64,000 nucleotides of DNA from a virus. Lineage: Duplodnaviria; Caudoviricetes. The stretch spans positions 1 to 64,000 of the IMG/VR virus record IMGVR_UViG_3300005440_000008; one strand, 5' to 3'. Under the pieces are notes generated by a model, which saw only the letters and a program-made list of their open reading frames with translations, made no database searches and was not told where the DNA came from. Positions within the stretch are counted from its first letter, which is position 1. The number at the start of each line of letters is the position of its first letter. Below are positions 1 to 64,000 of the stretch, one piece after another. Made by a program: the position numbers and the translations under genes.

Positions 1-681
1 GACCTCCCCGTTCATGAGCCGGTTCACCTTGACTTCCGTGTGCTCGCGGAACCACTCCCCCGTGTGCGCGATCCACCACTCGACGGCCTTCTGCGAGCGC
101 TCCCGGCGCCACAAGCCCGTCTGGAAGTACCAGTGATCGGCGACGGTGCAGATCTCGGCGGCGCCGCACCCGCAGGTCCCGAGGCTGTGGGCGCCAAGCT
201 CGGGCGTGCCGACGATCGCGCCGGTGCAGCCGGGGTCATGCTCCCGGGACGCGAAGGCGTACTCCTTCTTCGGCCAGCCGCCCTTCCAGCCCATCGTCGC
301 GCGCTTGTTGAACCGGATCTGGTGGAGGCCGTGGCGCGCCATGACCGCGAGCGCGCGCCCGATCGGCAGCGGCCGAACGGCGAGCAGGTCATCCTGCGTG
401 TAGAGGACGTATTCCGTCGTCGCGTGGCTCAGGAGCCAGCCGAGCGCGGCGCCGTGGCCGCTCGCCGGATCCTGGAGCTGCCAGACAACGGGGACGCCGT
501 GAACCCGGCCGGCCTCGGCCAGCACCTCGGTCACCGGCCCCTGACGTCCCGGGAACGCTGCGTCGTCGTGCACCAGGATCCGGTTGGGGAGCTGGTCCAC
601 CTGGGTCAGGAGCGAGTCCAGCGCCCGCTCGAGCAGATGCGGCCGGCTCGCCGAGGGCACGATCAGCTCGTAGGCGATCAT
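1..681 (-). CDS. Glycosyltransferase family 2-like protein (runs off the left edge)
   Basis: Not in the ORF track. Hand translation from ATG 681: MIAYELIVPSASRPHLLERALDSLL...ILVHDDA...TEYVLYTQDD (GT-A N-terminus, DxD-like motif). ATGA overlap with the upstream gene. Confidence 0.8.
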   Translation of the reverse strand, partial: MIAYELIVPSASRPHLLERALDSLLTQVDQLPNRILVHDDAAFPGRQGPVTEVLAEAGRVHGVPVVWQLQDPASGHGAALGWLLSHATTEYVLYTQDDLLAVRPLPIGRALAVMARHGLHQIRFNKRATMGWKGGWPKKEYAFASREHDPGCTGAIVGTPELGAHSLGTCGCGAAEICTVADHWYFQTGLWRRERSQKAVEWWIAHTGEWFREHTEVKVNRLMNGEV

Positions 682-1862
682 CGACCCCCACCCGCACAGA
701 CGTCACGCACCGCGTCGACGACCCGATCGACGTCGACGGCGGTCATCCCGACGAAGATCGGCAGGGAGAGGCAGGTCCGGTAGAAGTCCTCGGCCCCCGG
801 AAATCGCGGCTGGATCTCGCCGCCGCGGGCGCTCGAGAACCAGAGGTCCCGGTAGTAGCGATGCAGATGGAGCGGGCGGTAGTGCACCGATGCCCGCACC
901 TCGCGCGCCCGGAGCTGCTCGGCGACGGCGTCACGCGGGAGCGCGTCCGGGACCCCGATGACGTAGAGGTGCCAGGCCGACTCCACGTGGGGATCGACCT
1001 CGAGGAGCCGGATCCCGGGGATCTGGCGGAACGCCTCGGTGTAGCACCTCGCGATGGCGGAGCGGGCCAGACGGGCCTGCTGCCACCGCGGGAGCTGGGC
1101 CCGACCGATCGCGGCCAGGACGTCCGGCAGGTTGTACTTGTACCCGTCCTCGAGGACCTCGTAGTGGTACACCCCGCGACGCGACCGCTGATAGGCATCC
1201 TGGTCGATGCCGTGGAGGGTGAGCCGGCGGGCCCGCGCGATGATGGCCGGATCGGTGCCCTCGGGAAACGTGAGCATCCCCCCTTCGCCGGTGGTGAGCG
1301 GCTTCGTGGGGTAGAACGAGAAGGCCGCCTGCGTCGTGAGGCCCCCCACGGGGATCCCGCCGATGCGCGCGGAGAGGGCGTGGGCCGCGTCCTCGAGCAC
1401 CCAGAGGCCGCGCGACGTCGCCCACGTAAGGCACTCGGCGAACCCCGTTGGGTTTCCGCCGAAGTGCACCCAGATCACCCCGCGCGTCCGGCCGTCGCGC
1501 ACGAGGCGATCCGCCGCCGCGAGGTCGAGGTTGCCGGTCCGCGGGTCGATGTCCGCGAGGACCAGCCGGGCGCCGGCCTGCGGCACCACGGCCGCCGTCG
1601 CGGTGAAGGTCAGCGTCGGCACGATGATCTCGTCCTCGGGCCCGAGGTCCCGGAGGCAGAGCGCCACGTGGAGCGCCGCCGTACACGACGACAGGGCCAC
1701 CGCGGCGCCGGCGCCGACGGCCGCGGCGAACTCCGTCTCGAAGGCCTCGGCGACCATCCCCGTGGTCAGCCAGCCGGAGCGGAGGACCTGCTCGACGGCC
1801 TTCAGCTCGGCCTCGGTGATGTCGGGATCGTGGAATGGGACCGGTCTCATCGTTTCCCTCAT
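678..1862 (-). CDS. DegT/DnrJ/EryC1/StrS family PLP-dependent sugar aminotransferase
   Basis: SGWLTTG, SCTAALH, EDAAHA and FSFYPTKPLTTGEGGM (PLP lysine) motifs. Confidence 0.95.
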   Translation of the reverse strand: MRETMRPVPFHDPDITEAELKAVEQVLRSGWLTTGMVAEAFETEFAAAVGAGAAVALSSCTAALHVALCLRDLGPEDEIIVPTLTFTATAAVVPQAGARLVLADIDPRTGNLDLAAADRLVRDGRTRGVIWVHFGGNPTGFAECLTWATSRGLWVLEDAAHALSARIGGIPVGGLTTQAAFSFYPTKPLTTGEGGMLTFPEGTDPAIIARARRLTLHGIDQDAYQRSRRGVYHYEVLEDGYKYNLPDVLAAIGRAQLPRWQQARLARSAIARCYTEAFRQIPGIRLLEVDPHVESAWHLYVIGVPDALPRDAVAEQLRAREVRASVHYRPLHLHRYYRDLWFSSARGGEIQPRFPGAEDFYRTCLSLPIFVGMTAVDVDRVVDAVRDVCAGGGR

Positions 1863-2566
1863 CTCCTCTCCTCCGTCACCTCTTCGGTGGCAGCCTTCGC
1901 GTCCGTGATGATCGCGACGTATTCGGCGTCCGTGAGCCCGAGACCGGCCTTGAGCTTCGCGCCGAGATCCATGCGGGCCTGCGTCGTCCGCCAGCCGTGA
2001 ATGCTCGCAACAGGAATGGCGTCCATGTAGTCCAGCAACACGAGCCCGAGGAACTTCTTGAGCGCCTCCACCTGGGCCTCGGCGCGCTCGCGGGCGGCCT
2101 TCTCGTCATCAAAGAGCCGCATTCGCTCCGTGACAGGCTTGATGGGCGGTTGCCCGCCGCGCTTGGCGCTCGCGTATCGGACGAGACCGGGCCACCCTTC
2201 ACGCTTGGCGATGTCGAGGAGGCGGGGCGCATCCTCGTACGAGAACGGCTCCGCGTCGGCGCAGGCGTAGTAGAAGGTGTCGCCCATGTGCAGCCCGAGC
2301 CACGCCTGCCCTTCGGTGGTCACTTCGGCGGTCACGAAGAACGGGCCGCTATCCTGCCCGCCCGCGAACGCCTCGTACTGGGCGAGCAACAGATGGGCCG
2401 CCCGATACCACTCCCGCTCCCGCTCCGCCGCGTCCGCCCGGGTGGTGGCGGCGGTCAAGGCGGTGGCGATGCAGGCCCAGCACGCGCCAGTCCCGAGCGT
2501 GTAAGTCGGGTGCGGCAGATGCGTACAGTTGATCTCCCGCGCGATCTCCTCCGGCGTCGGGGTCAT
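1859..2566 (-). CDS. Hypothetical phage protein
   Basis: 235 aa with natural composition; overlaps both neighbours. Confidence 0.7.
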   Translation of the reverse strand: MTPTPEEIAREINCTHLPHPTYTLGTGACWACIATALTAATTRADAAEREREWYRAAHLLLAQYEAFAGGQDSGPFFVTAEVTTEGQAWLGLHMGDTFYYACADAEPFSYEDAPRLLDIAKREGWPGLVRYASAKRGGQPPIKPVTERMRLFDDEKAARERAEAQVEALKKFLGLVLLDYMDAIPVASIHGWRTTQARMDLGAKLKAGLGLTDAEYVAIITDAKAATEEVTEERR

Positions 2567-3108
2567 GCTCCGCCCTCGCGGCGGGCGCGGAGGACCGCCT
2601 CACCTAGTGCCGCGACGGCGCGATCCCTGATGGCCAGATCGGCGCGCCGTCGAAGCGCTGTGATGACAGTGGCCTGCGCCTTGTCCCACGTGTCATCACG
2701 GGCGGTTCCTGCGGCCTTCCGGCTCACTTCCAGCACCGCCGTTTCGCAATAAGTGGCCGGTTCTCCGTCGCAATGGCGGCACTTCGTCCCGCTCGCTTGG
2801 GCGGCGGTGAGCGCGGGCGTGAAGACGAGCCGAAACAGGAGTTCCGCTGTTTCATCAAGGGTCGCCCGATCGGCCTGACAGTCGTAGAGCCGATCGCGAA
2901 TCTCCTTCTCAACCTCCCCCACTGGTGCAGCAGCGGGCGCGGCCTCGAGTTGCCGGAGCGCATCCTCGACAAGGATCACGCTGACGGCGAACAGCTTGCC
3001 CTTTCCGGCCGACACGCGGCGATCGCCGGGCGCAACCGGGTTCGCGTGCGTGCATTCCAGCAGGCCCTTCACGGCCGCACACAGCTTCCCGACCGCTTCC
3101 CCGCTCAT
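2563..3108 (-). CDS. Hypothetical protein (CxxC motif)
   Basis: Start MSGEAVGK at an ATGA overlap with the upstream stop. Confidence 0.6.
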   Translation of the reverse strand: MSGEAVGKLCAAVKGLLECTHANPVAPGDRRVSAGKGKLFAVSVILVEDALRQLEAAPAAAPVGEVEKEIRDRLYDCQADRATLDETAELLFRLVFTPALTAAQASGTKCRHCDGEPATYCETAVLEVSRKAAGTARDDTWDKAQATVITALRRRADLAIRDRAVAALGEAVLRARREGGA

Positions 3109-3809
3109 CCCGTTACTCCGTCGCCACGCTCCACCGCGGGCCTCGGGGGAAAGAGTGGCGCGCCGGTCCAGACACCCCAGACGAGCGAGAACGCCTCGGC
3201 GAAGGACTCCCCGATCCGCGCGCCGTACCACGTCATGCGCGCCTCGATGGCGGCGTTGCTGCGCGGATGATTCGACGAGGGGATCTCCGTGTCGTAGCAC
3301 CGGAGCGCGTTCAGCTTTGTTGAGACCTCGGCCAGATGGAGCCCGACATGGACCGTCCCGTCGAACGGGCGCGTCGGCAGGGCATCGACCTCGTACTCGA
3401 GGAGCCATTTCACGGGATGCCCGGCGAACGGGCGCGCCGCGACCCGCGTCGCCAGGCTCGCCGCGACGTGGTCGGCGTTGAGATCCTCGGACCAGTGGGA
3501 AAAGATGACGTCGGGCTTGACGGCGTCGATCTCGGCCTCGATCTCGCGCACCAGCTCCGGCGTCACGATCAGTCGCTGGTCCTCGAAGTGCCGGAACGGG
3601 CGCAGCGTGGCGCCGAGCACCGCGCACGCGGCCCGGGCGTGCTGTCGCCGCCGCTCGATCTCCGGGTAGACGTCCTGCGCTCGCTTCCCCGGATAGCGCC
3701 CACGCACGCCGTCGGTGAGGATCAGGACCGACGTCTCCATCCGCTGGGCGACTCCGCCACAGCCGAGGACCTCGTCGTCCGGATGCGCCGCCACGATCAG
3801 CGCTCTCAT
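3105..3809 (-). CDS. PIG-L/LmbE family deacetylase
   Basis: AAHPDDEVLGCGG and D-x-N-x-DH motifs. Confidence 0.92.
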   Translation of the reverse strand: MRALIVAAHPDDEVLGCGGVAQRMETSVLILTDGVRGRYPGKRAQDVYPEIERRRQHARAACAVLGATLRPFRHFEDQRLIVTPELVREIEAEIDAVKPDVIFSHWSEDLNADHVAASLATRVAARPFAGHPVKWLLEYEVDALPTRPFDGTVHVGLHLAEVSTKLNALRCYDTEIPSSNHPRSNAAIEARMTWYGARIGESFAEAFSLVWGVWTGAPLFPPRPAVERGDGVTG

Positions 3810-4495
3810 GGCAGCGCCAGCCGTGCGCGGGTGCCCGCGACGCCGTGGGTGAGGAGGTCGTGGAGCACCGAGGGCTCGACGCCATCCGGCTCGCTCGGCG
3901 CGGTGTACGCGTGCACCTGGACGTCAATGCCAGCGTCGGCGAACTGGGCGCGATCGAGGATCCGGGCGCCCGTGGCACCCGACAAGTACGTGGTGGCCTT
4001 CAGCGCCTGGCAGAGGGCCACGAGGCGTCCGGTTCGATCGGTCGGGATGCCGTCGAAGTCGGTATCGAGGTGCACAGCGGGCATGCAGTCGAGCCACGCG
4101 AGCGCCGAGAGCAGCGCGAGGCGGCTCGCGCCGGCGACCGAGCGCCCGATGGCCACGCTGGCGAACGCGCCGAGCTGGACGAAGAGCTCGGCCCAGCCGG
4201 CCGCGGGGCGATACCGGCCGCGGAGCGCCTGGTAGTGACGCTCCGGCCACTCTTCGTTGGCCGCCCGGACATCGCGCAGCGCCTGGAGCTCGCCCGTGTG
4301 CGCATAGGGGATCGTCAGCCACTCCCAGCCGCCCACCGGGCTGACCGACCGGACCCGCGCGCGATGCTGGCAGGAGGACCGGTCGAACATGATGCCCGGC
4401 CCCTGCAGGAGCACCACGTGGTCGGCCAGCGCGAGCTTCCGCACGGTCCGCAGCGGGGGCCAGTACTCGGGTTGGTGCATGGCCACGACGGTCAC
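3806..4495 (-). CDS. WbqC-like family protein
   Basis: N-terminal MHQPEYWP, WLTIP, RLVALCQALKATTYLSG and SVLHDL; GTG start overlaps the upstream stop. Confidence 0.85.
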   Translation of the reverse strand: MTVVAMHQPEYWPPLRTVRKLALADHVVLLQGPGIMFDRSSCQHRARVRSVSPVGGWEWLTIPYAHTGELQALRDVRAANEEWPERHYQALRGRYRPAAGWAELFVQLGAFASVAIGRSVAGASRLALLSALAWLDCMPAVHLDTDFDGIPTDRTGRLVALCQALKATTYLSGATGARILDRAQFADAGIDVQVHAYTAPSEPDGVEPSVLHDLLTHGVAGTRARLALP

Positions 4496-4830
4496 GGCTT
4501 GAACCCGGGCGGCGGGGCGAGCACGCGGCCCCCCGGCGTCGCGGGGCTCGCGCCAGCCCGGAGCTGGCGCACGATCTCGCCGATGATCATCTGGTGCTCG
4601 CAGTAGCTGCTCGCCCGCTGGCAGAGGAGCTGGATGCGCGAGACGTGGACGCCCGGCGCCTGGATCTGGAGCGCGTCCTCGGCGCCCGGGCCCGAGATCA
4701 GGCGCAGGCGTACCTCGATCACTTCGCGCCCGTCTGGAAGCACTCGGCGGCCCGGGATGCTGGAATCCGAGGCCCCCAGGGCCACGTCGGGCGCGGGCTG
4801 TCCGTCGGGTGTCGGCGTGTCGGGATCCAC
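4492..4830 (-). CDS. Hypothetical protein
   Basis: Fills the gap with coupled start and stop codons. Confidence 0.5.
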   Translation of the reverse strand: MDPDTPTPDGQPAPDVALGASDSSIPGRRVLPDGREVIEVRLRLISGPGAEDALQIQAPGVHVSRIQLLCQRASSYCEHQMIIGEIVRQLRAGASPATPGGRVLAPPPGFKP

Positions 4831-5717
4831 TACGCGATCCTTTCCGCCACGAGCCCGGCTTTGATCCAGGTCCGTAGCGTGCTCTCGACGTTCCAGTTGC
4901 TGGATATGTCGTGTAGGGCTTCGAGTGGGATGGCCCCGTAGTCCGGGCCCGGCTCGAGCGTGGGGTCCGTGAGCACCGGCACGGGTTCGCCGCCGGTAAG
5001 CGCGGCATGGATCCAAGCGATGCGCGTGGCCAAGAACCAGACGCTCATCGACAGGCCGATGAGCTGCATCGGATCGGCCTCCGGCCTGAGCGCCGCCTCG
5101 ACGACGTGGACCACGTCCGGGATCGTCGTGATCACCACCACGGGATTCGCCGCGACCGGCACGCGTGGCGACTCTCCGCGGACGACCGCCTGGAAGAACG
5201 TGCTGGCCACGCCGCGGCGGTGCGCCGGGTCGAGCACGGCCCCGAGCCGGAGGATCCGTGTCGACCCCTGCACCCGGACGAGGTGCTCCCCCGCCCGCTT
5301 CATCGCCCCGTACCACTGCGTCTCGGCGGCGAGCGTGGAGAGGTAGACGATCAGCCGATCCGGGAATGCGGCCCGGAGCTCGGCGGGCAGCAGGACGTGG
5401 GCACGGAGGGCGCCCGCCAGGTCCTGCCGACAGGCCGCGTCGCCGGCGGGACCGTGCGCATAGACGAGCGGCGCCGGCGGTCCGTCCCGGCGCTCGCTCC
5501 GGTCGAAGCGCTCGATCCGGTGGCATGTCGCCTGGTCCGCGTCCGCCAGCGAGATCCAGCCGAGGCTGCGCTGGGACGCGACGTCGAAGGGCGGCCGGGC
5601 CCCGTGCGCGAGGCTCGGCCCCCGCGTGAGCCCCAGGACCCAGGATCCGGGCAGCGCCTGGGCGAGGGCCGCCGCGAGCTGGCCGCCGCCGATGATGATC
5701 GGCGTTACCGGCCCCAT
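4830..5717 (-). CDS. Divergent NAD-dependent epimerase/reductase (extended SDR-like)
   Basis: IIIGGGQL N-terminus, YLST, YGAMK (YxxxK), ILRLGAV. Confidence 0.6.
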   Translation of the reverse strand: MGPVTPIIIGGGQLAAALAQALPGSWVLGLTRGPSLAHGARPPFDVASQRSLGWISLADADQATCHRIERFDRSERRDGPPAPLVYAHGPAGDAACRQDLAGALRAHVLLPAELRAAFPDRLIVYLSTLAAETQWYGAMKRAGEHLVRVQGSTRILRLGAVLDPAHRRGVASTFFQAVVRGESPRVPVAANPVVVITTIPDVVHVVEAALRPEADPMQLIGLSMSVWFLATRIAWIHAALTGGEPVPVLTDPTLEPGPDYGAIPLEALHDISSNWNVESTLRTWIKAGLVAERIA

Positions 5718-6649
5718 TCGCTCCCCTCTCCCTCGGCCCACGCCAGGACCTGCTCGAGCCCCATCCGGAACGACGTCCGGGGCTTCCAGCCGAGCGACCG
5801 CAGGCGGTCACAGTTGAGGTGAAACGTGACGACCTCGCCGGGGCGGGCCAGGTCGGCGCGCGCCACGATCGGGACGTCGTAACGGGCGCTGAGGAAGTCG
5901 GCAATGTCTCGGATCGAGCAGGACTCCCCTGACCCGACGTTGAAGACCCGCCACGGCAGGTCATCCGCCTCGAGGAGCAGCGCGTAGGCCGCCACCAGGT
6001 CGTCGATGAAGAGGAACTCCCGCCGCTGCGAGCCGTCGCCGGTGAGCTGAAGCGCTCCGCCGGCCCGCGCCGCGGCCAGGAAGGTCGGGATCACCGCGCC
6101 ATCCCGTCCCGTCTTCTGCCACGGCCCGAAGATGTTGCAGGGCCGCAGGATGGTCAGCCGGAGCCCGTAGGTGATCGCATACGCCTCGGCCAGGCGCTCG
6201 CCGGCGCACTTGGCGGCCGCGTAAGGCGAATGCGGGACGAGCGGTGCCAGCTCGTCCACCGCGGCGGCGCCCGTGTAGCCGTACACCTCGCACGAGGACG
6301 CCCAGAGCACGCGGACCGCCGGCGCCTCGCTCCGGATGGCCTCGAGGACCGTGTAGGCGGCCTGGGCGTTGACCTCCCAGACCGCGCGCGGGTGGTGAAA
6401 TGACTCGTCCACCGAGGTCCACGCCGCGAGGTGCACCACGGCGTCGACGCCGCGCACCGCCTTGCGCATCAGCTCGGGATCCGTCACCGAGCCCCACAGG
6501 ACGTGCCGCGGCGGGGTCAGGCGCCCGGCCATCTCCTGGGCGCGCTGCGAGGGCGTGTTGAGCACCGTCACCGCGTGGCCCATGGCCGTCCAGTGCTCGG
6601 CGAGCGCGTGGCCCTGGAACCCTAGGCCGCCCGTCAGGAGGAGCCTCAT
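5705..6649 (-). CDS. NAD-dependent epimerase/dehydratase (NDP-sugar 4,6-dehydratase-like)
   Basis: LLTGGLGFQG, HLAAWTSVDES, SSCEVYG, SPYAAAK, LRPCNIFGP. Confidence 0.92.
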   Translation of the reverse strand: MRLLLTGGLGFQGHALAEHWTAMGHAVTVLNTPSQRAQEMAGRLTPPRHVLWGSVTDPELMRKAVRGVDAVVHLAAWTSVDESFHHPRAVWEVNAQAAYTVLEAIRSEAPAVRVLWASSCEVYGYTGAAAVDELAPLVPHSPYAAAKCAGERLAEAYAITYGLRLTILRPCNIFGPWQKTGRDGAVIPTFLAAARAGGALQLTGDGSQRREFLFIDDLVAAYALLLEADDLPWRVFNVGSGESCSIRDIADFLSARYDVPIVARADLARPGEVVTFHLNCDRLRSLGWKPRTSFRMGLEQVLAWAEGEGSEWGR

Positions 6650-6879
6650 CGCGGAAGCTCCCGGCATACGTTCTCCTCTGATGTGATCGGGTACGCGCCC
6701 TGCCCTTCCATCAAGTCCATCAGCTCGAGCACGACCTCCGACGGGGTGCCCTTGGCGAGCAGGTCCCGGACGCGTCGTGCCACGTGGAACGCGCGCGTGG
6801 TCGATTCGTGGACCCCGACGCAGCCCGGTGGGATCTCCTTCACGGTCGTGGGCATGGCGCGGATCTCGAGGAAGGTCAC
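6646..6879 (-). CDS. Hypothetical protein
   Basis: Coupled GTGA/ATGA overlaps on both sides. Confidence 0.5.
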   Translation of the reverse strand: MTFLEIRAMPTTVKEIPPGCVGVHESTTRAFHVARRVRDLLAKGTPSEVVLELMDLMEGQGAYPITSEENVCRELPR

Positions 6880-7091
6880 GGCTTCTTGTCCTTCCCGTAC
6901 TTCGCTCGGCAATAGTCCGTGATGACGTCGACGATTTCCTTGAGGTCATTCAGGTCGTCGACCGTAGCAGTCAAAGACGAGACCGTGACCTTCACGGTCT
7001 GCCCTGCTTTCACGTTGCACGGGATGTCCGCGGTCGGGCATCCACCGAGCGCGAGCCCGAGCAGAGCGATCCCAACGGCTTGGAGCTTCAC
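6876..7091 (-). CDS. Small putative lipoprotein
   Basis: MKLQAVGIALLGLALGGC signal peptide with lipobox. Confidence 0.65.
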   Translation of the reverse strand: MKLQAVGIALLGLALGGCPTADIPCNVKAGQTVKVTVSSLTATVDDLNDLKEIVDVITDYCRAKYGKDKKP

Positions 7092-8065
7092 CCGATCACC
7101 GCCTTCCACATGGCGTCGACGTGGCGCACCTGGTGAGGCCAGGTCCATGCCTGCTCGACGGTGCGGCGCGCGGCCGCGCCCATCGCGCGCACGACGTCGT
7201 AGTGATCGCGCATCCAGGCGAGCCAGTCGGTCAGCGCGGCGAGCAGGCGCGGATTGTCGGCGCGCATCTGGGTCACGGAGTACTCCGGCGCGGCCGCGGC
7301 GGGGCCGAGGAGTGGCGGGAGGTGCACGCCGTTCTCGAGGTGCGTGATGAACTCGACCATGTTCCCGACCGGCGTCGAGAGGAGCGCGTTGCCGCACGCG
7401 GCGCCCTCGAGCATCGGATTGGGGGTCGCGTCCATGTTCGACGCGGTCACCTGGAGCGAGACGCCCTGGTAGAACGCGCGCATGGTCTCCGCGGGCAGCG
7501 CGAGCTTCGCGGTCCGCTGCACGAGCTTCAGCGTCACGCCGACGTGCCGGCAGGCGTCGATGATGAGCGGCGCGCCCTTGCGAAGGTTCGGCTTGCCCAC
7601 GTGGGCCGCGATCAGGTGGTCGGGGTGCGACTCGGTGCGCCGCCAGAACTCGGCGTCGACGCCGTTCGGGCAATACCAGAGCGGCGGATCCCCGGGCTCC
7701 GTGAAGACATGCGCCTGGAGGTCCTCGAGGACGAGGCGTGAGTTGGCGTGAATCCCATCCGCCGGCGCCGCCCAGGCGCGGACCTTGTCGCGGCCCCAGG
7801 TGCGCCACACGTTCGCGGTCAGGCCCACGACGATCTTGCCGCCTCGCGCGCGATGCTCGGGCGGCACGTGGCCCGCTTGCGGGAACTCGAAGCAGTGGAC
7901 CAGGTCGTAGCCGCCCGCCGCCGGCCAGGTCACACCCTGGACCTGGTACTGGACGTCGATCGACCAGTCCGCGGACAAGTGCTGCGCGTAGGCGCGCGCC
8001 TTCCGCCCCCACGCCCAGTTTTCGGTGTCCGCGAGCACCAGCACGCGCGGCTTCGTGGTCGTCAT
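7088..8065 (-). CDS. Glycosyltransferase family 4 (GT-B)
   Basis: RKGAPLII, ASNMDATPNPMLEGAACG, STPVG, WTW..V motifs. Confidence 0.85.
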   Translation of the reverse strand: MTTTKPRVLVLADTENWAWGRKARAYAQHLSADWSIDVQYQVQGVTWPAAGGYDLVHCFEFPQAGHVPPEHRARGGKIVVGLTANVWRTWGRDKVRAWAAPADGIHANSRLVLEDLQAHVFTEPGDPPLWYCPNGVDAEFWRRTESHPDHLIAAHVGKPNLRKGAPLIIDACRHVGVTLKLVQRTAKLALPAETMRAFYQGVSLQVTASNMDATPNPMLEGAACGNALLSTPVGNMVEFITHLENGVHLPPLLGPAAAAPEYSVTQMRADNPRLLAALTDWLAWMRDHYDVVRAMGAAARRTVEQAWTWPHQVRHVDAMWKAVIG

Positions 8066-8403
8066 CACCACGGCTGCCGGAGCGCGTCCGGACGGACGAG
8101 CTTCTTGACCGCCGCCTCGATCGTCGGCTGGAGCGCCAGGGGCGCCTTCGCCTCCGGGGCCCGGTCCGCCACGGTAAGGATCTCCTCCACGCAAAGCGCC
8201 TTCACGGCCGCGCGGACATCGGGGTCCTCGAGCATGACCAGGAGGCTTCGCTTGAACCGGTCCTTCGCGCGCGCCAGCTCGTCCGCGGCGGCCGGATCGC
8301 TGCCCCCCGCGCCCGCGAGTGGCGCCTCCGGGGGCTTGCCCCCCTCCCCGCCCCCGCCCGGCTCGGTCGGCGCGCCACTCTTCCCTGGATCTCTCCCAGC
8401 CAT
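8065..8403 (-). CDS. Hypothetical protein
   Basis: 112-aa ORF in the operon. Confidence 0.55.
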   Translation of the reverse strand: MAGRDPGKSGAPTEPGGGGEGGKPPEAPLAGAGGSDPAAADELARAKDRFKRSLLVMLEDPDVRAAVKALCVEEILTVADRAPEAKAPLALQPTIEAAVKKLVRPDALRQPW

Positions 8404-8406
8404 CGG

Positions 8407-9162
8407 CTAGTCCTTCCCCGCGCGATTCCGCGCGATCGGGCCGCCCGCGGCGATGCGGGCGGCCAGGTAGGCCCGGTTGCGATCGACCTGTGCGAGGTCC
8501 GCGTGGGTCGGCCACGTGCGGTCATGCCACTGGTGCGCGGCAAAGGCGCGCGTCGGATCGGGCAGCCACTGGACGGTGCCGCCGGCCCACTCGACGCGCA
8601 GGGTCAGGTCGTTGTCCTCGCCCCCCCAGGTCTGGTACGTCTCGTCGAAGCCGCCGACCTCCTCGAACCAGCGCCGGGGCACGATCATCCCGGCGCCCTG
8701 GCCCACGGTCGGATGGAGGTCGCTCATGGCGACGAGCACCTCGGCGGACAACACGCCATCGGGCGGGAGAAAGCCCATCAACGGCTGGCGGATGTCGCGC
8801 GACCGCGTGAGCCAGCACACGGGCTCGGCCCCGGCGACCGGCGCCGCGAGCGCCGCCATCACCGCGGCCCACCAGGTGGGCGGGAAGATCATGTCGGCGT
8901 CGGTGAAGACGAGCCACGGGGTCTCCGCGCGCGCGGCCGCCCGGTTGAGCGCGCGCGCCCGGGACCAGATCTCCTGCGGCTCGGCCACCGTCGTGGCTCC
9001 GTACACCGTGGCCACCCGCCCCACGCTCCGAGCCGTCACGCTCAGATCCGCGACGACGATCGGCGCATCGCACTGCGCCCGCAGCGAGCCCAGGCAGCGC
9101 TCGAGGTGGTCGAGATACCAATCCTTCACGCCGAGGCAGATCGTCAGGACCGGCGCGGTCAT
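8407..9162 (-). CDS. Glycosyltransferase family 2 with galactosyltransferase-type C-terminal motif
   Basis: SRARALN, FTDADM (DxD), GGFDETYQTWGGEDNDL, HQWH. Confidence 0.92.
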   Translation of the reverse strand: MTAPVLTICLGVKDWYLDHLERCLGSLRAQCDAPIVVADLSVTARSVGRVATVYGATTVAEPQEIWSRARALNRAAARAETPWLVFTDADMIFPPTWWAAVMAALAAPVAGAEPVCWLTRSRDIRQPLMGFLPPDGVLSAEVLVAMSDLHPTVGQGAGMIVPRRWFEEVGGFDETYQTWGGEDNDLTLRVEWAGGTVQWLPDPTRAFAAHQWHDRTWPTHADLAQVDRNRAYLAARIAAGGPIARNRAGKD

Positions 9163-9371
9163 CGCTCGTCCTCGTCGGCGCGCTCGGGATGGCAGCGGCA
9201 GTCACAGACGGCGGGCGCCGGACAGGCGCGATGCTGGTGGCGCGCGCAGCACCGCGAGAGGCGCAGCACGCCGTTCTCGCCGGTGAAGCGATAGACCCAG
9301 GGCACCGGCACCGGGACCGGCGCGGCGCTCGAGATGGGCGCGACGGGACGCGGCAGATCGAGCACGATCAC
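9159..9371 (-). CDS. Small Cys-rich hypothetical protein
   Basis: Coupled overlaps; CCxxHxHxxC...CxCxCH. Confidence 0.5.
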   Translation of the reverse strand: MIVLDLPRPVAPISSAAPVPVPVPWVYRFTGENGVLRLSRCCARHQHRACPAPAVCDCRCHPERADEDER

Positions 9372-10000
9372 CGGCGACGCTCCATCGGCTTGGAGAGCGG
9401 GCGCTCATCCAGCCGCCGGCCATCCGGGCGGAAGAGCTCGATCGACCCGTCCGGGCGGCGGATCCCGTAGCCGATGCGATTCGACCAGCGGTCGTAGAGG
9501 TCGATGCGGTCGCCCTGGGGCGCCACGACCACCGAACTCGGGCGCACGTGCGCCGCGTGGCGATCGCGGCGGTCCCCCTCGCCGGCGCGCGCGGACCCGA
9601 GCCCCAGCAGGATCAGGAGACAGGCCCCGCCCACGACAAGGGCGGCCATGATCCGCTGCGCGGTGGGGCCGACGAGGCCGTTGCGGTCGACGGATCCGGC
9701 ATCGTGTCCGACCGCGCCTTGAGGGCCGTCGTCGGACACCGCGCGGGCGGTCCCGACGGACGCGGTGAGCGGCTCGGGGCCCCGGAGCAGCTGCTGTGCC
9801 GTGCCGAGCGCCTCGAGGGCAATGCCGGCTTCGTAGTAGAGGAGCTCGCCCGCGACGCGCTGGCCCAGGCGCGCGACGAGCATCCGGCGCTCCACCTGCC
9901 GGTCGTCGCTGGCCAGCGGGCCGGCCATCTCGATCGGGCGGCGCCCGAATCGGCGCAGGACGGCCGCCAGCCGGAAGAGTCCTCCGAGGGGTGTCAGCAT
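9368..10000 (-). CDS. Hypothetical protein with one transmembrane segment
   Basis: GAGGAG RBS upstream; hydrophobic stretch IMAALVVGGACLLILLGLG. Confidence 0.55.
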   Translation of the reverse strand: MLTPLGGLFRLAAVLRRFGRRPIEMAGPLASDDRQVERRMLVARLGQRVAGELLYYEAGIALEALGTAQQLLRGPEPLTASVGTARAVSDDGPQGAVGHDAGSVDRNGLVGPTAQRIMAALVVGGACLLILLGLGSARAGEGDRRDRHAAHVRPSSVVVAPQGDRIDLYDRWSNRIGYGIRRPDGSIELFRPDGRRLDERPLSKPMERRR

Positions 10001-10213
10001 GTCCGTCTCCTCATTTCCGGTTCCGCCGGCGGGATGCCCGCTGCGTCCGGGTGGTGGCGCGGCGCCGCTGGCGCCAGGCCCGGCCCTTCTCGACGGCGGT
10101 CCGGCCGACGCCGGGCGCGCCCGCCAGGTCGGCCAGCTCGGCGAGGGATGCCGTCGCCGTCTGGTTCGCGGCGTATCGGAGGCGCTTCGATCGGCCGCCC
10201 ATCAGTCCCTCCT

Positions 10214-10231
10214 GGCCCCGCCGCCGGGGCC
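10214..10231. terminator. GC hairpin upstream of the ardC promoter (possible terminator)
   Basis: GGCCCCG-ccgc-CGGGGCC perfect 7-bp stem; only a weak T tail. Confidence 0.35.
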
Positions 10232-10244
10232 GTGTATTTCGTGC

Positions 10245-10284
10245 TTGACAGATCGATCTTGAAAGACGATACTGAAATTCAAGA
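10245..10284 (+). promoter_or_regulatory. Sigma70-type promoter with overlapping inverted-repeat operator for the ardC-mom-RHH cassette
   Basis: TTGACA (10245) - 17 bp - GATACT (10268); TCTTGAA (10257) / TTCAAGA (10278) perfect inverted repeat flanks the -10 box. Confidence 0.7.
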
Positions 10285-10315
10285 AGGGTCGACCCAAGGC
10301 ACAAGGAGACGAGAC

Positions 10316-11284
10316 ATGGCAACGACGAGCACGGCGACGCAGGCCACGACGGTGTACCGGGTAATCACGGACCGCATCCTGGAGGCGCTCGAGCGCGGCG
10401 TGGCGCCCTGGCATCGGCCGTGGCAGGCGGGCCAGCTCCCGCATTCGCTCGTCAGCCGCAAGCCCTACCGCGGCATCAACGTGTTCCTGCTCTCGATGAC
10501 CGCTCAGGCCAAAGGCTACACGTCGCCCTACTGGCTGACCTTCCGCCAGGCGCTCGCACTCGGCGGCGCCGTCCGGAAGGGCGAGCGCGGCACTCCGGTG
10601 GTGTTCTGGAAGTTCTTCGACGGGCCGGCCGCCGCCCCCACGACGGATGGCGCCGCGCCGGCCGTGAAGCCCTCCCGCCGGCCGCCCCTGCTCCGCTACT
10701 ACACGGTGTTCAACGTGGAGCAGTGCCAGGGGATCGCCCGGCCGGTGGACGCGGCCGTCGCGGCCATCGCGCCGATCGAGGCGTGTGAGCGCCTGCTCGC
10801 GGCCATGCCGGCCCCGCCGGCGATCCGCGAGAGCCGGACCGATGCGCGCGCCTACTACGTGCCGGCGCAGGACGTCGTCAACATGCCGGCGCGGGCGCTC
10901 TTCACGAGCCCCGCCCGCTTCTACGCGACGCTCTTCCACGAGCTGACCCATGCGACCGGGCATCCGAGCCGGCTGCATCGCGCGACGCTCGTCGACGCGA
11001 GCCCCTTCGGGACGCCCAACTACTCGCGCGAGGAGCTCGTCGCCGAGATGGGCGCGGCGTTCCTCTGCGGCCTCGCGGGCATCGAGAACGAGACGGTTGA
11101 GCCGTCCGCGGCGTACCTGCAGAGCTGGCTCCGCGTGCTGGCCAACGACCCCCGCATGCTGGTGATCGCCGCGGCCCAGGCGCAGAAGGCGGCGGACTAC
11201 ATCCGCGGCGCGCGCGCCGGCGAGGACGACGAGCCGGCCGAGGCGCCGGCCGGCGAGCCCGTCACCTTCGCGGCGGCCGCGTAA
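10316..11284 (+). CDS. ardC: ArdC family antirestriction protein (ssDNA-binding domain plus zincin-like domain)
   Basis: ITDRILEALERGVAPWHRPW, YRGIN, WLTFRQA, VRKGERG, HELTHATGH, YSREELVAEMGA; AAGGAG RBS. Confidence 0.93.
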   Translation: MATTSTATQATTVYRVITDRILEALERGVAPWHRPWQAGQLPHSLVSRKPYRGINVFLLSMTAQAKGYTSPYWLTFRQALALGGAVRKGERGTPVVFWKFFDGPAAAPTTDGAAPAVKPSRRPPLLRYYTVFNVEQCQGIARPVDAAVAAIAPIEACERLLAAMPAPPAIRESRTDARAYYVPAQDVVNMPARALFTSPARFYATLFHELTHATGHPSRLHRATLVDASPFGTPNYSREELVAEMGAAFLCGLAGIENETVEPSAAYLQSWLRVLANDPRMLVIAAAQAQKAADYIRGARAGEDDEPAEAPAGEPVTFAAAA

Positions 11285-11296
11285 GGCGCCCGACCG

Positions 11297-12076
11297 ATGC
11301 GACTCGTCCAGCGCTGGCGCGACGGCCGTGACCGGTACCGGCTCGCCGGCGAGGTCATCGATCCGCGCCAGTACGAGGTGGCCGCGATCGCGGGCGACGG
11401 GCCCGCGCGCGCCTTCGTGTGTGCCCACCACTACAGCGGCACGTACCCCGCCGCGCGCTTCCGCTTCGGGCTCTACCGCGGCGCCGCGCTTGTCGGCGTC
11501 GCCGTCTACTCGCACCCCTGCAATGACCGGGTGCTGACGTCGGTCTTCCCCGGCTCGCCCCTCGAGGCCGTTGAGCTCGGCCGGTTCGTGCTGCTCGACG
11601 ACGTCCCCGGCAACGGGGAGACGTGGTTCCTCGCGCGGACCTTCGAGCAGCTCCGCGCGGAACGGCTGCGCGGCGTCGTGAGCTTTTCCGACCCGATCCC
11701 ACGACGCACCGCGGACGGCCGGCTGGTGTTTCCCGGCCACCTCGGCGTCATCTACCAGGCGCACAACGGCGTCTATCTCGGGCGGAGCACCCCGCGGACG
11801 CTGCGGATCCTCCCGGACGGCACCGTGTGGAGCGCGCGCGCCATCCAGAAGATCCGCGCACGCGAGAAGGGCTGGGAGTACGCCGTGGCCACCTTGCGAC
11901 GCGCCGGCGCCCCGCCGCCCGAGGAGCTCACCGCCTGGCTCCGCGAGTGGCTGCCGCGCCTCACGCGTCCGCTCCGGCACGCGGGCAACCACCGCTACGC
12001 CTGGGCGCTCGAGCGCCGCGGCCGGCGCCGCTTGACGGCGTCGGCGCCCTACCCCAAACTCCTGGCCGCATCGTGA
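11297..12076 (+). CDS. Mom-family (GNAT-like) DNA adenine modification protein
   Basis: HHYSG, LVGVAVY, VELGRFVL, NGETWFL, VVSFSDP, GHLGVIYQAHNGVYLG: pattern of phage Mu Mom homologues. Confidence 0.8.
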   Translation: MRLVQRWRDGRDRYRLAGEVIDPRQYEVAAIAGDGPARAFVCAHHYSGTYPAARFRFGLYRGAALVGVAVYSHPCNDRVLTSVFPGSPLEAVELGRFVLLDDVPGNGETWFLARTFEQLRAERLRGVVSFSDPIPRRTADGRLVFPGHLGVIYQAHNGVYLGRSTPRTLRILPDGTVWSARAIQKIRAREKGWEYAVATLRRAGAPPPEELTAWLREWLPRLTRPLRHAGNHRYAWALERRGRRRLTASAPYPKLLAAS

Positions 12077-12088
12077 GGGAGGCTCCGC

Positions 12089-12307
12089 ATGGCGAAGAAG
12101 CAGCGCCCACCGAAGAAGCGGCAGCATGGCGGGGCCCGGGAAGGGGCCGGCCGCCCAACCCTGGACCCCAAGGCCGAACACCGGCTGATCCTGTTCACGC
12201 CGGAGCAGCTCGAGAAGGTCGAGCGCTGGAGAACCCGCCATGACGTCCCGACCTTCCGGGAGGCGGTCCGGCAGATGATCGAAGCGGCCGCGGAGGCGGA
12301 TCGGTAG
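12089..12307 (+). CDS. Small ribbon-helix-helix-like regulator
   Basis: HGGAREGAGRP basic arm, then a beta strand and two helices (TFREAVRQMIE). Confidence 0.7.
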   Translation: MAKKQRPPKKRQHGGAREGAGRPTLDPKAEHRLILFTPEQLEKVERWRTRHDVPTFREAVRQMIEAAAEADR

Positions 12308-12318
12308 CGCGCGACGCC

Positions 12319-12723
12319 TCAAAATGGGACCTCCTCGTCGCCGCCGGTGCCGGCCGTGTCGGAAGCCGCCCCGGGTCGCGTGGCCTCGCCCTTCTTGGCC
12401 CCGAGGAACTGGACCGACTCGGCCACTACCTCGATCGACGTGCGCTTCTGCCCGGCCTTGTCCTCCCAGTCGCGGCTCTGCAGGCGCCCTTCGACGAGGA
12501 CCGGCGAGCCCTTCCGGAGGTACTCCGCGGCGGCTTCGCCCGTCTTGCCCCACGCGGTGACGCCGATGAAGAGCGCCTCCTCGCGCTTCTCACCGCCGGC
12601 TGTCGTCCAGCGCCGGTTCACCGCGAGGCGGAGGTTCGCGACGGCGGTCCCGCTCGCGGTGTACTTGAGCTCCGGATCCGCGCAGCAGTTGCCCAGGAGC
12701 AGCACCTTGTTGAAGCTCGGCAT
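12319..12723 (-). CDS. ssb: Single-stranded DNA-binding protein
   Basis: FNKVLLLGN..DPELKYT, YLRKGSPVLVEGRLQSR, acidic DEEVPF tail. Confidence 0.97.
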   Translation of the reverse strand: MPSFNKVLLLGNCCADPELKYTASGTAVANLRLAVNRRWTTAGGEKREEALFIGVTAWGKTGEAAAEYLRKGSPVLVEGRLQSRDWEDKAGQKRTSIEVVAESVQFLGAKKGEATRPGAASDTAGTGGDEEVPF

Positions 12724-14633
12724 CACGCCGCCTCCGCCTGGAGCCACGCGGGCGGGGTCGCGCGCTTGAACCGCACGGTCGTCCAGTACCGCCGGGCGCG
12801 GGCCTTCACCGAGCGTCGGTGGTAGCGCCGGTGGCGGTAGGACGGATGGAACCGCCAGCGGACCTGCCCCGCGTCCGCCCACTTCTGGACCGTCGTTGAC
12901 GAGACGCCGGCGAGCACCGCCGCGTCGCTGACGAGCAGCCACTCCGCGGAGAAGCGGACGCGGCGGACGGGGCGCCGCGCCACCCGCTGGAGCCGCTTGA
13001 ACATCGGCGCCGAGACGTAGAGCCGGTTCCGGTTCCATCGGGTGCGCAGGACGCGGAAGGTCCCGGCGACGATCTCGTTCCGGACCCAGGCGAGCGACTT
13101 GCCGAGATCGCGGGCCGCCTCCGCGAGCGTCCGTCCGTTGGCGGAGGCCTGCCGGCGCTGGGCGGCATGGACGACCTCGGCGGGAATCCGGGGCGCGGGG
13201 CGCCACTCGAGGCCGCGCAGCAACACGCGCAGGCGCACCACGGACACGCCGACCAGGCGAGCGGCCTGGGCCTCGCCGTAGCCGAGCTCGTCGCGCAGCT
13301 CGCGCACCTGCTGGCGGGCCACGTAGAGATGGCCCCGCTGCGGGCCCGCCACCCCACGGCGCGACCGGACCCGCCCGGCGCGGATCCAGCGCCGGAGCTC
13401 GGCCGCGGTGAAGTGGTACTGGCGGCACGCCGTCGGGATGGCCAGCCACGACTTCGGACTCGCGCCGGTCGGGCAGTGGCGGGCCTTCCACCGGGTGGCG
13501 TCGAGGCGCGAGATCCGGTAGCCGCGCTCGCCCGGGATCCGGCGCGCCCGCAGGACGCCCGCGCGGATGGCGCGGAGCGGCGTGGTCAGCGGTACCCGCG
13601 CCTCGCGGGCCAGGGCCGCGACCGTCAGGCCCGGGTGCCACCGCTGGGTCAGATGGCGCTTGGCGCCATGGGCGAGCGGCGGATACCGACGGGCGTAGTC
13701 GTCCCACGTGGCCGGCGCGCCGGCCGGACCCCAGATCGCGCGGCAGGTGTTACAGGCCGCGGGGTGCTGTCGGCGTCGCCAGAGGGTCCACGTCACCTTG
13801 AGGTTGCCCGGCTCGGGCTTGCCCCACCACGGCATCGGGCGGCCCGCGCGCCGATCCGCCAGGATCCGGCGCGCCGTCTTCGGCGCGATGTACCACGTGC
13901 CGAACTGCGTCGAGCGCTCCCGCGTGCCGTAGGGATTGCAGCGCACCGCCGTCGGGATATAGCCCGCGCGCGCCCACTCGGAGAGCTTGTCGCTCCGGAT
14001 CCCGAGCGCCTTCCGGAGCTTCGCGAGCCGGATGAACCCGGCCGGTGGGAACACACGCCGGGCCTTCCAGGCCGCGAACGCCGCATAGGGGATGACGTGG
14101 TAGCGGCCGACCCGCCGCACGGCGAGCGTGCCGTTGCGGATCTCGTGGTCCAGGATCGACCGGGTCCCGATCTCGCGCGCGGCGGCCGCGACCGTGATGC
14201 CGCCGACGACGTCGCGCGTCTCGATGCCCGCCAGCTGCCGCGCGCGGTTCAGGGCATTGGCGGTGCGCTGGGCGCGGTGATCCCCGGTCACCTTGCGCAA
14301 CCGGACCGTGAGCAGGCGCAGCAGCGCGGCCGTCCCAATGACGCCCGTCAGGCGGGCGACCAGGGCGAGCTCGGGCGGATCCCATGTGTAGCCGCGGCCG
14401 CCGGAGCCGGCGCGGCGTGGTGGGGGCCATTCCGTGTCGCGCGGCGGCCGGCCGTGCCAGAGCGTGAAGAGCGCGCCGAAGTCGCGTCGGGGTCCGCGTC
14501 GGCACGCGGCCGTCGCCCGCAGCCGGTCGATCGCCGCCGGCGGCTGGTCGAGGATCACGGCCAGGTCGGCCGCGCGGGCCCCGCGGCCATAGGTGATCAC
14601 GAAGTCCGACCAGGACATCGGCGGGGCACTCAT
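12723..14633 (-). CDS. Very basic protein with about 7 tandem excisionase/MerR-like HTH repeats
   Basis: Recurrent (L/I)TVxxAARx(L/I)G...RxG units, e.g. LLVSDAAVLAGVSSTTVQKWADAG. Confidence 0.75.
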   Translation of the reverse strand: MSAPPMSWSDFVITYGRGARAADLAVILDQPPAAIDRLRATAACRRGPRRDFGALFTLWHGRPPRDTEWPPPRRAGSGGRGYTWDPPELALVARLTGVIGTAALLRLLTVRLRKVTGDHRAQRTANALNRARQLAGIETRDVVGGITVAAAAREIGTRSILDHEIRNGTLAVRRVGRYHVIPYAAFAAWKARRVFPPAGFIRLAKLRKALGIRSDKLSEWARAGYIPTAVRCNPYGTRERSTQFGTWYIAPKTARRILADRRAGRPMPWWGKPEPGNLKVTWTLWRRRQHPAACNTCRAIWGPAGAPATWDDYARRYPPLAHGAKRHLTQRWHPGLTVAALAREARVPLTTPLRAIRAGVLRARRIPGERGYRISRLDATRWKARHCPTGASPKSWLAIPTACRQYHFTAAELRRWIRAGRVRSRRGVAGPQRGHLYVARQQVRELRDELGYGEAQAARLVGVSVVRLRVLLRGLEWRPAPRIPAEVVHAAQRRQASANGRTLAEAARDLGKSLAWVRNEIVAGTFRVLRTRWNRNRLYVSAPMFKRLQRVARRPVRRVRFSAEWLLVSDAAVLAGVSSTTVQKWADAGQVRWRFHPSYRHRRYHRRSVKARARRYWTTVRFKRATPPAWLQAEAA

Positions 14634-15586
14634 GGGCGCGCCGCCAGCTCGTCCGTGAGGGCCCGCTGGCCGCTCGCGAGCTGTTGCGCCGAGAGCCCCG
14701 CGACGGAGCCCAGCAAGCCGACGACCGCTGGCGTCAACGCGCGGAGGCGATCGGTGGGGATCCCCCGCAGCGCGCGGTCCCACTCGATGAACGTCTTCGG
14801 ACGGTGCGGACGGACGGCGGCCGCCTTGGGCGCCACCGCGGCGAGCGCCTCGGCCATCGGCATGACGACCTTCTCGACGCCGCGCCGGGAGAAGCAGAAG
14901 AACTCGCCGGTGCTGAGCCCGGCGAGCTCCGCGTATCCGATCTCCGAGCCCTTGAAGAGGGGCGCCAGCGCGAACCAGCCGCTCGGATCCTCCTGGCGCC
15001 CGACGAAGGTGAGGTTCTTGTTCGAGAACGCGCTCCGGCTGAGCGTGCCGGCGAAGCGCTGCGCGGAGAGGAAAACATCCAGTGCGCGCTTGCGGCCGCG
15101 GCCGCACATGTCGTTCACCAGGTCGGAGGCCGCGCCGAGGACGTCGGCCTTCCCCTTGCGACGCGACGTCGAGAAGAGCTGGCCCTCATCCAGCAGGAGA
15201 AAGATCGGCCGACGCTGCGTATCCGCCACCTGCATGACGACCTGGCCGTAGGGCAGGAACTCGGCCGCATCGCGGACGGGCACGACGACGAGCGGGGGAT
15301 CGGCGCGGGCCACGAGGTGGCGCTCGAGCGCCTCCGGCGAGGTGAGCACGGTCGCGTAGAGCGCGGCGATCTCGCCCTCGGGATCCATGAGCACGGCCTG
15401 CCAGCCTTGGGCGGCGAGCTGCTCGGCGATCAGGAGCCCGGCGCTGGTCTTGCCGATCCCGCTCGGGCCGATGGCCAGGACTCGGAGACCGGTCGTTTGA
15501 TAATCGGCCAGATCTATTTGGGCCGAGCCAAGATCCAGGGATGCGCTCGCCAACTCTGTCCGGTGAAATACAGGGCGCGGAGTCAT
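14630..15586 (-). CDS. HerA/FtsK-superfamily (DUF87-like) P-loop ATPase
   Basis: GPSGIGKT Walker A, DPEGE, LLLDEGQ Walker B, GRKR, SAQR. Confidence 0.85.
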   Translation of the reverse strand: MTPRPVFHRTELASASLDLGSAQIDLADYQTTGLRVLAIGPSGIGKTSAGLLIAEQLAAQGWQAVLMDPEGEIAALYATVLTSPEALERHLVARADPPLVVVPVRDAAEFLPYGQVVMQVADTQRRPIFLLLDEGQLFSTSRRKGKADVLGAASDLVNDMCGRGRKRALDVFLSAQRFAGTLSRSAFSNKNLTFVGRQEDPSGWFALAPLFKGSEIGYAELAGLSTGEFFCFSRRGVEKVVMPMAEALAAVAPKAAAVRPHRPKTFIEWDRALRGIPTDRLRALTPAVVGLLGSVAGLSAQQLASGQRALTDELAARP

Positions 15587-16113
15587 GGGCGCGGCTCCCG
15601 GGCGTGCAGCACGACGTCGCGGAGATGCGTGGCCTGACCGGGCGACAGGCTGAACACCACCGCGAAGTCCTCGAGCACCGTCGGGGTGATCCGCCCGAGG
15701 AGCCCGATCGCGCGCGCCTGCGCGAGGAGCTGGCGGAGCGCGGTCCAGTCATCCTGACGGATGACGCCCAGGGCGGAGACCTCGCGGTGGAGCTGCTCGG
15801 CGGTGTACGGAGCCGCGGTCTCGCCGAGATCGGCGACGAGGCGATCGTTCAGGATCCGGAGCAGCTCGGCGGCCGGCAAATGTCCGTGGAGCGCGCGGAT
15901 CAGCCCGCGGTCGGGTGCGGTGAAGGCGCGCGCGGGGGCCCGCCCCATGCTCGGCGCCGGCGTCCCGTTCGCCGGCAGGAGCCGCACGGCCTCGGGGCGA
16001 TCCTTGAGGCAGTCGCCGCAGAGGCCGTGCGTCAGATCATCGGCCGTGGCGCTCTTCAGGCGCGCCTTGCAGAGCCGGCAGCGGACCCAGGCGGCGACGG
16101 ACGTCAGCGGCAT
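15583..16113 (-). CDS. Hypothetical protein with N-terminal Zn finger
   Basis: CRLC...CGDC; coupled to the ATPase gene. Confidence 0.7.
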   Translation of the reverse strand: MPLTSVAAWVRCRLCKARLKSATADDLTHGLCGDCLKDRPEAVRLLPANGTPAPSMGRAPARAFTAPDRGLIRALHGHLPAAELLRILNDRLVADLGETAAPYTAEQLHREVSALGVIRQDDWTALRQLLAQARAIGLLGRITPTVLEDFAVVFSLSPGQATHLRDVVLHAREPRP

Positions 16114-17624
16114 GGCAGGAGGTCCCCGATTGGGACGGCGAGGGTGGCCGAGAAAGTGTTCGATGTGGTAGACGACATCGGACGGTTTCCCGTTCCGGGC
16201 GGCACGATGATCTGGAGCTCGACGACGTCCTCGCGGACGATTGCCTCGCGCACGAGGGCACGGACCACTTGGCGCCGCTCGTCCGGGGTCAGTCGCGCCA
16301 AACCGCGGCGGGCTTGTCGACACCACTGGTCGAGCCTGTTGGCATCCGGCACGCGCGCGCGCGGCTCGAGGAGGGTGCGCTCCTGAATGAGCGCGTCCTT
16401 CTGCTGTCGCATGGCCCTGAGCCGCTCGCTGAGGACGTCCTTCGCAAGCAGTCCATCGGCGTAGAGGTCGAGCAGACGCGCCTCGCGGCGCGCGGCGTCG
16501 GCCAGCGCCTCCTCGAGACGGACGAGGTCCTTCGTGACGTCATGCTGGCTCGCCACGTAGCGCGCCGTGGCGGCGATCAACACGCCGGGCCGACGGATGA
16601 CGCCTTCGACGGCTTTCCAGACCGCCGCGTCGAGCGCCTCAACCGGCAACCGGGGTCCGTCGCAGCTGCGCACCGCCAACGTGTCGGCGCCGCGGCACCG
16701 ATAGTTCGTCGTGCCCCACGGCCCATAGAGCCGGCGGCAGCGGCCGCACCGCAGGAGTCCACGGAGGAGATAGAAGCGCGTGGGGGGGCGCCCGGGGAAC
16801 CGGAGCCGATTCGCGACGAGCTGCGCCTGGGCGAGCCGCCACGTTTCTTCGGAGACGATCGCGGGCGACGGCACGGGGATCCACAGCTCTGCCGGCCGGA
16901 AGGTATACGCCTTCGATGGCGAGGGCCGCGTCCGGCGGCCGTAGAAGCCCGTCCCGTTGTACACCGGGTTGGTCAGGATGGCCCGGACGCCGCCGGGCGA
17001 CCAGTGCCCCCCGCGCTTGGGCCTGAGCGCCAGCCGCCGGAGCGCAATCGCGACGCTGCGAAGGGTGCGCTGCTCGCCGGCGACCCAGGCGAAGATCTGG
17101 CGGATGATCCGCGCCTCCTCCTCGAGGATCAGGAGCTGCCCGGAGTGCATCGGGTCCCGGACGTAGCCGAATGGTGTCTGGCCGCCGACCCAGAGTCCTC
17201 GACGCGCCCGCTCGAGCCGGCCGCCCGCCGTTCGTTGGCGAATCTTCTCCCGCTCGTACTCGGCGATGACCCCCTTCACGTTGACAAACAGTCGGCCTTC
17301 CGCGGTGGCGGCGGGTGCCATCGTGCAGTACTCGACCGGCACCCCGGCCTTATCGAATTCCTCGAGGAGGAGGAGCAGGTGCCCCAGGCTCCGGGACAGC
17401 CGATCCGGATCGTGGACGAGCACGCGCTCGATCGACTTCGCCCGCACCGCCTCGCGGAGGCGCGTGAGGGCCGGCCGCTCGAGGGTGGTCCCGCTCACAT
17501 CGTCCACGAACTCGACCGCTGGCGTCCCGTCGGGCACTTTCGCGCGGAGCTCTCGCAACTGAACGGCCAGACCGTACTTCTCGCTCTGCTCCTCGGTGGA
17601 CACGCGGGCGTAGAGCGCGATCAT
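16104..17624 (-). CDS. Large serine recombinase (integrase)
   Basis: YARVSTEEQ catalytic Ser, DPDRLSR, recombinase domain, LLRCGRC Zn ribbon, coiled coil. Confidence 0.96.
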   Translation of the reverse strand: MIALYARVSTEEQSEKYGLAVQLRELRAKVPDGTPAVEFVDDVSGTTLERPALTRLREAVRAKSIERVLVHDPDRLSRSLGHLLLLLEEFDKAGVPVEYCTMAPAATAEGRLFVNVKGVIAEYEREKIRQRTAGGRLERARRGLWVGGQTPFGYVRDPMHSGQLLILEEEARIIRQIFAWVAGEQRTLRSVAIALRRLALRPKRGGHWSPGGVRAILTNPVYNGTGFYGRRTRPSPSKAYTFRPAELWIPVPSPAIVSEETWRLAQAQLVANRLRFPGRPPTRFYLLRGLLRCGRCRRLYGPWGTTNYRCRGADTLAVRSCDGPRLPVEALDAAVWKAVEGVIRRPGVLIAATARYVASQHDVTKDLVRLEEALADAARREARLLDLYADGLLAKDVLSERLRAMRQQKDALIQERTLLEPRARVPDANRLDQWCRQARRGLARLTPDERRQVVRALVREAIVREDVVELQIIVPPGTGNRPMSSTTSNTFSATLAVPIGDLLPCR

Positions 17625-17770
17625 GCGGCCTCCGGAGTACGGTCGCCGGGATCGCGGTCGGCCGAGCGCCCGCCCGCCGTGAGGAGCAGCGCGATCACCT
17701 GCGACCAGTGCACACTGTCGGACGTATCCGGGACCTCGATCACGCGGACCCGGAGCTCGGTCGCGCCCAT
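17621..17770 (-). CDS. 49-aa protein coupled to the recombinase
   Basis: MGATELRVRVIEV..., ATGA overlap with the recombinase start. Confidence 0.45.
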   Translation of the reverse strand: MGATELRVRVIEVPDTSDSVHWSQVIALLLTAGGRSADRDPGDRTPEAA

Positions 17771-17835
17771 TGAAGGCTCTTGCGTCGAACGAGTCAAGGG
17801 GCGAGGGGCCCGGCGCGCCCGGGCCGGCTCCGGTG

Positions 17836-18177
17836 TCACGGCTTCCAGCCGCGCATCGTGGCGGCCGCCTTCGCGAAGTCGACGATGGCCATCCCCTGGT
17901 CGGTGGACTGCCACCCGGGGAACTTCTGCTCGTAGGCCTGGTCGAGCACGTACGCCTCGGTCTCGAGCTGGGCGGTGAGCTCCTCCGCGGTGAGGACGCC
18001 CTTCGAGATGAGCAGCCGCGAGAGCGCGTTGACCTCCGCCCGCAGGAGCATCGTCACCTCCCGGTGATCGCGGACTGCATCCGACTCGGGATCGCCGAGG
18101 AGGCGTGTCCCGAGCTGCCAGCCCGCGAAGACCGTGCGCCACTTGCACAGCTTCTCGAGATAGCGGCCGGCCGGCAT
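17836..18177 (-). CDS. Hypothetical protein
   Basis: MPAGRYLEKLCKWR..., natural composition. Confidence 0.65.
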   Translation of the reverse strand: MPAGRYLEKLCKWRTVFAGWQLGTRLLGDPESDAVRDHREVTMLLRAEVNALSRLLISKGVLTAEELTAQLETEAYVLDQAYEQKFPGWQSTDQGMAIVDFAKAAATMRGWKP

Positions 18178-18560
18178 CACCAGCTCCCCGGCAGCACGAT
18201 GCGCGGCCCCGCGTCGGCCGCCTGCTGCCGCGCCGCCGCGAGCTGCGGCTCGCTCAGGAAGCCGCTCTCGAGGAGGATCCCGTCGCACTGCTCGAGGAAC
18301 GCCTCGACGAGCGGCCGCGTGGGGCCCGTGTCCGGGGTCCGGAGCGCCACCCGGAGGTGATAGGCCACGCCGAACACGACGGCCAGCGGCAGCTCGAGGC
18401 CGATCACGTCCCCGAGAGCCTCCCCCGCCTGGTCCGCGCATCGAGAGCACACATTCGGCGCCACCCAGGTGCAGCCGCCCGGGCAGCTCTGGGCGTCCGT
18501 GCAGCCGCAGCCCGTGCACTGTTGGGGCTCCGCGTGGGGCATCCGGGCGACGTCCATCAC
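18177..18560 (-). CDS. Hypothetical protein with Cys-rich N-terminus
   Basis: CTGCGCTDAQSCPGGCTWV..CSRC motif, common in phage early genes. Confidence 0.7.
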   Translation of the reverse strand: MMDVARMPHAEPQQCTGCGCTDAQSCPGGCTWVAPNVCSRCADQAGEALGDVIGLELPLAVVFGVAYHLRVALRTPDTGPTRPLVEAFLEQCDGILLESGFLSEPQLAAARQQAADAGPRIVLPGSW

Positions 18561-20041
18561 GCTGCCTTCCGACGCTTCGAAGTCTTCCGCTTCGCGGCAG
18601 CCCGCGGTGCCGTGGCGGTCTTCGGCGCGGCGGGCTTCTCCGTCGGCGCCGCGGCGTCCACGATCTTCGTGACGTCGATGCGGAACGCCTTCACCGCCCT
18701 GATGAATGCGTCCCGGCGGTAGTAGTCCACGGCGTCGTCGGCCAGGTAGGCGAAGGCCGCCCGGCGCACCACGTCCTCGGCCGTCGTCCCGCGCCCGATG
18801 TAGTCATCCAGCTTGACGCCACGGGCATACCCGCGGCTCTCGGGCGTGATGATGGCGGCCAGCGGCCCGGCCGGACCGGCGGGCGCCTTCTTGATCGCCT
18901 CTGCCAGGGCCTCCAGGAGCTTCGGGGTGGCCTTCTGCCAGCGGGTGTGCTCCGCGGCCCGGCGCTGCTGCTCCTGCTGGTCCCGGCGCTGCGCCGCGGC
19001 CAGGCGCGCGCCGGCGGCCCCGCCGCTTGCGCCCGACACCGCGCGCCGCTTCCGGTCCCGCTGCTCCGCCCCCCAGTGAGTCGCGCACTTGTCCTTGTTG
19101 ACGCAGACCTTGAAGGCGTCCCCGCGGCCCGGCCCGACGACGATGACGCCGGCCACCGCGTAGTCGCAGGCCTTCGACTTGGCCGCGCCGTCCGCGCGCC
19201 GCCACGAGCGTGGGCCGAATGTCTTGCCCTCCCGGGCGTCGGGGTCGATGTAGTGGTCGTGGGTGATGGCGACGACCTTCTCCTTCGCCTCCACCGCCGC
19301 CGTGACCACCCCCACCGTCTCGGGGAACAGCACCGGATCGGCCGCGATCGGGTTGAAGCGCACGTGCTTGTCCACCCAGCCCTGGAACTCCCGGACGCTG
19401 ACCGGCTTGAGGGCCTGGGCCCGGCCGGCCGGTCGGTCGTCGGGCCCGAACAGCACGAGCTCGCGCGTGAACAGGCCGCCGCCGGTGACATTGGGATCGA
19501 GCGCGCGGGCCTGGTCGTCGCCCGTGAGCCGGGCCAGGATGACCGCGTGCCCCAGCGTGATCGTCTCCTCGAGGAAGAGCTTCTGGGCCATCTTGATGAG
19601 CTGGCGGAGCTTCAACCGGTCGTAGATGTAGGTGCGGTCCTTGTTGACGCGCTCGGCGATCCGCGCGACGTCGTAGCCGTGCCCCTTCGCGAGGAGCTGG
19701 TGATAACACTCGGCCTCCTCGAGGGGGTGCACGTTTTCGTGGTGGAGGTTCTCGAACGCCAGCACCTCGAGGAACTCGGCGTCGGTCATCTCGCGCACGA
19801 TCGCCGGGATCACCTCGAGGCCGGCGCCCTTGGCCGCGCGGTACCGCCGATGGCCGGCCGCGATCTCGTAGCCCGTGGCATCCGGTCGCGCCAGGATCGG
19901 ATCGAGGACGCCGTGCGCGACCACGCTCTCCGTCAGCTCCTTCAGCTTGACGACGTTCCAGTGCTTGCGGGGGTTCCACGCCGACTCGTGGACGGTGTCG
20001 AGGGCGAGGACCTGGTACGCAGACGGCGCCTGAGGGGTCAT
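18557..20041 (-). CDS. ParB/Spo0J family protein
   Basis: NPRK, ESVVAHGVLDPILAR, AAGHRRYRA, ENL, HTH. Confidence 0.92.
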   Translation of the reverse strand: MTPQAPSAYQVLALDTVHESAWNPRKHWNVVKLKELTESVVAHGVLDPILARPDATGYEIAAGHRRYRAAKGAGLEVIPAIVREMTDAEFLEVLAFENLHHENVHPLEEAECYHQLLAKGHGYDVARIAERVNKDRTYIYDRLKLRQLIKMAQKLFLEETITLGHAVILARLTGDDQARALDPNVTGGGLFTRELVLFGPDDRPAGRAQALKPVSVREFQGWVDKHVRFNPIAADPVLFPETVGVVTAAVEAKEKVVAITHDHYIDPDAREGKTFGPRSWRRADGAAKSKACDYAVAGVIVVGPGRGDAFKVCVNKDKCATHWGAEQRDRKRRAVSGASGGAAGARLAAAQRRDQQEQQRRAAEHTRWQKATPKLLEALAEAIKKAPAGPAGPLAAIITPESRGYARGVKLDDYIGRGTTAEDVVRRAAFAYLADDAVDYYRRDAFIRAVKAFRIDVTKIVDAAAPTEKPAAPKTATAPRAAAKRKTSKRRKAA

Positions 20042-20347
20042 GCGGGCATCTCCTTGCGCAGCGCGAGCGCGTCGGTCGGTGAAAACCCGGGCGGCAGCGC
20101 AGCGGGTGCCGCCCGGTGCTGCTCCTGGGCGGGGAGGCGGACTCCGTCCTGGGGCTTCGACGCGTGAGGGCCGTGACTGATAAGGCGCACGGCCATGTGC
20201 CTCCGCGGGCGACTGGGTCTCGGGTCCGCCGCTGTCGGCCTCGCCAGCCCCACCCGCGTCTTCGCCGTGTCCGGCGCGTCGAGGACACTCACCAGGCTCA
20301 CCGCTTCCCCTCTTGTGGCGTTCGCATCAATCGGCTTCGGTCGAAGA

Positions 20348-20479
20348 TCATCGCCCCGCCTCCTCGACGGTCACCACGTCGAAGCCGTCCTCCTCGAGCG
20401 CGTCCCGCACGTCGTCCAGGATCGCTATTACGGGCTCGTCGTCGTCCACGTTCACCTCGACGATCAGCCGTCGCTTCAT
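20348..20479 (-). CDS. Small acidic hypothetical protein (43 aa)
   Basis: Hand translation MKRRLIVEVNVDDDEPV...; below the ORF-track length cutoff. Confidence 0.5.
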   Translation of the reverse strand: MKRRLIVEVNVDDDEPVIAILDDVRDALEEDGFDVVTVEEAGR

Positions 20480-20513
20480 CCCTTGGTCTCCGTCACCCTG
20501 GTCCTCATGGCCA

Positions 20514-21065
20514 TCAGGCCCGCCGCTCCCACCCCGGAATGGCGCCGGCGAGCAGGCGCTGCGCCTCCCGGAACCAGTCCTGATCGATCAGCACCACGCG
20601 CTCGTCGGGGAAAAACGCTTTCATCCGCGCGAGGCGCACGCGGCTCTTCGCGTCCATCCACCCCTTGACCTCGTGCCACTCGTGGTGGCCATCGGGGTAG
20701 CCCACGCGGAAGTCCGGGGTATAGCGGCCGGTACCACCGGTGACGCCGGTGAACACGAACGTCTCCGCCTCGTAGGCCCAACCGGTGATCTTGCCCTGGC
20801 CCTCGAGAAAGCGGAGGTATCGGGCATAGTTCGATTCCCAAGAGGAGCGAAAGAATTGCCCGCCGAGATCCGCGCGGCGCCCACCGGAGCCGCCGCTATG
20901 ACCGGGGCCTCGACCGCCGCGAATCCGCTGGGCCAGGCTGCAGGCGACGGCATGCTGCAGCGCGCTGGGCGCAGCACCGGTCGAGGCGCGGCGCACGGTG
21001 GCGCGCGCATCCGGGGCGCCGCCACGGGACAGGAGCCGGAGGGCTTCCGCGCGCGTGACGTTCAC
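20514..21065 (-). CDS. Phage PD-(D/E)XK endonuclease (DUF1064-like)
   Basis: FRSSWESNYA, YTPDF, HEVKG motifs. Confidence 0.8.
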   Translation of the reverse strand: MNVTRAEALRLLSRGGAPDARATVRRASTGAAPSALQHAVACSLAQRIRGGRGPGHSGGSGGRRADLGGQFFRSSWESNYARYLRFLEGQGKITGWAYEAETFVFTGVTGGTGRYTPDFRVGYPDGHHEWHEVKGWMDAKSRVRLARMKAFFPDERVVLIDQDWFREAQRLLAGAIPGWERRA

Positions 21066-21703
21066 GTCTGCTCCGTCCGTCCGTCCGCATGGAGCGTGAC
21101 GCTGCGACCCTCGGCGCTGATCGTGACACTGGTGCAGCCCTCGGGGCCGGCCTTCGGTCGGAGATACTCGGCGAGCGGGCCCGATGCGAGATCGATCAGG
21201 CCATCCTCTCCGAGAGCGGCCAGCTCGACTACATCATGGTCGTCGCCCTCGAGGTGTGGAACCGCCTGCCGGAGGCCAAGCGCCGGGCGCTGATCGACCA
21301 CGAGCTCTGCCACGCCGATTGGAACGCAGAGACCGGCGAGTGGACGCTCTGCGCGCACGACGTAGAAGAATTTAACGCGGTCGTCCAGCGCCACGGGGCC
21401 TGGAAGTCCGACATCGCGTCGTTCCTCGAAGCGGCCAGCGTGGCGCCGGTCCAGGGGATCCTCCCGCTCGGTGACGCGGCGGACCTGGTCAAGGGCAAGA
21501 GCTTCGTAGAGGACCTGCTCGAGCCGGGAGGCCTTCTTGAGCGAAGCCCAGACCTGCTTTCCATGCTTCTTGGCGGCCTTCGGCCGTCCCACGGCGACGA
21601 TGTGCGCGCGCTCGATGTCGTGGTGCCAGCGCTCGACACAGTAGGAGATCACCGCGTCGATGTCGGGCCGGAGCTCCCAGTCCTGCTGTTCTTCTTCGGC
21701 CAT
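21062..21703 (-). pseudogene. Putative phage metallopeptidase gene with an internal inversion (21204-21513)
   Basis: N- and C-termini read naturally on minus, but the core (IDHELCH...HDVEEF...RHGAW) reads on plus in the same codon register. Confidence 0.8.
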
Positions 21704-21705
21704 GC

Positions 21706-22911
21706 TCAGGTCTCCCTCGCCAGCACGTAATCCTCGGGTCGCTTGAAGGCCATGGAGCCGTCCGGCTCGCGCCACGTGGAGGCGACCGCGGCCCGCGCGG
21801 TCCGGAGGCCCCCGTAGGCGTTCGGGTCCACCCGCAGGACGTAGCGCTTGAACGTGCCGTCGGGCTCCGCCGTCGAGTTGACGACCTGGACGAGCAGAAT
21901 GGGCTCGTCGTCCGGCACCTCGATGCGATAGAGCGTCCCGTAGCCGTCGGTGTGGTACGGCCGCGCGCCGGTCAGCGCGAGGAAGCGCTCGTGGCCGACG
22001 CGCTCGACCATCACGCGCCGGACCTCGGCGTTGCCTTCGTTCAAGATGTCCTGCCCGGTGAGAACCTCGGGCGTGAGGATGACGCGCTCCGGCACCTGGA
22101 CGCCGCGCCAGAAGTAGTAGCGGGCGCCGCCGGGCCAGGCGACCGCGGGGCCGTCGGCGGAGTGAAGCCGATCATCGACGAGCTGCAGCGCCGGACGCGA
22201 GACGGCCACCACCTCGGAGGCCGTGACGAAAAAGAGCCAGAGGCCCGCCTCGAAGGCGTCCACAAACGGCAGCCAGATGCCGATCCACCGCTCGATCGCT
22301 GCGGGGATCGGGCTCCTGGCCGCGCTCCAGGCCGCGCTCCTGGCCGCGCTCCAGGCCGCGCTCTCGGCCGCGCTCCAGGCCGCGCTCCAGGCCGCGCTCC
22401 AGGCCGCGCTCCAGGCCGCGCTCCAGGCCGCGCTCTCGGCCGCGCTCCTGGCCGCGCTCTCGGCCGCGCTCCTGGCCGCGCTCCAGGCCGCGCTCCTGGC
22501 CGCGCTCCTGGCCGCGCTCCTGGCCGCGCTCCAGGCCGCGCTCTCGGCCGCGCTCCTGGCCGCGCTCTCGGCCGCGCTCCTGGCCGCGCTCTCGGCCGCG
22601 CTCCTGGCCGCGCTCCAGGCCGCGCTCCTGGCCGCGCTCCAGGCCGCGCTCTCGGCCGCGCTCCAGGCCGCGCTCCTGGCCGCGCTCTCGGCCGCGCTCC
22701 TGGCCGCGCTCCTGGCCGCGCGGAAAACCGTGAGATACCCCTGCTCCGCGTCCTCGACCCATCGCACCGGCAACACGGGCACGCCGAGGCGCTCGAGGTG
22801 CTGCCGAATCGCGACCTCGGCGGCCCGGCGGTCGATGCGCGGCGCTGCGTGGTCGATGGCCGCGAGGCGATCGATCAGCCGCTGCGCGACCGCCGGGATG
22901 GCCGTGGCCAC
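21706..22911 (-). CDS. DUF6745-type protein with SAA(R/W/E) tetrapeptide repeat
   Basis: C-terminal LHSADGPAVAW...YFWRGV...NAEVRRVM...NSTAEPDG...YVLRVDP; GTG start. Confidence 0.8.
   Translation of the reverse strand: MATAIPAVAQRLIDRLAAIDHAAPRIDRRAAEVAIRQHLERLGVPVLPVRWVEDAEQGYLTVFRAARSAARSAAESAARSAAWSAAESAAWSAARSAAWSAARSAAESAARSAAESAARSAAESAAWSAARSAARSAARSAAWSAARSAAESAARSAAESAAWSAAWSAAWSAAWSAAWSAAESAAWSAARSAAWSAARSPIPAAIERWIGIWLPFVDAFEAGLWLFFVTASEVVAVSRPALQLVDDRLHSADGPAVAWPGGARYYFWRGVQVPERVILTPEVLTGQDILNEGNAEVRRVMVERVGHERFLALTGARPYHTDGYGTLYRIEVPDDEPILLVQVVNSTAEPDGTFKRYVLRVDPNAYGGLRTARAAVASTWREPDGSMAFKRPEDYVLARET
22312..22719 (-). repeat. 12-bp coding tandem repeat, about 34 copies
   Basis: AGC GCG GCC [AGG/TGG/GAG]; only the fourth codon varies. 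Confidence 0.97.
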
Positions 22912-22915
22912 TGGA

Positions 22916-23239
22916 TCAGTCCGCGACCCGCCGGAGCTCGGCCGGCGTGTACTCGGTCTGGTGCATCACGCGGTAGATCCCGGGGTCGAGCGCGATCGCC
23001 GCGTGCTCCTCGTGGACCAGCGCCACCGGGGCCCCGACATCGATCCGGAGGTAGAGCCGCCCGTCACGCTCGTCGAAGAGCTCGGCCAGCGCCGAGTCGA
23101 TCGCGTGCGCGTGCCCCGTGACCTCGCCGTACGCAAGCACGACGCGCCCATGGTCGCGCGGACGCATCGTCGCCGTGGCGGAGAGCGCTCGCTTGCTCGT
23201 CTTCACCAGCAATACATCGCCCTGTCGGAGAATCGTCAT
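22916..23239 (-). CDS. Conserved phage protein (RQGDV/GEVTGHAH motif), usual neighbour of DUF6745 genes
   Basis: RQGDVLL, LAYGEVTGHAH, HEEH, RRVAD end; AAAGGAG RBS. Confidence 0.85.
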   Translation of the reverse strand: MTILRQGDVLLVKTSKRALSATATMRPRDHGRVVLAYGEVTGHAHAIDSALAELFDERDGRLYLRIDVGAPVALVHEEHAAIALDPGIYRVMHQTEYTPAELRRVAD

Positions 23240-23922
23240 CGTCCACTCCTTTCGTCTGGGTCGTCTCGCTGCACGTCGGTCCCGGCTCCGCACACCTGGC
23301 CCCACTCTCCGCGGAGGCGCGCCACGATCCGGTCCGAGAGCGCATGGCTGATCTCGGCCGGGGTGAGGTTGGTCGTCACGATCGTCGGCAGCATCTCGGC
23401 CTCGCGCCACCACACAACCTCGTCGAGGAAGGCCTCCACCAGGCCCCCGCTCTTCGCGTACTCGGCCCCGAGGTCGTCGAGGACCAGGAACCAGGTGCGC
23501 TTGGCCTGCTCGAGGGCCGCCGCGCGTCGGGCCCGGTCGAGAAACGCGCCGCAGAGCGCCGGGAAGTACTGAAAGCGCGGCGTCATCCGTCGGAGCACGC
23601 GCATCCCCGCCACCGCCGCGTACGTCTTGCCGACCTGGGGGGCGCCCGCCAGGACCAGGCAGCGCCCGGCCGTGTGGTGACCCGCGACCAGATACTGGCG
23701 GACCGCGTCGAGCGCGATCGACGGGCGCCCGCGATCGAGAGCGGCATCGCGGAACCGCTTCGGCACGCCGAGCTCGGGCGCCATGGCCTGCCACCAGCCT
23801 TCCTCCTCGGCGCGCACGCGGTCGGCCTCCTGTTCCGGGGTGAGCGTGACCGCCGGCGGCAGGGTGGCGGCAACACGATCGAGGATCGGCTGGATGGCTT
23901 CGATTCCCGTCTGGTGGGTCAT
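23236..23922 (-). CDS. DnaC/IstB-like helicase loader ATPase
   Basis: GAPQVGKT, LVLDDLGAE, TIVTTNL, RIVARL. Confidence 0.9.
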   Translation of the reverse strand: MTHQTGIEAIQPILDRVAATLPPAVTLTPEQEADRVRAEEEGWWQAMAPELGVPKRFRDAALDRGRPSIALDAVRQYLVAGHHTAGRCLVLAGAPQVGKTYAAVAGMRVLRRMTPRFQYFPALCGAFLDRARRAAALEQAKRTWFLVLDDLGAEYAKSGGLVEAFLDEVVWWREAEMLPTIVTTNLTPAEISHALSDRIVARLRGEWGQVCGAGTDVQRDDPDERSGR

Positions 23923-25148
23923 AGCTGCACCCGTCCGGTCGGCGTGTCGCGCCACTTCTCGGCGATGCCCTGGCGCGAGCCGCGGGTGGTGCTTGCTGGC
24001 GGCGGTTCGTCCTTCCAGCGACCCTCATTCAGCCAGGTCGCGGGGTTGGGGATGTACTTCCCCTCCTCCCGCATGAGCCAGGGGCGCTGGCGCTCGAGCG
24101 AGGTGATGATGTCGTCGGCGTGCGCCTCGCAGCCCTTCTTAGCCCAGGCGCGCTCGGCGGCATCCTTGCCGACCTTCTTCGGATAGGCGGCCCAGAAGCG
24201 CGTGAACCCACCGGACCCCCCTCCGGAACTACTAGCCGCTAGCCGTAAGCCGTTAGCCGTGTGGTTTGGCTCTCTCGAGTTTTGCCGGCCAGATGCAGGC
24301 TTTTCCCGGCTGGTCGCAGCATCTTGCCGGCTACTCGCCGGCAACTTGCCGTGGCTCTGCCGAAACTGAGCCGTCGGATGGGGGTTCACGGCAACTGACA
24401 GGACGTCGTCCTTGTCGATCAAGAGGCAGACCACCCCTTTACTGGCGAGCTCCGCGAGGGGAAGGCTCGGCGAGAGGCTCGACCCGACGAGCACCGGGAG
24501 ACACTCGCCCGAGAGGGCCAGGTCCAGGGCGGCGCGATAACGCAGCAACTGCTCGAGCGATGGCAGGGTGATCGTCTGGCGCTTGACCTCGAACAGGATG
24601 ACGCGCGCGGGTGTCCAGGCGACGAGATCGAGCCGGTAGTCGCCCAGCCGGTACTCGCGCTCCCATGTCAGGATCTTCTCGGACACCAACAGTCGCGGGA
24701 GGTACCCCTCCAGCACGTCGACCAAGTCCCGCTCCTTGCGCCCGCAGACGATGGAGGGATGGAGCGAGAGGAAGAGCTGTTGCGTCGGGATCGATAGTTG
24801 CCCGAAGATCGCCTCGGTCGGGACTGGATTGAGCGTCCGCCGCGGGAATCGGATGTGCTGAAAATTCTGCCACACCGGGTCGCAGAGATAGGTCTCGTCC
24901 TGGTGCTCGAAGGTCAACGTCAGCCCCACCTCGGTGATTTTGTCGAGGGCCGCAAAGACATCCGCGTCCGAATGGCGGGCCAGCGCGCGATTGAAGCCGC
25001 GCACCATGGCCGCCGATCGCGGCATCACACCGAAGTCGTCCGCACACAGGAGGTAGCCGTGTTGCCACACGCGCGCCTCGAAGTCGGATAGTGACGACAC
25101 CTTGCGGGACTGGCCGAGCCGCGGACTGATGAGCCGATCGTCCGGCAT
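23919..25148 (-). CDS. Phage replication initiator with an inserted PD-(D/E)XK nuclease domain
   Basis: N-terminal ADDFG-type initiator domain; C-terminal FWAAYPKKVGK...YIPNPATWLNEGRWKDE; central RLDLVA..FEVKR..QLLRY. Confidence 0.85.
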   Translation of the reverse strand: MPDDRLISPRLGQSRKVSSLSDFEARVWQHGYLLCADDFGVMPRSAAMVRGFNRALARHSDADVFAALDKITEVGLTLTFEHQDETYLCDPVWQNFQHIRFPRRTLNPVPTEAIFGQLSIPTQQLFLSLHPSIVCGRKERDLVDVLEGYLPRLLVSEKILTWEREYRLGDYRLDLVAWTPARVILFEVKRQTITLPSLEQLLRYRAALDLALSGECLPVLVGSSLSPSLPLAELASKGVVCLLIDKDDVLSVAVNPHPTAQFRQSHGKLPASSRQDAATSREKPASGRQNSREPNHTANGLRLAASSSGGGSGGFTRFWAAYPKKVGKDAAERAWAKKGCEAHADDIITSLERQRPWLMREEGKYIPNPATWLNEGRWKDEPPPASTTRGSRQGIAEKWRDTPTGRVQL

Positions 25149-25234
25149 ACTGTCCTTCCGTCCGAATGAAAGAGGGAGAGCGAAGAGCGGCGCGGCCGTT
25201 GGCGTCTCGCGCAGCGATAGGGAAAGGGCCAGGC

Positions 25235-25699
25235 TCATACGTTCGCGCCGCGCGCCGCCCACTTGTCTGGCGCCATCTCGATCCGTGCGTCGAAGCCGCC
25301 GCCACCGAGCGCGCGGACGACGAGCCGGCCCTTGGCGTAGGGCCAGTCCGTGCGCGCGTGGCAGTCGTGGCAGAGCGTCACGAGGTTGTCCTCGACGTGC
25401 GGGCCGCCCTGGCTGCGCTTCGTGACGTGGTGGAGCTCGAGGCGCCGCGTCGAGCGGCAGAAGATGCAGCGGCGTCCGTCCCGATTGAGCACGGCCTGGC
25501 GAACCCGATCGGAGATCGCCTCCTGGGCCATCCGCGATCGCCCGATGCGGCCGCGACGGCTCGGGGCTCCCTCGAGGGTGACGCGCACGGGCACGGCCTC
25601 CTCATCGTCAGCGAGGCAGACCAGCTCCTCGCGCTTGGCCCGAATCTCCCGGAGCCTCCCGTCCGACGTCAGCCGGCCCCACCACCGCGTCGTGCGCAT
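25235..25699 (-). CDS. HNH endonuclease
   Basis: RDGRRCIFC..LELHH..GG..NLVTLCHDCH. Confidence 0.9.
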   Translation of the reverse strand: MRTTRWWGRLTSDGRLREIRAKREELVCLADDEEAVPVRVTLEGAPSRRGRIGRSRMAQEAISDRVRQAVLNRDGRRCIFCRSTRRLELHHVTKRSQGGPHVEDNLVTLCHDCHARTDWPYAKGRLVVRALGGGGFDARIEMAPDKWAARGANV

Positions 25700-26301
25700 C
25701 AGGCCCGCGCCACGGTCAGGAACGAGACGCAGAGGACCTCGAGGGCGCGGAACGCGACGTCGCCGTCCTCGGCGCGCGCGGGATCCGGCGCCGTGGTGTC
25801 GAGGACCGTCGGCAGCGTGGCCACCATGGCGGCCTTCACGGTCGGCTCGAGGGTGCGCGGGATCCGGACCCGGAACTCCGTCCAGGACTCGAGCCCGAGC
25901 GCGCGATCCACGATCTCCTGGAACTCCGTCGAGCGCCGGACCTGGATGGCGGCGTCGATCCAGCGCTCGACATCACCGCCGGCGCCTATCACGCGGAGGA
26001 GGACGAGCGCGCGGACGCGTGAGACCTCGCGCCAGCGCGCGAGCGGGACCGTCGCCTGGTGCGTGAGCATGAGCGGCCACAACCGCTCCACCAGCTCGAC
26101 GTACGTCGCCGGCGGCAGGTCGAGCTCGTTCACCGCGTAGGCCCGGGCCGTCGGATGGCCGTACACGAGATAGAGCTGCTCGTCGCGGATCCGGCCCAGG
26201 ATCTGCGCCAGCTCGGACCAGTGGGCCGTCTCATGGGGCTGCGCGATCGCGCGCGCCCGCTCGCGGAGCTCCTCGGGGGTGAGCCGGCCGAAGTCGGTCA
26301 T
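25699..26301 (-). CDS. Hypothetical protein
   Basis: IRDEQLYLVYGH..AYAVNEL motif; coupled overlaps. Confidence 0.65.
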   Translation of the reverse strand: MTDFGRLTPEELRERARAIAQPHETAHWSELAQILGRIRDEQLYLVYGHPTARAYAVNELDLPPATYVELVERLWPLMLTHQATVPLARWREVSRVRALVLLRVIGAGGDVERWIDAAIQVRRSTEFQEIVDRALGLESWTEFRVRIPRTLEPTVKAAMVATLPTVLDTTAPDPARAEDGDVAFRALEVLCVSFLTVARA

Positions 26302-26471
26302 GCCATCGCCGCCGCACGGGTCCGATCGAGGTGCGCGCGCCAGCAACGCGGGCAGAGGTCGTGGCCCTTGAGCGGGCGGGCATGCACGCCCCGGAACCCG
26401 ACCCGGGCGCGCTTCCGACCTGGTCGGGCCACCACCATGGCCGGGCGGCCGCACTCGCAGCGGTGGACCAT
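26298..26471 (-). CDS. Small Zn-finger protein
   Basis: CECG...LCPRC. Confidence 0.55.
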   Translation of the reverse strand: MVHRCECGRPAMVVARPGRKRARVGFRGVHARPLKGHDLCPRCWRAHLDRTRAAAMA

Positions 26472-28372
26472 TACGCCGCCGCGGCCGCCCCGCCGATGCG
26501 CGCCACCGTGCTTCCCTGCTCGCCGGCCGTGATCAGGTAGGCTGCGACGCCGTCTGGGAACGGGCCCGCGGGCGCCTCCGGCGTGGTGTAGGTCGCGAAC
26601 ACGAGGCACTGCTCGGCCCACCCCTTCAGGATCGCCATAGACAGCACGCCGAAGCAGCGCTGGCGGTTCTCGCGATCCAGGAGGTCGAAGCGATCGAGCA
26701 CGACGAGCCGCGCGCCACTCGCCTCCGCGAGCGCGACCTGGAAGGCCACGCCCGCCCGGTAGAGCTCGCTCTCCGCCATCAGCGTCGGCGGGAGCCCGTT
26801 CAAGAGCACCGACCACGGGTCGGCCTGGATCGTGAGCCGGAGCCCGAAGTGCCCCATGATCTCGTTCACGCGATCAAGGAGCGCGCCCAGGCGCTCGACC
26901 AGGAGGCGCTCGGAGGTCCCCTTGGGCCCGAAGGCCTCGACCAGGCGCTCGAGCGCCGTGTGCTCGGCCTCGAGGCGCGTGCGCCGGGCCCGATCGGCCG
27001 CCGCGCGCTCGCGCTCCTGGAGCTGCCGGGACGCCTCGGCGAGGTTCTGCTGGCCGCGCTCGACGCGCTGGCGGAGCGCGCTGACGGACGCCTCGGCCGC
27101 GGTGGTGTCGAGCGTGCGCAGGCGCCCCACCGCGGCGTCGTGCTCGCCCCGGGCCGCGGCATGCGTGCCACTCAGCGACTCGATCGACTCGACGCGCCGC
27201 TGCGCCTCCACCACGCGCGCCTCGAAGGCGGGAATGTTCGGGCGCGGCGCCGGCGTGTAGGCCGCCACCTCCGCCTCGAGGGTGGCGATCGACTGATCCC
27301 AGGTGGCGAGCATGCCGCCCCGAGCCTCCGTCGTGAGCGGGCACGGGATCTCCTCGGAGATCACGCAGACCTCGCCGAGCTTGCCGAGATGGCCGCGCCG
27401 GGTCCGGATCCCGGACAGGCGGTCGCGCTTCGTCGTGTGGGCGGTGGCGGCCGTCTCCGCCGCGGCCGCATCCTTCTTGGCGCTGGCCAGGCTCCGCTCG
27501 GCCTCGCTGACGGCCTTCTTCGCCTTGTCGAGCGGCCCGAGCTCCTGGAGGCGGGTGGCCGCCTGGTCCACCTGGGTGGCGAGCTCGGTGCGGCGCTGCT
27601 CGAGCGTCGCGCGCTCGCCCAGGACCTGGCCGTGCTCGCGCGTCAGCCGCTCGAGCTCGTCCTGGAGCTCCCGGAGCTTGCCCTGGATGGCGCCGACATC
27701 CGGGGGCGCCCCCTCGAGGTCCACGTGCGCGGTCCCCTGCGCGTCGCGCTTCGCGGCGGTGAGGTCTCGGCCCACGTCCCGGCGGCGCTGATAGACCGTG
27801 TCGTAGGCGGTGGTGAGCGCGCCGAGCGTCGCCGGCGCCGAGATCCCGACGGCCTCGAGGGGCAGGCCCTCGAGCGCGGCCGGAGGCACGGACTGGTCCA
27901 CGAGCTGGACAAGCAACTCCTTCTGGCGGCCGGCCGCCTTCGCGGCGCCCTGGGCCATGTCGAAGAACCCGCCGACGTTGCACGCGATCCGGAGGACCGC
28001 GTCGGGATCCGCCATCCCCGGCGGTGTATAGAGATCGAGCATCGCCTTGCCGGCCTCGTGCCCGTTGATCTTGGTCTCGGTGCCCTTGGGTGTGATGCGG
28101 CGCCAGACGTCGACGGCCTTGGCGCCGGCGGTCGGATGCACCTGCCCCCGGACCGAGCCGAGCGATTCGCCCGTCCGGATCAGGCTCGACACGGGGACGG
28201 CCGAGCCCTGAAGGTCAGCGGTCTCCCCGCGGAGCACGAGCTCGACGGCGCGGCGGAGCGTGGACTTTCCCGCGCCGTTCCGGGCCAGGAAGAACGCGAT
28301 GGGCCGGTCGAGGGCAATCTCCACCTGCCGGAAGCAGCCGAAGTGCGTGCAGGTCAGCGTGTCGATCTTCAT
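26471..28372 (-). CDS. SMC/Rad50/SbcC-like ATPase
   Basis: ARNGAGKST, long coiled coils, central CVISEEIPCP hook-like motif, C-terminal LVVLDRFDLLD. Confidence 0.88.
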   Translation of the reverse strand: MKIDTLTCTHFGCFRQVEIALDRPIAFFLARNGAGKSTLRRAVELVLRGETADLQGSAVPVSSLIRTGESLGSVRGQVHPTAGAKAVDVWRRITPKGTETKINGHEAGKAMLDLYTPPGMADPDAVLRIACNVGGFFDMAQGAAKAAGRQKELLVQLVDQSVPPAALEGLPLEAVGISAPATLGALTTAYDTVYQRRRDVGRDLTAAKRDAQGTAHVDLEGAPPDVGAIQGKLRELQDELERLTREHGQVLGERATLEQRRTELATQVDQAATRLQELGPLDKAKKAVSEAERSLASAKKDAAAAETAATAHTTKRDRLSGIRTRRGHLGKLGEVCVISEEIPCPLTTEARGGMLATWDQSIATLEAEVAAYTPAPRPNIPAFEARVVEAQRRVESIESLSGTHAAARGEHDAAVGRLRTLDTTAAEASVSALRQRVERGQQNLAEASRQLQERERAAADRARRTRLEAEHTALERLVEAFGPKGTSERLLVERLGALLDRVNEIMGHFGLRLTIQADPWSVLLNGLPPTLMAESELYRAGVAFQVALAEASGARLVVLDRFDLLDRENRQRCFGVLSMAILKGWAEQCLVFATYTTPEAPAGPFPDGVAAYLITAGEQGSTVARIGGAAAAA

Positions 28373-28794
28373 CGCACGGCCTCCAGCTCGCGCACGATGC
28401 TGCGCGCCTCGCGGACCCAGTCCACCTCGTCGGGTGGGGCACTGTTCTCGTCGTGGAACTCGACCAGGCGCTCGAGGATGTCGAGCATGTCGAGGGCGCG
28501 GTCGCTCACGCGCGGGTCGATCACCTGGTTCGGCGGCATGCAGGGCGGGCAGTAGCGGTCCGTGGTCGAGGGCCACACCGTGTCGCCCAGGACGCCGCAG
28601 TTGTCGCACCGCTGGCCGTTTGCAATGGCGAGCTGGCAGTCCTCACAGAGCGTGCCGTCCTCGCCCGGGCAGTAGCCGCCGCAGCCGCCGTCCTCGTCGC
28701 GCTCGACGGGGCCCGCGCACTGGACGCGGGCCGCGCACGGGCCGCTTGGCAGCGCGCCCGTGCAGCGATGGGTGTGGATCGTCCGCGTGGCCAT
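28369..28794 (-). CDS. Cys-rich hypothetical protein
   Basis: Multiple CxxC motifs. Confidence 0.6.
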   Translation of the reverse strand: MATRTIHTHRCTGALPSGPCAARVQCAGPVERDEDGGCGGYCPGEDGTLCEDCQLAIANGQRCDNCGVLGDTVWPSTTDRYCPPCMPPNQVIDPRVSDRALDMLDILERLVEFHDENSAPPDEVDWVREARSIVRELEAVR

Positions 28795-28796
28795 GG

Positions 28797-29735
28797 CTAG
28801 AACTCCATCAGCTTTTGGGCGCCCGCGGCCGACGCGCCGGGCGACGCCGTGGACGCCGTGGACGCGGTCGGGGCGGACCCCTCCGCCGCGGTGCCCGGCC
28901 GCACGTCGTTCTGCCCCTTCGCGTCGCCGCCCAGGATCGACTCCGTCGACAACCCCCCAGGTCGAACCGTAGTCGGCTCGGCCTCTGCTTCGCGCAGGAC
29001 CTGCGCGAGGGTCGTCTCCCCGTCCTGGATCGCCGTCCGCATTCCGCGGAGGCTCACGAGGTCGTCCACGGTGATGTCGGCCAGGCCGGTGCGCCCGATG
29101 ATCTTGAGGATCTGCTCCGGCCGTGCGCCGAGCTTGCCGAACCACTCGAACTCGCGCGTCCGGCGCTGCTCCATCGTCAGCGCCTTGCCGAGGCTCGCCT
29201 TCTTGGCCTCCTCATAGATGTCCTTCACGAACGCGAATGGCACCACCTTGAAGATGGCCTGGCGGAGCGCGATCGAGCAGGCGGCGTTGCTGACGACGCC
29301 GATCATGTCGTCGGAGTACCGCCCCTTCCGACCCGTGATCCGCCGCGTCACCTCGACCGCGCAGGCATGGTTCGTCTCGAGGTCGAAGGCCGCGCCCTGG
29401 GCCTTGACGTACCGCTCTCCCACCTCGACCACACGGGCGCCGGTCCGCAGGTTCCCCCAGGCGGACGCGACGATCTCGGCCAAGCGCACCGAGGGGCCCT
29501 CGATACGCTTGCCGTCGCGCGGGAGCACATAGAACATGCTGCCGGCGGTGTCCTCGTCGAGCGTGGCCATCTCGAAGGCCTGCTTCTTGAACCGCACGAT
29601 GCTGCGCGGCCACCGCCGCGCCGTGGCGATCTGGATGTCGATCTCCGCGCGGTTCAGCGCGGGGAGCGCGGAGGAGGCGTCCAGGACCTCGGCCTCGCCC
29701 TCCTCGGACATGTCACCGTTTCGCTTCGCGTCCAT
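28797..29735 (-). CDS. Conserved phage protein, putative ssDNA-annealing/recombination protein
   Basis: EIDIQIATARRWPR, IEGPSVRLAE..WGNL, AFDLETN; function inferred from position after the exonuclease. Confidence 0.65.
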   Translation of the reverse strand: MDAKRNGDMSEEGEAEVLDASSALPALNRAEIDIQIATARRWPRSIVRFKKQAFEMATLDEDTAGSMFYVLPRDGKRIEGPSVRLAEIVASAWGNLRTGARVVEVGERYVKAQGAAFDLETNHACAVEVTRRITGRKGRYSDDMIGVVSNAACSIALRQAIFKVVPFAFVKDIYEEAKKASLGKALTMEQRRTREFEWFGKLGARPEQILKIIGRTGLADITVDDLVSLRGMRTAIQDGETTLAQVLREAEAEPTTVRPGGLSTESILGGDAKGQNDVRPGTAAEGSAPTASTASTASPGASAAGAQKLMEF

Positions 29736-29781
29736 CGGCTGCTCCTCTTGGCCGTCCACGGGGGACCGGCTGCTGGGACTG

Positions 29782-30609
29782 TTAGTCGCGCGGGCGCGTG
29801 TCGCCGCGCCGGACGTACACGCAGTCACGGAAGTACTGACACCACGACGCCGAGCACCACCACGACTCCGGATTGGTCGGCACGAATGAACCCCGCTTGA
29901 CCGCCTCGACGCCGACGTTGAGCCGGTTCACGAGAGCGGTCAGGTCCTCCGCGGTCCGGGTGGTCGCGAGCGCGACGTGCTTCTTCTCGGCGCGCGCTGG
30001 CGTGCGGACGAGGTAGTCGAGGACCTGGCCCGCCGGGAGCTGCCGCGTCTCGGCGCTGCGCAACAGGGTGTAGTAGGTCAGCTGCTGCGAGTCCTCGGCG
30101 GCGGACTTCGACGGCGACTTCTCGGCGCTCTTCGTATCCCGGATGATCTCGCCGGCCGACGTCCGGTCGACCAGGTCGATCGTCCCGTGGATCTCGATGT
30201 CGGAGCCCTGCGGCTTCACGATGATCTTCCGCTCGACGCCGACGGGGGTGATGCCGGGCGCCACGCGCTCGACGTGAAACCCGGCGAGGTCGACGGCGAA
30301 GTCCTTCGTGTGGGCCCGGACGGCGCCGACGGGCTCGCCCTGCTCGTCGGGGCTGAGCTCGACGCCCTCGCTCCAGGCCGCCTCGAACTCCGTGGCCGCC
30401 GTGTCGCGCGCCTCCTCGAGGGTCGGCAGCGTCTGGGTCTCGAGCTTCCGCAGCATGGCCCGGCCCACCGCCCGATGCACCACGGTGCCGCGGACCTGCC
30501 GGGGCGACGAGGGCCGGGAGTCCTTCTCGATGTAGGCCCGTCGAAACTTCTCCCCGCATTCCTGCAAGGTTCGGAGCGCGGAGTTGTTCCAGCTAAGCAG
30601 CTCGGCCAT
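29782..30609 (-). CDS. Cas4/RecB-like PD-(D/E)XK exonuclease
   Basis: C..K, GTVVH, GTIDL, DTKS, QLTYY, C-terminal CSASWCQYFRDC. Confidence 0.9.
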   Translation of the reverse strand: MAELLSWNNSALRTLQECGEKFRRAYIEKDSRPSSPRQVRGTVVHRAVGRAMLRKLETQTLPTLEEARDTAATEFEAAWSEGVELSPDEQGEPVGAVRAHTKDFAVDLAGFHVERVAPGITPVGVERKIIVKPQGSDIEIHGTIDLVDRTSAGEIIRDTKSAEKSPSKSAAEDSQQLTYYTLLRSAETRQLPAGQVLDYLVRTPARAEKKHVALATTRTAEDLTALVNRLNVGVEAVKRGSFVPTNPESWWCSASWCQYFRDCVYVRRGDTRPRD

Positions 30610-30895
30610 GGGCCGCCTCCTCCCCCGCCTTCCGCGCCGCGACGAACCGCGCGCACCGGCAGGTCCAGCACTCCGGGAAGTACTCGGCGGTGACGCCCGG
30701 CGGGTGCGCATGCGCGCGTCCACACTCCGGACACGTCTCGACGGGCCAGGCCTCGACCTCGTGGAGCCGGAACGTCCCGTACGGCGTCTCGATCGGCGTC
30801 AGCGCCGCGGGTCGGGCCGCGTAACAGCGGCTGCAGCCCTCCCGGCAGGCGCCATTGGTCCAGTCGCACGACGGACAGAGCCAGCTCGTCAGCAC
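30593..30895 (-). CDS. Zn-ribbon hypothetical protein
   Basis: WLCPSC, CSRC, CPECG. Confidence 0.55.
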   Translation of the reverse strand: MLTSWLCPSCDWTNGACREGCSRCYAARPAALTPIETPYGTFRLHEVEAWPVETCPECGRAHAHPPGVTAEYFPECWTCRCARFVAARKAGEEAAHGRAA

Positions 30896-31116
30896 GGGGT
30901 GCCTTCCTGGCTCGCGGCGGCGTCCACGAGTGCGTCGACCGCCTCCGACTCGGCGACGGTGGCGAGGAACACGATCTCGCGCTGGCAGGCCTGCTCGAGC
31001 GCGCTCACCTGGAGCGCGAGCGCGTGACAGCCGTCGCGGCGGAGGACCGCTCGCGCCGAGTCGAGCAATCCGGCGGCGTCCTCGATGGCGTCGATCTTTC
31101 GCCCGACGCGGCTCAT
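30889..31116 (-). CDS. Hypothetical protein
   Basis: Coupled early-operon ORF. Confidence 0.5.
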   Translation of the reverse strand: MSRVGRKIDAIEDAAGLLDSARAVLRRDGCHALALQVSALEQACQREIVFLATVAESEAVDALVDAAASQEGTPC

Positions 31117-31520
31117 GCCGACGGCCGCTCCGCGCCGGTTGCGAACATCGCCACGAACACGACGCCCAGGACGAAGCCGAGCACGAGGCACGCGAGCGGG
31201 ATCACGCCGACCCCAGCAGGGCGAACACGACGCCCCACACGATCACGGCCAGCACCAGCAGGACTCCGCCCAGTCGATCCTCGAGCTTCTGGCTCAGGCT
31301 CATGCGACGCTCCTTCCCTCGGCGCTGTCGCAGCCCACGCACTGGATGCGGTACCGGCCCGGCTCGGGCAGCGCCCGGGCCACGAACCAGCAGTGCGCCG
31401 CGCGACAGGTCGGACAGGCCTCCGCGGCTTCGGGGGGCACCACCACCAGGTGGGCCCAGGGTTCTCCGTAGATCGGGATCACACGACCGTGCGGCGCCCG
31501 GACCCCCGCGCCGACCGCCG

Positions 31521-31907
31521 TCACCGCTGCGCCTCCAGCGCCCGTCGCCCTTCCACGGTGAGGGTGACCACCTTGGCGGGCCGGCCGCTGCGGGTCCGTC
31601 GCGTGCCGCCGCGCTCGTCGACGGCGCCGAGCTCGAGCAGGTCGTCCACGCGGGCACAGACCACCGGGATCCGGAGCCCGGTGCCGCACTCGATCTCGTC
31701 CCGGGTGGCCCCGTCGCGCCGCGTCGCGACATAGCGGAGGACGGTCCAGAGCCCGCGGTTGGCCGTGGAGATCACCGCCTCCGCGGCCGCGCGCGACGTC
31801 TCCGCTTGGTTGTGGGGCGGCAGGCCGCCGTGGAGATGCGCCGGGTATTCGGTCCCCGCAGGGGGCACCACCGCGGCCACGAAGGGAAAGGTGCCCTGGG
31901 TGCTCAT
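31521..31907 (-). CDS. Winged-helix DNA-binding protein
   Basis: TSRAAA..GATRDEI...VCARVDDL...RRTRSGRPAKV. Confidence 0.75.
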   Translation of the reverse strand: MSTQGTFPFVAAVVPPAGTEYPAHLHGGLPPHNQAETSRAAAEAVISTANRGLWTVLRYVATRRDGATRDEIECGTGLRIPVVCARVDDLLELGAVDERGGTRRTRSGRPAKVVTLTVEGRRALEAQR

Positions 31908-32287
31908 CGCGCTGCCCGCGCTTTGCTCTTACCGGGCAGCTCACCCAGGTCGAGCACCATCTGCATCTTCGGGGTGAGGCGCACGATGTCCTGCTTGAGC
32001 TCCGCCAGGAGCTCGCCGAGCCGGGCCTCCTTGGGCCGGACCTCGTAACCGAGGAGGTCGGCGAGCGTGAAGAGGACGGACGCGTTGCCGGTCACCCGCA
32101 TCAGCTTGACCAGGTGCTCGTCGTCCGCCGGGAACGGCTTGAGGCTGTCCCCGCCGAGCGTCGTGCGGTGCGACAGCTCCGACGGGGACCAGTCGAGCTC
32201 GGCGGCCAGGGCCTTCATGGGCTGCTGGGCGCCCGTGGCGGTCGCGTTGAGCGCCTCACGGATCGTCGGGAACACGTGCCCCGTCAT
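31904..32287 (-). CDS. CII-like phage regulatory protein
   Basis: MKALAAELDWSPSELS...LMRVTG..VLFTLADLLG; lies directly after cro. Confidence 0.65.
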   Translation of the reverse strand: MTGHVFPTIREALNATATGAQQPMKALAAELDWSPSELSHRTTLGGDSLKPFPADDEHLVKLMRVTGNASVLFTLADLLGYEVRPKEARLGELLAELKQDIVRLTPKMQMVLDLGELPGKSKARAAR

Positions 32288-32368
32288 CGCGGGCCCCCGG
32301 ACGCCGGCAAGCCCGGGCAATTACTTGCCTGGACGTGCCCGGCCGAGTCGCGAAAGAGTGGGCCCATG

Positions 32369-32587
32369 TCAGGCGGCCGCTTCCGCGAAGAAGCTCTCGA
32401 GCTTCGCGCCGGTCACGTTCACCATCCGGAGGAGGTTCTCGATAGTCGGCTCCGTGGCGCCGCTCTCCCACTGAGAGACAGCCTGCTTGCTGACACCGAC
32501 CCGCTGCGCGAACTCCTGCTGGTTGTCTCCGAGGCCTTCGCGCAGCGCTCGAATCTGATCGGGCTTGAAGGTCAGCACCTGATTCAT
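32369..32587 (-). CDS. Cro-like XRE HTH regulator
   Basis: IRALREGLGDNQQEFAQRVGVSKQAVSQWESG; divergent from the repressor. Confidence 0.9.
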   Translation of the reverse strand: MNQVLTFKPDQIRALREGLGDNQQEFAQRVGVSKQAVSQWESGATEPTIENLLRMVNVTGAKLESFFAEAAA

Positions 32588-32659
32588 GGGCGTGAACCTA
32601 CCAAGTGCTTGGTTGGTTGTCAAGACACTTTTTTCTGGCCAGTGTCCGCCCTTGACGCC
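32588..32659. promoter_or_regulatory. cI/cro divergent promoter-operator region
   Basis: AT-richer gap; TTGACA on minus (32619-32624); palindrome CCAAG-tg-CTTGG; nested inverted repeats GTCAAG/CTTGAC and GACACT/AGTGTC. Confidence 0.7.
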
Positions 32660-32692
32660 GTGAAAAAGGTCCCGGCCGGACTCAGTAAGGAC

Positions 32693-33073
32693 ATGATGGT
32701 CAAGCGCGTGGGCGCGTGGCTCGAGTACTATCGTCGCCAGCGCGAGACCGCGCGCAAGAAGCCCATTCCGCATAAGGCCATGGCGGCCGCGGCGGGTGTG
32801 TCACCCCAGGCGTATAGCAATGTCGCGAAGGGCGGGACGGTCAGCTTTCAGTCGCTGTTCGCGTACCTCGAGTTCCTCGGGGTGGCGAAGCAGGAGGCGA
32901 TGGCGATCCGGCGGCTCCTGGCAAGCTCGCAGATCGACGACGAAGACATCCGGCAGGAACTCGCGCAGGCGGCCAGTCGCGTGCTCGGGAATCTCGACGC
33001 GCCGGGAATCGATCTCACGGAGGACCGGCGGCTGGCTCGTCCGCGGTCGCGGGGACGCACAGCGCTTGGGTAG
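32693..33073 (+). CDS. CI-like XRE HTH repressor (no peptidase domain)
   Basis: HKAMAAAAGVSPQAYSNVAKG HTH; divergent from cro; start could be GTG 32660. Confidence 0.7.
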   Translation: MMVKRVGAWLEYYRRQRETARKKPIPHKAMAAAAGVSPQAYSNVAKGGTVSFQSLFAYLEFLGVAKQEAMAIRRLLASSQIDDEDIRQELAQAASRVLGNLDAPGIDLTEDRRLARPRSRGRTALG

Positions 33074-33209
33074 CGTGGCGTCGCCCGCTTGCGGCGGCCC
33101 CGGGGCGACGCGATCACTGGCCGCGGTGTACCACCGACGTGGGCGCCGCCGCTCGGTGTCGCCAGATCGTCAGGCGGATGCGCCTGTCGGTGCGGCTGAG
33201 GAGACTGGG

Positions 33210-33488
33210 ATGGGGACTCGTTCGACCCGAGCCGTGATACACGTCCTTACTGCTACCCTCGCGGTCGCGATCCTTCTCACCGCGACGGCAGCCGAGAGCG
33301 CGGGTGGGTACGTCCTTTGGGGCCGCGAGCGCGACACGGGCAAGATTGAGAAGAAGGCGTCAGCCTGGGACTCGATTCGGTGTCTCGAGCTCAAGCGGAC
33401 GCTCGAAGCGAGCGGCGCGCGCTACTGGGACTACGCCTGTGTCAAGGAAGGGCTGGATCCGAAGACCGAAGTCGCGAGGTGGAAATGA
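33210..33488 (+). CDS. Small secreted hypothetical protein
   Basis: Signal peptide; two Cys; GAGGAG RBS. Confidence 0.6.
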   Translation: MGTRSTRAVIHVLTATLAVAILLTATAAESAGGYVLWGRERDTGKIEKKASAWDSIRCLELKRTLEASGARYWDYACVKEGLDPKTEVARWK

Positions 33489-33557
33489 GTTGCGGCTACT
33501 GGTTCCGGCTTTCTACGGCTGACCGAGGCTTCATTCAATGAGATGGGATGCGAGCCG

Positions 33558-33803
33558 ATGCGACGCGTGATCCTTGCCATCGCAGTTGCCGTCGCGGTCG
33601 TCCAGGCTGGCTGTAGCAGGGTGGTCTATCGGAATCCAGATTACACGCCTCAGCTCTGGGCCCGCGACAGCTACGAGTGTGAGCGGGACTCGCGCCAGAG
33701 CGGCTACTTCGGCACCGGCATTCTAGGACAACTCAACATGCTGGAGTTCTATGACCGCTGCCTTGCGGCGCGGGGATGGACGAAGACCCGGGAGCCCAGA
33801 TGA
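33558..33803 (+). CDS. Small lipoprotein
   Basis: Lipobox VQAGC; D.YEC...CLAARGW. Confidence 0.75.
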   Translation: MRRVILAIAVAVAVVQAGCSRVVYRNPDYTPQLWARDSYECERDSRQSGYFGTGILGQLNMLEFYDRCLAARGWTKTREPR

Positions 33804-34591
33804 GGCACTATCGCGCGGCGCGAGTCGGGTTCATCGCGATCGCGGCGCTCACGACCGCCTGCATGTCCACGCCGACACGGCTCGACCCCGATCAGCTTGC
33901 GCGGCTTCGGCAGCTGCCGACGATTCACGTCATCCACTACGCGGCCGCGCCGCTCCTCGCCTTCGGACCTAACGACTTGAATCCTCGGTTCGGGCCAGCA
34001 CTTGCCATCCTGGCGGACAACATGATCGTCTACGAGCAAGCTCGATACCGTGGCGAGCAACTGGCGACCCGTCTAAGACTCGAGGATCCAACGGCGACGG
34101 TTGTGCAAACCGTCCTCGACGATCTCCGGCAGTACGCTGGTTTCAACAATCTTCGCCTAGCGTCCTCCCGATTTCCCTCTGATGCCAACACGTACATCCC
34201 CGATGTCATCGCGCGACTCCGCCAGGCACTGGGCCCAGTGACTGCCTTGGAGTTCACGGCGCCCACGTGGATCCTTGCCAGGGCAGCGCCCGACGACCGC
34301 ATACGGTACCGCGTGAACTACAGCATAGGCGCGCGCATTTGGGATTTGGCGGAGGGTGATCTTCTTTGGACCGGATCAACGCTGTGCGCCACATCCCCCG
34401 CCCTATATCAGGCCGAGGTTGATGGGCCGAGCCTCAGAGCGGAGCTCCTCGCCATGGCCGACCGGTGCAGCAGTGCCTTGACCCAGCAGATCGCGGCTCC
34501 CCTGATCCGCGGTCTAGCTCCCTCGGCCGCGTGTCCGATCGGCCGGTACTGGAACAGTGACGTTGGAGCATGTGTCCGAATCAGTCCGTGA
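33800..34591 (+). CDS. Putative lipoprotein
   Basis: Lipobox LTTAC; ATGA overlap. Confidence 0.7.
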   Translation: MRHYRAARVGFIAIAALTTACMSTPTRLDPDQLARLRQLPTIHVIHYAAAPLLAFGPNDLNPRFGPALAILADNMIVYEQARYRGEQLATRLRLEDPTATVVQTVLDDLRQYAGFNNLRLASSRFPSDANTYIPDVIARLRQALGPVTALEFTAPTWILARAAPDDRIRYRVNYSIGARIWDLAEGDLLWTGSTLCATSPALYQAEVDGPSLRAELLAMADRCSSALTQQIAAPLIRGLAPSAACPIGRYWNSDVGACVRISP

Positions 34592-34597
34592 TCGGTC

Positions 34598-35314
34598 GTG
34601 GCGCTCTCGCCCGTCGCACCGACATCAACGCGGCCCATCGCTAACGTGCCCGTCTTCACGCTCACCTTCCTGAATTCCACGTCCTCCGCGTACCGGGACG
34701 CCGTCCGGCTCGCTCGGATGTTCCGATCGCACCAGGTGATACCCCGCGGCCGTCGGGTCGAGCACCAGGTGACCGTCCACGTAACGCCCGGCGAGCTCGC
34801 CTGGCTCACCGAGCTCTGGCGCCTGGTGGGCGCGTGGAAGGGCACGCTCCTCGTCCTCAACGGAGCGCCGCTCCCCCCGGCGCGCGGCCGCTGGATCCTC
34901 GACTGGCTCGGCTGCATGAGCCGCGCCGCCACCTTCGATCCACCACACCGCTACTGCCGGAGCGGGATCCCGTCTCTCCTCGGGACGGGCTTCGGCCAGC
35001 CGCGGGCCCAGCCGGACTGGTACCCGTGCCGGCTCTGGGCGGAGCGGCACGGCGCCTCGCCGGGCCGCATCAACTGGGCTGACCTGGAGCGCCGCCTCGA
35101 CCAGGTCCGGGCCGCCCTGACCGACCTGGGGCTCGCGGCGTGCCCGTTCCTCGACCTCGAGGCGTTCGCCCACGCGATCCGGGAGTGGGAGCCGGGCCTC
35201 GAGCTGGACGGGCTGAGCGCTGAGATGCCCGAGCCATCGGAGCCGCCCGTCTCGCCGGGCACCCTGGTGGACCTCTTCCTCCGGACCCTCGACGAGCCGC
35301 CCGAGCCCCGCTAA
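34598..35314 (+). CDS. Hypothetical protein (Cys-containing)
   Basis: 238-aa ORF with natural composition. Confidence 0.65.
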   Translation: MALSPVAPTSTRPIANVPVFTLTFLNSTSSAYRDAVRLARMFRSHQVIPRGRRVEHQVTVHVTPGELAWLTELWRLVGAWKGTLLVLNGAPLPPARGRWILDWLGCMSRAATFDPPHRYCRSGIPSLLGTGFGQPRAQPDWYPCRLWAERHGASPGRINWADLERRLDQVRAALTDLGLAACPFLDLEAFAHAIREWEPGLELDGLSAEMPEPSEPPVSPGTLVDLFLRTLDEPPEPR

Positions 35315-35322
35315 ATCTCCGC

Positions 35323-35355
35323 TTGACAGGTTATAAGGCTAGTATTATACTAGCC
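35323..35355 (+). promoter_or_regulatory. TA promoter with palindromic operator
   Basis: TTGACA (35323) - 17 bp - TATACT (35346); GGCTAGTAT-T-ATACTAGCC perfect inverted repeat over the -10 box. Confidence 0.88.
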
Positions 35356-35384
35356 CCAACCTGAGCACGAGGAGAGCGACGGCG

Positions 35385-35741
35385 ATGGCAGACGAGCAGA
35401 GCGGATGGCGGATCGAGTTCTACGTGACGCGCACCGGCGAGACACCGATGAAGACCTTCCTGGTGGGCCTCGCCGGTGACCACAAGGCCCAGGCCGCCGC
35501 GATGCTGGAACGCCTCCGCCGCGAGGGCAATCAGGTGCAGCGGTCCCGCCCCATCGAAACCGGCCTCTTCGAGGTGAAGGGCTATCAGGTCCGGCTCTAC
35601 TTCGTCTATCGCCCGGGACGGCGCATCGTCGTGCTCGACGGTGACGTGAAGAAGCAGGACAAGATCGCCCAGGACGCGCTGAAGCGGATCCGGGCATATC
35701 GACGGGACCTGGAGGCGCGGGAGCAGCGCGGATCGTCGTAA
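35385..35741 (+). CDS. RelE/HigB (Gp49-like) toxin
   Basis: WRIEFY..G..P..FL, GLFEVK..VRLYF, KKQDK. Confidence 0.88.
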   Translation: MADEQSGWRIEFYVTRTGETPMKTFLVGLAGDHKAQAAAMLERLRREGNQVQRSRPIETGLFEVKGYQVRLYFVYRPGRRIVVLDGDVKKQDKIAQDALKRIRAYRRDLEAREQRGSS

Positions 35742-35776
35742 CTCGCCCGGACCTGGCCTGGCGGAGAGAGAGGAGA

Positions 35777-36142
35777 ATGGGCATGAACCTCAAGGTGAAG
35801 ATGAAGCGGCCGGAGAAGACCAACGCCGAGGAATGGCTGGATGAGCAGTACGCGAAGGATCCGGGGCTGCGCGATCGCGTCGAGCAGCTTCTGACTCAGA
35901 TGGACCTCGAGGATCAGCTCGTGGCGCTCCGCGAGGCGCGCGGGCTGTCGCAGTCGGCCGTCGCCACGATGATCGGCGTGAGCCAGCCGCGGGTCGCGCA
36001 GCTCGAGGCGGGGCACGTGAAGAACCTGGAGCTCCGGACGCTGCTGCGCTACGTCACCGCGCTCGGCGGGGGCATCAAGATCACAATTCAGAAGCACGCG
36101 CCTGGCAAGGTTGTGGGGATGCGCAAGCGGGCGACTGCGTAA
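35777..36142 (+). CDS. HigA-type XRE HTH antitoxin
   Basis: LREARGLSQSAVATMIGVSQPRVAQLEAG..LRTLLRYVTALGG; toxin-first order. Confidence 0.9.
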   Translation: MGMNLKVKMKRPEKTNAEEWLDEQYAKDPGLRDRVEQLLTQMDLEDQLVALREARGLSQSAVATMIGVSQPRVAQLEAGHVKNLELRTLLRYVTALGGGIKITIQKHAPGKVVGMRKRATA

Positions 36143-36224
36143 CACGACAATGGCGATGGAACTGAACGCGTCCATCAAGCAGCTCGAGAGGGATCGTCAA
36201 CTGCCACGGACAACATAATCCTCC

Positions 36225-36848
36225 ATGGCCCGCCCCAACCCGCAGGCCGTCCTCGAGCACCTCAAGACGGCGATCCAGCTCCGCGCCACGGTCGTCATCG
36301 TCTACCACGGCGGCAGCCAGCCAGGGGCGAAGCGGAGCATCATCCCTCTTGAGATTCTCGGCCACCATGTTCGGGCGCACGATGTTGCCCGCAAGGAAGA
36401 CAGGACGTTCACCATCGCGAAGATCGAGCTGCCGGCCCAGGAAGTCGAGGCTCCCGTGTACGACCCGAGCCTCACGTCACCGGACGCCAGCGCCGGCAGC
36501 CACACGGTAGTCGAGGTCAATCTCCTCGGCGGTACCTCGATCACCCGACCGGCGCGGCCCGACGAAATCAAGGAGGCGACCGAAGCGCGCTGGGCCAGAC
36601 ACAGGGAGAACCTCGAGGACATCCGAAAGGCGCAGGAGGAGTTCGACCGGAAGCCGGGACCACGCATCACCCTCGAGCTACCTCCTGGGGATTACATCGT
36701 GAGCGTGAGATCCAGGGGCTCTCGGGTCTGGCAAATCTATTCGGACGGGAAGATCGTGGGACCGAGTAGCAAGTTGAAACGCGTCGCGGTGTGGGATGCC
36801 CTCAGCGAATTGACCCTGGCGGCAGAGGTCAAGGAAGGCCTTCAGTGA
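36225..36848 (+). CDS. WYL-domain-containing protein
   Basis: AIQ..VVIVYHGGSQPG.KR.I.P...RAHD...RTFTIAKI. Confidence 0.7.
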   Translation: MARPNPQAVLEHLKTAIQLRATVVIVYHGGSQPGAKRSIIPLEILGHHVRAHDVARKEDRTFTIAKIELPAQEVEAPVYDPSLTSPDASAGSHTVVEVNLLGGTSITRPARPDEIKEATEARWARHRENLEDIRKAQEEFDRKPGPRITLELPPGDYIVSVRSRGSRVWQIYSDGKIVGPSSKLKRVAVWDALSELTLAAEVKEGLQ

Positions 36849-36931
36849 CCTGGCGCGACCTTCTCTTCGCCCTCGCCGTGGGTCTCGGCGGGGCGTGGAT
36901 GATCCTGGGCGCGCTGTGAGCTTCGCCGACG

Positions 36932-37231
36932 GTGGGTCATCGGAGGGCATCATTGCCGCCCACTGATTCCCTGCCGGACTGGTTCTGGTGGCACTACGGC
37001 ACGATCGGCGCGTTGCTCTGGGCCGCGGTCGGCGTCGTGTGGTGGTACGTCGGCGACATCGAGAGCGCGATGGGGACGGTGTGCCGAGCCGTCGGGTTCT
37101 ATGCGTCGTGGGCTGGCTTCGGACTTGCTGCGTTCTGGCTCGTCAGTACCGCCTTCGCGGCAGGAATCATCCTCCTCGTCCTTCCTATCGTGGCCGTCTC
37201 CCGGATGATCGAGCGGCGTAAGGCCAAATGA
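36932..37231 (+). CDS. Small membrane protein
   Basis: 2-3 hydrophobic segments; start uncertain. Confidence 0.5.
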   Translation: MGHRRASLPPTDSLPDWFWWHYGTIGALLWAAVGVVWWYVGDIESAMGTVCRAVGFYASWAGFGLAAFWLVSTAFAAGIILLVLPIVAVSRMIERRKAK

Positions 37232-37452
37232 GCCTCGCCGACGCGATCCTCTACGAGGCCAGCTTCCAGATCTGGCTCGAGGGCGACGCCTGCCACGACC
37301 GGCCCGACAACCGTGAGGGGTGGATCTACCGATCGCCCGAGGAGCGCGTCGCCCTGGCGCTCAAGCACGCGGCCGAGCGGGCAAAGGTCGCGGCGATGAC
37401 GATCCACCGAGGCCCACGCGACCGCCTGGCGGCCCGGAAGGAGCGCGGCTGA
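37228..37452 (+). CDS. Hypothetical protein
   Basis: Coupled overlaps. Confidence 0.5.
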   Translation: MSLADAILYEASFQIWLEGDACHDRPDNREGWIYRSPEERVALALKHAAERAKVAAMTIHRGPRDRLAARKERG

Positions 37453-37691
37453 TGCGCCGGCCGCGGCTGCCCGACCCTGAGCCCGCGAAAGCCAAGCCGA
37501 TCACCGCCGCGCAGATCCGCGCAATGGCGAAGACGGCGATCGCGCGGCGGGCGCCCGGGCAGGGGAAGAAGGTTACCCTCACCCTCCGGATCACCCTCAG
37601 CCGCGAGCGGGCGGAGCAGCTCTCGGAGGCGGCGATCCGGGAGGAGCGGAACCTCGAGGACCTGGTGGGGGAGATCGTGGAGGGGGAGTAG
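37452..37691 (+). CDS. Possible RHH-like regulator
   Basis: VTLTLRITLSRERAEQL...NLEDLVGEIVE. Confidence 0.55.
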   Translation: MRRPRLPDPEPAKAKPITAAQIRAMAKTAIARRAPGQGKKVTLTLRITLSRERAEQLSEAAIREERNLEDLVGEIVEGE

Positions 37692-37747
37692 GTGCGGAGC
37701 GGGGTGGCCTTGACCCCCGTGCAGCCGAAGCATAGGATTGGGCCCCC

Positions 37748-38011
37748 ATGGCGATCGGTGATTGGGTGGATGTGCCGACGATACGGTCAATCTGCTCGCA
37801 CGCCTCTGGGGCTGCGGTGAGCCTCCTCGTCTTCGCTGCGCTCGGCACGGTGGCGTCGCTCGCGATACAGAATGCCCGGCTCCGGGTGATCGTCCTGACG
37901 ATAGACGCCGTGGTGTTGGTGGGAATCCTACTCTGGCTAGCCTGGCAGACAGCAGTGCTACTCTGGAACAACAGGATTAAGATCAATGGCTTATCAATCC
38001 TTTGGGTCTGA
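37748..38011 (+). CDS. Two-TM membrane protein
   Basis: Two hydrophobic helices. Confidence 0.5.
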   Translation: MAIGDWVDVPTIRSICSHASGAAVSLLVFAALGTVASLAIQNARLRVIVLTIDAVVLVGILLWLAWQTAVLLWNNRIKINGLSILWV

Positions 38012-38399
38012 CCTTCTCCGAATGGCGGGCCGGTACCTCCTCGTGGGCGGGTGCTTCGTTCCATGGGGCCTCGGTTACGCCATTGCTGAGCGGTACGGCT
38101 GGGACATCACCCCCGTGCTCCTCGGGACCTTGGCTGGCGGGCTCGTCACGAGCGGGATCGTCTGGGCACGCCTAGCGCCTGCGATCGCGAGTGCCCGTCG
38201 CCTCGGGGAGGGCCCCTCGATGACGGCGGACGTCGAGTTCGACGCTGGCGATAGACCCAGTCTCAGACTGGCCAAGTCGCCCTGGGTGAGTTCCGGAACG
38301 GAGTCGATGGGGGAACACCCTCGCCAATCCACCAAGCAGGTTGGCGGACCCTACATCAACCTGTCCCCTCGAATCCAGTTCGACCTTGCCCGGCAGTGA
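37986..38399 (+). CDS. Two-TM membrane protein
   Basis: Hydrophobic N-terminal half; overlaps both neighbours. Confidence 0.45.
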   Translation: MAYQSFGSDLLRMAGRYLLVGGCFVPWGLGYAIAERYGWDITPVLLGTLAGGLVTSGIVWARLAPAIASARRLGEGPSMTADVEFDAGDRPSLRLAKSPWVSSGTESMGEHPRQSTKQVGGPYINLSPRIQFDLARQ

Positions 38400-38851
38400 G
38401 ATTCTGGCCGATCCTCGCTGATCACGCTCAGGCCCTCAACGGAAAGCTCTATCTGATGGGTGCCGGGTGGAACATCACCGGCCCTGACCCTACTCCGTTT
38501 GCGGTAGCCGGGGTGCTCGAGCTGGACTGGGATGAGGCCAATCGCCCACATACCCTGCGCATCGAGCTTCTGACGGATGACGGGCACCCGGTCCTCGTCC
38601 CAACGCCCGTCGGCGATAGGCCGGTAGACTTCGGGGGAAATCTCGAAGTCGGTAGGCCTCCAGGCAGCAGGCCGGGTACGTACTTCAACGTACCGATCGC
38701 GATGAACATCAACCCGATGCCAATCCCGCCCGGGGGCCGCTACGTTTGGCGCTTCTCCATTAACGGCGTGTCACAGGACGACTGGCGGCTGCCGTTCTCT
38801 ACGCGGGCCCCCGCACCAGCTCCGCCTCAGCCGGGAGCGCTGCCGGCGTAG
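38396..38851 (+). CDS. DUF6941-like beta-sandwich protein
   Basis: LADHAQALNGKLYLMGAGW...GGRYVWRFSING. Confidence 0.75.
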   Translation: MRFWPILADHAQALNGKLYLMGAGWNITGPDPTPFAVAGVLELDWDEANRPHTLRIELLTDDGHPVLVPTPVGDRPVDFGGNLEVGRPPGSRPGTYFNVPIAMNINPMPIPPGGRYVWRFSINGVSQDDWRLPFSTRAPAPAPPQPGALPA

Positions 38852-38929
38852 TAGCTGTGGTGCCTACGGCACCACCACCCCGTTGACCTCGAGCTCCACG
38901 CCCGCCGGCACCGTCATTTTCACTCGCGG

Positions 38930-39106
38930 CTATCCGCCGCCGCGTGGCGCCTGAGCGGCCAGGACCCGCTCCGCCGCGTCGCGAACGTTCAGGGTGACCG
39001 TCACGCCCCGATCGGCCAGCGCGGCGCGCAGCGCGTCGACGATCGGGGTCAGCTCTTCGGTGGTCTCGGCTGTCCCCTCGACTACGAAGCAGAATCGCTC
39101 AGCCAT
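38930..39106 (-). CDS. Small hypothetical protein
   Basis: MAERFCFVVEG with GAGGAGG RBS. Confidence 0.5.
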   Translation of the reverse strand: MAERFCFVVEGTAETTEELTPIVDALRAALADRGVTVTLNVRDAAERVLAAQAPRGGG

Positions 39107-39132
39107 CGCGTCCTCCTCATGGCGCAGGCGGC

Positions 39133-39851
39133 TTACCGCACGAGCTCGCCGTTCCGCAGGAACCCGTGCCAGTCGCCGCCCTGGATCGAGCCGGCGCCGG
39201 CGGCGCACGTGGGCCCGCCCGACTTCCCCACGGTCACGTCCGGCGGCTCGCCGGTGCGCACCCAGCACCGATGCAGACGGTCATCCTTCAAAGCGCAGTT
39301 CCCCGCCCGGCTGTCGATGTCCCACGGGATCCCGTTCGGGAGGATCACGGACAGGTGCCCGCGAGGATCCACGCAGTCATCCCAGTAGAGACACGTGCGC
39401 GACCGCGGCGCCTCCCACGGCGGTTCAGTGGCCGCGTCCAGCGTCCGAATCGTCCAGTGCAGCCAGGCCGTCCAGTACATGTCGCCGGGCTCGAGGGCCC
39501 CGCTCGGGTCGGGGTGTCATAGCGGCGCTCCGGATGGACCTGGTAGATCGGTCGCTCCATCGGCTCGTCACTGCTCGTGTTGAGGTAGGCACCGTCCGGC
39601 ACCGCGAGCCCGCACTGGTCGCAGCGATCGGGCCAGAGGGTCGGTCGATCGGCATAGGCGTCCGGCCGGTCGTAGTCGCCGATCTGGATGATCGGCGGGA
39701 ACGGGTCGTCGAGCTCCTGGACTAACCGCCTCGCGTCGTGGAACGCCCGCCCGCCGTGGGTGGCCGCGTCGAGCGTGCCCCAGTAGATCCGGAGGAAGAT
39801 GCGCCGGCCGGTCTCCTGCGCGAGCCGCACGCGCACGGCGTCACTGGCCAT
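39133..39851 (-). pseudogene. Frameshifted gene (DUF6527-like C-terminus) downstream of the lysin
   Basis: Two overlapping ORFs join in frame if one copy of the 5-bp duplication at 39504-39513 is removed; ends WHGFLRNGEL. Confidence 0.7.
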
Positions 39852-40386
39852 GTGTCATCGCCTCCCGATGACCACGGAACAGACGGCGGAACCAACCTTT
39901 TCCGTAGACCACTTCCTGCGGGTTGATCTCATACCGCCACGCGCGCCGCGCCGCGTAGCAGTCCACGAGCTCGGCCGGGTTCTTCACAGCCCGTATCGCT
40001 CGGAGTGTCTCCGGCCCCAGGTCGCCGTCCTCGAAGATCCAGTGCTCGGGCGCGCGGTCATTGTTGAGCTCCTGCTGCAAGAGCTTCACGGCGGTGGCGA
40101 GCCCCTGGTTCAGGGCCGCCTCGAACACGAGCAGTCCGAGGCCTTCCGGCAGCTCGTCGCCGTGGATTGGCACCCAACGGTCGCGGTGATGGATGGCGAT
40201 CGCCTGGTCACGGGATGGTGGCCACGGGGAGAGGGTCGGGTAGAACGTCCGCGCGATCCCGTACCAGGTCTCCTTGCCCCGGTCCCGCGGATCGTTCGAG
40301 TGCGTGCCCTCGTGGTCCGGACGGAGCGCGAACTCGACGGCAGCCAGGAAGCGCGGAGTGAATCGAGGAGGCTGAATCGGAGGCAC
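39841..40386 (-). CDS. Endolysin, glycoside hydrolase family 108
   Basis: HEGTHSNDPRDRGKETWYGI, NQG, DGDLGPETL, YGKGWFRR. Confidence 0.9.
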   Translation of the reverse strand: MPPIQPPRFTPRFLAAVEFALRPDHEGTHSNDPRDRGKETWYGIARTFYPTLSPWPPSRDQAIAIHHRDRWVPIHGDELPEGLGLLVFEAALNQGLATAVKLLQQELNNDRAPEHWIFEDGDLGPETLRAIRAVKNPAELVDCYAARRAWRYEINPQEVVYGKGWFRRLFRGHREAMTHGQ

Positions 40387-40584
40387 GCCCCTACCCTTTC
40401 TCGGACCAGCCGCAGCCCGGACAGGCCCAGGGCTGCGCGGGATCCGTCTTGCGGAGCACGGCACGACACGCCGGACATCGGCGCGTCCAGATCAAACCGA
40501 AGCGAATGCAGCCCAAACTGGCCAACCCTCCAAATTGATCAAATCGTCAAACTGACACGATGCGTGACCGCCAGCCGGTTGCGG

Positions 40585-41766
40585 CTACAGGAGCACATCG
40601 TCGGTCTCGAGCGCCTGGCCCGTGTCGAGCGCGGTCACGACGGTCCGCCCGCCGCGCATCGGATCGAGGCCGAGGTTGAGGAGCTGCAAGACTTGATTCC
40701 GATACGGGAGGTTGCCAGGGCGCCGGGGCCCGAACGTCCACGTGAAGCCGATGAAGTCGCCGACGCCCGCGTGCGCCAGCACCGGGCTCTCCACCGAGAA
40801 CTCGACCCGGGCCCCCGTCGTCCGCTCGGCGAAGCTCTGCCGTCGGTAGAGCACCTCCGACCAGGTCAGGAGATCGGCCGCGCGGCGCAGCCCCCGAAGG
40901 GTCATCGTCTTGCGCGCCTCGCCGTGGACGCCCCGGGAGACGACGGCCTCTCGCATGGCATCCCCGGTCGTCGTGATCAGGGAGGACGGCGTCCCGCCGG
41001 CCCAGTTCTGGAGGTAGAAGAGGTCGAGCGCGTTGACGAGGCTCTCGTGCTGCCCCGTGCAGGTGACGCCCTCGTCGCCGTCCACGCAGTCGCGCGAGGC
41101 GACCACGTGGGCGACCAGCGCGGAGGCGTCGGGCAGGGCGCCGCCATCGTCCACGCTCAGCACGATGGTCCCGTCCGCCCGCATGGCCGCCCGGCCCATC
41201 ACGTTGAAGAGGATCTCCTGGATCCAGGCGGCGATGTCCCGCTCGTCGTGGACTACCCAGGCGGTGCGGTAGTCGCGCCGCTCCACGATTTCCGCCGCCG
41301 CCCGCCAGGAGGGCAGATCCACCACGCTCAGCGGGAACGCCGCGCGGCTGAAGAGCAGATCCGCCAGCTGCGAGATGGCGTTGACGATCAAGGTCCCCTC
41401 GAGGTCGGGGAAGACCGCGTCATACAGCTTGCCGCGGCCGCGCCAGGTCACGGCGTCGTCGGGCTGCGCGGCAAACGTGATCGTGGCGATCTCGCCTTGG
41501 CCCTGGTAGTCGTTCGCCAGGTTGAGTGTGAAGCCCGTGCTCTGGAGCACCGGCCCGATGTAGACCGCGGTGATGGCGTCGACGGGATGGGCCGCGGCGG
41601 CGTAGGTGAAGGTCGCCTGGTCGATCAGCACCGCGGGGCACGGTCCGGCGATCCCACCGATGGTGAGGTCCCCATAGCAATCGCCGATGATGGCGGCCGC
41701 GTCGCCCGGATCCGTGTAGCGGCCGGCGCGCACGAGACTGAGCGGACGTCCGATCTCGATGGGCAT
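40585..41766 (-). CDS. Phage tail tip protein
   Basis: Position after the tape measure; hub-like composition. Confidence 0.7.
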   Translation of the reverse strand: MPIEIGRPLSLVRAGRYTDPGDAAAIIGDCYGDLTIGGIAGPCPAVLIDQATFTYAAAAHPVDAITAVYIGPVLQSTGFTLNLANDYQGQGEIATITFAAQPDDAVTWRGRGKLYDAVFPDLEGTLIVNAISQLADLLFSRAAFPLSVVDLPSWRAAAEIVERRDYRTAWVVHDERDIAAWIQEILFNVMGRAAMRADGTIVLSVDDGGALPDASALVAHVVASRDCVDGDEGVTCTGQHESLVNALDLFYLQNWAGGTPSSLITTTGDAMREAVVSRGVHGEARKTMTLRGLRRAADLLTWSEVLYRRQSFAERTTGARVEFSVESPVLAHAGVGDFIGFTWTFGPRRPGNLPYRNQVLQLLNLGLDPMRGGRTVVTALDTGQALETDDVLL

Positions 41767-41769
41767 CGG

Positions 41770-42219
41770 TCAGAGCCGCGCGATCTCGAGACGGAGGGCC
41801 TTCTTCGTCAGCGTCCACTGCTGGATCTGGCCGCTGACCGCGAGCAGCGCGTCGTCGGGCGAGAGATCGGGGAACGTGACGTACACCTCGGCCGCTCGCT
41901 TGAGGAGGTATTCCTGGCCCACCAGCCGGCCCATCGCCAGGTCGGTGTTGTCGAGCTCGACGCTGACGTGGGGCAGCTCCAGCTGCGTCCACGCTCCGAG
42001 GACGGCCTGGCCGATCGGCTCGGCGCCCTGCTCGATCGGCGACATGGAGGTGATCCGCGCCCCCCGCTCGAGCACGGGCGCGTCGAACGCCCAGGCGAGC
42101 CCGGGCCAGTAGACCCCATAGATCCGATCGCCCATCGGCAGGTGAAGCACCACGATGGGGACGAGCGCCGCGCGCGCCTCGAGCTGGTCCAGCCATGCCG
42201 GGGTGATCGGCTCGCTCAC
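41770..42219 (-). CDS. Minor tail protein
   Basis: GTG start; VSVELDNTD..GQIQQW. Confidence 0.65.
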   Translation of the reverse strand: MSEPITPAWLDQLEARAALVPIVVLHLPMGDRIYGVYWPGLAWAFDAPVLERGARITSMSPIEQGAEPIGQAVLGAWTQLELPHVSVELDNTDLAMGRLVGQEYLLKRAAEVYVTFPDLSPDDALLAVSGQIQQWTLTKKALRLEIARL

Positions 42220-43394
42220 GCCGTCTCGTCCCCCCGCGTGCGCGGGCGCTCCACGAAGCTGACGTCGACGCGGCGCTGCTCCGGGACGCTGGGCAGGTTC
42301 CGCGAGCTGAAGTCCCCCGCCCACTCGCAAAGGCGCACGGAGCCAAGGTCGCCCGGCTTCCGGTGCACCCAGATCGGGCGAACCGCGCCGTCGGATGCGT
42401 GGAGCCCGCGATAGGCGGCCTCGAGGGCCGTGTCCTGGGCGGCCGCGAGCGGGCCGAACGCCCAGTCGTAGCGACGGAGGCCGTTGATGATGAACTCGGC
42501 CGGGCTGGTCGGCTCGACTACGGTCGCGATCGTCTGGAACCCGAGCGGGAGCCGCACCATCGCCCAGGGGGACCACCGCTCAGCGAGCACCTCGGCCGGC
42601 GTGAGGGGGCGATTCCACGCCTTCATCCACTGCCACGTGCCGTTGATGTTGAAGCCGAAGTCTTCACCGAAGCCCCATTGCAGTGCGGTCGCGTTAGGGA
42701 CTGGAAGATCGAGGGTCCCAGTGACCGGGTCTCCCAGCTGAAGCCCGTCGACGAAGAAGGTGTACACCTTGCCCGCGGTTCGCGTGACCGCCACCGTATA
42801 GAATCGGTCGTCGGTGAGGGTCTGACCGACCGTTGAAATGGCGTAGTCGTTTACAAACGGAGCGGGGTGGATCTTGAAATAGAACCGATATTGAGATGTC
42901 GCGCCGGCCAGGGCCGCGTAGTTCCAATTCCATCGAACGCTGACGTTGGACCCCCCGTCGGTGCGACCGCAAAACGTCCGCTGGGACGCATCCGCCGTGA
43001 TCAGCGTGTTGATCCGCACCGCACACATCAGGGTGAACTCGCCCGACGCGAAGTCCCAGTCACTGATGCTGTACTTGTGGTTGACGCCGAAGTTGCCGTA
43101 CTGGCCCCCGCCCGATCCAATGTAAAACCCCGGTCCGTGGGGGGTACTCACGAATGCGCCGAGCGACTGCCCGCCGCCCACGTTGAACACCGCCGGTCGG
43201 TTGTAGCGGGACAGGTCCGGAAACCGAACGGCCGCCCCGCTTGGCGTGCCCGAGTCGCCCAGGAAGCCGATCGCCGACGGCCACCAGAACCCGAGGAGCC
43301 CACGGGCACGCGGGTGGTGTTCATCGAGCACCACACCGGGGATGGGCGGGTTGCGCCCGTTCCAGAGCGGACCGAGCAGAAGCGGCCGGATCAT
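42216..43394 (-). CDS. LamG/concanavalin A-like domain fused to a tail-protein C-terminal domain
   Basis: FTLMCAVR, VAVTR, FFVDG, WNRPLTPAEV (LamG); the last ~90 aa resemble the C-terminus of 44830-45903. Confidence 0.8.
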   Translation of the reverse strand: MIRPLLLGPLWNGRNPPIPGVVLDEHHPRARGLLGFWWPSAIGFLGDSGTPSGAAVRFPDLSRYNRPAVFNVGGGQSLGAFVSTPHGPGFYIGSGGGQYGNFGVNHKYSISDWDFASGEFTLMCAVRINTLITADASQRTFCGRTDGGSNVSVRWNWNYAALAGATSQYRFYFKIHPAPFVNDYAISTVGQTLTDDRFYTVAVTRTAGKVYTFFVDGLQLGDPVTGTLDLPVPNATALQWGFGEDFGFNINGTWQWMKAWNRPLTPAEVLAERWSPWAMVRLPLGFQTIATVVEPTSPAEFIINGLRRYDWAFGPLAAAQDTALEAAYRGLHASDGAVRPIWVHRKPGDLGSVRLCEWAGDFSSRNLPSVPEQRRVDVSFVERPRTRGDETA

Positions 43395-43984
43395 TCGTCG
43401 AAGGTCTGGGCGCTGGCCTCGACGCGAACCGAGTCGCCGGTGCTCTGGGGGCCGTAGTCGATCACCACCTCGGTGAAGGAGCCGCCGACCACCCAGATCG
43501 GATCCAGCTCATCGGCCTTACTGGTCACCGGGTCCGCCTGTCCCGCCGTGTGGGTGAAGGTGAGGGGGCGATCCAGCGTGATGACGGCGGCGGCGACCTT
43601 GGAGACCTTGCCCCATTCCTCGCGGGCGGTCCCGGGGGCGATGAGAATGCGGTCCCCGGCCAAGAACCCAGCCCCTGAGGCCAGGGTGAGCACGTTCTGG
43701 CCGGCGGCGCTATCAGACGCCACCGTCGTTGATCCCGCCGCGATCGACCCGGAGTTCCCAAAGAACACGTTCCCCCCGTAGGCGATCGCGTCGGCATTCA
43801 GCGTCCGTCTCACGGACACGTCGATGACGGGGGCGATCACGGCCGTCCCGGTGCGACCGATCCGAATGAAGATGTAGGCCGCGACCTTCTCGGTGAGGTC
43901 GATCACCCCTCGGGCGACGCTCCCCCGGGCGAGGGTAGCGGACGGGATGATTGGGACGTTGTCTGTCCAGACCGGCGTGGGCAT
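43391..43984 (-). CDS. Putative virion structural protein
   Basis: Beta-rich; AAAGGAG RBS; coupled to the LamG gene. Confidence 0.7.
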   Translation of the reverse strand: MPTPVWTDNVPIIPSATLARGSVARGVIDLTEKVAAYIFIRIGRTGTAVIAPVIDVSVRRTLNADAIAYGGNVFFGNSGSIAAGSTTVASDSAAGQNVLTLASGAGFLAGDRILIAPGTAREEWGKVSKVAAAVITLDRPLTFTHTAGQADPVTSKADELDPIWVVGGSFTEVVIDYGPQSTGDSVRVEASAQTFDE

Positions 43985-44008
43985 AGGTGGTGTGCGCTCC
44001 TTTCGTGT

Positions 44009-44830
44009 CTACAACCCCGCCCACCGCCCGGACGCCATCCGACGTCGCGGCGATGCGCGGTCGATCGATTCGCGGTCGCCCAGCTCGAAGGGCGGCTCGA
44101 GGTACGGGCCGAGATAGGCCTCGCTGATCCGGATGAACCCGTCCGGGTTTGCCGGGTCGGTGATGTCCAGGCCCCAGTAGCGATGGGTCCGTGCCGGGGG
44201 CCCCAGGTAGTGGACGAGCTGCCCGGTCGGCGCGCCGTCCTCGTCGAGGGGGATGGTCACCGGGTCGCTCACGGTGAGCGGGGTGTAGGTCGGGCTCGCC
44301 GACGCCAGCAGGCGCACCACGGCGGCAGCCGTCAGGTTGTGGTCCAGGAGCGCGAGCACGGTGGGTGTCTTGGCCGCGCCGAGGTCGGCCCGGATCCGCA
44401 CGGTTGCCGTCACGTCGAGCGAGCGGAACTCGGTGTCCCGGTCGCCGTCGAGCAGCTGCTCGATGCCGTGCGGCCGCACGCCCCGGAAGCGGAACCGGTC
44501 GGGGGGCTCGTAGACGTCGCCGGACGGGAAGAGGGCGCTGACGCCGTCCGTGAGGAGGATGGCCGACGACGTCGTCAGGAGGATCGCGCTGCTGCTGAGG
44601 ACGTCCGCGTCGGGCGACCAGTAGAACGTGGCCACGCCGGAGACGCCCGGGAGATCGATCTGGATCACGTACTCGCGCTCCTGGAGGCCCGCGAACACGC
44701 CGGCGAGCTCCACGTCGCCGTCCCGGCTCTCCTTCTGCACGGCGCTCAGGACGCCGACCGCTTCCGGGCTCGCGGTCAGCACCGCCTCGAGGAGATAGTT
44801 GTCGTGGAAGAGCCGCGGGCGGATGGGCAT
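44009..44830 (-). CDS. Tail protein paralog, C-terminally truncated
   Basis: Shares DRDTEFR, LALLDHNL and NPDG..R.SE.YLG motifs with 44830-45903; stops after GRW. Confidence 0.75.
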   Translation of the reverse strand: MPIRPRLFHDNYLLEAVLTASPEAVGVLSAVQKESRDGDVELAGVFAGLQEREYVIQIDLPGVSGVATFYWSPDADVLSSSAILLTTSSAILLTDGVSALFPSGDVYEPPDRFRFRGVRPHGIEQLLDGDRDTEFRSLDVTATVRIRADLGAAKTPTVLALLDHNLTAAAVVRLLASASPTYTPLTVSDPVTIPLDEDGAPTGQLVHYLGPPARTHRYWGLDITDPANPDGFIRISEAYLGPYLEPPFELGDRESIDRASPRRRMASGRWAGL

Positions 44831-45903
44831 CAGAGGGTCCGCGGCACCTCGGCCAGGCGCGCCTCCACCGCGTAGCGCTCCGGCGAGCCGGGATGGTTCG
44901 CGCTCGGCGCGGCCGGCGACCACTCCACGAGGACGAGCATGTCCGGATCGGCGCTGTCGAGATGCAGGAGGCCGGGCTCGGTGCGCGCCCGCGCTGCGTC
45001 GAAGAGCCCCTCGAAGATCGCGAAGAGCGCGTCCCGGTCCTCCTCGAGGAGCTGGTCCCAGTCGACCGTCAGATTCCGCGCCAGGACGGGCACCGCGACC
45101 AGCCACCGCCCGGTGACCGCGCGATCCCGCTGGACGACCCGCTGCCACTGGCGCACGTCGCCGAGCTCGACCCGGCGCCGCGTCTCGAGATAGGTGCCGA
45201 GGTAGAGCTCGCTCCAGCGGAGGTACCCATCCGGATTCCCCGGGTTCGACACCGCCACACGCCAGTAGCGATAGGTGCGAGGCGGAGCCCCCAGGTAGTG
45301 TACGAGGGGCGACCCGGGCACGACGGGGATCGCGTCGTTCACGGCCACCGAGGCGAAGGCGTCCGCGGAGGCCTGGAGCCGGAGCGAGGCGCCGGCGACC
45401 AGGTTGTGGTCGAGCAGCGCCAACACGGTGGGGGTCACGGCCGCCGTGAAGTCCAGCGTGCAGGTCACCGGCCCGGTCCCCGCAGTCCGGAACTCGGTAT
45501 CGCGGTCGGCGTCGAGCATGCGCGCCGGGCCCCAGGGCAAGTACGCGCGCCAGCGCCACACGTCGCCCGCCTCGCAGTCGGTGCTCACCCCACGGCTGAA
45601 TCGGATCGTGAGCCCGAAGGACAGCGCGACGGGCAGCTCGCTCGTCAGCACGCCCGTGGCGACGAAGGTGGCGCCGTCGTCCTCCGACCACTTGAAGGTC
45701 GCGACGCCCACGTTCCCGCTGACCTCGATCTCCACCAGGTAGTCCCGGGCGACCAGGCCGGTGTACGCGCCGGCGACCACCACGATCGAGGAGCCGAGCC
45801 CGTCTTTTCGGAGGGCGGTGATCCGCCCCGTCGCGGCTTCCGAGACCGTCAGGAGCGCGACGTCGCTGATGAGATTGTGGTTGAGCCAGCGCGTCGGGCC
45901 CAT
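44830..45903 (-). CDS. Distal-tail-like protein
   Basis: Directly follows the tape measure gene. Confidence 0.75.
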   Translation of the reverse strand: MGPTRWLNHNLISDVALLTVSEAATGRITALRKDGLGSSIVVVAGAYTGLVARDYLVEIEVSGNVGVATFKWSEDDGATFVATGVLTSELPVALSFGLTIRFSRGVSTDCEAGDVWRWRAYLPWGPARMLDADRDTEFRTAGTGPVTCTLDFTAAVTPTVLALLDHNLVAGASLRLQASADAFASVAVNDAIPVVPGSPLVHYLGAPPRTYRYWRVAVSNPGNPDGYLRWSELYLGTYLETRRRVELGDVRQWQRVVQRDRAVTGRWLVAVPVLARNLTVDWDQLLEEDRDALFAIFEGLFDAARARTEPGLLHLDSADPDMLVLVEWSPAAPSANHPGSPERYAVEARLAEVPRTL

Positions 45904-48900
45904 CAGAGCCGCGGGTCTCCCGCCGTGAAGCTCCGGCGGTTCCGACGCCGCAAGATCTCGTCAAACTCGCGCGCGACCTGCTCGGCGAGCCCCCGCGGAT
46001 CCTTCGCGTCGCCCTGGATGGTGATGTTCACGGTGATCGCGGTCCCGCTGCCGTCGCGCCCCTCGTTCCACGCCATCAGGTCGTCATAGTGAAGCGCGGC
46101 CGCGCGGCGGTTCATGACGATCTCGCCGCCCTCCGCGAGGACAGGCACCTCGCCGCTCCCCCGGACGAGACCACCCTCGTGATACAGGCCGAGCCCGCTC
46201 GTCATGTCCGTCAGCCCGGGCGCGACGCGGAAGAGGTCCTCCGTCGAGATCCCGTGCGCGCTCATGTACGCCTGGGCGAAGCCCGGCATGCCGATCCGCA
46301 TGAGCGCCCCGATGTCCCCCTGCCGGACGATGTAGTCGACGAGCTGCTTGCGCCCGTAGACGTCCTCGGCCATGAACTCGGCGAGCCGGGCCTGGAGGTC
46401 CCCTGCCCGCGCCGTGCCGTAACCCTGCGCCATCGCGTCGAGCGCGGCCTGGGTCGTGCCGGCCGGGAGGGCGATCTGGGGGAGCGCGCTCCCGATCACG
46501 GCGGCGTCCGAGCTCGCGAAGCCCGGGTTCATCGCGCCGAACAAGCCGAGCGCGGACCGCTCGAGGTTGCCCGGCCCGATCAGGTCGTAGAGCCCCGAAT
46601 GCGAGCTGACCCAGTCGAGCGGGTCGAAGCCGGCCGGCAGCCCCGCGTACTGCTGGAGCTGGCGCACGAGCCCGAGGAAGTCCTCGTTCGTCCCCGCGGG
46701 CTGCGCGGGCAGCATCACGCCGCGCGCCGCGAGCGCGTCCGCGACCCGCATGTAGCCGAAGACGGAGGCGACCTGGAGCGGGGCGATCTGCTGCTGCAGC
46801 GTGGCGATCACCTCCGGACCCAGCTCCTTGATCTGTGACGCGGCGCCGCCCGTCCCGCCCGTGCTCAAGAGGTTACTGATCGGGCTAATGGTCGCGATGC
46901 CCGCCTGCATGATCGGGAACGCGGCCTGGAGCGCGCGGAGCTGCGCGTCCGGGGCCATCGCGTTGATCTCGCCGAGCCCCGCCGTGACGGCCGCGGCCAG
47001 CTGGAGCTTCGGAAGCGCCTCGTCGAAGGCGCGCCGGATCTCGGCGCTCTCCTGGGTCTGGTTGATGACGCGCTCTTGCTCTTTGTGCAGCATGTTCATG
47101 AACGCGATCGCGCCCACGGCGGCGATGGGGGCGAGGGTGATCCCCACGCCGCTGATCACCCCACCCGCCGCGGCGAGGCCCGTCGCCGGGACGAACCCGG
47201 CCGCGCCCGCCGTGCCGACCGCCGCGGTGCCGCCGAGGAGGCCCGTCGAGAGCAGCGCTCCGGTTCCCGCCGCGGCGCCGAGGGTGCCGAAGGCGATCTG
47301 GCCCGCCCCGATCGCCCCGCCGGTCTGGATGCCCTGGTAGATGCCGTAGAGCCCGGCCAGCGCCCCGGCGGCGCCCCCCACGGCGGTCAGGGCGGTCCCC
47401 GCGCCCCCGGCGAAGCCGAGTGACGAGAGTCCCGATGACGTCTGCTCCGGGAACGTCGACGCGAGGGACGAGATCCCGCGGATTGCCTGAAGCGTCCCGA
47501 GCCCGATCCCGGCCGGGTTCCCGGACTGGCTCCCCTGGTAGATCCCCGCGAGGCCACCCCCGACATTCGCCGCGCCCGCCGCGCCGCTGAACAGACCGCC
47601 CGCGCTGTCGAGCATCCTCGACGAGGTCACGGTATCGTTGAGCCCAATCCAAGGCCCCGCCCCCGTTGGGACGTCGCCGCCGAAGACGCCTCCGTAGGTC
47701 GGATCTGCCCCCGCGCTCAGTGGCATTGCAACCGTGGTCATCCCGCTGTAATCGATGCCGGCGCCAACAGACCCGAAATCGAAATTCCCAAAGTCAAACC
47801 CGCTCGTATCGAGCGACGTGCCGCCGAGCGTCGCGCCACCCCAATCGAAGCCGCCGGTCGTCCCGCTGAAGTTCCCCGCGGCGTCGAAGATGCCCGGGGC
47901 GCCCGTATTACCCCCGACAATCGTCCCGCCCGCGGACGTATTTGGCGTCACAAACGCTCCAGAGCCGTTAGAACCGCCGCCAAATACCTTGAGGACCCCA
48001 CCGAGAAGTCCTCCGGCTCCACCGATCGTCGAGCCGTCGACGCTGAATCCGCCGCCGCTCCCGCCGGTGCCGCCGATGGTGATCCCGCCGCCCCCGCTTG
48101 AGCCGAACAGCACGTTGGACAGGAAGCCCAGGAAAGCCTTCACCGCGGCCGACGCCAGGAAGTCCGTGATCGTCCGCAGCATCGACTGGCCGAGCTGCTT
48201 GAAGACGTCCATCAGGCTCTTCGTCTCGCCGGTGATCACGTTGAAGAAGAGGTCGGACAGCGAGCGCGTCATGGACGAGGCAATGCCCCGGAGCATCCGG
48301 TCGATCCCTTCCCAGACCGTGTCCATCTCCGCGCCGATCAGGCGCACCGTGCCGATCACGAAGCCGGCGTAGTCGCCGACGAACTGGGCCCGCTGCTGAT
48401 AGGTCGCCGCCTCCTGGATGGCGAGCGCCTTCTGCATCCCGTTCAGCGCCCGGAGCGCGTTCAGCTCGCGGTCGCGCTGCCGCAGGATCGCGTCTGCCGT
48501 CTTGGCGGCGATCTCGATCTCGCGGATGCTCGCGTCCTCGAACCCCTTCAGACGCTCCGCCGCGATCGCGGCGGCATTGTCCATGTCCTGCTCGCGCAGC
48601 GCCTGCAGCTTCTGGATGGTGCCGGCCTCGATGGCCAGGCGCTTGCGCTCCGTGTCGTCCCAACCCTTCAGCTTGGCGAGGTTCGCGTCGACGGTGACCT
48701 GGACCTCGGCCTGCCGGGCGGACTCCTCGGCCGCGAAGCGCTTGCCGGTGAGCCGCTGGATCGCGGCGTCGTACTCCTCCTGCGAGAGGCGCCGGCGTGA
48801 GAGCGAGTCGTCCAGGAACCGCTGAAGCGCGTCGTAGTTCTTCTTGGTTCGCTCCTCCTCGGACTCCCAGAAGGGCCGCGACAGGTCCCGGACCTGAACG

Positions 48901-51875
48901 TAGTAGAGCGCCCACAAGGCGGCGTCGGCCTCGAGCGCCTGGGTCAGCGTGATGTTCCCGTCCTCGAGGTCCTTGGCGAAGCCGGCTGCGGCTTGGTCCC
49001 GCTTCTGCTGGAGGGCATCAAGCGCCGTCGTGATGTCCGGCTGCCCGATCGCCGCCGCGTCCCGGCGGAGGGTCGTGATGCCGTCCGTGACGCGCTGCTG
49101 GGCCTCGAGGCTCTTCGCGCCCCACTCCGCGACCATGGCGAGGGACTGCTTGAACATCGCCAGGTCGAGGTCCCCCCACTTGGCCGTCAGCGCCTCGCGG
49201 CCCATGAGGATCTGGTGGTTGGCGGTCTCGTGCTCCTTGGTCACCTTGGCGCGCATCTCGATCTCGTCCTTGCCTGCCTTGGAGGCGAGGAAGAGCCCGC
49301 GGCCGTAGGCCTTGTCCGCGATGCGCTGGCGCTCGTCAAACAGCGTCGCCTCGTTCGCGAGGAGCGCCATGTCGCGGGTCTGGTCGCTCAGGATCTCCGC
49401 CTTGGCCGCGCGCTCGAACTGCACCCGGAGGAGATCGACGCGATTGGTGGCCAGGCGCGTCGAGCGCTCGAGCGCCGCCTCCTCGCGCTTCATCTGGGCC
49501 TCGGAGAACACGATGAGGTCGGTCTGTCGCGCGCCGAGCTGTCGCTTGAACGTCTCGTTGTCGAGCCCCTGCTGCTTGGCCATCTCGTCGCCGAGCGCGC
49601 GCTGCTGCGCGACCGCCTGCTCGCCCGTGGCCTTCTGGGTCGCGAGCGCCTGACGCCCCCGCTCGCGCAGGTAGTCGATGAGATCGAGCGGGACGACGAA
49701 GCCCAGGAGGAAGCGGGCCACCTTGGGGCCCGTGGTCTTGGCTTCCTCGAGGAGCCAGCTGAAGAGGCTCGTGATCTTTTCCTTGAAGAGGTCCTGGAGC
49801 TCGGCGGGGACCAGGCCCAAGAGGGCGCTGCCGAGGTCCATGGCGCCGGCCTTCACGGCCGCCCAGACCTGGCCGGCCACGGATCGAATCGACTGGAGCG
49901 CCGTCGTTGCCGACCCCGCGATGGCGGCCCACGCATCGCCGCCCACCGCCTTCAGACCTTCCCAGACCTCGAGCACGGTCTGCTTGAACGCCACAAAGGC
50001 CTTGGCGCCGGCCTCCGTGCGCGTGATGAGGAGGTAGAGGGCGGCCCCCGTCGCTGCCAGGCCGGCCACGAACAGAAGGATCGGGCCAGCCCCGATCGCG
50101 GCTAGCGTGGCGCCGAGCGCCTTCAGGAGCCCGCCCACGAGGCCCAGGCCCGGGATCCAGGCGCCGATCGCCCGGCTCCCGGTCAGGAAGGCCTCGACGA
50201 GCACCAGGACGGCCCGGGACCCCACGAGCTTGGCCAGGACGTCGGCGAGCCCCGTGAAGCCCGCCATGGCGCGGAAGACCAGGCCGGACAGCAGCGTGAG
50301 GCCGCCACCGATGGCGAGGAAGGACCCGGCGGCGGCCACCGCCACACCCCCGATGTCGAGCGCCAGCGGGAACTGCCGGGCCGTGTTCACGAAGGTCTGC
50401 ATCGCGCTGATCGCGATCTTCATGGGGCCCAGGAACATGGTGCCGATCGTGATGCCCACGTCGGTGAGGCCGGCGAGGAGGATCTTGAACTGCTGCGCCG
50501 TCGTCGCGATGCGCTTGTTGAACTCCTCCGTCGTGGCCCCCCCGGTCCGGAACTGCGCCATGGCGAGCTGGGTCTGCTCCCGCAGCAGGCCGATGTCCTT
50601 GTTGAGCACGCCGGTCGCGTTCGCGGACGAGAGGAACGCGCGGCCCATGCGGGCGCCGTCGAGCCCCATGGCGTCGAGGATCACGGATGCCTGCTTGCCG
50701 CTCTTGCCCAGGCCCTCCACGAAGAGGATGAAGGCCTCGAGCGGGTCGGTGCTGAACAGGTGCTTGAAGTCCTCCGCCGTCTTGACGGCCTGGCTTCCGG
50801 TGAGCGCGGCCGTCTTCGCGAACACGTTCAGCATGCCGCTGCCGGACTGCACCGCCTGGTGCATCTGCAGGAACATTTCCTGGACGGCGGTGCCGCCGGC
50901 CTCCGCCTGGATGCCCGTCGACGCGAACGCGGAGGAGAGCCCCATCAGCTGTGCCGACGTCAGGCCGATGACGCCGCCCGCGCCGGCGATGCGCTTCGTG
51001 AACTCGAGGATCTGGCCCTCGTTCGTCTTGGACTTGTTGCCGAGCTCGACGAGGACGTCGCCCATCCGGTCGATGCTCTTGATGGGCTCGTTCAGGATGC
51101 CGGCGATCTGGGCGAAGCCGGTGGCGATCTCCTCGGTCGTGAGTCCGGTGGCCACGCCCACCTTGGCCACGGTCTCGGCGAACTTCGTGAGGTCCTCGAC
51201 ACCGCGCACGCCGAGCTGGCCGCCAATCTGCCCGATGCGGGCGAACTCGGTGGCCGCGATGCCGGTCTCCGTGGCCAGGCGACGGAAGCTCGTCGCGAGC
51301 TGCCCGAAGGCCTCCTCCGATTGCTGGGCCGAGAGGCCGGCGAACTCGACGGTCTTCCGGACGCCGGCGAACGCCTCCTCGAACTTGATCACGTCCCGGA
51401 TGGCCAGCACGATGCCGCCGGTCAGGGCGGCGCCGACCGCGCCCACCGCGATCCCCACGGCCGTGAGCGACCGCCCGATCTGATACCACCGGCTGCTGAA
51501 CTGCTCCGCCGCGGCCCCCGCCGCCGTGAGGGCCCCCACCCAGCGCTGCTGGAGGAGGGTCGCCTGCTCGCGGATCACCTCCTGCATTGGCCGGGCGGCC
51601 GACATGAACATCCCGATGCTCGACGCGTAGCCGCGCGCGCCGGCGACCATGCTCAGCGCGAGCTCCTGGTTCCGGCGCGTGAGCGCCTCGAAGCCCTCGG
51701 CGCCGCCGGCACGCTGGAACTGCGCGAGCGCCTGCCCGTAGCCGCTCGCGGCCTGCGTGTAGAGCTGCTGCACCTGGCCGAGCGACTGCTGGGTCAGGGC
51801 CTTCATGCGGCCCATGGCCTGCTCGTAGGGCGTGAGGTCCGCGCCGATGCGGACGTTCATCTCCCGGTCGGCCAT
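45903..51875 (-). CDS. Tail tape measure protein (TP901-like core)
   Basis: 1990 aa; FEEAFAGVRKTV, AEAGGTA, helical/hydrophobic stretches, YHEGGLV...GGEIVM near the C-terminus. Confidence 0.95.
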   Translation of the reverse strand: MADREMNVRIGADLTPYEQAMGRMKALTQQSLGQVQQLYTQAASGYGQALAQFQRAGGAEGFEALTRRNQELALSMVAGARGYASSIGMFMSAARPMQEVIREQATLLQQRWVGALTAAGAAAEQFSSRWYQIGRSLTAVGIAVGAVGAALTGGIVLAIRDVIKFEEAFAGVRKTVEFAGLSAQQSEEAFGQLATSFRRLATETGIAATEFARIGQIGGQLGVRGVEDLTKFAETVAKVGVATGLTTEEIATGFAQIAGILNEPIKSIDRMGDVLVELGNKSKTNEGQILEFTKRIAGAGGVIGLTSAQLMGLSSAFASTGIQAEAGGTAVQEMFLQMHQAVQSGSGMLNVFAKTAALTGSQAVKTAEDFKHLFSTDPLEAFILFVEGLGKSGKQASVILDAMGLDGARMGRAFLSSANATGVLNKDIGLLREQTQLAMAQFRTGGATTEEFNKRIATTAQQFKILLAGLTDVGITIGTMFLGPMKIAISAMQTFVNTARQFPLALDIGGVAVAAAGSFLAIGGGLTLLSGLVFRAMAGFTGLADVLAKLVGSRAVLVLVEAFLTGSRAIGAWIPGLGLVGGLLKALGATLAAIGAGPILLFVAGLAATGAALYLLITRTEAGAKAFVAFKQTVLEVWEGLKAVGGDAWAAIAGSATTALQSIRSVAGQVWAAVKAGAMDLGSALLGLVPAELQDLFKEKITSLFSWLLEEAKTTGPKVARFLLGFVVPLDLIDYLRERGRQALATQKATGEQAVAQQRALGDEMAKQQGLDNETFKRQLGARQTDLIVFSEAQMKREEAALERSTRLATNRVDLLRVQFERAAKAEILSDQTRDMALLANEATLFDERQRIADKAYGRGLFLASKAGKDEIEMRAKVTKEHETANHQILMGREALTAKWGDLDLAMFKQSLAMVAEWGAKSLEAQQRVTDGITTLRRDAAAIGQPDITTALDALQQKRDQAAAGFAKDLEDGNITLTQALEADAALWALYYVQVRDLSRPFWESEEERTKKNYDALQRFLDDSLSRRRLSQEEYDAAIQRLTGKRFAAEESARQAEVQVTVDANLAKLKGWDDTERKRLAIEAGTIQKLQALREQDMDNAAAIAAERLKGFEDASIREIEIAAKTADAILRQRDRELNALRALNGMQKALAIQEAATYQQRAQFVGDYAGFVIGTVRLIGAEMDTVWEGIDRMLRGIASSMTRSLSDLFFNVITGETKSLMDVFKQLGQSMLRTITDFLASAAVKAFLGFLSNVLFGSSGGGGITIGGTGGSGGGFSVDGSTIGGAGGLLGGVLKVFGGGSNGSGAFVTPNTSAGGTIVGGNTGAPGIFDAAGNFSGTTGGFDWGGATLGGTSLDTSGFDFGNFDFGSVGAGIDYSGMTTVAMPLSAGADPTYGGVFGGDVPTGAGPWIGLNDTVTSSRMLDSAGGLFSGAAGAANVGGGLAGIYQGSQSGNPAGIGLGTLQAIRGISSLASTFPEQTSSGLSSLGFAGGAGTALTAVGGAAGALAGLYGIYQGIQTGGAIGAGQIAFGTLGAAAGTGALLSTGLLGGTAAVGTAGAAGFVPATGLAAAGGVISGVGITLAPIAAVGAIAFMNMLHKEQERVINQTQESAEIRRAFDEALPKLQLAAAVTAGLGEINAMAPDAQLRALQAAFPIMQAGIATISPISNLLSTGGTGGAASQIKELGPEVIATLQQQIAPLQVASVFGYMRVADALAARGVMLPAQPAGTNEDFLGLVRQLQQYAGLPAGFDPLDWVSSHSGLYDLIGPGNLERSALGLFGAMNPGFASSDAAVIGSALPQIALPAGTTQAALDAMAQGYGTARAGDLQARLAEFMAEDVYGRKQLVDYIVRQGDIGALMRIGMPGFAQAYMSAHGISTEDLFRVAPGLTDMTSGLGLYHEGGLVRGSGEVPVLAEGGEIVMNRRAAALHYDDLMAWNEGRDGSGTAITVNITIQGDAKDPRGLAEQVAREFDEILRRRNRRSFTAGDPRL

Positions 51876-52447
51876 CAGGCCACTCCGCGGCGCTGGCGGA
51901 TCTGCGCCTCGAGCGCGCCGCGCATCTCGACGAGCGAGACCGAGACCATGCCGGCGGGCGCCTGCCGCGAGCTGCCGGCCTCGAGGTACACCATGTAGGC
52001 CACGTTGGTGCCGACAACCGCCTGGAACGGCCCCGGCGGCGTGATCGTTCGGAGCATCCCGTCGAAGCTCTGCCCGTGACTATCGGTGTACGTGTAGCTA
52101 TCCGGCTGACCCGGCAGGACCACGTGCCAGGAGTTCCGGGCCCGCCCGGTGTCCACGGGCGTCCGCATCTGGATCCGTGCGAGCAGCTCGAGGCTGACCG
52201 TGACCACCGCGTCCTGCACGTCGCGCCCGAGGGCCTCGGCCCACCGGGCGAGCGTCTCGTTCAGCCCGTCGATATTGACCTCGACCCAGATCAGGCCGGA
52301 GGTGGACCGGGCGATGGCGGCGCCGGACCAGAGTCGAGCGGGCGCGCCGACCTTGATCCCGGGCACGGTCGCGAACGGGCGCGCGGCGGAGACGAAGCGC
52401 CCGCTGAAGGGCGATCGGCCCGCCGGCATCGACACGAGCGCGGGCAT
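51875..52447 (-). CDS. HK97 gp10 family morphogenesis protein
   Basis: RTPVDTGRARNSW, NVAYMVYLEAGSSRQAPAGM. Confidence 0.88.
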   Translation of the reverse strand: MPALVSMPAGRSPFSGRFVSAARPFATVPGIKVGAPARLWSGAAIARSTSGLIWVEVNIDGLNETLARWAEALGRDVQDAVVTVSLELLARIQMRTPVDTGRARNSWHVVLPGQPDSYTYTDSHGQSFDGMLRTITPPGPFQAVVGTNVAYMVYLEAGSSRQAPAGMVSVSLVEMRGALEAQIRQRRGVA

Positions 52448-52449
52448 GG

Positions 52450-52750
52450 TCAGCGGCGCCCCGCGGCCGCGCGCGCCTCGAACTCCTGCTGCTGCCGCCG
52501 GAGATTCGCGCGTGTCAGCCGCCACCGGTAGAACGCGTCCATCTCTCTCCTGACGTCGGGCGGGACCAGCTGCGCCAGGGCGAATCCCTGGCGCGTGCCG
52601 TCCGCCGTGACGAGCTCGAGGCGCACCGTCCGGCCCTCCACCCAGTGGGGCGGCAGGCCCCACGCGAGGCACATCTCGAGAAAGAGGAACCGCTCGGTGA
52701 GGGTATCGGTTACTTCGCCCGACTCGATCCCGAGGGCGGAGTCAAAAAAC
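52450..52750 (-). CDS. Tail assembly chaperone GT extension (-1 frameshift product)
   Basis: The -1 frame is open from the slippery site T TTT TTG (52743-52749) to 52450. Confidence 0.75.
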
Positions 52751-53276
52751 GCTCCCGCTCCTCCTCACTCCAGGCCGTGAGCTCCATGATCGTCTTCGCG
52801 AGCTCGGCGAAGTGGAGGCCCGACAGCCCGTTGGTCTCGAGCGCCGCGTAGAGCTCCTCGGAGGTGGTGGCGGGGCTGCCGTCGGGCTGCTGCAGCTTCG
52901 ACGCCACGCCCCGCCCGACAACCTCGCGACGGAAGTCGAGCTGGTGCCGCTCCTCCTTCTCGAGGTAGTCGGGATCGCTGTAGTCGGGCATGATCACCCG
53001 CTGCCGTCCCTGCCCCTGGAGATTGAGGCGCCGGCCCTCGTCGCTGGTCGCGTCGATCATCAGGGTCTTGGCCGGCGGCCGCGGGGCCCGCCGGTTCAGC
53101 GTGTCGATCAGCTCCTGCGGGACCGAGACAACCTTGACCCGGATCGCGATCGTCTCGTCGCCCTGCTGGACCTTCAGATAGCAGTAGCCCCACGCGTCCA
53201 GCGCCTTGGTCGGGCCGCCCGGGAGGCTTGCGACCTCCTCGATGTCCACGATCCGCACGTTTCGTTCGCTGCTCAT
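52710..53276 (-). CDS. Tail assembly chaperone (gpG-like)
   Basis: Between tail tube and tape measure; slippery site near the 3' end. Confidence 0.78.
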   Translation of the reverse strand: MSSERNVRIVDIEEVASLPGGPTKALDAWGYCYLKVQQGDETIAIRVKVVSVPQELIDTLNRRAPRPPAKTLMIDATSDEGRRLNLQGQGRQRVIMPDYSDPDYLEKEERHQLDFRREVVGRGVASKLQQPDGSPATTSEELYAALETNGLSGLHFAELAKTIMELTAWSEEERERFLTPPSGSSRAK

Positions 53277-53450
53277 CCGTCCGCTCCTGATATTCCCGGG
53301 GAGCGCCGACCGGAGACCGGCAGCGACGCCCTCAGTACGCCGTCACCAGCCCCCAACCGACACTCCCCGAGCTGAGGTGTGCATCCCTGTGGTGCGGTCC
53401 AGGCGCGACGGACTGAGGCCGCAACGCGCCCGCGATCTGCTGCGCCGGCG

Positions 53451-54062
53451 TTAACTCTCGACGCCGGCGGTGAAGGCCGTGATGGGCGTGATGGATCCGT
53501 AGATCTCCCCGTTCAGGGCGACCATGACGCTGTCCACACCCTCCGTGAGCTGCTGGTTGGGCGGGAAGTAGACCTCGTTCCAGCGGATCCCCTTGTCCTG
53601 CGTGTTCTGCGGGTCCTCCCACAGGAGCTCGACGTTCACGCAGTGCTTCTCCGAGTCGGAGAACGCGGGCGTGGTGAAGAGCACCTGGCCGAGCGGATCG
53701 TTGTTCTGGAGCTGGGTGGTGCCCTTCGATGAGATCCACGCCCGCCCACCGATGTTCTTGGTCGCGGCCCCCCGCGGGGCTCGGATGATGGTCAGGATCT
53801 TCGAGAAGTTGGGCTCGGTGTTCATGAGCCGGAAGTTGCAGGTGAGGGACTCAGGATTCATCAGCGGGTCGTCCGGCGGCGACACGTAGTGGGCCGTCTC
53901 CGTCGCCCGCCCCCGGTCGAGGACGAGCACCTCGGGCGGCCGCGCGCGATCGACGGGCGCGACCACCGGCCCCCGGAACGGGACCTCGAAGAAGTAGGGC
54001 GTCGGGTTGCCCGAGTAGAACCGGAGCCGGCCGACCTTGATGTAGAAGCTCGATGGGGGCAT
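53451..54062 (-). CDS. Putative major tail tube protein
   Basis: Position, size and strong AGAGGAGG RBS. Confidence 0.7.
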   Translation of the reverse strand: MPPSSFYIKVGRLRFYSGNPTPYFFEVPFRGPVVAPVDRARPPEVLVLDRGRATETAHYVSPPDDPLMNPESLTCNFRLMNTEPNFSKILTIIRAPRGAATKNIGGRAWISSKGTTQLQNNDPLGQVLFTTPAFSDSEKHCVNVELLWEDPQNTQDKGIRWNEVYFPPNQQLTEGVDSVMVALNGEIYGSITPITAFTAGVES

Positions 54063-54112
54063 GGCGCACCTCCTCTAGTGGTCCGTGAGAAGTGAATGGC
54101 CTGCGTGGGGGT

Positions 54113-54631
54113 TCATCGACTCACCACCCACGTCTCCGCCCAGCGCAGGGCGAACGCTAAGTTGTGCTGCAGCACGTCCGGCCGATCCGGTGCCGCGACC
54201 GGCTGGTCCGCGAGGATCTCGTCTACGAATAGGTAGCCGATCGTCTCCGCCTCGCCGGCGTGGTCCTTCACGGCGATGCGCGTGCCGGGCATGAGCGGCG
54301 CGGCCGCCAGGTCCCGAATGGTCCAGAGGCGCAGATTGTTGGGCGGGCTCATCTTCGCGGGCCGGACGAAGCAGTTGACGTTCAGGAGCCAGAACATCTC
54401 GCCGCCGCGCGCGTCGGGATCCTGCTCCCCGCCGCGGCCGGCATACGGCCCGGCGAGCACGGCGGGCCGCACGGGCTCGAGGGCCCGGATCTGGAGCCAC
54501 TCCGTAAGATCGCCGTCCTGGAACGGGATCCCGCCGCCGAAGTCGAGGCTGAACGCCGCAAGCTCGGCAGTAAGGTAGACCTGGAGCGAGCCCACCACGT
54601 TGGCCGTCTTCGCCGATTCGTGGAGCGGCAT
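54113..54631 (-). CDS. Putative tail terminator/completion protein
   Basis: Position upstream of the tail tube; EWLQIR...LLNVNCFVR. Confidence 0.6.
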   Translation of the reverse strand: MPLHESAKTANVVGSLQVYLTAELAAFSLDFGGGIPFQDGDLTEWLQIRALEPVRPAVLAGPYAGRGGEQDPDARGGEMFWLLNVNCFVRPAKMSPPNNLRLWTIRDLAAAPLMPGTRIAVKDHAGEAETIGYLFVDEILADQPVAAPDRPDVLQHNLAFALRWAETWVVSR

Positions 54632-54912
54632 CAGTTCGCGTCCTCGCGAACTTCCACGGTCACGTCGAGCTCGAGGATGTCGCCCTGCGCCGTGTTCACT
54701 CGGCACGAGACGAGGTAGTCCGTGCCGGCGGCGCCGCTGCTGATCTGGGCGCTCACCAGATTGCCCACGAGCGTCCCGGCGCTGATCGTGAGCCCGGTGG
54801 CGGCCGCCACGCTGGCGATTGTCGTCACGGAGTCGCCCGAGGCGAGTTTCTCCGTGAAGTCGAACGTGAGCGTCCGCTTCTCGGTCGGCTGCTTGCGCCG
54901 GGCTGGGATCAT
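54631..54912 (-). CDS. Phage fibre-tail adaptor-like small protein
   Basis: KQPTEKRTLTFDF..L..GD....SG.AGTDY.VSCRVNT pattern. Confidence 0.7.
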   Translation of the reverse strand: MIPARRKQPTEKRTLTFDFTEKLASGDSVTTIASVAAATGLTISAGTLVGNLVSAQISSGAAGTDYLVSCRVNTAQGDILELDVTVEVREDAN

Positions 54913-54915
54913 CGC

Positions 54916-55815
54916 TCATGGCCTCCGGTCGCCCGGCCACCGGCGTCCCGTCACCCGGAACCAGGTGGTGCCCATGACGCTTCGCCACGCTCGGCCGCGG
55001 ATCCACTCGACGACGGGCGCCGGCAGAAGGGCGCCGGCTAGCTCGAGGCCGAGGGCGCCTGCGGAGCCGATCGTGCCGGCGAACCGGAGGAGCGCCACCC
55101 GGAGGAGCGTCCCCGCGGGCACCACTGTGCCGCTGAGCGCCTTGTGAACGACGCGCACGAGCGTCCCGGTCAGCACGATGGTCCCGGCCGCATTCACGAC
55201 CCGCGTGGTCAAGGTCGTGAGCGCGCCCGCGAGGCTGACGGTGCCGGCCGGCCGGAGCTGGGGCACCTTGGCCACGCTGCCGCTCGAGGCGACCGTGCCG
55301 GCCATGGACCGGTTCACCTGGTTCGCGTCGCTGCCCGCCACGCCGACCGTGCCCCCGAGCCCCTTGTTCGCCTGCTTCACGAGCGTGCCCGTGGGCGCGA
55401 TCGTGCCGCCGAAGAGCGTCGTGAGGAGGGTGCGGAGGCTGCCCGCGATCGCCACGCTGCCGCCGTGGAGGAGCTGCGGAACCCGCGTGAGGGCACCGGC
55501 CACCGGGACCGTGCCGGCGAGCGACGTGTTGACCTGGCTCGACTCGGAGCCGCTCGAGGCGACCGTGCCGCTGAGGCCCTTGTTCACCTGTCGAATCAGC
55601 GCGCCACTCGGGGCGACGCTGCCGGCCTGGCTCAGGTTGGGACGACGGATCAGGGCGCCGGCGATCGCCACCACGCCGGCGTAGGTCGTCTGGGCCTGCT
55701 TGGTCAGGATGCCGGCCACCGTGATCGTGCCGCCGACGTCGAGCGTATAGACGGTCGCCCCGCCCAGCGCGGCGCCGGGGATGCCCATGACCGTCAGCCT
55801 GGTGATGTCCGCCAT
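54916..55815 (-). CDS. Virion protein with ~18-aa beta repeats
   Basis: Recurrent L.GTV..SG.L.(R/K); 22-bp direct repeats at 55279 and 55549. Confidence 0.75.
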   Translation of the reverse strand: MADITRLTVMGIPGAALGGATVYTLDVGGTITVAGILTKQAQTTYAGVVAIAGALIRRPNLSQAGSVAPSGALIRQVNKGLSGTVASSGSESSQVNTSLAGTVPVAGALTRVPQLLHGGSVAIAGSLRTLLTTLFGGTIAPTGTLVKQANKGLGGTVGVAGSDANQVNRSMAGTVASSGSVAKVPQLRPAGTVSLAGALTTLTTRVVNAAGTIVLTGTLVRVVHKALSGTVVPAGTLLRVALLRFAGTIGSAGALGLELAGALLPAPVVEWIRGRAWRSVMGTTWFRVTGRRWPGDRRP

Positions 55816-55818
55816 GCG

Positions 55819-56424
55819 CTACACGATCACGAAGGTGTCCCCGTTCGACGGGGACTCGCCGGTCGGGGTCGCCGAGTAGGTGAGCCGCTTGCTGGACCCG
55901 AGATAGGCCGTGATCGACTGGGCGGAGTCCTTCAGGACCCCGGACGTCCAGAGGATCGCGCGTCCCTTGTAGTGGTCGTCGGTCGCCTCGGTCAGGTTCG
56001 TCGTCGCCTGGGTCGAGGAGAGTGTGCCGGTCACGGCCGCGCCCTCCACGACGGTCCGGGCCGCGTTGGCGGGGACGCGGTTCTCGATCGAGAACTCCGC
56101 GACGACTTCGGCGACCGTCACGCCGTCCACCGTTTCATCCGGGTAGAGCACGACCTGGTAGTCGTGCCCGCTCGCGTAGAACCCGGCATCGGTGTTGTCC
56201 GCCAGGTCTATGGTCACGTGCGTGATGCCCGTCATCGAATCGAAGGGCCCGGTGATCGTGAAGCCAGCCGTCGAAGACCGTTCGGTCGTGCCGTTGTCTT
56301 TGTAGACGCGCAGGTCAGCGGCTTCCCACGCAGACGATTGATCGACGCGCCCGCCACCGAGCTTCCGCGTCGCGAACTTGAAATTGACCGCCGCGCCGAC
56401 CCTGAAGTCTCCGCGATAGCTCAT
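55819..56424 (-). CDS. Putative virion structural protein
   Basis: TDDHYKGRAI.WTSG...GDTFVIV C-terminus. Confidence 0.75.
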   Translation of the reverse strand: MSYRGDFRVGAAVNFKFATRKLGGGRVDQSSAWEAADLRVYKDNGTTERSSTAGFTITGPFDSMTGITHVTIDLADNTDAGFYASGHDYQVVLYPDETVDGVTVAEVVAEFSIENRVPANAARTVVEGAAVTGTLSSTQATTNLTEATDDHYKGRAILWTSGVLKDSAQSITAYLGSSKRLTYSATPTGESPSNGDTFVIV

Positions 56425-58544
56425 CCGACGAGGACCCCCCCGCCGACGAGGCGCGTGGCGTCAGGCCGCGCCCACGTATAGTCACCCCCAGAGATCAACC
56501 GTTGCCGACCGCTCGGGCTGATCGCCAGGTCCACCGGGTCCGCCCACAGCTCGGTGACGCTCGGAATGGCGACCGCGATGCGGACGCGGACGGGGCCGGG
56601 CTCTTGCGGCGTGAAGGTCACGCTGATCGTCTGGGGCGTCCCGGCGGTGTTGCCCGCTAGCTCCCAGGTGGCGGACGACGATGGCCAGTTGGCGGCCGTC
56701 CCTAGAAAACCGACGCGGCTGGTCGCCATCGCGGCGTTCGTCTGGCCAGCCGTGTTCTTGTACACAGCTTCCAACCAGATGTCGCTGTTTTTGAGCAACG
56801 TCGCGCTGTCGATGTAGACTTCTACGTTGACCGTGACGGGGCTCCCGACCTGATCTTGCTGGAAGACCATCCACGGGCAGTAGAGCGGCGTGGTCAAGCT
56901 GACACCCGCGCCGGACTGGATCAGCCACGAGGTCGGCGTCGTTCCGTCCGCCGACGCGCCCCCGGTTCGGTAGACGTTGGGGTCGAGGTCGCTGACGGTT
57001 CCTTCGTAGGAACGGCGGTACATGTTGTTCGCGCCGCCCAACCCCTGACAGTTGTCGAACCAGGCGACCACGCCGCCCGGGCCGCTCCCGCCGCCGAACA
57101 GCGTGACCGCCCCGTTGACGAGGCAGTCTTCAAACTTGAACTCTCCCAAACCTGCCGCGTTCTGGAGGATGAATTTCCCTGACCCCCAGAGCGAAAGGTC
57201 CACCGCCCGGAAGAACGCGATGGTGGGGTTCGCGGCGGTGGCCTTCATCGCGCCGCCTGGCGTCGTGCTCGTGATGAAACTACCGCCCTCCATGATGAGG
57301 CGCAGCTGGCCGAGCGTGAGCGAGGCGTTCGCGTGACCCGGCAACCGTATCGTCGTGTCCTTGAGGAACAACTGGCAATCGTCCGAGGATGTGCCCGTGG
57401 GACCGAAGGCGATCACCGCGCCCGATCCTGTAGCCGGATTGCGGAGCGAACAGTTGTCGAAGTAGAGCGCCCAAGGCGTGGTCGCGGTGAGCGTCATCGC
57501 GTTTGAGCCCGACCCCGTGCTCGACGAGAAGATGATGCCGTAGAAGTAGCAGGACCCAGACGTCCAGGTGATGCTGAACGCGCCCGTCGTCGTGACCGTC
57601 GCCGTGATCGCAAGGACGGTCGGCGTCGCGGGATCGCCGGTGTCGTCCACGCAGATCACGCGGGTCAGGTTCCCCACCGTGCCGCTAGGAGCGAGGGCCA
57701 TTCCGGACGCCTGCGTCTCGGCGTGGTTGTCCGAAACGTAAATCGTATCGCCCGCTGATTCGTCCGCGAACGCGCCGACCAGCGTGGCGTTCGCCAACGC
57801 CCAGGTGGTCCCGTTGTCCGCGTCGCTCCCGTCCCCGCTGCGGAGATACTGGACCGCGCCCATCAGCGGGACCGCGTCGGCGAGTGAGCTGAGCGCCATC
57901 TGGCCGAGCAGCGAGAGCGCGGCGAGCCCGGCGACGCGACGAAGCTGCGCCTGCCTGCGCGCCGCGAAGCGGGCGCGAGCGTGCCCCGCGCTAAGGTAGT
58001 GGACCCCCGCAGGGGTTTTGCGAACGGCGGGGCTGACATAGGGAATGCCGAGCTTCATGCAGAGTTGCTGAGTCCGCTGCGCCCGCTCGATGAACGCGAA
58101 GCCTTCCGCGAGCGCCCAGGTGAGCGCCTGGAGCCGATCCCCGCCGCACGCCTGGTTCGCGACGGCCTGGAGCCGGTCGGGGACTTCCGGGAGGACGGTC
58201 AGCGACGCGCTGGAGTTCTGCCAGTACCACTGCGCGCCCTGGAGCTTCATCGGTGGGGCCGCTTCTCCGCGCGCCGCCTTGCCTTCGACTTCGCAGAGCC
58301 CTTCCGAGAGCGCCCATGCCCAAATGTTCGTCCGCTTGACGTTGGGCCGCTTGTGCCGCGCTTCCCCCTGCGCCCGCCACGCGACTTCTCCGGCGACGGC
58401 TCCCGCGAGGCGCTCGCTCAGTCGCTCGATCCGCGCGAGCGCGGGTCCGATGACGAGATGATGACCGAGCGTGGTTAGTTCCCACTTGATCTTGTGACGC
58501 TTGCGCCAATCCACGCGGTCGGAGTCGAGGCAGGACAGGTTCAC
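56421..58544 (-). CDS. Large beta-rich virion protein with an unrelated-looking N-terminal extension
   Basis: From MGAVQY (57863): GSDADNGTTWALA..AGDTIYV, beta-helix-like; the first ~227 aa are basic and helical. Confidence 0.65.
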   Translation of the reverse strand: MNLSCLDSDRVDWRKRHKIKWELTTLGHHLVIGPALARIERLSERLAGAVAGEVAWRAQGEARHKRPNVKRTNIWAWALSEGLCEVEGKAARGEAAPPMKLQGAQWYWQNSSASLTVLPEVPDRLQAVANQACGGDRLQALTWALAEGFAFIERAQRTQQLCMKLGIPYVSPAVRKTPAGVHYLSAGHARARFAARRQAQLRRVAGLAALSLLGQMALSSLADAVPLMGAVQYLRSGDGSDADNGTTWALANATLVGAFADESAGDTIYVSDNHAETQASGMALAPSGTVGNLTRVICVDDTGDPATPTVLAITATVTTTGAFSITWTSGSCYFYGIIFSSSTGSGSNAMTLTATTPWALYFDNCSLRNPATGSGAVIAFGPTGTSSDDCQLFLKDTTIRLPGHANASLTLGQLRLIMEGGSFITSTTPGGAMKATAANPTIAFFRAVDLSLWGSGKFILQNAAGLGEFKFEDCLVNGAVTLFGGGSGPGGVVAWFDNCQGLGGANNMYRRSYEGTVSDLDPNVYRTGGASADGTTPTSWLIQSGAGVSLTTPLYCPWMVFQQDQVGSPVTVNVEVYIDSATLLKNSDIWLEAVYKNTAGQTNAAMATSRVGFLGTAANWPSSSATWELAGNTAGTPQTISVTFTPQEPGPVRVRIAVAIPSVTELWADPVDLAISPSGRQRLISGGDYTWARPDATRLVGGGVLVG

Positions 58545-58547
58545 GAC

Positions 58548-59003
58548 CTACTCCCCCACCGCCGCGACCAGCGCGGTCCACTGGGACGCCTTGGCCTGGA
58601 GTCGCGTCCTGAGCGACGTGAGGGCGGCTCCGCTGACGCCGAAGAGCGTCCCGAGTTGGTTGTTGGTCAGCGTGTTCAAGAAGGCTCCGAGCGCGCACGC
58701 CTGCTCCCGTGTCGCCGTCCGGTACGCCTCGCGCAGCGCATCGCGGACCTCCGCGATGGTCACGTGATTGGTGGTGACGACGGCCTGGTCTCCTGCCGCG
58801 TAGATGGATCGAAGGTCCTCGGCCAGCTCCTCGCGGGCGAGCCAGCCGATGACAATGGTGATCCGGGCGGCCAAGTTCGCGTCCGAGGCCAACGCCTCGA
58901 TGTCCCGCTGCTGACCCAGGTGGTCGGTGTGCCGCTCGCGGTTGACGACCACGCCATTGGCGAGCCGCCGCGTTGACACCACCACCGAGGATACGATGGG
59001 CAT
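58548..59003 (-). CDS. Hypothetical protein
   Basis: MPIVSSVVVS..., natural composition. Confidence 0.65.
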   Translation of the reverse strand: MPIVSSVVVSTRRLANGVVVNRERHTDHLGQQRDIEALASDANLAARITIVIGWLAREELAEDLRSIYAAGDQAVVTTNHVTIAEVRDALREAYRTATREQACALGAFLNTLTNNQLGTLFGVSGAALTSLRTRLQAKASQWTALVAAVGE

Positions 59004-59005
59004 GC

Positions 59006-60214
59006 TTACGCGTCCTGGAGCACCGTCTCGACTGAGTCCCAGGACGGGATGCCCGGCGGGGTCACGTCCGCCGACGAGCGCAGGGGACGGTAGGCGAACA
59101 CGGCCCCCTGGACCCGATGCACGACGATCAGGAGGTCGTCCTGGATCGAGTAGCCGCCGCGGTTGTAGGTGCCGTTCCACCCCACTCCGGCAACCTCTGG
59201 CGAGTCCGGCGTCACGCCCTCCGTCGGCGCGATGTCGGTGATGGCGAACGTGTCGGGGTTCATTGAGTAGAGCGTGCGGCCTCCGGAGGGGTGGATCCAG
59301 TACACCCCGCTTATCGGATCGCGGACCACGAGGGGCGCGTTCCCGAGCGAATATTGCGCGTTGTACGGCGCGGCGAGCGCCTGCACGCGCCGCTGGTACT
59401 TCCCGCTCGGGAGCGCGTCCCAGACGATGCAGTTGACCGAGGCCGAGAACGGGCCGAAGCCGACGACGCGATCCCGGACAGGATCGTGGAGCAGGCTCAT
59501 GTAGATGTACTGGTTGCTGTTCTCCTGCCCGTCGTCGATGATCTTGGCCTTCTGACCGGGCGGCAGGCGGTGGTCGTAGCTCCGCAGCCGCCCGTTGCTG
59601 CAATAGATGACGCGATCGTGGAGCGTGTCGAGGCAGGCCGAGCATGCCGTGTGCGGAGTGGTCCCGCCCGGCCAACCCAGCATGAAGCTGTCGCCCGCCG
59701 CGCAAATGCCGGTGACCGCGTCGGTCTCCCACGAGAGCGCGCCGCAGCCCGAGCCGTCGTACCAACGCACCCCGCCGAACTGGATGATCTTGCCGGCGTG
59801 GTACACCTGGCCCTGGTAGTTGTGCCGGCTCGCGTAGATCAGGTTCCCCGGCGGCCCGTAGAGCCCGGTCGGGTCCGAGTAGTACGGCAAGCTCGGCTGG
59901 GTCGGGTTGTAGCGCGACGGGATCAGGTCCACCGACGGGCCGCGCAGCATCCGCCAGAGCCCGTCGGCGAGCGTGAACGAGTCGGACTCGTTACTGGCGC
60001 TGCTCCCGTGGCCACCGCAGGCCGCAAGGTAGAGCTTCCCCGCGACCGGGTCCATCGCGCCGCCGCACCAGTCGAAGACCTTCTCCGCCTGGTTGACCCC
60101 CTTGACGGCGGTGATCGTCTTGCCGGTGCCGGGCTGTCGCCAAAGGGTCGCGCCGACGCTTTGGCCCGGCTGCGAGACAACGCCCCACTGGCCTGCGGTG
60201 ACCGGAAGGGTCAT
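59006..60214 (-). CDS. Kelch/beta-propeller-like protein
   Basis: WCGGAMDP..LYLAACGGH, SRHNY, QFGG, repeated xDP..D blades. Confidence 0.75.
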   Translation of the reverse strand: MTLPVTAGQWGVVSQPGQSVGATLWRQPGTGKTITAVKGVNQAEKVFDWCGGAMDPVAGKLYLAACGGHGSSASNESDSFTLADGLWRMLRGPSVDLIPSRYNPTQPSLPYYSDPTGLYGPPGNLIYASRHNYQGQVYHAGKIIQFGGVRWYDGSGCGALSWETDAVTGICAAGDSFMLGWPGGTTPHTACSACLDTLHDRVIYCSNGRLRSYDHRLPPGQKAKIIDDGQENSNQYIYMSLLHDPVRDRVVGFGPFSASVNCIVWDALPSGKYQRRVQALAAPYNAQYSLGNAPLVVRDPISGVYWIHPSGGRTLYSMNPDTFAITDIAPTEGVTPDSPEVAGVGWNGTYNRGGYSIQDDLLIVVHRVQGAVFAYRPLRSSADVTPPGIPSWDSVETVLQDA

Positions 60215-60216
60215 CG

Positions 60217-60540
60217 CTAGTTGTCCTGGAAGACCCCGACGATGGAATCCCACTGCGGCATATCCGGCGGGATCAGGTCCACCGACGGGACGGTGACATC
60301 GCGCTCGGCCGGGAGACTCGCGTTGCCGGCCGCGTCGACCGCGACCAGCCCGAGCCGGACCACGTAGGCGGCCTCGGTCGTCGGGAGCGGATCGTAGGTG
60401 AAGCTCGCCTTGCCGTCCGCACCCTTGGGCCGCTCGCCCTTGAGGTCGCCGTCGAGGAGAAAACGGAAGAGGGCCGTGTCGGTGTCGGCCGCGCCGAGCG
60501 CCGCGAGAGCGTTAGCGGTAATGACAAAGACCTTGGCCAT
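60217..60540 (-). CDS. Single FN3/Ig-like domain protein
   Basis: FRFLLDG, SFTYDPL, LVAVDAAGNAS. Confidence 0.8.
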   Translation of the reverse strand: MAKVFVITANALAALGAADTDTALFRFLLDGDLKGERPKGADGKASFTYDPLPTTEAAYVVRLGLVAVDAAGNASLPAERDVTVPSVDLIPPDMPQWDSIVGVFQDN

Positions 60541-60543
60541 TGA

Positions 60544-62922
60544 TTAGCCCTCCAGGTGGGCCTCCACCAACTCCCAGGTCGGAGCCAACGGAGGCGTGGT
60601 GTCGGCCGGTGGTGTGGTGGTCAGCGGGACGACGCGCGTATTCCAGCGGATGTAATAGATGATCGCGGCGCACTCGGCATCGGTGAGATTGCGCGGGTAG
60701 CCGCTGCCCGCGCCCGCGCGAAGGAAGGCCGCGAGATCGCCGTCACGCAACTCGGCCAGGTCATCGAAGTTGGGGAGACCGAGGTGTCCCTGCCCGTCCT
60801 CGCCGTGGGTCAAGGCAAAGGCCGGGTACGGGTCGGCGGCTCGCCCTTGCCACAGACCCTTCCCGGTCTGATACAGGCTCTTGTTCACGGCCGGATCTGT
60901 CGGGAGCCGGCGCGTCTGCACCCAGAGCCCCTGCATCGTGCCGGTGCCGACGATATACACGCGGCCCATCCCTGACGCGACCATCGTCGGGTAGTGGCAG
61001 CTCGTGAGGTTCCGGTTACTCCCTTCGACCAGGAATCGGTCTAGGCTGCTGGTGTTCGGGAAGAAGCTCCCGAGCCAGGCCGTCATGTCCTTTGAGTAGA
61101 TCCGCGCCGAGTCCTGTGTCCACTGGGTGGTGCGGATGCAGTCTTTCGGCCCGCACGTGCCGTCCCAGTTGATGTCGATGCAGATGTCCCGCGTGTTGAA
61201 GCCGGTGGCGAACGTCGGGAGCTTGCCGAGGAAGCGGCCGGTCTGGGTGCGGAAATCCCACTTGAACAGGCCGTCCAGGTAGCGGCAGGAAAAGATCAGG
61301 TTGCCCTCGGAGTCAAAGCGGACGCTCTGGGGGAAGGCGAAGCCGAACGTGCCCCGGCCGCCGTCGCGCCGGAACCGGGTGAGCAGGGCGTCCTGGGAGA
61401 AGGACGACCGGCCCATGCCGCGCCCGTTCACCCGGACATCGGGATGTTCGAGGGTGATCGAGGCGTCGGCCGTCGCGGACTGAATCCGGTCCATCACCAC
61501 GCCCGTCTTCGCGTCGATCAGCAGGATCGCGTGGTGCATGAAGAGCGGGAGCCACATCTCGTCGGTGTTCCAGATGCGGCAGGGATCCCAGGGCTCCGAC
61601 CCGTGGTCGAGCGGCGTGAACATCGTGATCTCGGGCGGGCGCCCCGGGGCCTCGTGGCACGGCCGGTGGTTCGCCTTCTGGATGCAGTAGCCGAGGGTGT
61701 TGCTGATGAGGTGTTCCTCGTGATGCACGTCGGCGGCCGGCGTCGGGTAGGGGCCGAACGGGACCGCACCCCACGGCTCGATCAGCTTCGGCCGGAAGTC
61801 CCCCACGGTCTGCATCTGGCCCTCGCGCACAGGCCCCCAGGTGTCCGGCCCCGGGAAGTAGCCGGTCGTCCGCGACGAGGTGGGATGCGCGGTGAAATCA
61901 TCCTCGGCCCGCAGGCGACGACCGGCGACCGTCGAGAGCCGCCCATCGAAGCGGTGGGCGAACGCGAGGCGCCCGTTCGTGCAGGTGATGAAACAACCGC
62001 CCGCCCTGGCCGGGTTCTCGTGCCGCGCGACCCAGCCCGACCAGCCGTGCCCGAGTTGGCCGCTTCCGCGAGGGCCGTCCACGAGCGGCACCCCGTCGAG
62101 CGGGCTCAGGACTGACGGGTCGGGCGGGATGACGTTGCTGTGCACCCCCTGGAAGTAGTCGTACTGCTCCTTCCCGGTGATGACGATGCGCGGGGTGCCC
62201 GGGCGCTTCTTGCTCTCGATGACGCCGATCCGGCGCGCCATCGCCTTGGTGGACACGCTGCCAAGGCGGGTGTAGTGGAAGAAGTCCTTGGCCGCCTCCG
62301 TCGTGTAGAACGGAATCGTCGTGTACGGCTGCGCGGTGGGGCGCAGCTCGTCCGGTCCGGGGCGGAACGGCACCACCACCCGGCGGTTGATGGGCTCGCC
62401 CGGGTGCCAGATCATCGCCGGCATCTGGCCATTGACGACGTACCAGATCCCGTCCCACTTCGTCGGTCCGGCCCAGCACCAGCCCGCCTGGGTGAGCGGC
62501 AACGGCTCGCCCGTCGTGAACTTGCAGGTCGCCGCCCAGAAGTTGTCGGTCAGAGGGCCGCCCGTGAAGCGGGCCCAGAGGACGTGCTGAAGGGTCGGGC
62601 CCGTGCGCGGGAGTACCTGGCGATCAGTCACGCACCAGCGGTCAGCGGTGCGGGGGGTCATCTGGGCCACGGCGAGGGCGTCGAGGTCGATCTGGAAGCG
62701 GTAGGGCGGCGCCAGGATCGGCGAGCCGAGCGGCTGGTCGTCGAGGAAGAACTGGACGGTCGGCCAGGGGCTCATCGTGACGGCCGCCCCGCTCTCGGTC
62801 AACCACTGGAACTCGAACGAGAACAAGCCCGACAGGTCGTGGACGTGCTCCCCCCGGTAGTAGCGGGAGCCGAGCGTATTGTCGCCCTCGGCGGGAGTCT
62901 TGACGACGAGGTAGTGACGCAT
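60544..62922 (-). CDS. Large Ig plus NHL/beta-propeller-like protein
   Basis: VQFFLDDQPLG..PPYRF, LIEPWG, FAFPQSVRFDSEGNL. Confidence 0.7.
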   Translation of the reverse strand: MRHYLVVKTPAEGDNTLGSRYYRGEHVHDLSGLFSFEFQWLTESGAAVTMSPWPTVQFFLDDQPLGSPILAPPYRFQIDLDALAVAQMTPRTADRWCVTDRQVLPRTGPTLQHVLWARFTGGPLTDNFWAATCKFTTGEPLPLTQAGWCWAGPTKWDGIWYVVNGQMPAMIWHPGEPINRRVVVPFRPGPDELRPTAQPYTTIPFYTTEAAKDFFHYTRLGSVSTKAMARRIGVIESKKRPGTPRIVITGKEQYDYFQGVHSNVIPPDPSVLSPLDGVPLVDGPRGSGQLGHGWSGWVARHENPARAGGCFITCTNGRLAFAHRFDGRLSTVAGRRLRAEDDFTAHPTSSRTTGYFPGPDTWGPVREGQMQTVGDFRPKLIEPWGAVPFGPYPTPAADVHHEEHLISNTLGYCIQKANHRPCHEAPGRPPEITMFTPLDHGSEPWDPCRIWNTDEMWLPLFMHHAILLIDAKTGVVMDRIQSATADASITLEHPDVRVNGRGMGRSSFSQDALLTRFRRDGGRGTFGFAFPQSVRFDSEGNLIFSCRYLDGLFKWDFRTQTGRFLGKLPTFATGFNTRDICIDINWDGTCGPKDCIRTTQWTQDSARIYSKDMTAWLGSFFPNTSSLDRFLVEGSNRNLTSCHYPTMVASGMGRVYIVGTGTMQGLWVQTRRLPTDPAVNKSLYQTGKGLWQGRAADPYPAFALTHGEDGQGHLGLPNFDDLAELRDGDLAAFLRAGAGSGYPRNLTDAECAAIIYYIRWNTRVVPLTTTPPADTTPPLAPTWELVEAHLEG

Positions 62923-62968
62923 GGTCAGTCTCTCGTGAGCTCGATCAGGATGCCGAGGGCGAAATGAA

Positions 62969-63541
62969 TCATCCGAGTCGCTCCTGGTTCCCGAGCCGCA
63001 CATAGCGCTCGGGCCCGCTCGTCCAGTGGGGCTCCCCCTGGGTGCGGACGGTCTCGTACATCTGGAAGCGCCGCCACCGCTCGAGGTTCTTGAGGATCAT
63101 CAGCTCGAGGAACACGAGGTCCGCGGTCGCCTGGTCCGCGCACAGGTGGGTCTGGTAGAGGAGATCGTGCCCCGCCCCTTCCTTGTTGCAGATCCCGCCG
63201 AAGCACAGGTAGACGAGCGGCAGCCGGGGTGTCGAGGCGAGATCCGTCACGAAGCCGATGGGGAAATTGACGCGCGCCCGCAGGACCGCGCTATCGAAGG
63301 CGAGCTCGCCCATGATCTCCCACGTTTTGTCCGGAACCACCTCGCCCACCACGAAGCGGCCATGCCACGCCGGCTCGATCGCGGTCTCGCGCAGGTTGGT
63401 GAACCCGGTCGGCCACTCCGCGAGGGCGCCATACTCGGCCATCATCTTCGCGTCCCGCTCGGCCGGGGTCGTCCAGCCGAAGACGAGGCCGGTGCGCTCA
63501 CCGCGGCGCGCGTCCTGGTAGGTGAAGATCGCCGTCGTCAT
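62969..63541 (-). CDS. DUF1353 domain protein
   Basis: PIGFVTDLASTPR, HDLLYQ, ADLVFLELM. Confidence 0.85.
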   Translation of the reverse strand: MTTAIFTYQDARRGERTGLVFGWTTPAERDAKMMAEYGALAEWPTGFTNLRETAIEPAWHGRFVVGEVVPDKTWEIMGELAFDSAVLRARVNFPIGFVTDLASTPRLPLVYLCFGGICNKEGAGHDLLYQTHLCADQATADLVFLELMILKNLERWRRFQMYETVRTQGEPHWTSGPERYVRLGNQERLG

Positions 63542-64000
63542 TGCCTCGCCGGCAGCCCCTCTAGCGCGGGCGGCACCGCCTTCCCACACGTCGGCTCGAG
63601 GGACTTCAAGTTGGCGTAGTTGGCGACCTCGCCGGCGAGCTCCTGCAGCGCCGGCGCGTTCCCCGGCCCGATGGCGCGGAGGCGGTCCGCGATGTGCTGC
63701 GGGTTCAGCATCAACAGATGCTCGGTCACGCGCGCGTCGATCGTGGCGAGATCTCGCCGGAGACACAGCGCCTCGGTGTCCAGGGAGCTGTTCGCCCAGA
63801 CCATGCGCTCGTCGCTGTGGCCGACCACGGTGATGGTCAGGAGCGCCGCGCGCATATAGATCGTCGCCTTGGGCTCGTTCTGCATCACCGCGGCCGTGCC
63901 CGCCGCGAGCCCGCCCCCGATGGGGATCAGCTGCATGGCGATGGACGTCGGCGCAAAGAAGCTGAGCGCCGCCATCGCGGCGACCGACACGCCCGCGGTC
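63538..64000 (-). CDS. Hypothetical membrane protein (5' end outside window)
   Basis: Open frame to the window edge; hydrophobic N-terminal part. Confidence 0.5.
   Translation of the reverse strand, partial: TAGVSVAAMAALSFFAPTSIAMQLIPIGGGLAAGTAAVMQNEPKATIYMRAALLTITVVGHSDERMVWANSSLDTEALCLRRDLATIDARVTEHLLMLNPQHIADRLRAIGPGNAPALQELAGEVANYANLKSLEPTCGKAVPPALEGLPARQ

Follow-up and report, generated by a model that had tools for sequence, protein, structure and literature searches.

A conserved three-gene cassette of phages, integrative elements and plasmids links a predicted seven-unit HTH protein to a HerA/VirB4/FtsK-type ATPase

Phages, ICE-like (integrative) elements and plasmids of Proteobacteria carry a cassette of three genes, encoding a small protein, a minimal P-loop ATPase and a predicted single-chain array of DNA-binding domains. 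The analysis supports the trio as an uncharacterised system in which a DNA binder with multiple HTHs is combined with a HerA-type ATPase, in agreement with the proposal of a first-pass annotation of this DNA. A published description of the trio was not found. As the best explanation, and with confidence that is about evenly balanced, we propose that the trio represents a self-contained DNA-wrapping reader plus ring motor for the establishment or maintenance of element DNA.

Organization of the cassette

The window, i.e., the whole stretch of DNA analysed, comprises positions 1-64,000 of the complete 104-kb genome of a temperate phage. Here, the cassette is situated inside an early replication/recombination operon, between a large serine recombinase gene and an SSB gene. 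Gene 1 (15583-16113; translation and family alignment) encodes a protein of 176 aa with a Zn ribbon and a conserved core, gene 2 (14630-15586; AlphaFold2 model and structure comparison) the P-loop ATPase of 318 aa, and gene 3 (12723-14633; AlphaFold2 model) the predicted array of DNA-binding domains, a single chain of 636 aa. The recombinase (16104-17624, 506 aa; Pfam Resolvase, Recombinase, and Zn_ribbon_recom) belongs to the context outside the conserved cassette, as does the SSB gene (12319-12723, 134 aa; Pfam SSB, E 4e-36). All five genes, as well as the motifs and domains located below within genes 1 to 3, lie on the minus strand.

The junctions of gene 1 with gene 2 and of gene 2 with gene 3 are both ATGA overlaps. 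Furthermore, the stop of the recombinase gene overlaps the start of gene 1 by 10 nt, and the stop of gene 3 overlaps the SSB start as TGATG. The cassette is thus translationally coupled to the upstream serine recombinase gene and to the downstream SSB gene, and the earlier observation of three coupled genes directly downstream of a serine recombinase is borne out by the coordinates, the ATGA overlaps and the Pfam domains of the recombinase. Due to their third-position GC contents of 0.92, 0.88, and 0.94, which are typical of real genes in DNA with a GC content of 72%, the three ORFs are regarded as real genes.

Gene 1 encodes a small protein with a Zn ribbon of restricted occurrence

Among the 36 homologues of gene 1, the cysteines of the Zn ribbon (C12, C15, C32, and C35 in the arrangement CxxC...CxxC; 16009-16080) are conserved wherever the N-terminus exists. 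The ribbon is missing in the versions of approximately 134 aa of a sub-lineage, represented by loci L007, L008, L013, L018, and L052. The former designation as a Zn-finger protein hence applies to gene 1 of the window, which carries the motif at its N-terminus, but not to the family throughout. In the family alignment, a conserved core of approximately 120 aa is composed of a GcrA/Myb-like helical middle and a C-terminal region with the motif DFAVVFSLS. Family matches were found neither in Pfam nor in NCBIfam or PADLOC, and we presume that the protein is an adaptor or regulator.

Gene 2 encodes a minimal HerA/VirB4/FtsK-type ATPase

In the AlphaFold2 model of the gene 2 product (pLDDT 87.7, pTM 0.76), an ATPase core of residues 13-255 is followed by a C-terminal helical domain of approximately 70 residues. 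Both ATPase motifs are intact. Walker A (GPSGIGKT, residues 40-47; 15446-15469) contains P41, S42, G43, G45, and K46, and Walker B (FLLLDEGQ, residues 129-136; 15179-15202) contains D133, E134, and Q136, all of which are invariant in 53 homologues. Structure comparison gave VIA Z-scores of 20.1 for VirB4, 19.8 for HerA, 16.8 for TcpA, 16.6 for STIV B204, 15.7 for TrwB, and 13.3 for FtsK, against 10-12.7 for the RecA-like folds of Rad51, RecA, KaiC, and DnaB. Foldseek agrees, with an E value of 1.7e-8 to HerA. According to its modelled fold, the gene 2 product is a minimal P-loop ATPase of the HerA/VirB4/FtsK superfamily, and its previous description as HerA-like holds, with Z-scores of about 20 to HerA and VirB4.

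At the sequence level, DUF87, FtsK_SpoIIIE, and AAA_10 gave no match above the Pfam cut-off (12 bits for AAA_10), and the best Pfam match, AAA_22, stays with 25 bits below its cut-off of 27. DUF87 is carried only by distant relatives of gene 2, the nearest such relatives in sequence, and no solved structure was reached by sequence with the family profile. The model contains no HAS barrel (the ATPase core starts at residue 13), no membrane segment, and no nuclease domain. The best structural matches of the core (Z 17-20) are found in complexes of HerA with partners and in related systems, namely HerA-NurA, SIR2-HerA, DUF4297-HerA, TdpAB, and DndH. In contrast to these, gene 2 lacks the HAS-barrel N-domain as well as a nuclease or effector partner, and its product has about half the size of HerA. 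An assignment to HerA proper was rejected due to the missing N-terminal HAS barrel and the missing gene for a NurA-type or other effector partner. Natural fusions of any two cassette components were not found; apparent long ATPase ORFs are wrong-frame extensions.

Gene 3 encodes a predicted array of HTH domains

Homologues of gene 3 fall into more than 340 clusters with 48-72% identity over the full length. The protein contains 17.1% Arg, with a pI of 11.9 and a net charge of +86 (family medians: pI 11, net charge about +60), confirming its characterization as extremely Arg-rich. From the AlphaFold2 model (mean pLDDT 89.6), the protein is confidently predicted to consist of seven excisionase/MerR-type HTH units, two N-terminal HTH-like domains, and a His/Cys module. 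The seven motif strings previously picked out in this protein correspond to the first helices of the seven predicted units, i.e., the repeats do model as HTHs. Due to a pTM of 0.49, the mutual arrangement of the seven units is uncertain.

N1 (residues 1-62; 14448-14633) is a four-helix, HTH-like domain by predicted secondary structure. Weak similarities of its Atlas features to phage HTH, Myb, and small-terminase-like clusters (scores 0.81-0.84) are taken as a lead only. N2 (residues 84-140; 14214-14384) has, according to the VIA comparison, a GcrA/Myb-like three-helix DNA-binding fold, with Z 5.5 and an rmsd of 1.9 over 48 residues to the GcrA DNA-binding domain and likewise Z 5.5 to the N-domain of the small terminase of phage G20C. 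N2 and the middle part of gene 1 share a weak profile similarity (probability 21%, E 0.001).

The winged-helix fold with the pattern beta-alpha-alpha-beta-beta-alpha is seen in the models of units 1-4, 6, and 7. U1 (residues 143-195; 14049-14207) shows this pattern and is related to U3 and U6 with hhalign probabilities of 98% and 92%, respectively. U2 (residues 198-265; 13839-14042) was assigned by its fold pattern and is linked to the other units by fold only, with no sequence link detectable in profile-profile comparison. It is also the most conserved module, with a mean column identity of 0.76, 30 of 68 positions at or above 90%, and a nearly invariant recognition helix, KLSEWAR. U3 (residues 334-388; 13470-13634) matches TIGR01764 ("excise") and resembles BldC (VIA Z 7.5, 29% identity) and RdfS (Z 6.5). 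U4 (residues 394-452; 13278-13454) follows the fold pattern, with a weak hhalign link to U3 (53%) and a weak match to MerR_1. U5 (residues 452-498; 13140-13280) is modelled with three helices and no clear wing and is linked to U6 at 86%. U6 (residues 499-556; 12966-13139) is MerR/RacA/pSK1-Par-like by VIA, with Z 8.3 to the DNA-binding domain of pSK1 Par, 8.2 to RacA, and 7.8 to TipAL. U7 (residues 562-622; 12768-12950) is excisionase-like (Pfam HTH_17, E 4e-11; phrog_66 excisionase), with Z 7.7 and 28% identity to Xis of mycobacteriophage Pukovnik. Taken together, profile-profile comparison links U1, U3, U5, U6, and U7 at probabilities of 86-98%, and two units pass curated cut-offs: U7 for HTH_17 (43.4 bits versus 27) and U3, in two stretches, for TIGR01764 (34 versus 28.8).

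Between U2 and U3, a central module of four helices (residues 270-332; 13638-13826; conservation 0.72) carries the invariant residues H290, C294, C297, and H327, which probably form a Zn site; no nuclease fold was predicted for this module and no structural match was listed. Conservation within gene 3 is highest in U2, the His/Cys module, and N2, and the exposed positions of the recognition helices of U1, U3, U4, U6, and U7 vary among homologues. This pattern fits an element-specific or shape-based reading of DNA combined with a conserved protein-interaction core.

Conservation and genomic context of the cassette

In 56 of 57 informative loci of phages, ICE-like elements, and plasmids, i.e., loci with sufficient upstream sequence, the order gene 1, ATPase, and HTH protein is kept. 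The three genes thus co-occur elsewhere in strict linkage. All carriers are temperate or plasmid-like elements, many of them integrated prophages. A four-gene variant of the cassette also exists.

The flanks are dominated by genes of early DNA metabolism and DNA modification, encoding ParB, SSB, primase, topoisomerase, orphan N6 and C5 methylases, Mom, ArdC, and PAPS reductase, and DnaB is among the frequent neighbours as well. This neighbourhood is suggestive only. The flanks differ between loci, including integrases of either the Tyr or the Ser type, and each flanking family is limited to about a quarter of the loci at most. Nuclease or other effector genes are absent from the cassette, and none is constant in the flanks.

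A conserved cis site was found neither in nor beside the cassette; the profile of synonymous-site conservation is flat (largest excess 0.14, mean 0.03-0.05). In many loci, the cassette borders directly on its neighbours, without intergenic DNA. Likewise, no repeat array common to different loci was detected in or beside the cassette.

Alternative functions

The matches of U6 to RacA and to the centromere-binding domain of pSK1 Par speak for a segregation device. The multi-wHTH protein would then be a RacA/pSK1 Par-like centromere or chromosome anchor which, with the ATPase, positions or separates element copies, beside a ParB-like protein encoded nearby. The window, ICE loci of the Achromobacter type, and plasmid pTY921B indeed have a ParB_N/HTH_ParB gene at a short distance from the cassette, and the temperate or plasmid-like nature of every carrier is compatible with such a role. 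However, the ATPase has a HerA/FtsK fold and not that of ParA/MinD, ParB accounts for only 3 of the 105 sampled upstream neighbours, and a centromere-like repeat array was not found in the searched loci. Integrated prophages, which constitute many of the carriers, need no partition system. We consider segregation improbable.

A function as cargo for defence or superinfection exclusion, in which a HerA-type ATPase and a DNA sensor would combat invading foreign DNA in the manner of SIR2-HerA, DUF4297-HerA, or MAD7-MAD8 of MADS, appears to be a similarly minor candidate. The occurrence of the cassette is sporadic and rare, with 2 carriers among the 301 genomes of one family. It has variable flanks, as cargo would have, and in one prophage lineage occupies an accessory region between tail/DGR genes and the integrase. 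Structural neighbours of the ATPase include defence HerA proteins, the C-domain of DndH, and TdpA, and PADLOC gave weak matches to mad8 (confined to the P-loop region, E 3e-9) and to mad1 (E 1e-6). On the other hand, none of the three proteins contains an effector domain (nuclease, SIR2, TIR, or similar), orphan methylases and anti-restriction genes, and not complete defence systems, predominate in the flanks, and the cassette of the window resides inside an early operon, coupled to SSB. Membership in MADS, for which MAD6-8 are mandatory (bioRxiv 10.1101/2023.03.30.534895), was rejected, as mad8 matches residues 32-80 only (34.7 bits), mad1 matches a single HTH unit, and no other mad genes are present.

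The first-pass annotation had also considered a link to recombination directionality, in which the array would be a giant excisionase or architectural factor that sets, with the ATPase, the direction or timing of a neighbouring integrase. The excisionase fold of the units and the translational coupling to the large serine recombinase in the window point in this direction, and a recombinase is situated within one gene of the cassette in 8 of 37 non-redundant loci. In 23 of these 37 loci, however, no recombinase was detected within flanks of roughly 10 kb, and a dedicated directionality factor is therefore unlikely. Directionality factors of Tyr and Ser recombinases work by different mechanisms, and the adjacent recombinases belong to both of these unrelated families. 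Moreover, most of the adjacent cases derive from one related prophage lineage, a homologue of the serine recombinase of the window is found near the cassette in only 6 loci, and gene 3 proteins from different hosts, and from elements whose integrases differ, still share 50% identity. A specific link is thus unsupported, and control of excision is judged very unlikely. An assignment to the Xis/RDF class, i.e., small proteins with a cognate integrase, was rejected due to the length of 636 aa and the 23 loci without a detected flanking recombinase.

The chance of an accessory role in replication, with the multi-HTH protein bound to the origin and the ATPase helping to open it or loading the replisome, seems slimmer still. 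Genes for primases, DnaB, SSB, and topoisomerases are often found beside the cassette, but the phage possesses its own DnaC/DnaI-type loader gene upstream of the cassette (23236-23955, E 6e-6), which argues against the cassette as helicase loader. In addition, the ATPase has the fold of dsDNA pumps and not of AAA+ loaders, and the iterons of loci L011 and L018 adjoin the primase gene instead of the cassette. Packaging by a small-terminase-like reader of a pac site and an FtsK/HerA-type packaging ATPase, in spite of a match to PHROG 2666 "terminase large subunit" (E 1e-7), the likeness of the ATPase fold to STIV B204 and corticovirus packaging NTPases, and the resemblance of N2 and U3 to small-terminase DNA-binding domains, is largely refuted and has next to no probability, since the complete genome encodes a canonical TerL elsewhere (Terminase_6N, 113 bits, 78575-79327), ICE-like elements and plasmids, which package nothing, carry the cassette as well, and the ATPase has no nuclease domain.

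Proposed role of the trio

Each of the seven units of gene 3 resembles in its fold the excisionase/BldC/RdfS/RacA class of MerR-like wHTH domains (HTH_17, TIGR01764), which assemble head to tail into oligomers bending or wrapping long stretches of DNA. For RdfS, oligomeric wHTH arrays were described to read long DNA segments by indirect readout (PMC11963761). Whereas the known members of the class are single small domains that oligomerise non-covalently and act with an integrase or as regulators, gene 3 combines seven units with the N-terminal and His/Cys modules in one chain of 636 aa and is tied to an ATPase instead of a recombinase.

In FtsK and TraB, a dsDNA pump is directed by a winged-helix DNA reader. 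The cassette is similar to FtsK (gamma winged helix, KOPS) and Streptomyces TraB (clt) in that a dsDNA pump of the FtsK/HerA superfamily is accompanied by predicted winged-helix readers, a likeness in logic. In these systems the reader is one wHTH fused to a membrane-anchored motor and the target is a short repeated motif, whereas the cassette encodes a bare motor of 318 aa and a separate reader chain of seven units, with no target motif found in or beside it.

For the trio as a DNA-wrapping reader plus ring motor, we infer that the three proteins bind each other. With its very basic surface, gene 3 would extend along roughly 70-100 bp of dsDNA and bend or wrap it, as a single-chain counterpart of the excisionase, BldC, and RdfS oligomers. 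On the DNA bound by gene 3, the gene 2 product would form a ring that translocates or remodels the DNA at the expense of ATP; this ring formation is an assumption, since gene 2 has neither the HAS barrel of HerA nor a known partner nuclease. Gene 1 may be the small adaptor or regulator that couples the two. The trio would thereby act on the DNA of its temperate or plasmid-like element after entry or induction and may contribute to the establishment or maintenance of the element.

Organization and Conservation of the Cassette

The three genes of the cassette are located on the minus strand, with gene 1 at 15583-16113 (ORF of 176 aa), the ATPase gene at 14630-15586 (318 aa), and the HTH gene, referred to as gene 3, at 12723-14633 (636 aa). 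The virus record of 104,033 bp is complete and its ends repeat; comparison of the ends in this analysis gave a shared terminal repeat of 90 bp. Third-position GC of the gene 1, ATPase, and HTH ORFs is 0.92, 0.88, and 0.94, respectively, which is the signature of such genes in DNA of 72% GC, and thus the trio is considered to consist of real genes. ATGA overlaps are present at both junctions inside the trio. Furthermore, the stop of a large serine recombinase gene situated upstream (Resolvase, Recombinase, and Zn_ribbon_recom domains) overlaps the start of gene 1 by 10 nt, and the start of an SSB gene (12319-12723, minus strand) overlaps the gene 3 stop as TGATG. Due to these overlaps, recombinase, cassette, and SSB represent a run of five translationally coupled genes, in agreement with the first-pass annotation, which had described three coupled genes downstream of a serine recombinase.

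More than 340 homologous 90%-clusters were found for the HTH protein (48-72% identity over the whole length), more than 385 for the ATPase (57-75% identity), and 36 for gene 1. Viral contigs supplied 19 of the fetched loci and species genomes 37, to which several contigs from metagenomes and one plasmid were added; the trio was detected in these loci by HMMs of the three families on six-frame translations, and their gene calls are heuristic. Except for a single locus (L023), the order gene 1, ATPase, HTH gene was observed in all loci with a contig reaching far enough upstream (56 out of 57), so that the co-occurrence elsewhere which had been set as a test of the initial reading was indeed found. 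The linkage of the three genes is obligatory. Decayed copies are few, namely locus L055 and a split ATPase gene in genome G185, and three long "ATPase" ORFs suggestive of fused cassette proteins are wrong-frame extensions. In four loci an extra conserved gene of about 130 aa is inserted between the ATPase and HTH genes (L007:5971-6360, L011:9600-9998, L013:9606-9992, and L051:9597-9998).

Wherever a host is named, it belongs to the Proteobacteria (Burkholderiales, Rhodocyclales, Chromobacterium, Lysobacterales, Steroidobacter, and Acetobacteraceae), and the cassette is present in culturable strains of Acidovorax, Chromobacterium, Burkholderia, and Variovorax; carriers include Acidovorax sp. 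SDU_ACID1, Chromobacterium piscinae DSM 23278, and Variovorax sp. WDL1. It is rare: among 301 genomes sampled in one carrier's family 2 contain it, as do four PLSDB plasmids, and tblastn with the HTH protein and the ATPase gave no match in 50,697 cultured phage records. A full-text literature search found no description of the cassette.

The ATPase

The ATPase was modeled (pLDDT 87.7, pTM 0.76) as a RecA-like core, residues 13-255, followed by a C-terminal helical domain of about 70 residues. Structure comparison assigned the fold: the core matches VirB4 (Z 20.1), Sulfolobus HerA (19.8), defence HerA proteins (17.9-18.4), the C-domain of DndH (18.1), TcpA (16.8), the STIV B204 packaging NTPase (16.6), TrwB (15.7), and FtsK (13.3), while RecA, Rad51, KaiC, and DnaB score 10-12.7. 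The Walker A and Walker B residues are invariant in the family, i.e., the ATPase motifs are intact. No Pfam model scored above its cut-off, and the family profile found no relative in the PDB by sequence. When 1.84 billion representatives were searched exhaustively with the profile, a tight family was returned and then, beyond a gap in E value between 1e-135 and 1e-16, proteins bearing DUF87, the central domain of HerA. Considering the fold matches and the relatives beyond the gap, the earlier designation as a HerA-like ATPase is right at the superfamily level; due to the lack of a HAS barrel and of an effector partner it does not extend to HerA proper. A second, larger HerA-like ATPase of 585-600 aa is encoded no more than a few kb away from the cassette in four phage loci (L008:7193-8953, L018:4856-6631, L019:5346-7103, and L022:1962-3764).

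The Multi-HTH Protein

Gene 3 was modeled by AlphaFold2 from an alignment of 68 sequences with a mean pLDDT of 89.6 but a pTM of 0.49, i.e., the single domains are predicted confidently, unlike their arrangement relative to each other. The model contains seven beta-alpha-alpha-beta-beta-alpha or three-helix units, U1 to U7, at residues 143-195, 198-265, 334-388, 394-452, 452-498, 499-556, and 562-622. These begin exactly at the seven motif strings from which repeated HTH units had been proposed, and that proposal is hence borne out. U7 exceeds the Pfam HTH_17 cut-off (43.4 bits versus 27) and U3 that of NCBIfam TIGR01764 "excise" (34 versus 28.8). In profile-profile comparisons of sub-alignments U1, U3, U5, U6, and U7 are linked at 86-98% probability, U4 is weakly tied to the other units, and for U2 no sequence link to them was detected. 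Structure searches with single units revealed similarity to the pSK1 Par centromere-binding domain (Z 8.3), RacA (Z 8.2), mycobacteriophage Pukovnik Xis (Z 7.7, 28% identity), BldC (Z 7.5, 29% identity), and RdfS (Z 6.5).

The array is preceded by a four-helix domain (residues 1-62) and by a second N-terminal domain, N2 (residues 84-140), which is similar in structure to the DNA-binding domain of GcrA (Z 5.5; rmsd 1.9 over 48 residues). Between U2 and U3 a central module of four helices carries the invariant residues H290, C294, C297, and H327, which probably form a metal site; the module does not have a beta-beta-alpha nuclease fold. With 17.1% Arg, a pI of 11.9, and a net charge of +86, the protein is highly basic, as is the family (median pI 11, net charge about +60). 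Conservation is highest in U2, with an almost invariant recognition helix KLSEWAR, in the His/Cys module, and in N2, and the exposed recognition-helix positions of U1, U3, U4, U6, and U7 are variable among homologues (identity 0.2-0.6). Such a conservation map would be expected of a core for protein contacts with adaptable DNA readers on either side. Whole-chain Foldseek yielded only generic tandem winged-helix proteins with E above 0.01, the family profile found no relative in the PDB by sequence, and the ESM Atlas gave nothing above chance level for the N-terminus.

Gene 1

In the gene 1 product a CxxC...CxxC pattern (residues 12-35) is combined with a conserved core, about 120 residues long. 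The protein was assigned to a named family by none of the libraries searched, and the ESM Atlas gave nothing above chance level. In a sub-lineage including loci L007, L008, L013, L018, and L052 the product reaches only about 134 aa and lacks the cysteine pairs. Thus the Zn ribbon is facultative and the core is the conserved part, and the initial description as a Zn-finger protein suits the protein studied here but not this sub-lineage. Loci with the extra gene of about 130 aa also encode the product without the Zn ribbon. The middle of gene 1 shows weak profile similarity to N2 of gene 3 (probability 21%, E 0.001, 53 columns), a possible kinship that we treat only as a lead.

Genomic Context and Candidate Roles

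The flanks differ widely between loci, the most common neighbouring gene cluster occurring in at most 11 out of 58. A Pfam census of three genes on each side of 39 non-redundant loci revealed ParB, primases, topoisomerases, helicases, DnaB, SSB, orphan N6 and C5 methylases, Mom, DpdA, PAPS reductase, DUF5131, PLD and HNH nucleases, tyrosine and serine recombinases, and DGR reverse transcriptases. In the window, one flank contains ParB and the serine recombinase and the opposite flank SSB, and a divergent Mom-ArdC unit adjoins the cassette. The cassette sits among anti-restriction and DNA-maintenance genes. In an Achromobacter-type element, a DinG-like helicase is found on one side and an N6 methylase, DUF7694, PAPS reductase, ParB, and a PRTRC cassette on the other. 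On B. cenocepacia pTY921B the cassette is situated between ParB and PFL_4669, DUF3158, SSB, and topoisomerase, core genes of a known ICE family according to the record annotation. The long operon of the window also encodes a 723-aa SMC_N/AAA_23 (SbcC/RecN-like) ATPase (26471-28642, minus strand), and in another locus (L004:831-3200) the immediate neighbour of the cassette encodes a 789-aa protein in which these Pfam domains recur. A stand-alone HNH endonuclease gene (154 aa, 25235-25699, minus strand) heads the replication gene block of the window.

Due to the position in the early operon and the presence of SSB, ParB, modification, and anti-restriction genes nearby, we favour a role in the establishment or maintenance of the DNA of the element. 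Rival explanations are segregation, cargo defence, replication help, and recombination control. With regard to segregation, ParB genes lie near the cassette in the window, in the Achromobacter-type element, and on pTY921B. A strictly sequence-specific site carried with it is argued against by the frequent absence of flanking intergenic DNA, by synonymous sites in the cassette with neither a conservation peak nor a constrained window, and by the lack of any repeat array shared between loci in a genome-wide k-mer search and in TRF runs on all loci. The only long direct-repeat array of the genome, a 12-bp unit repeated 34 times (22312-22721), lies inside a minus-strand ORF (21706-22911, 401 aa), where it encodes SAA[R/E/W] tetrapeptides, the C-terminal half of the protein being DUF6745; being coding and absent from other loci, it was rejected as a cassette target. 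A set of five tandem 11-bp iterons (TTGGGTGCA[T/A]G) is conserved between two phage loci (L011:16705-16756 and L018:17539-17595). These iterons are located, in case of L011, just downstream of a gene for a primase of about 1000 aa, and probably represent the origin of that primase.

With regard to cargo defence, PADLOC found no complete defence system among the cassette neighbours, mainly orphan methylases in addition to DGR-type reverse transcriptases; a defence system of this kind would be one without a recognisable effector. Replication help in the form of helicase loading is judged unlikely, since a 239-aa DnaC/DnaI-type loader is encoded at 23236-23955 on the minus strand (E 6e-6 to solved DnaI and DnaC; nothing in Pfam) and the fold of the cassette ATPase is different. 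The ORF overlapping the loader gene (447 aa, 23919-25262, minus strand) has no Pfam or PDB sequence match.

The suggested link to recombination directionality was not supported, and a role as RDF is judged unlikely: a recombinase lies within one gene of the cassette in only 8 of the 37 non-redundant loci, three serine and five tyrosine types, mostly from one related DGR-prophage lineage. For 23 of the 37 none was detected within the flanks examined, a figure that is approximate because the detector missed at least one, an integrase-family gene about 6 kb downstream in locus L001. A packaging terminase is rejected, given a canonical TerL at 78575-79327 (113 bits) and the presence of the cassette in elements that package nothing; a search with PF03354 gave no match. 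By the defining tests applied, the cassette is classified neither as an RDF nor as HerA proper, a terminase, or MADS.

A Possible Mechanism and Its Implications

Excisionase-type winged helices are small proteins that act by cooperative oligomerisation. By analogy, the chain of seven units in gene 3 may represent a covalent version of the head-to-tail oligomers of Xis, BldC, and RdfS. Filaments of RdfS recognise, by indirect readout, long stretches of DNA in which the sequence is little conserved (PMC11963761), and from this likeness the gene 3 chain would occupy and bend about 70-100 bp of DNA. The HerA/FtsK-type ATPase could be recruited to the covered DNA as a ring motor, and gene 1 may couple or regulate both partners.

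Among known kinds, the reader comes closest to the excisionase/BldC/RdfS/RacA winged helices and the motor to the HerA/VirB4/FtsK pumps, the nearest functional logic being that of FtsK-gamma/KOPS and TraB/clt; we rate the cassette as a putative directed FtsK/HerA-type DNA motor. A tentative proposal, to which we give a rather low probability, goes further and regards it as a programmable DNA machine of a new class, carried by temperate mobile elements, in which a single-chain "frozen excisionase filament" would recognise long DNA by shape and load a minimal HerA-type ring ATPase that would pump DNA or strip DNA-bound host proteins (such as silencers, restriction or defence complexes), letting an incoming or induced element establish.

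Seven excisionase-type units hard-wired in one chain would offer a useful model for the reading and wrapping of DNA by such arrays. As the proteins are small, well predicted, and present in culturable strains, the question is directly testable. That the array is obligatorily paired with an ATPase which is the smallest of the HerA/FtsK type seen outside virus packaging points to an unnamed function common to phages, ICEs, and plasmids, and if the cassette acts in establishment or counter-defence, it would represent a new mechanistic class for that field.

Follow-up and report, generated by a model that had tools for sequence, protein, structure and literature searches.

An in-frame 300 bp inversion inside a putative PF18894 metallopeptidase gene of an uncultured phage

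The peptidase gene at 21062..21703 on the minus strand contains an inverted segment of exactly 300 bp, which places the catalytic half of the gene on the plus strand. Judged by its sequence, the gene is a disrupted, and not an intact, member of the PF18894 family. With moderate confidence, we attribute this arrangement to a one-off, microhomology-mediated and non-polar inversion that recently inactivated an accessory gene. The window, which is the whole stretch of 64,000 nucleotides analyzed here, comprises the first 64 kb of a complete virus genome of 104,033 bp with direct terminal repeats and a GC content of 70.5%. The phage is uncultured, and its genome is a metagenome assembly.

Genomic context

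The peptidase region is a tightly packed operon on the minus strand. Directly upstream of the peptidase gene lies the gene of a DUF6745 repeat protein of 401 aa (21709-22911, minus strand), and downstream lies the gene of a DUF1064/TnsA-like nuclease-like protein of 183 aa (20517-21065, minus strand). The 183-aa gene is followed by two small genes, ParB, two more small genes and a large serine recombinase of the integrase type (506 aa, 16104..17624, minus strand), which is composed of Resolvase, Recombinase and Zn_ribbon_recom domains. The recombinase gene is 3.4 kb away from the peptidase segment and is described here as context, with no shown action on the segment. The presence of a serine recombinase and ParB suggests a temperate or plasmid-like lifestyle.

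Both neighbours of the peptidase gene have features of their own. The 183-aa protein gives weak matches to DUF1064, to the N-terminus of TnsA-like endonucleases and to the PHROG 'Holliday junction resolvase', and these matches suggest a PD-(D/E)XK-type nuclease beside ParB. The DUF6745 protein contains about 150 residues of near-perfect SAA(W/R/E)SAA tandem repeats, and all six frames are open in this part of the gene.

Structure of the split gene

The as-is peptidase ORF has 213 codons and a stop; it is among the genes called in the ENA and Logan assemblies and is composed of three pieces. The N-terminal piece (65 codons, 21509..21703, minus strand) encodes the N-terminal helix and the β-sheet part of the PF18894 domain. 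It aligns with positions 2-53 of the Pfam profile PF18894 with an E value of 0.034 and 14.6 bits, and in BLASTP it matches the homologues P0001 (1e-9) and P0003 (3e-9). The middle piece is the inverted segment (300 bp, 100 codons, 21209..21508, plus strand), which carries the catalytic half with the motifs HELCH, HDVEEF and RHGAW. This piece matches positions 61-129 of PF18894 with an E value of 1.4e-17 and 64.4 bits, where the threshold for membership is the Pfam gathering score of 23.7. The C-terminal piece (48 codons, 21065..21208, minus strand) encodes the variable C-terminal tail in frame, and its tail motif SVTISAEGRSVTLHADG aligns with SVTITARGRTITIHPEG of the homologue P0019 in the correct order. 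The whole as-is 213-aa product of the minus strand gives no Pfam match. An earlier note, made from the letters alone, had described the gene as starting on the minus strand, carrying its catalytic core on the plus strand and ending in a minus-strand tail, and the Pfam matches of the separate pieces bear out this strand split.

On the minus strand, GGGAG is located 8 nt upstream of the peptidase ATG (21703), and this ATG is 2 nt past the TGA of the upstream gene. At the other end, the TGA of the peptidase gene overlaps the GTG start of the 183-aa gene in a GTGA stop-start overlap (21062..21065, minus strand), and the gene calls of both other assemblies contain the same 4-nt overlap with the downstream gene (3639 versus 3642). 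Since the native start and stop signals are both on the minus strand, the inversion is internal to a minus-strand gene. The codon boundaries are common to both strands, so that the minus frame crosses the flipped piece without a stop codon and ends at the native stop. With the frame uninterrupted, the coupling to the downstream gene survives the inversion.

The restored protein was obtained by computationally joining the N-terminal piece, the flipped middle piece and the C-terminal piece, and it has a length of 213 aa. It aligns with P0001 in a single HSP over residues 9-149 (3e-36), and with P0019 in a single HSP over residues 22-208, in which the C-terminal tail is included. We compared the restored protein and the as-is frames with a family profile built from 90 homologues, all of which were retrieved using the middle piece only. 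Against this profile, the restored protein reaches 164 bits in one domain, gap-free across the joint between the N-terminal and middle pieces. In the as-is arrangement, the PF18894 domain is not on one continuous frame or strand: the minus frame gives 42.5 bits for positions 3-64, all from the N-terminal piece, and the plus frame gives 115 bits for positions 54-138. In a 60-member alignment, nine of the nine invariant family residues are kept, as are 10 of the 11 near-invariant columns. The invariant set, which includes HExxH, HD.E.F and R.G, is present in this gene.

The inversion is balanced, with no base gained or lost, and flipping the 300 bp restores both the frame and the tail. The restored junctions read ...GTCCTCT/CCGAGAG... 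and ...TTCGT/AGAGGATGG..., which on the sense strand of the gene correspond to ...CAGGTCCTCT/CCGAGAGC... and ...AGCTTCGT/AGAGGATGGCC.... The earlier note held that flipping gives a seamless 213-aa protein and named an alignment of this protein with the phage metallopeptidase family as a check. Both come out as proposed, the former as a precise in-frame inversion that yields a single domain, and the latter through the one HSP with each of the two homologues.

The PF18894 family and its predicted fold

The relatives of the gene are proteins of 150-220 aa, and the domain is continuous on one strand in every relative retrieved. The pieces of this gene jointly carry the full domain (HExxH, HD..EEF and RHGxW), but in this gene its coding sequence is divided between the two strands. 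An FtsK-gamma DNA-binding domain is additionally present in some family members, a feature reminiscent of SprT and Wss1, proteases that depend on DNA. A cultured example of the family is ORF14 of Bacillus phage phi105, which is labelled 'transposase' or 'putative phage metallopeptidase'. The label 'transposase' is attached to PF18894 homologues in PHROG 513 and in two phi105 records (NC_004167.1 and NC_048631.1, at about 35.27-35.62 kb), and it looks like a propagated misannotation. No PF18894 member with tested activity was found, and the peptidase function is putative.

No solved structure was found among the sequence relatives of the gene, and the fold was tested on the natural homologue P0001, the closest full-length relative, and not on the protein of this phage. 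The P0001 model has a pLDDT of 89. Compared with known structures over residues 7-135, it matches selecase (4qhf) with a Z score of 9.0 and an rmsd of 2.8 for 95 aligned residues, abylysin (4jiu) with a Z score of 8.4, jannalysin with 8.3 and the SprT domain of Spartan (6mdx) with 7.9. Foldseek alone gives a weak match for the same model (E 0.05). On the basis of this model, the PF18894 domain resembles the minimal zincins, among them the minigluzincins selecase and abylysin and the SprT domain, with a zincin fold that forms one compact catalytic domain. The joint between the N-terminal and middle pieces falls in a loop that follows the helix formed by P0001 residues 57-62, just ahead of the DYIMVV strand. 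Since the N-terminal and middle pieces appear in the model as parts of one compact zincin domain, the split is predicted to destroy both the fold and the activity.

Repeats, breakpoints and reading frames

The inverted segment is bounded by TCCTCT on the left (21204-21209) and AGAGGA on the right (21508-21513). By sequence inspection, the left arm extends to TCCTCTcCGA (21204..21213) and the right arm to TCGtAGAGGA (21504..21513), which agrees with the reverse-complemented left arm in 9 of 10 bases; the positions and the match are exactly those given in the earlier note. Beyond these 10 bases, no similarity between the arms and no flanking symmetry was found. A perfect palindrome, CTCTC-c-GAGAG (21206-21216), overlaps the left arm, and it may have favoured strand switching or may be there by chance. 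A change-point analysis of codon usage favours a plus-sense island by 55 nats, with the right breakpoint at 21505-21508 and a loose left breakpoint, from 21167 to 21209.

The chance of such a repeat was simulated at random places in this genome, with in-frame repeats and with tolerance for the left breakpoint. A repeat of 6/6 arose in 4.3% of the trials (P 0.043), and one of 9/10 or better in 0.9% (P 0.009). Given the freedom in placing the left breakpoint, the repeat thus exceeds chance only to a modest degree. It is probably related to the inversion event, and it constitutes a microhomology, not a recognisable recombinase site. No second inverted pair of the repeat motif was found in the genome; one further copy of TCCTCTNCGA, at 37247, is unpaired.

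Regarding the reading frames, the antisense frame with the same codon boundaries is open in 64-74% of the 100-codon windows of this genome, and the other two antisense registers are open in 13-18%. These rates imply that a random inversion of this size would have a chance of about 12% of keeping the frame without a stop. An open frame in both orientations is unremarkable, since it is expected at 70% GC. The observation that the segment is stop-free both ways is thus true, but it loses its standing as a notable feature. In a genome-wide scan of codon usage for further in-frame flipped segments, the signal was too noisy at 70% GC.

Assemblies and the search for the other orientation

The identical as-is 213-aa product, with the same neighbours, is encoded on the ENA contig ERZ27264733 (104,072 bp) and on the Logan contig SRR5456958 (88,671 bp). 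The consensus is inverted in all three assemblies (IMG/VR, ENA and Logan), which possibly go back to one read set and whose contigs hide minor variants. The Logan contig terminates within the DUF6745 gene, and the repeats of this gene are the probable cause.

No restored form is present among 5.8 billion protein clusters (lengths 55-2000 aa), where the best match to the catalytic piece has 55% identity. Gene products of this phage itself were not found beyond the two other assemblies, and a degenerate junction pattern fitting both orientations has no match in viral contigs or metagenome contigs. The absence of the restored form is weak evidence, since assemblies hide minor variants and the phage seemingly comes from one population. 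A scan for the other junction gave two matches (L029 and L030), and both were rejected as chance. L030 shares nothing else with the phage. The match in L029, a metagenome contig (274-301, minus strand), covers 33 of 35 bases within a conserved C-terminal motif of HtpG/Hsp90, LLDQAILSEGGQLED, and it arises because IDQAILSESGQL, the plus-strand reading over the as-is left joint, happens to resemble this motif.

No related loci were found with the catalytic piece as the query. With ParB and the 183-aa neighbour as queries, 24 related phage loci were found (L005-L028), with 39-64% identity, and no PF18894 gene was found near any of them. Thus, these relatives offer no syntenic orthologue by which the inversion could be dated, and the peptidase gene is accessory, since related phages are without it at this place.

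We also searched the genome for enzymes that could turn the segment around. The complete 104-kb genome contains no tyrosine recombinase (PF00589), and the search with PF00239 finds one serine recombinase, the large integrase-type protein of 506 aa; a small serine invertase of the Hin/Gin type was not found in the phage genome. If the arms were attL and attR sites of a large serine integrase, dyad-related half-sites would be expected around the common core; this reading is not supported, as no similarity past the 10-bp core was seen, although such symmetry can be weak. A promoter inverton was rejected, as no promoter-like or terminator-like site was found in or near the segment.

Discussion

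In the course of events that we favour, replication template switching or illegitimate recombination would have joined TCCTCT and AGAGGA (6 bp, or 9/10 in the extended arms), and the 300 bp between the arms would have been turned around with bases neither gained nor lost. The HExxH helix and the other conserved residues would then have come to lie on the wrong strand, which would switch the enzyme off. The as-is product would consist of the N-terminal sheet, 100 residues of antisense read-through and the native tail, and it is predicted to be inactive. Ribosomes would still reach the native stop, since the length of the flipped piece is divisible by three and the antisense register into which it falls is, at 70% GC, open more often than not. 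The GTGA coupling would be kept as well, so that the mutation would be non-polar and tolerable, and this non-polarity may be the reason why the inversion could rise to dominance. Because no conserved residue has decayed, the inversion appears to be recent. We infer the mechanism, the irreversibility of the event and the dispensability of the gene.

Several observations argue for a one-off event. The inversion is precise and balanced, and flipping it replaces the two partial matches of 42.5 and 115 bits with one gap-free match of 164 bits. The breakpoints have microhomology only (6/6 or 9/10), and the genome holds no other pair of the motif and no invertase-type enzyme. Only the inverted form is recorded, the gene is accessory and the open antisense frame is expected from composition alone. 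On the other side, the record of only the inverted form comes from one population, perhaps a single sample, and a minor orientation is invisible in contigs. The full set of invariant residues would fit equally well with a switch maintained by selection, and the rate of about 12% for in-frame, stop-free inversions mildly favours selection or design. Of the three options that the earlier note left side by side, an ON/OFF switch, a one-off rearrangement and a chimera, the one-off rearrangement is the best fit.

A switch, which the title of that note had favoured, would be a reversible intragenic inverton, in which a site-specific recombinase of the host, or the serine recombinase of the phage, flips the segment between ON and OFF states and the sampled consensus is OFF. 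We regard this as possible but doubtful. The inverted repeats lie exactly at the breakpoints (P about 0.01-0.04), the flip is codon-precise, both states are translatable with downstream coupling, and the invariant residues are all intact, as expected of an ON state that is still used. A serine recombinase gene is also close by. The fim switch of E. coli has about 300 bp and 9-bp repeats, dimensions similar to those of this segment with its 9-10 bp repeats, so a host-supplied site-specific system would be compatible with such short repeats. Moreover, bacteria are known to carry intragenic invertons of the 'recoding' type (Chanin et al., bioRxiv 10.1101/2023.03.11.532203; PMC10028968). However, the ON orientation is seen in no assembly, protein-cluster collection or contig collection searched. 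The repeat has 6 perfect bases (9/10) without flanking symmetry, and no further pair of sites is present. The sole recombinase of the phage is a large serine recombinase of the integrase type, and neither a Hin/Gin-type nor a tyrosine invertase, and at this GC content, an open antisense frame can arise without selection. In its fuller form, this explanation would be an ON/OFF inverton in a SprT-like peptidase gene, with 9-10 bp repeats and no phage invertase, turned over by a recombinase of the host or, in what would be an unusual role, by the large serine integrase, and with the coupling kept in both states; in this form we judge it rather unlikely.

It is also conceivable that the inversion is absent from the phage DNA and arose in amplification, library preparation or assembly, although we consider this very unlikely. 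In favour of an artefact, the genome was assembled from a metagenome, a single read set may underlie all three assemblies, and fold-back chimeras arise at short reverse-complementary sequences in multiple-displacement amplification. Nevertheless, three pipelines agree on the inverted product within contigs of 89-104 kb, and a repeat of 6-10 bp is far under any assembler k-mer and too short to mislead a de Bruijn graph. An assembly error is therefore unlikely, and the assembly chimera named in the earlier note recedes accordingly. A library artefact is improbable, as it presupposes a pair of matching chimeric junctions, each of which would have to displace the true path and become dominant, which random chimeras would hardly do. 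Lastly, the as-is arrangement could itself be functional, either as a recoded 213-aa hybrid on the minus strand or as a stand-alone catalytic half in the as-is plus frame (213 aa, 21089-21730, plus strand). Both 213-codon frames are open, and the plus frame has its 115 bits against the family profile. However, the 100 antisense-coded residues of the hybrid match no family, and the plus frame is without the N-terminal sheet of the single compact domain. The plus frame also has no ribosome-binding site before its ATG, opposes the packed minus-strand operon and does not appear among the called genes of any assembly, and such open frames are commonplace at 70% GC. We therefore give this last explanation hardly any credence.

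Taken as a one-off event, the inversion can be placed beside known systems. Schofield, Agbunag and Miller, writing in Genetics in 1992 (132:295; cited as ref. 71 in PMC11040001), reportedly provide an example of spontaneous inversions between short inverted repeats. The inversion in this phage is like such events in being precise, balanced and intragenic, in its inverted microhomology of <10 bp, in the predicted abolition of function and in needing no dedicated recombinase. Such events are monomorphic in the population examined; for this uncultured phage, the consensus of the three assemblies agrees, and fixation is known at the level of assemblies, in which minor variants do not show. The classical invertible segments of phages, G/Gin of Mu and C/Cin of P1, have an adjacent dedicated recombinase and longer sites, and these systems and fim swap alternative functional modules or a promoter. 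This phage shares with Mu and P1 a DNA inversion in a phage genome, and the size of the segment and the repeats is near that of fimS. In contrast to these systems, it shows no adjacent dedicated recombinase, no long sites, no swap of modules and no promoter-like site in the segment.

Among inversions within genes, an inversion of 24 bp, bounded by inverted repeats of 8 bp, is known to be fixed inside an E. coli antitoxin gene (PMC4272514). Compared with this micro-inversion, the segment here is 300 bp instead of 24 bp, and the frame and the downstream coupling are kept. The likeness to the recoding invertons of bacteria is that the segment is wholly within one gene, has inverted repeats and, when flipped, recodes the middle of the gene without a stop. 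However, recoding invertons were recognised from reads covering both orientations, and invertases are held responsible for them, whereas here one orientation is seen, the repeats are very short and no invertase-type enzyme is present.

As a one-off inversion, this locus would show, in a clean natural case, how an accessory phage gene can be silenced through a short inverted microhomology with no polar effect on the following genes. It also calls for caution in annotation, as gene callers give a 213-aa 'hypothetical protein' without a family while the peptidase domain is hidden on the opposite strand. If both orientations prove to be present, the locus would add a phage gene, that of a SprT-like peptidase, to the short list of intragenic phase switches and would point to a recombinase able to act on very short sites.

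Follow-up and report, generated by a model that had tools for sequence, protein, structure and literature searches.

A three-gene phage cassette predicted to encode an FN3-type domain lacking strand A and neighbouring proteins that carry a matching strand

Three consecutive genes of a complete, circular 104-kb phage genome encode proteins that end in a common tail, and the middle protein is an FN3-type domain missing the very strand that this tail resembles. We propose, at somewhat better than even odds, that the middle protein (B) forms chains by trans complementation of strand A, and that protein A and, optionally, protein C end in the matching strand. The genes lie on the minus strand of the window, the 64,000-nucleotide stretch analysed here, and together make up a 3.9-kb cassette (59006..62922). 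Gene A (60544..62922, 792 aa) was taken to start at 62922 rather than at the ATG listed at 63003, because its homologue in a second phage (L001) begins at the position equivalent to 62922. It is followed by gene B (60217-60540, 107 aa) and gene C (59006-60214, 402 aa), and Pfam and PHROGs searches assigned none of the three to a named family. The stretch was also recovered, with zero differences, in a contig (depth 33) from the probable source run. The cassette is located between head-completion and tail genes, and this late-operon context suggests that A, B, and C may be virion genes; at the other loci, cassette genes adjoin lysis-type genes.

The common C-terminal motif of the three proteins, from which the original prediction had started, proved to be specific to them within the genome. 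D-x-x-P-P-x-x-P-x-W occurs exactly three times in the six frames of the 104-kb contig, each time at the C terminus of A, B, or C, while in 200 residue shuffles of the six frames, it appeared 0.155 times on average, at most twice, and never three times. When the B tail was compared with the genome's 1095 ORF ends, its best two non-self matches were the tails of C and A, with the C tail being the closest. The three stops are the same in L001 as in the window. The tails of A (60544..60603), B (60217..60279), and C (59006..59068) are predicted to be donor strands. For A, the assignment to an FN3/Big_13 strand A is based on the motif position and on co-variation with the B tail; the B tail, likewise strand-A-like, occupies the position at which strand A of the next repeat begins in tandem FN3/Ig proteins.

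Protein B is a beta-sandwich with FN3 strand order that contains strands B, C, C', E, F, and G (residues 1-85, 60286..60540) and an empty strand-A slot. Thus, it does not carry the seven strands A-G in order on one chain, and as predicted from its sequence, it begins at strand B. This was confirmed by an AF2 monomer model (pLDDT 72, six strands) and by structure alignments, in which solved FN3 domains matched B from about residue 15, many of them at Z 7-8.7 with an rmsd of about 2 over 70-80 residues. The aligned residues were 16-90 for 3pe9 (Z 8.4, rmsd 2.5 over 75), 15-91 for 3pdg, 18-95 for 2h45, and 15-98 for 3teu. Before the F-G turn, B is 10-20 residues shorter than full repeats. Its profile matches to tandem-repeat FN3/Ig proteins continue into the D-x-x-P-P of the next repeat, and the spacer between the F-G turn and the tail measures 9-12 residues in B as compared to 7-16 in tandem arrays. 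The tail itself was modeled with pLDDT below 50, as no strand and with no fold-back, while the six-stranded core without it reached pLDDT 77-90. Folding back of the tail into its own domain would have spoken against the original prediction; the monomer model shows none, and there is no spare linker. Judging from the model and the spacer length, B would be an incomplete fold with a terminal donor strand unable to complete its own chain. The protein has its own ribosome-binding site (SD -9.8 kcal/mol) and consists of one domain that opens directly with strand B, with no signal peptide and no Cys lipobox. A BFVD search returned only weak generic FN3 matches.

Seven homologues of A were found in six other phage lineages at 28-94% identity, and every tail-bearing one is directly followed by a gene of 94-110 aa. 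We scored all A tails against all B tails from five loci that are independent as loci but not phylogenetically, being those with both tails; the true pairing was the best of 120 permutations, a result that held at tail lengths of 20, 24, and 28. Matching tails in neighboring genes of related phages, which the prediction had called for, are therefore present and co-vary by locus. Between L002 and L003, the bodies of A share 76% identity, yet the tails differ, each of them fitting its own B. Similarly, the A protein of L004 is 82% identical to that of L005, yet its tail fits the B of L009, which the start of L004 B resembles. A tryptophan at position 2 of B goes together with tails ending in tryptophan at 4/4 loci, and both are missing at 3/3 others, as would be expected if the tail end and the start of B were neighbors across the cut. 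In the paired tails, identical residues have the same codons in 1/7 cases in L002 and 2/8 in L009, so that the similarity there has been kept at the protein level; the higher counts in L005 (8/9) and L003 (5/9) indicate that DNA copying contributes to it.

L003 B had no profile link to the other B proteins. A distant A homologue in MW202621, which was left out of the locus counts, has no tail; its small neighbor showed no profile similarity to B, and a search of its genome yielded no partner tail. Scans of viral contigs with B, C, and subsets of A, of GTDB genomes, and of one metagenome were blank, and in INPHARED, C had no match and P0018 matched internal Ig repeats only. Phages of the L005 type turn up repeatedly in groundwater metagenomes.

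Of the two propellers that had been predicted, the one in C is well supported. An atlas model of C (pTM 0.80) resembles propellers from phages as well as Kelch propellers throughout residues 1-380 (59075..60214; TM 0.69-0.75, against predicted models only), and its feature score for a Kelch-like propeller was 0.94-0.95. C would be an optional second head, as its only homologue was found in L001, that is, in 2/7 lineages altogether. The support is weaker for A, for which no solved sequence relative was found. Its homologues gave an SGL propeller match in 2/6 cases, at an E value of 0.001 that is below the cut-off, and a low-confidence AF2 model (pLDDT 36) matched NHL/Vgb propellers with E values of 6e-4 to 5e-3. 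These faint matches hint that A is probably an NHL/SGL-type beta-propeller, preceded by a tentative Ig-like beta-sandwich at about residues 32-135 and followed by a small helical region, a Pro-rich linker, and the donor strand. This AF2 model covers the natural in-frame A-stop-B sequence, folded as a single chain in which Gln replaces the stop; in the model, which is poor throughout (mean pLDDT 36, from 8 sequences), the A tail was partly helical, had pLDDT below 50, and was not placed in B.

Together with the transfer of the cassette between phages described below, these data can be accommodated if gene B encodes an FN3-type domain opened between strands A and B, so that strand A comes last, after strands B-G. 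The tail exits at the far end of the domain with no extra linker; its own groove would therefore be out of reach, and it would instead fill that of another B copy. B copies could thereby rebuild a tandem-FN3 rod noncovalently in the cytoplasm, with no chaperone and no protease. The open groove at one end would be filled by A, whose gene always directly precedes that of B, or optionally by C. The result would be [A or C]-B(n), whose opposite end keeps an unpaired donor strand. Such a product might serve as a virion appendage or a lysis-released fiber whose propeller heads bind surfaces or glycans. We consider it likely that the tails bind in trans into the B groove; if they do, chaining beyond one or two copies is only slightly favored. 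A strand-A-less acceptor or anchor was not found by sequence elsewhere in the complete genome or at the other loci, though a distant one could be missed. The original interpretation is partly supported, by the absence of fold-back in the monomer model and by the co-occurrence and co-variation of the tails, while its view of A and C as interchangeable tips on a virion fiber goes beyond the evidence, given that C is present in 2/7 lineages and that the genome offers no recognizable acceptor or anchor. A, as a donor only, could equally be the base, since in type V pili the tips have no donor strand and the anchors carry it (PMC13655056).

Alternatively, B might act as a single-copy adaptor that accepts the strand of A or C and hands its own tail to an unrecognized virion acceptor, forming a short spacer and no polymer. 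All of the co-variation data fit this arrangement equally well, and the strength of the ribosome-binding site, which we considered as a sign of B excess and rejected as inconsistent across loci, is in line with it, as the site of B is stronger than that of A in only 4/6 loci. It also has a precedent in BppU-BppA of Tuc2009, where, in the phage virion, one protein is extended at its C terminus by about 25 residues that complete the beta-sandwich of its partner (PMC4742702). As is predicted here, a phage tail peptide thus completes the beta-sandwich of another protein; however, the extension of Tuc2009 is a two-strand hairpin in a one-to-one CBM docking on the baseplate, and its acceptor has no donor of its own, so that no chain arises. 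We regard the adaptor as unlikely: the acceptor was not found in the genome, the tails are kept across siphovirus-like and podovirus-like phages without common capsid or tail genes, and a tail suited to such a groove should suit B itself as well.

A further possibility, somewhat less probable still, is that the three tails are a common tag for one capsid, tail, or host site, bound by beta-augmentation or as an amphipathic helix, with B being a six-stranded monomer. This would account for the co-variation among the tails, and it agrees with the helical periodicity of the window tails (compatible with an i, i+3, i+7 amphipathic helix), with the well-modeled tail-less core, and with the helical A tail in the AF2 model. 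It leaves unexplained, however, why B has lost exactly the strand encoded in the tail, why the register of tandem arrays and the Trp2/terminal-Trp pairing are observed, and why tails switch together with B; moreover, no third gene is common to all loci. Strand swapping is common in Ig/FN3 folds, and B might accordingly form closed dimers or rings that bury the tails, with A or C entering by exchange, to give a small hub that is not a fiber and requires no anchor. We give this little credence, since the zero-length linker favors a linear axis, with the domains lined up head to tail like those of tandem arrays, and a ring offers A no groove, yet A is kept beside B at all tail-bearing loci. Finally, it is very improbable that the genes are the remnant of a split head and tandem-FN3 adhesin gene or are joined by stop read-through, with no need for trans binding. 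In favor of this, the reading frames of A and B agree in 5/7 loci including the window, the A tail joined to B gives a canonical FN3 sequence, and some DNA was copied between tails. Against it, the conserved out-of-frame junctions in L004 and L005 reject obligatory read-through, the stop codon differs among loci as does the spacer (2-21 nt), a separate SD serves B in 7/7 loci, the split is retained at 28% identity, and no fused form was seen among the A matches (411-1386 aa).

Donor-strand chaining of B would combine features of several known systems. Adhesins commonly present propeller heads on FN3 stalks, and the tandem FN3/Big_13 repeats of adhesins as well as the Ig-like domains of phage structural proteins share with B the fold, the D-x-x-P-P start, the F-G turn, and the spacer. 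The tandem repeats are covalent and complete, whereas here the repeat unit has a gene to itself and is opened at the A-B turn. In the Fim and Pap pili, the missing strand is G; here, it is A, and the donor is C-terminal. In chaperone-usher pili and the CPR Pam pili (PMC13278184), the strand of a neighbor likewise completes an incomplete Ig-like fold, but the donor strand comes from an N-terminal extension or an interdomain linker, chaperones are needed, and the tips are acceptors. The cassette, with its three genes only, contains no chaperone or usher gene, and neither a signal peptide nor an N-terminal donor extension was found. In the type V pili of Porphyromonas (FimA, Mfa1; PMC13655056), a C-terminal donor strand enters the groove of the next subunit and accessory subunits use the same joint, as is predicted here. 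In contrast to these pili, with their two-domain transthyretin-like pilins, lipoprotein signal and export, protease-cleaved anchor strand as the trigger, and self-complementing monomer, the cassette encodes a single FN3-type domain that has no signal peptide and is not predicted to complement itself, and the large heads would act as donors.

In the literature searched, we found no report of a pilus principle of this type for a virus. That the cassette encodes a chaperone-free phage equivalent of a pilus, with a permuted single FN3 domain, a rod of variable length, exchangeable propeller caps, and several orthogonal tag/groove pairs, all in three genes found in siphovirus-like and podovirus-like phages, is a tentative reading that we place a little below an even chance. 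If true, phages would need a single 100-residue gene to make tandem-FN3 stalks and would fix large heads to them via a 20-residue tag. This would account for a group of small phage genes that encode Ig-like proteins and lack annotation, and it would provide a sequence rule for finding partners, namely, matching C-terminal tails in neighbors. Protein engineering would also gain split-FN3 tag/catcher pairs of natural origin that are probably orthogonal. With its five cognate tail/B pairs, the proposal lends itself to direct tests on small recombinant proteins and peptides.

Last, DNA comparison shows the cassette to be a mobile module. The sole DNA-level match between the 20-kb L001 sequence and this genome spans 3916 nt at 87% identity, from the start of A to the end of C, and the flanks are unrelated. 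The L001 phage is podovirus-like, while the phage described here is siphovirus-like, with a tape measure gene; the three genes have thus been transferred as an intact block between phages whose core virion genes are unrelated.

The virus record comprises 104,033 nt, of which the window is the first 64 kb, and because its first 50 bases reappear about 90 nt before its end, it is a circular, probably complete phage genome; it carries a tape measure gene. A rhizosphere metagenome is its possible source. Genes A (60544-62922, 792 aa), B (60217-60540, 107 aa), and C (59006-60214, 402 aa), all on the minus strand, lie in the minus-strand late region, with head-completion genes on one side and tail genes on the other. 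Pfam and PHROG searches returned no match for A, B, or C, and no signal peptide is visible in any of them. As originally predicted, the three adjacent genes end in a common C-terminal peptide (the tail), and this sharing is real. A six-frame search of the whole genome returned D..PP..P.W at three places, the C termini of A, B, and C; shuffled controls gave a mean of 0.155 occurrences and never reached three. Among the 1095 ORF ends of the genome, the best two non-self matches to the tail of B were C and A. These tails look like the Big_13-type strand-A start found in the matches to the B profile.

The B profile retrieved proteins with tandem FN3/Ig repeats, in alignments spanning strands B to G followed by the D-x-x-P-P of the next repeat. 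The AF2 model of B, built from six sequences, has six strands (pLDDT 72, pTM 0.69), and solved FN3 domains align to it only from about their residue 15 on (3pe9, 16-90, Z 8.4, rmsd 2.5 over 75; 3pdg, 15-91; 2h45, 18-95; 3teu, 15-98). Ahead of the F-G turn, B has 60-71 residues, fewer than the full-repeat median of 80. Model and alignments agree with the prediction that B starts at strand B, and as modeled, it is an FN3 domain missing strand A. Residues 94-107 are unstructured in the AF2 monomer, with pLDDT below 50. The F-G turn and the tail aspartate are 9-12 residues apart in five B proteins versus 7-16 in tandem arrays, where the strand at this position is part of the next domain. Because the N and C termini of an FN3 domain lie at opposite ends, B has no linker for its tail to fold back. 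The disordered tail of the model and the spacer without extra linker fit the expectation that the tail does not complete its own domain.

In a 28.5-kb JGI phage sequence with the same cassette (L001), A, B, and C are 94, 82, and 84% identical to ours; a C homolog was found only there. The DNA common to its 20-kb locus and this genome is the cassette alone, from the start of A to the end of C, and two further accessory genes, located elsewhere, are common at the protein level. The L001 phage looks podovirus-like, with the virion protein phrog_3287, an acetyltransferase, large internal-protein-like genes, and no tape measure gene within the fragment. Distant A homologs were found in L002 (28% identity), L003, L004, L005/L006, and L009/L010, each directly followed by a gene of 94-110 aa (the L004 copy runs off the contig end). 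The small genes of L002, L005, and L009 are B-like and begin at strand B; the L003 gene shows the F-G motif but gave no profile link to B.

The tails are unlike between loci and alike within each locus (P-x-W-D/E in the window, LRVAK in L003, FSW-ending in L005, APTL in L009). The motif was predicted to co-occur in neighboring genes of related phages, and it does so as matching A and B tails. When A tails were scored against B tails from five independent loci, the true pairing outscored every other of the 120 permutations at each of three tail lengths (permutation P about 0.008, phylogeny ignored). The pairing does not track the ancestry of A, since the L002 and L003 A bodies are 76% identical with unlike tails, and the L004 A is closest to that of L005 (82%) yet has a tail of the L009 type; the B of L004 itself resembles that of L009. 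A Met-Trp start of B goes with a Trp-ending tail in four of four cases, and other starts go with other endings in three of three. Such pairing is compatible with a contact bridging the cut A-B turn but is only suggestive, because the ribosome-binding site of B overlaps the last A codons in some loci. Residues common to paired tails have different codons in L002 and L009, mostly identical ones in L005, and partly identical ones in L003; from this mixture, B is probably the copying template that renews the tails, with selection maintaining them afterward. The co-variation is the main new evidence, and the natural swaps are unusually clear.

Together, these data make strand-A complementation in trans, with the tails entering B, the likely arrangement. 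It would give a chain [A or C]-B(n) with a free strand at its far end, one without a known anchor because a search of the genome found no other acceptor lacking strand A. Possibly, B is instead a one-copy adaptor. Were the tails a tag for a third partner, their co-variation would be accounted for, but neither the missing strand of B nor the intact transfer of the cassette between unrelated virion types would be explained. Obligatory A-B read-through is excluded, as A and B are in different frames in L004 and L005 and every B has a ribosome-binding site of its own.

Donor-strand assembly is a textbook principle for pili. In type V pili, the tips lack a donor strand and the anchors carry it (PMC13655056). 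The Pam pilus tip is likewise an acceptor (PMC13278184). By analogy with these pili, A, with its predicted donor tail, may be the base, or else the putative fiber may be freed at lysis. The solved BppU-BppA structure of Tuc2009 has one phage protein completing the fold of another (PMC4742702), as predicted here for the B cassette. A literature search of incomplete coverage found no phage FN3 subunit that both accepts strand A and donates it from its C terminus, with heads bearing the same donor; relative to known systems, the novelty is a variant of donor-strand assembly.

The original prediction of two propeller proteins held for C, whose residues 1-380 are modeled as a Kelch-like propeller with the tail outside. 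For A, an SGL match in two of six homologs (E 0.001) and NHL/Vgb-lyase propeller matches from a poor model hint at a propeller; residues of about 32-135 look Ig-like. An in-frame A-B read-through folded as one chain did not insert the A tail (poor model, mean pLDDT 36). A 28-nt direct repeat (59915-59942 and 60265-60292, 93% identity) encodes PSVDLIP just ahead of the B tail and within C (residues 93-99); it is retained in L001 at lower DNA identity and is possibly a recombination relic.

In MW202621 (L007:4825-7295), a distant A homolog directly after the portal gene has no tail and a different N terminus, which shows that the head can also be attached in a different way. The next gene encodes a 131-aa protein with a signal peptide and, at its end, a Pro-rich peptide resembling strand A; this protein gave no profile link to B and may be a secreted parallel of it. 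L005-type proteins are also on record in a Ca. Rokubacteria MAG (HAM54737.1 and HAM54738.1), a hint at the host but no proof of it. Low-depth contigs of run X1 match parts of A, B, and C at about 85% identity (59487-62158), and one bridges B and C with a spacer unlike that of the window, suggesting more cassette variants in the same sample.

Lysis-type genes adjoin all A-B loci, and a DUF1353 gene with lipoprotein/holin-like genes lies near the cassette in both phages (window 62969-63541, minus strand; L005:13906-14331). Directly after C, a 151-codon gene (58551-59003, minus strand), hidden from the ORF list by an overlapping ORF, shares 62% identity with a 156-aa gene from the structural region of the L001 phage. 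The 707-aa ORF at 56421-58544 (minus strand) may be two parts: from a Met at 57863, a stretch of 480 aa shares 45% identity with a 514-aa L012 protein that has a head-decoration match, and a hydrophobic, signal-like segment lies at the end of the upstream part. Last, a 299-aa protein (54916-55815, minus strand) adjoining a Gp77-like adaptor gene has Gly/Thr/Val repeats of about 18 residues and is probably a β-solenoid fiber.
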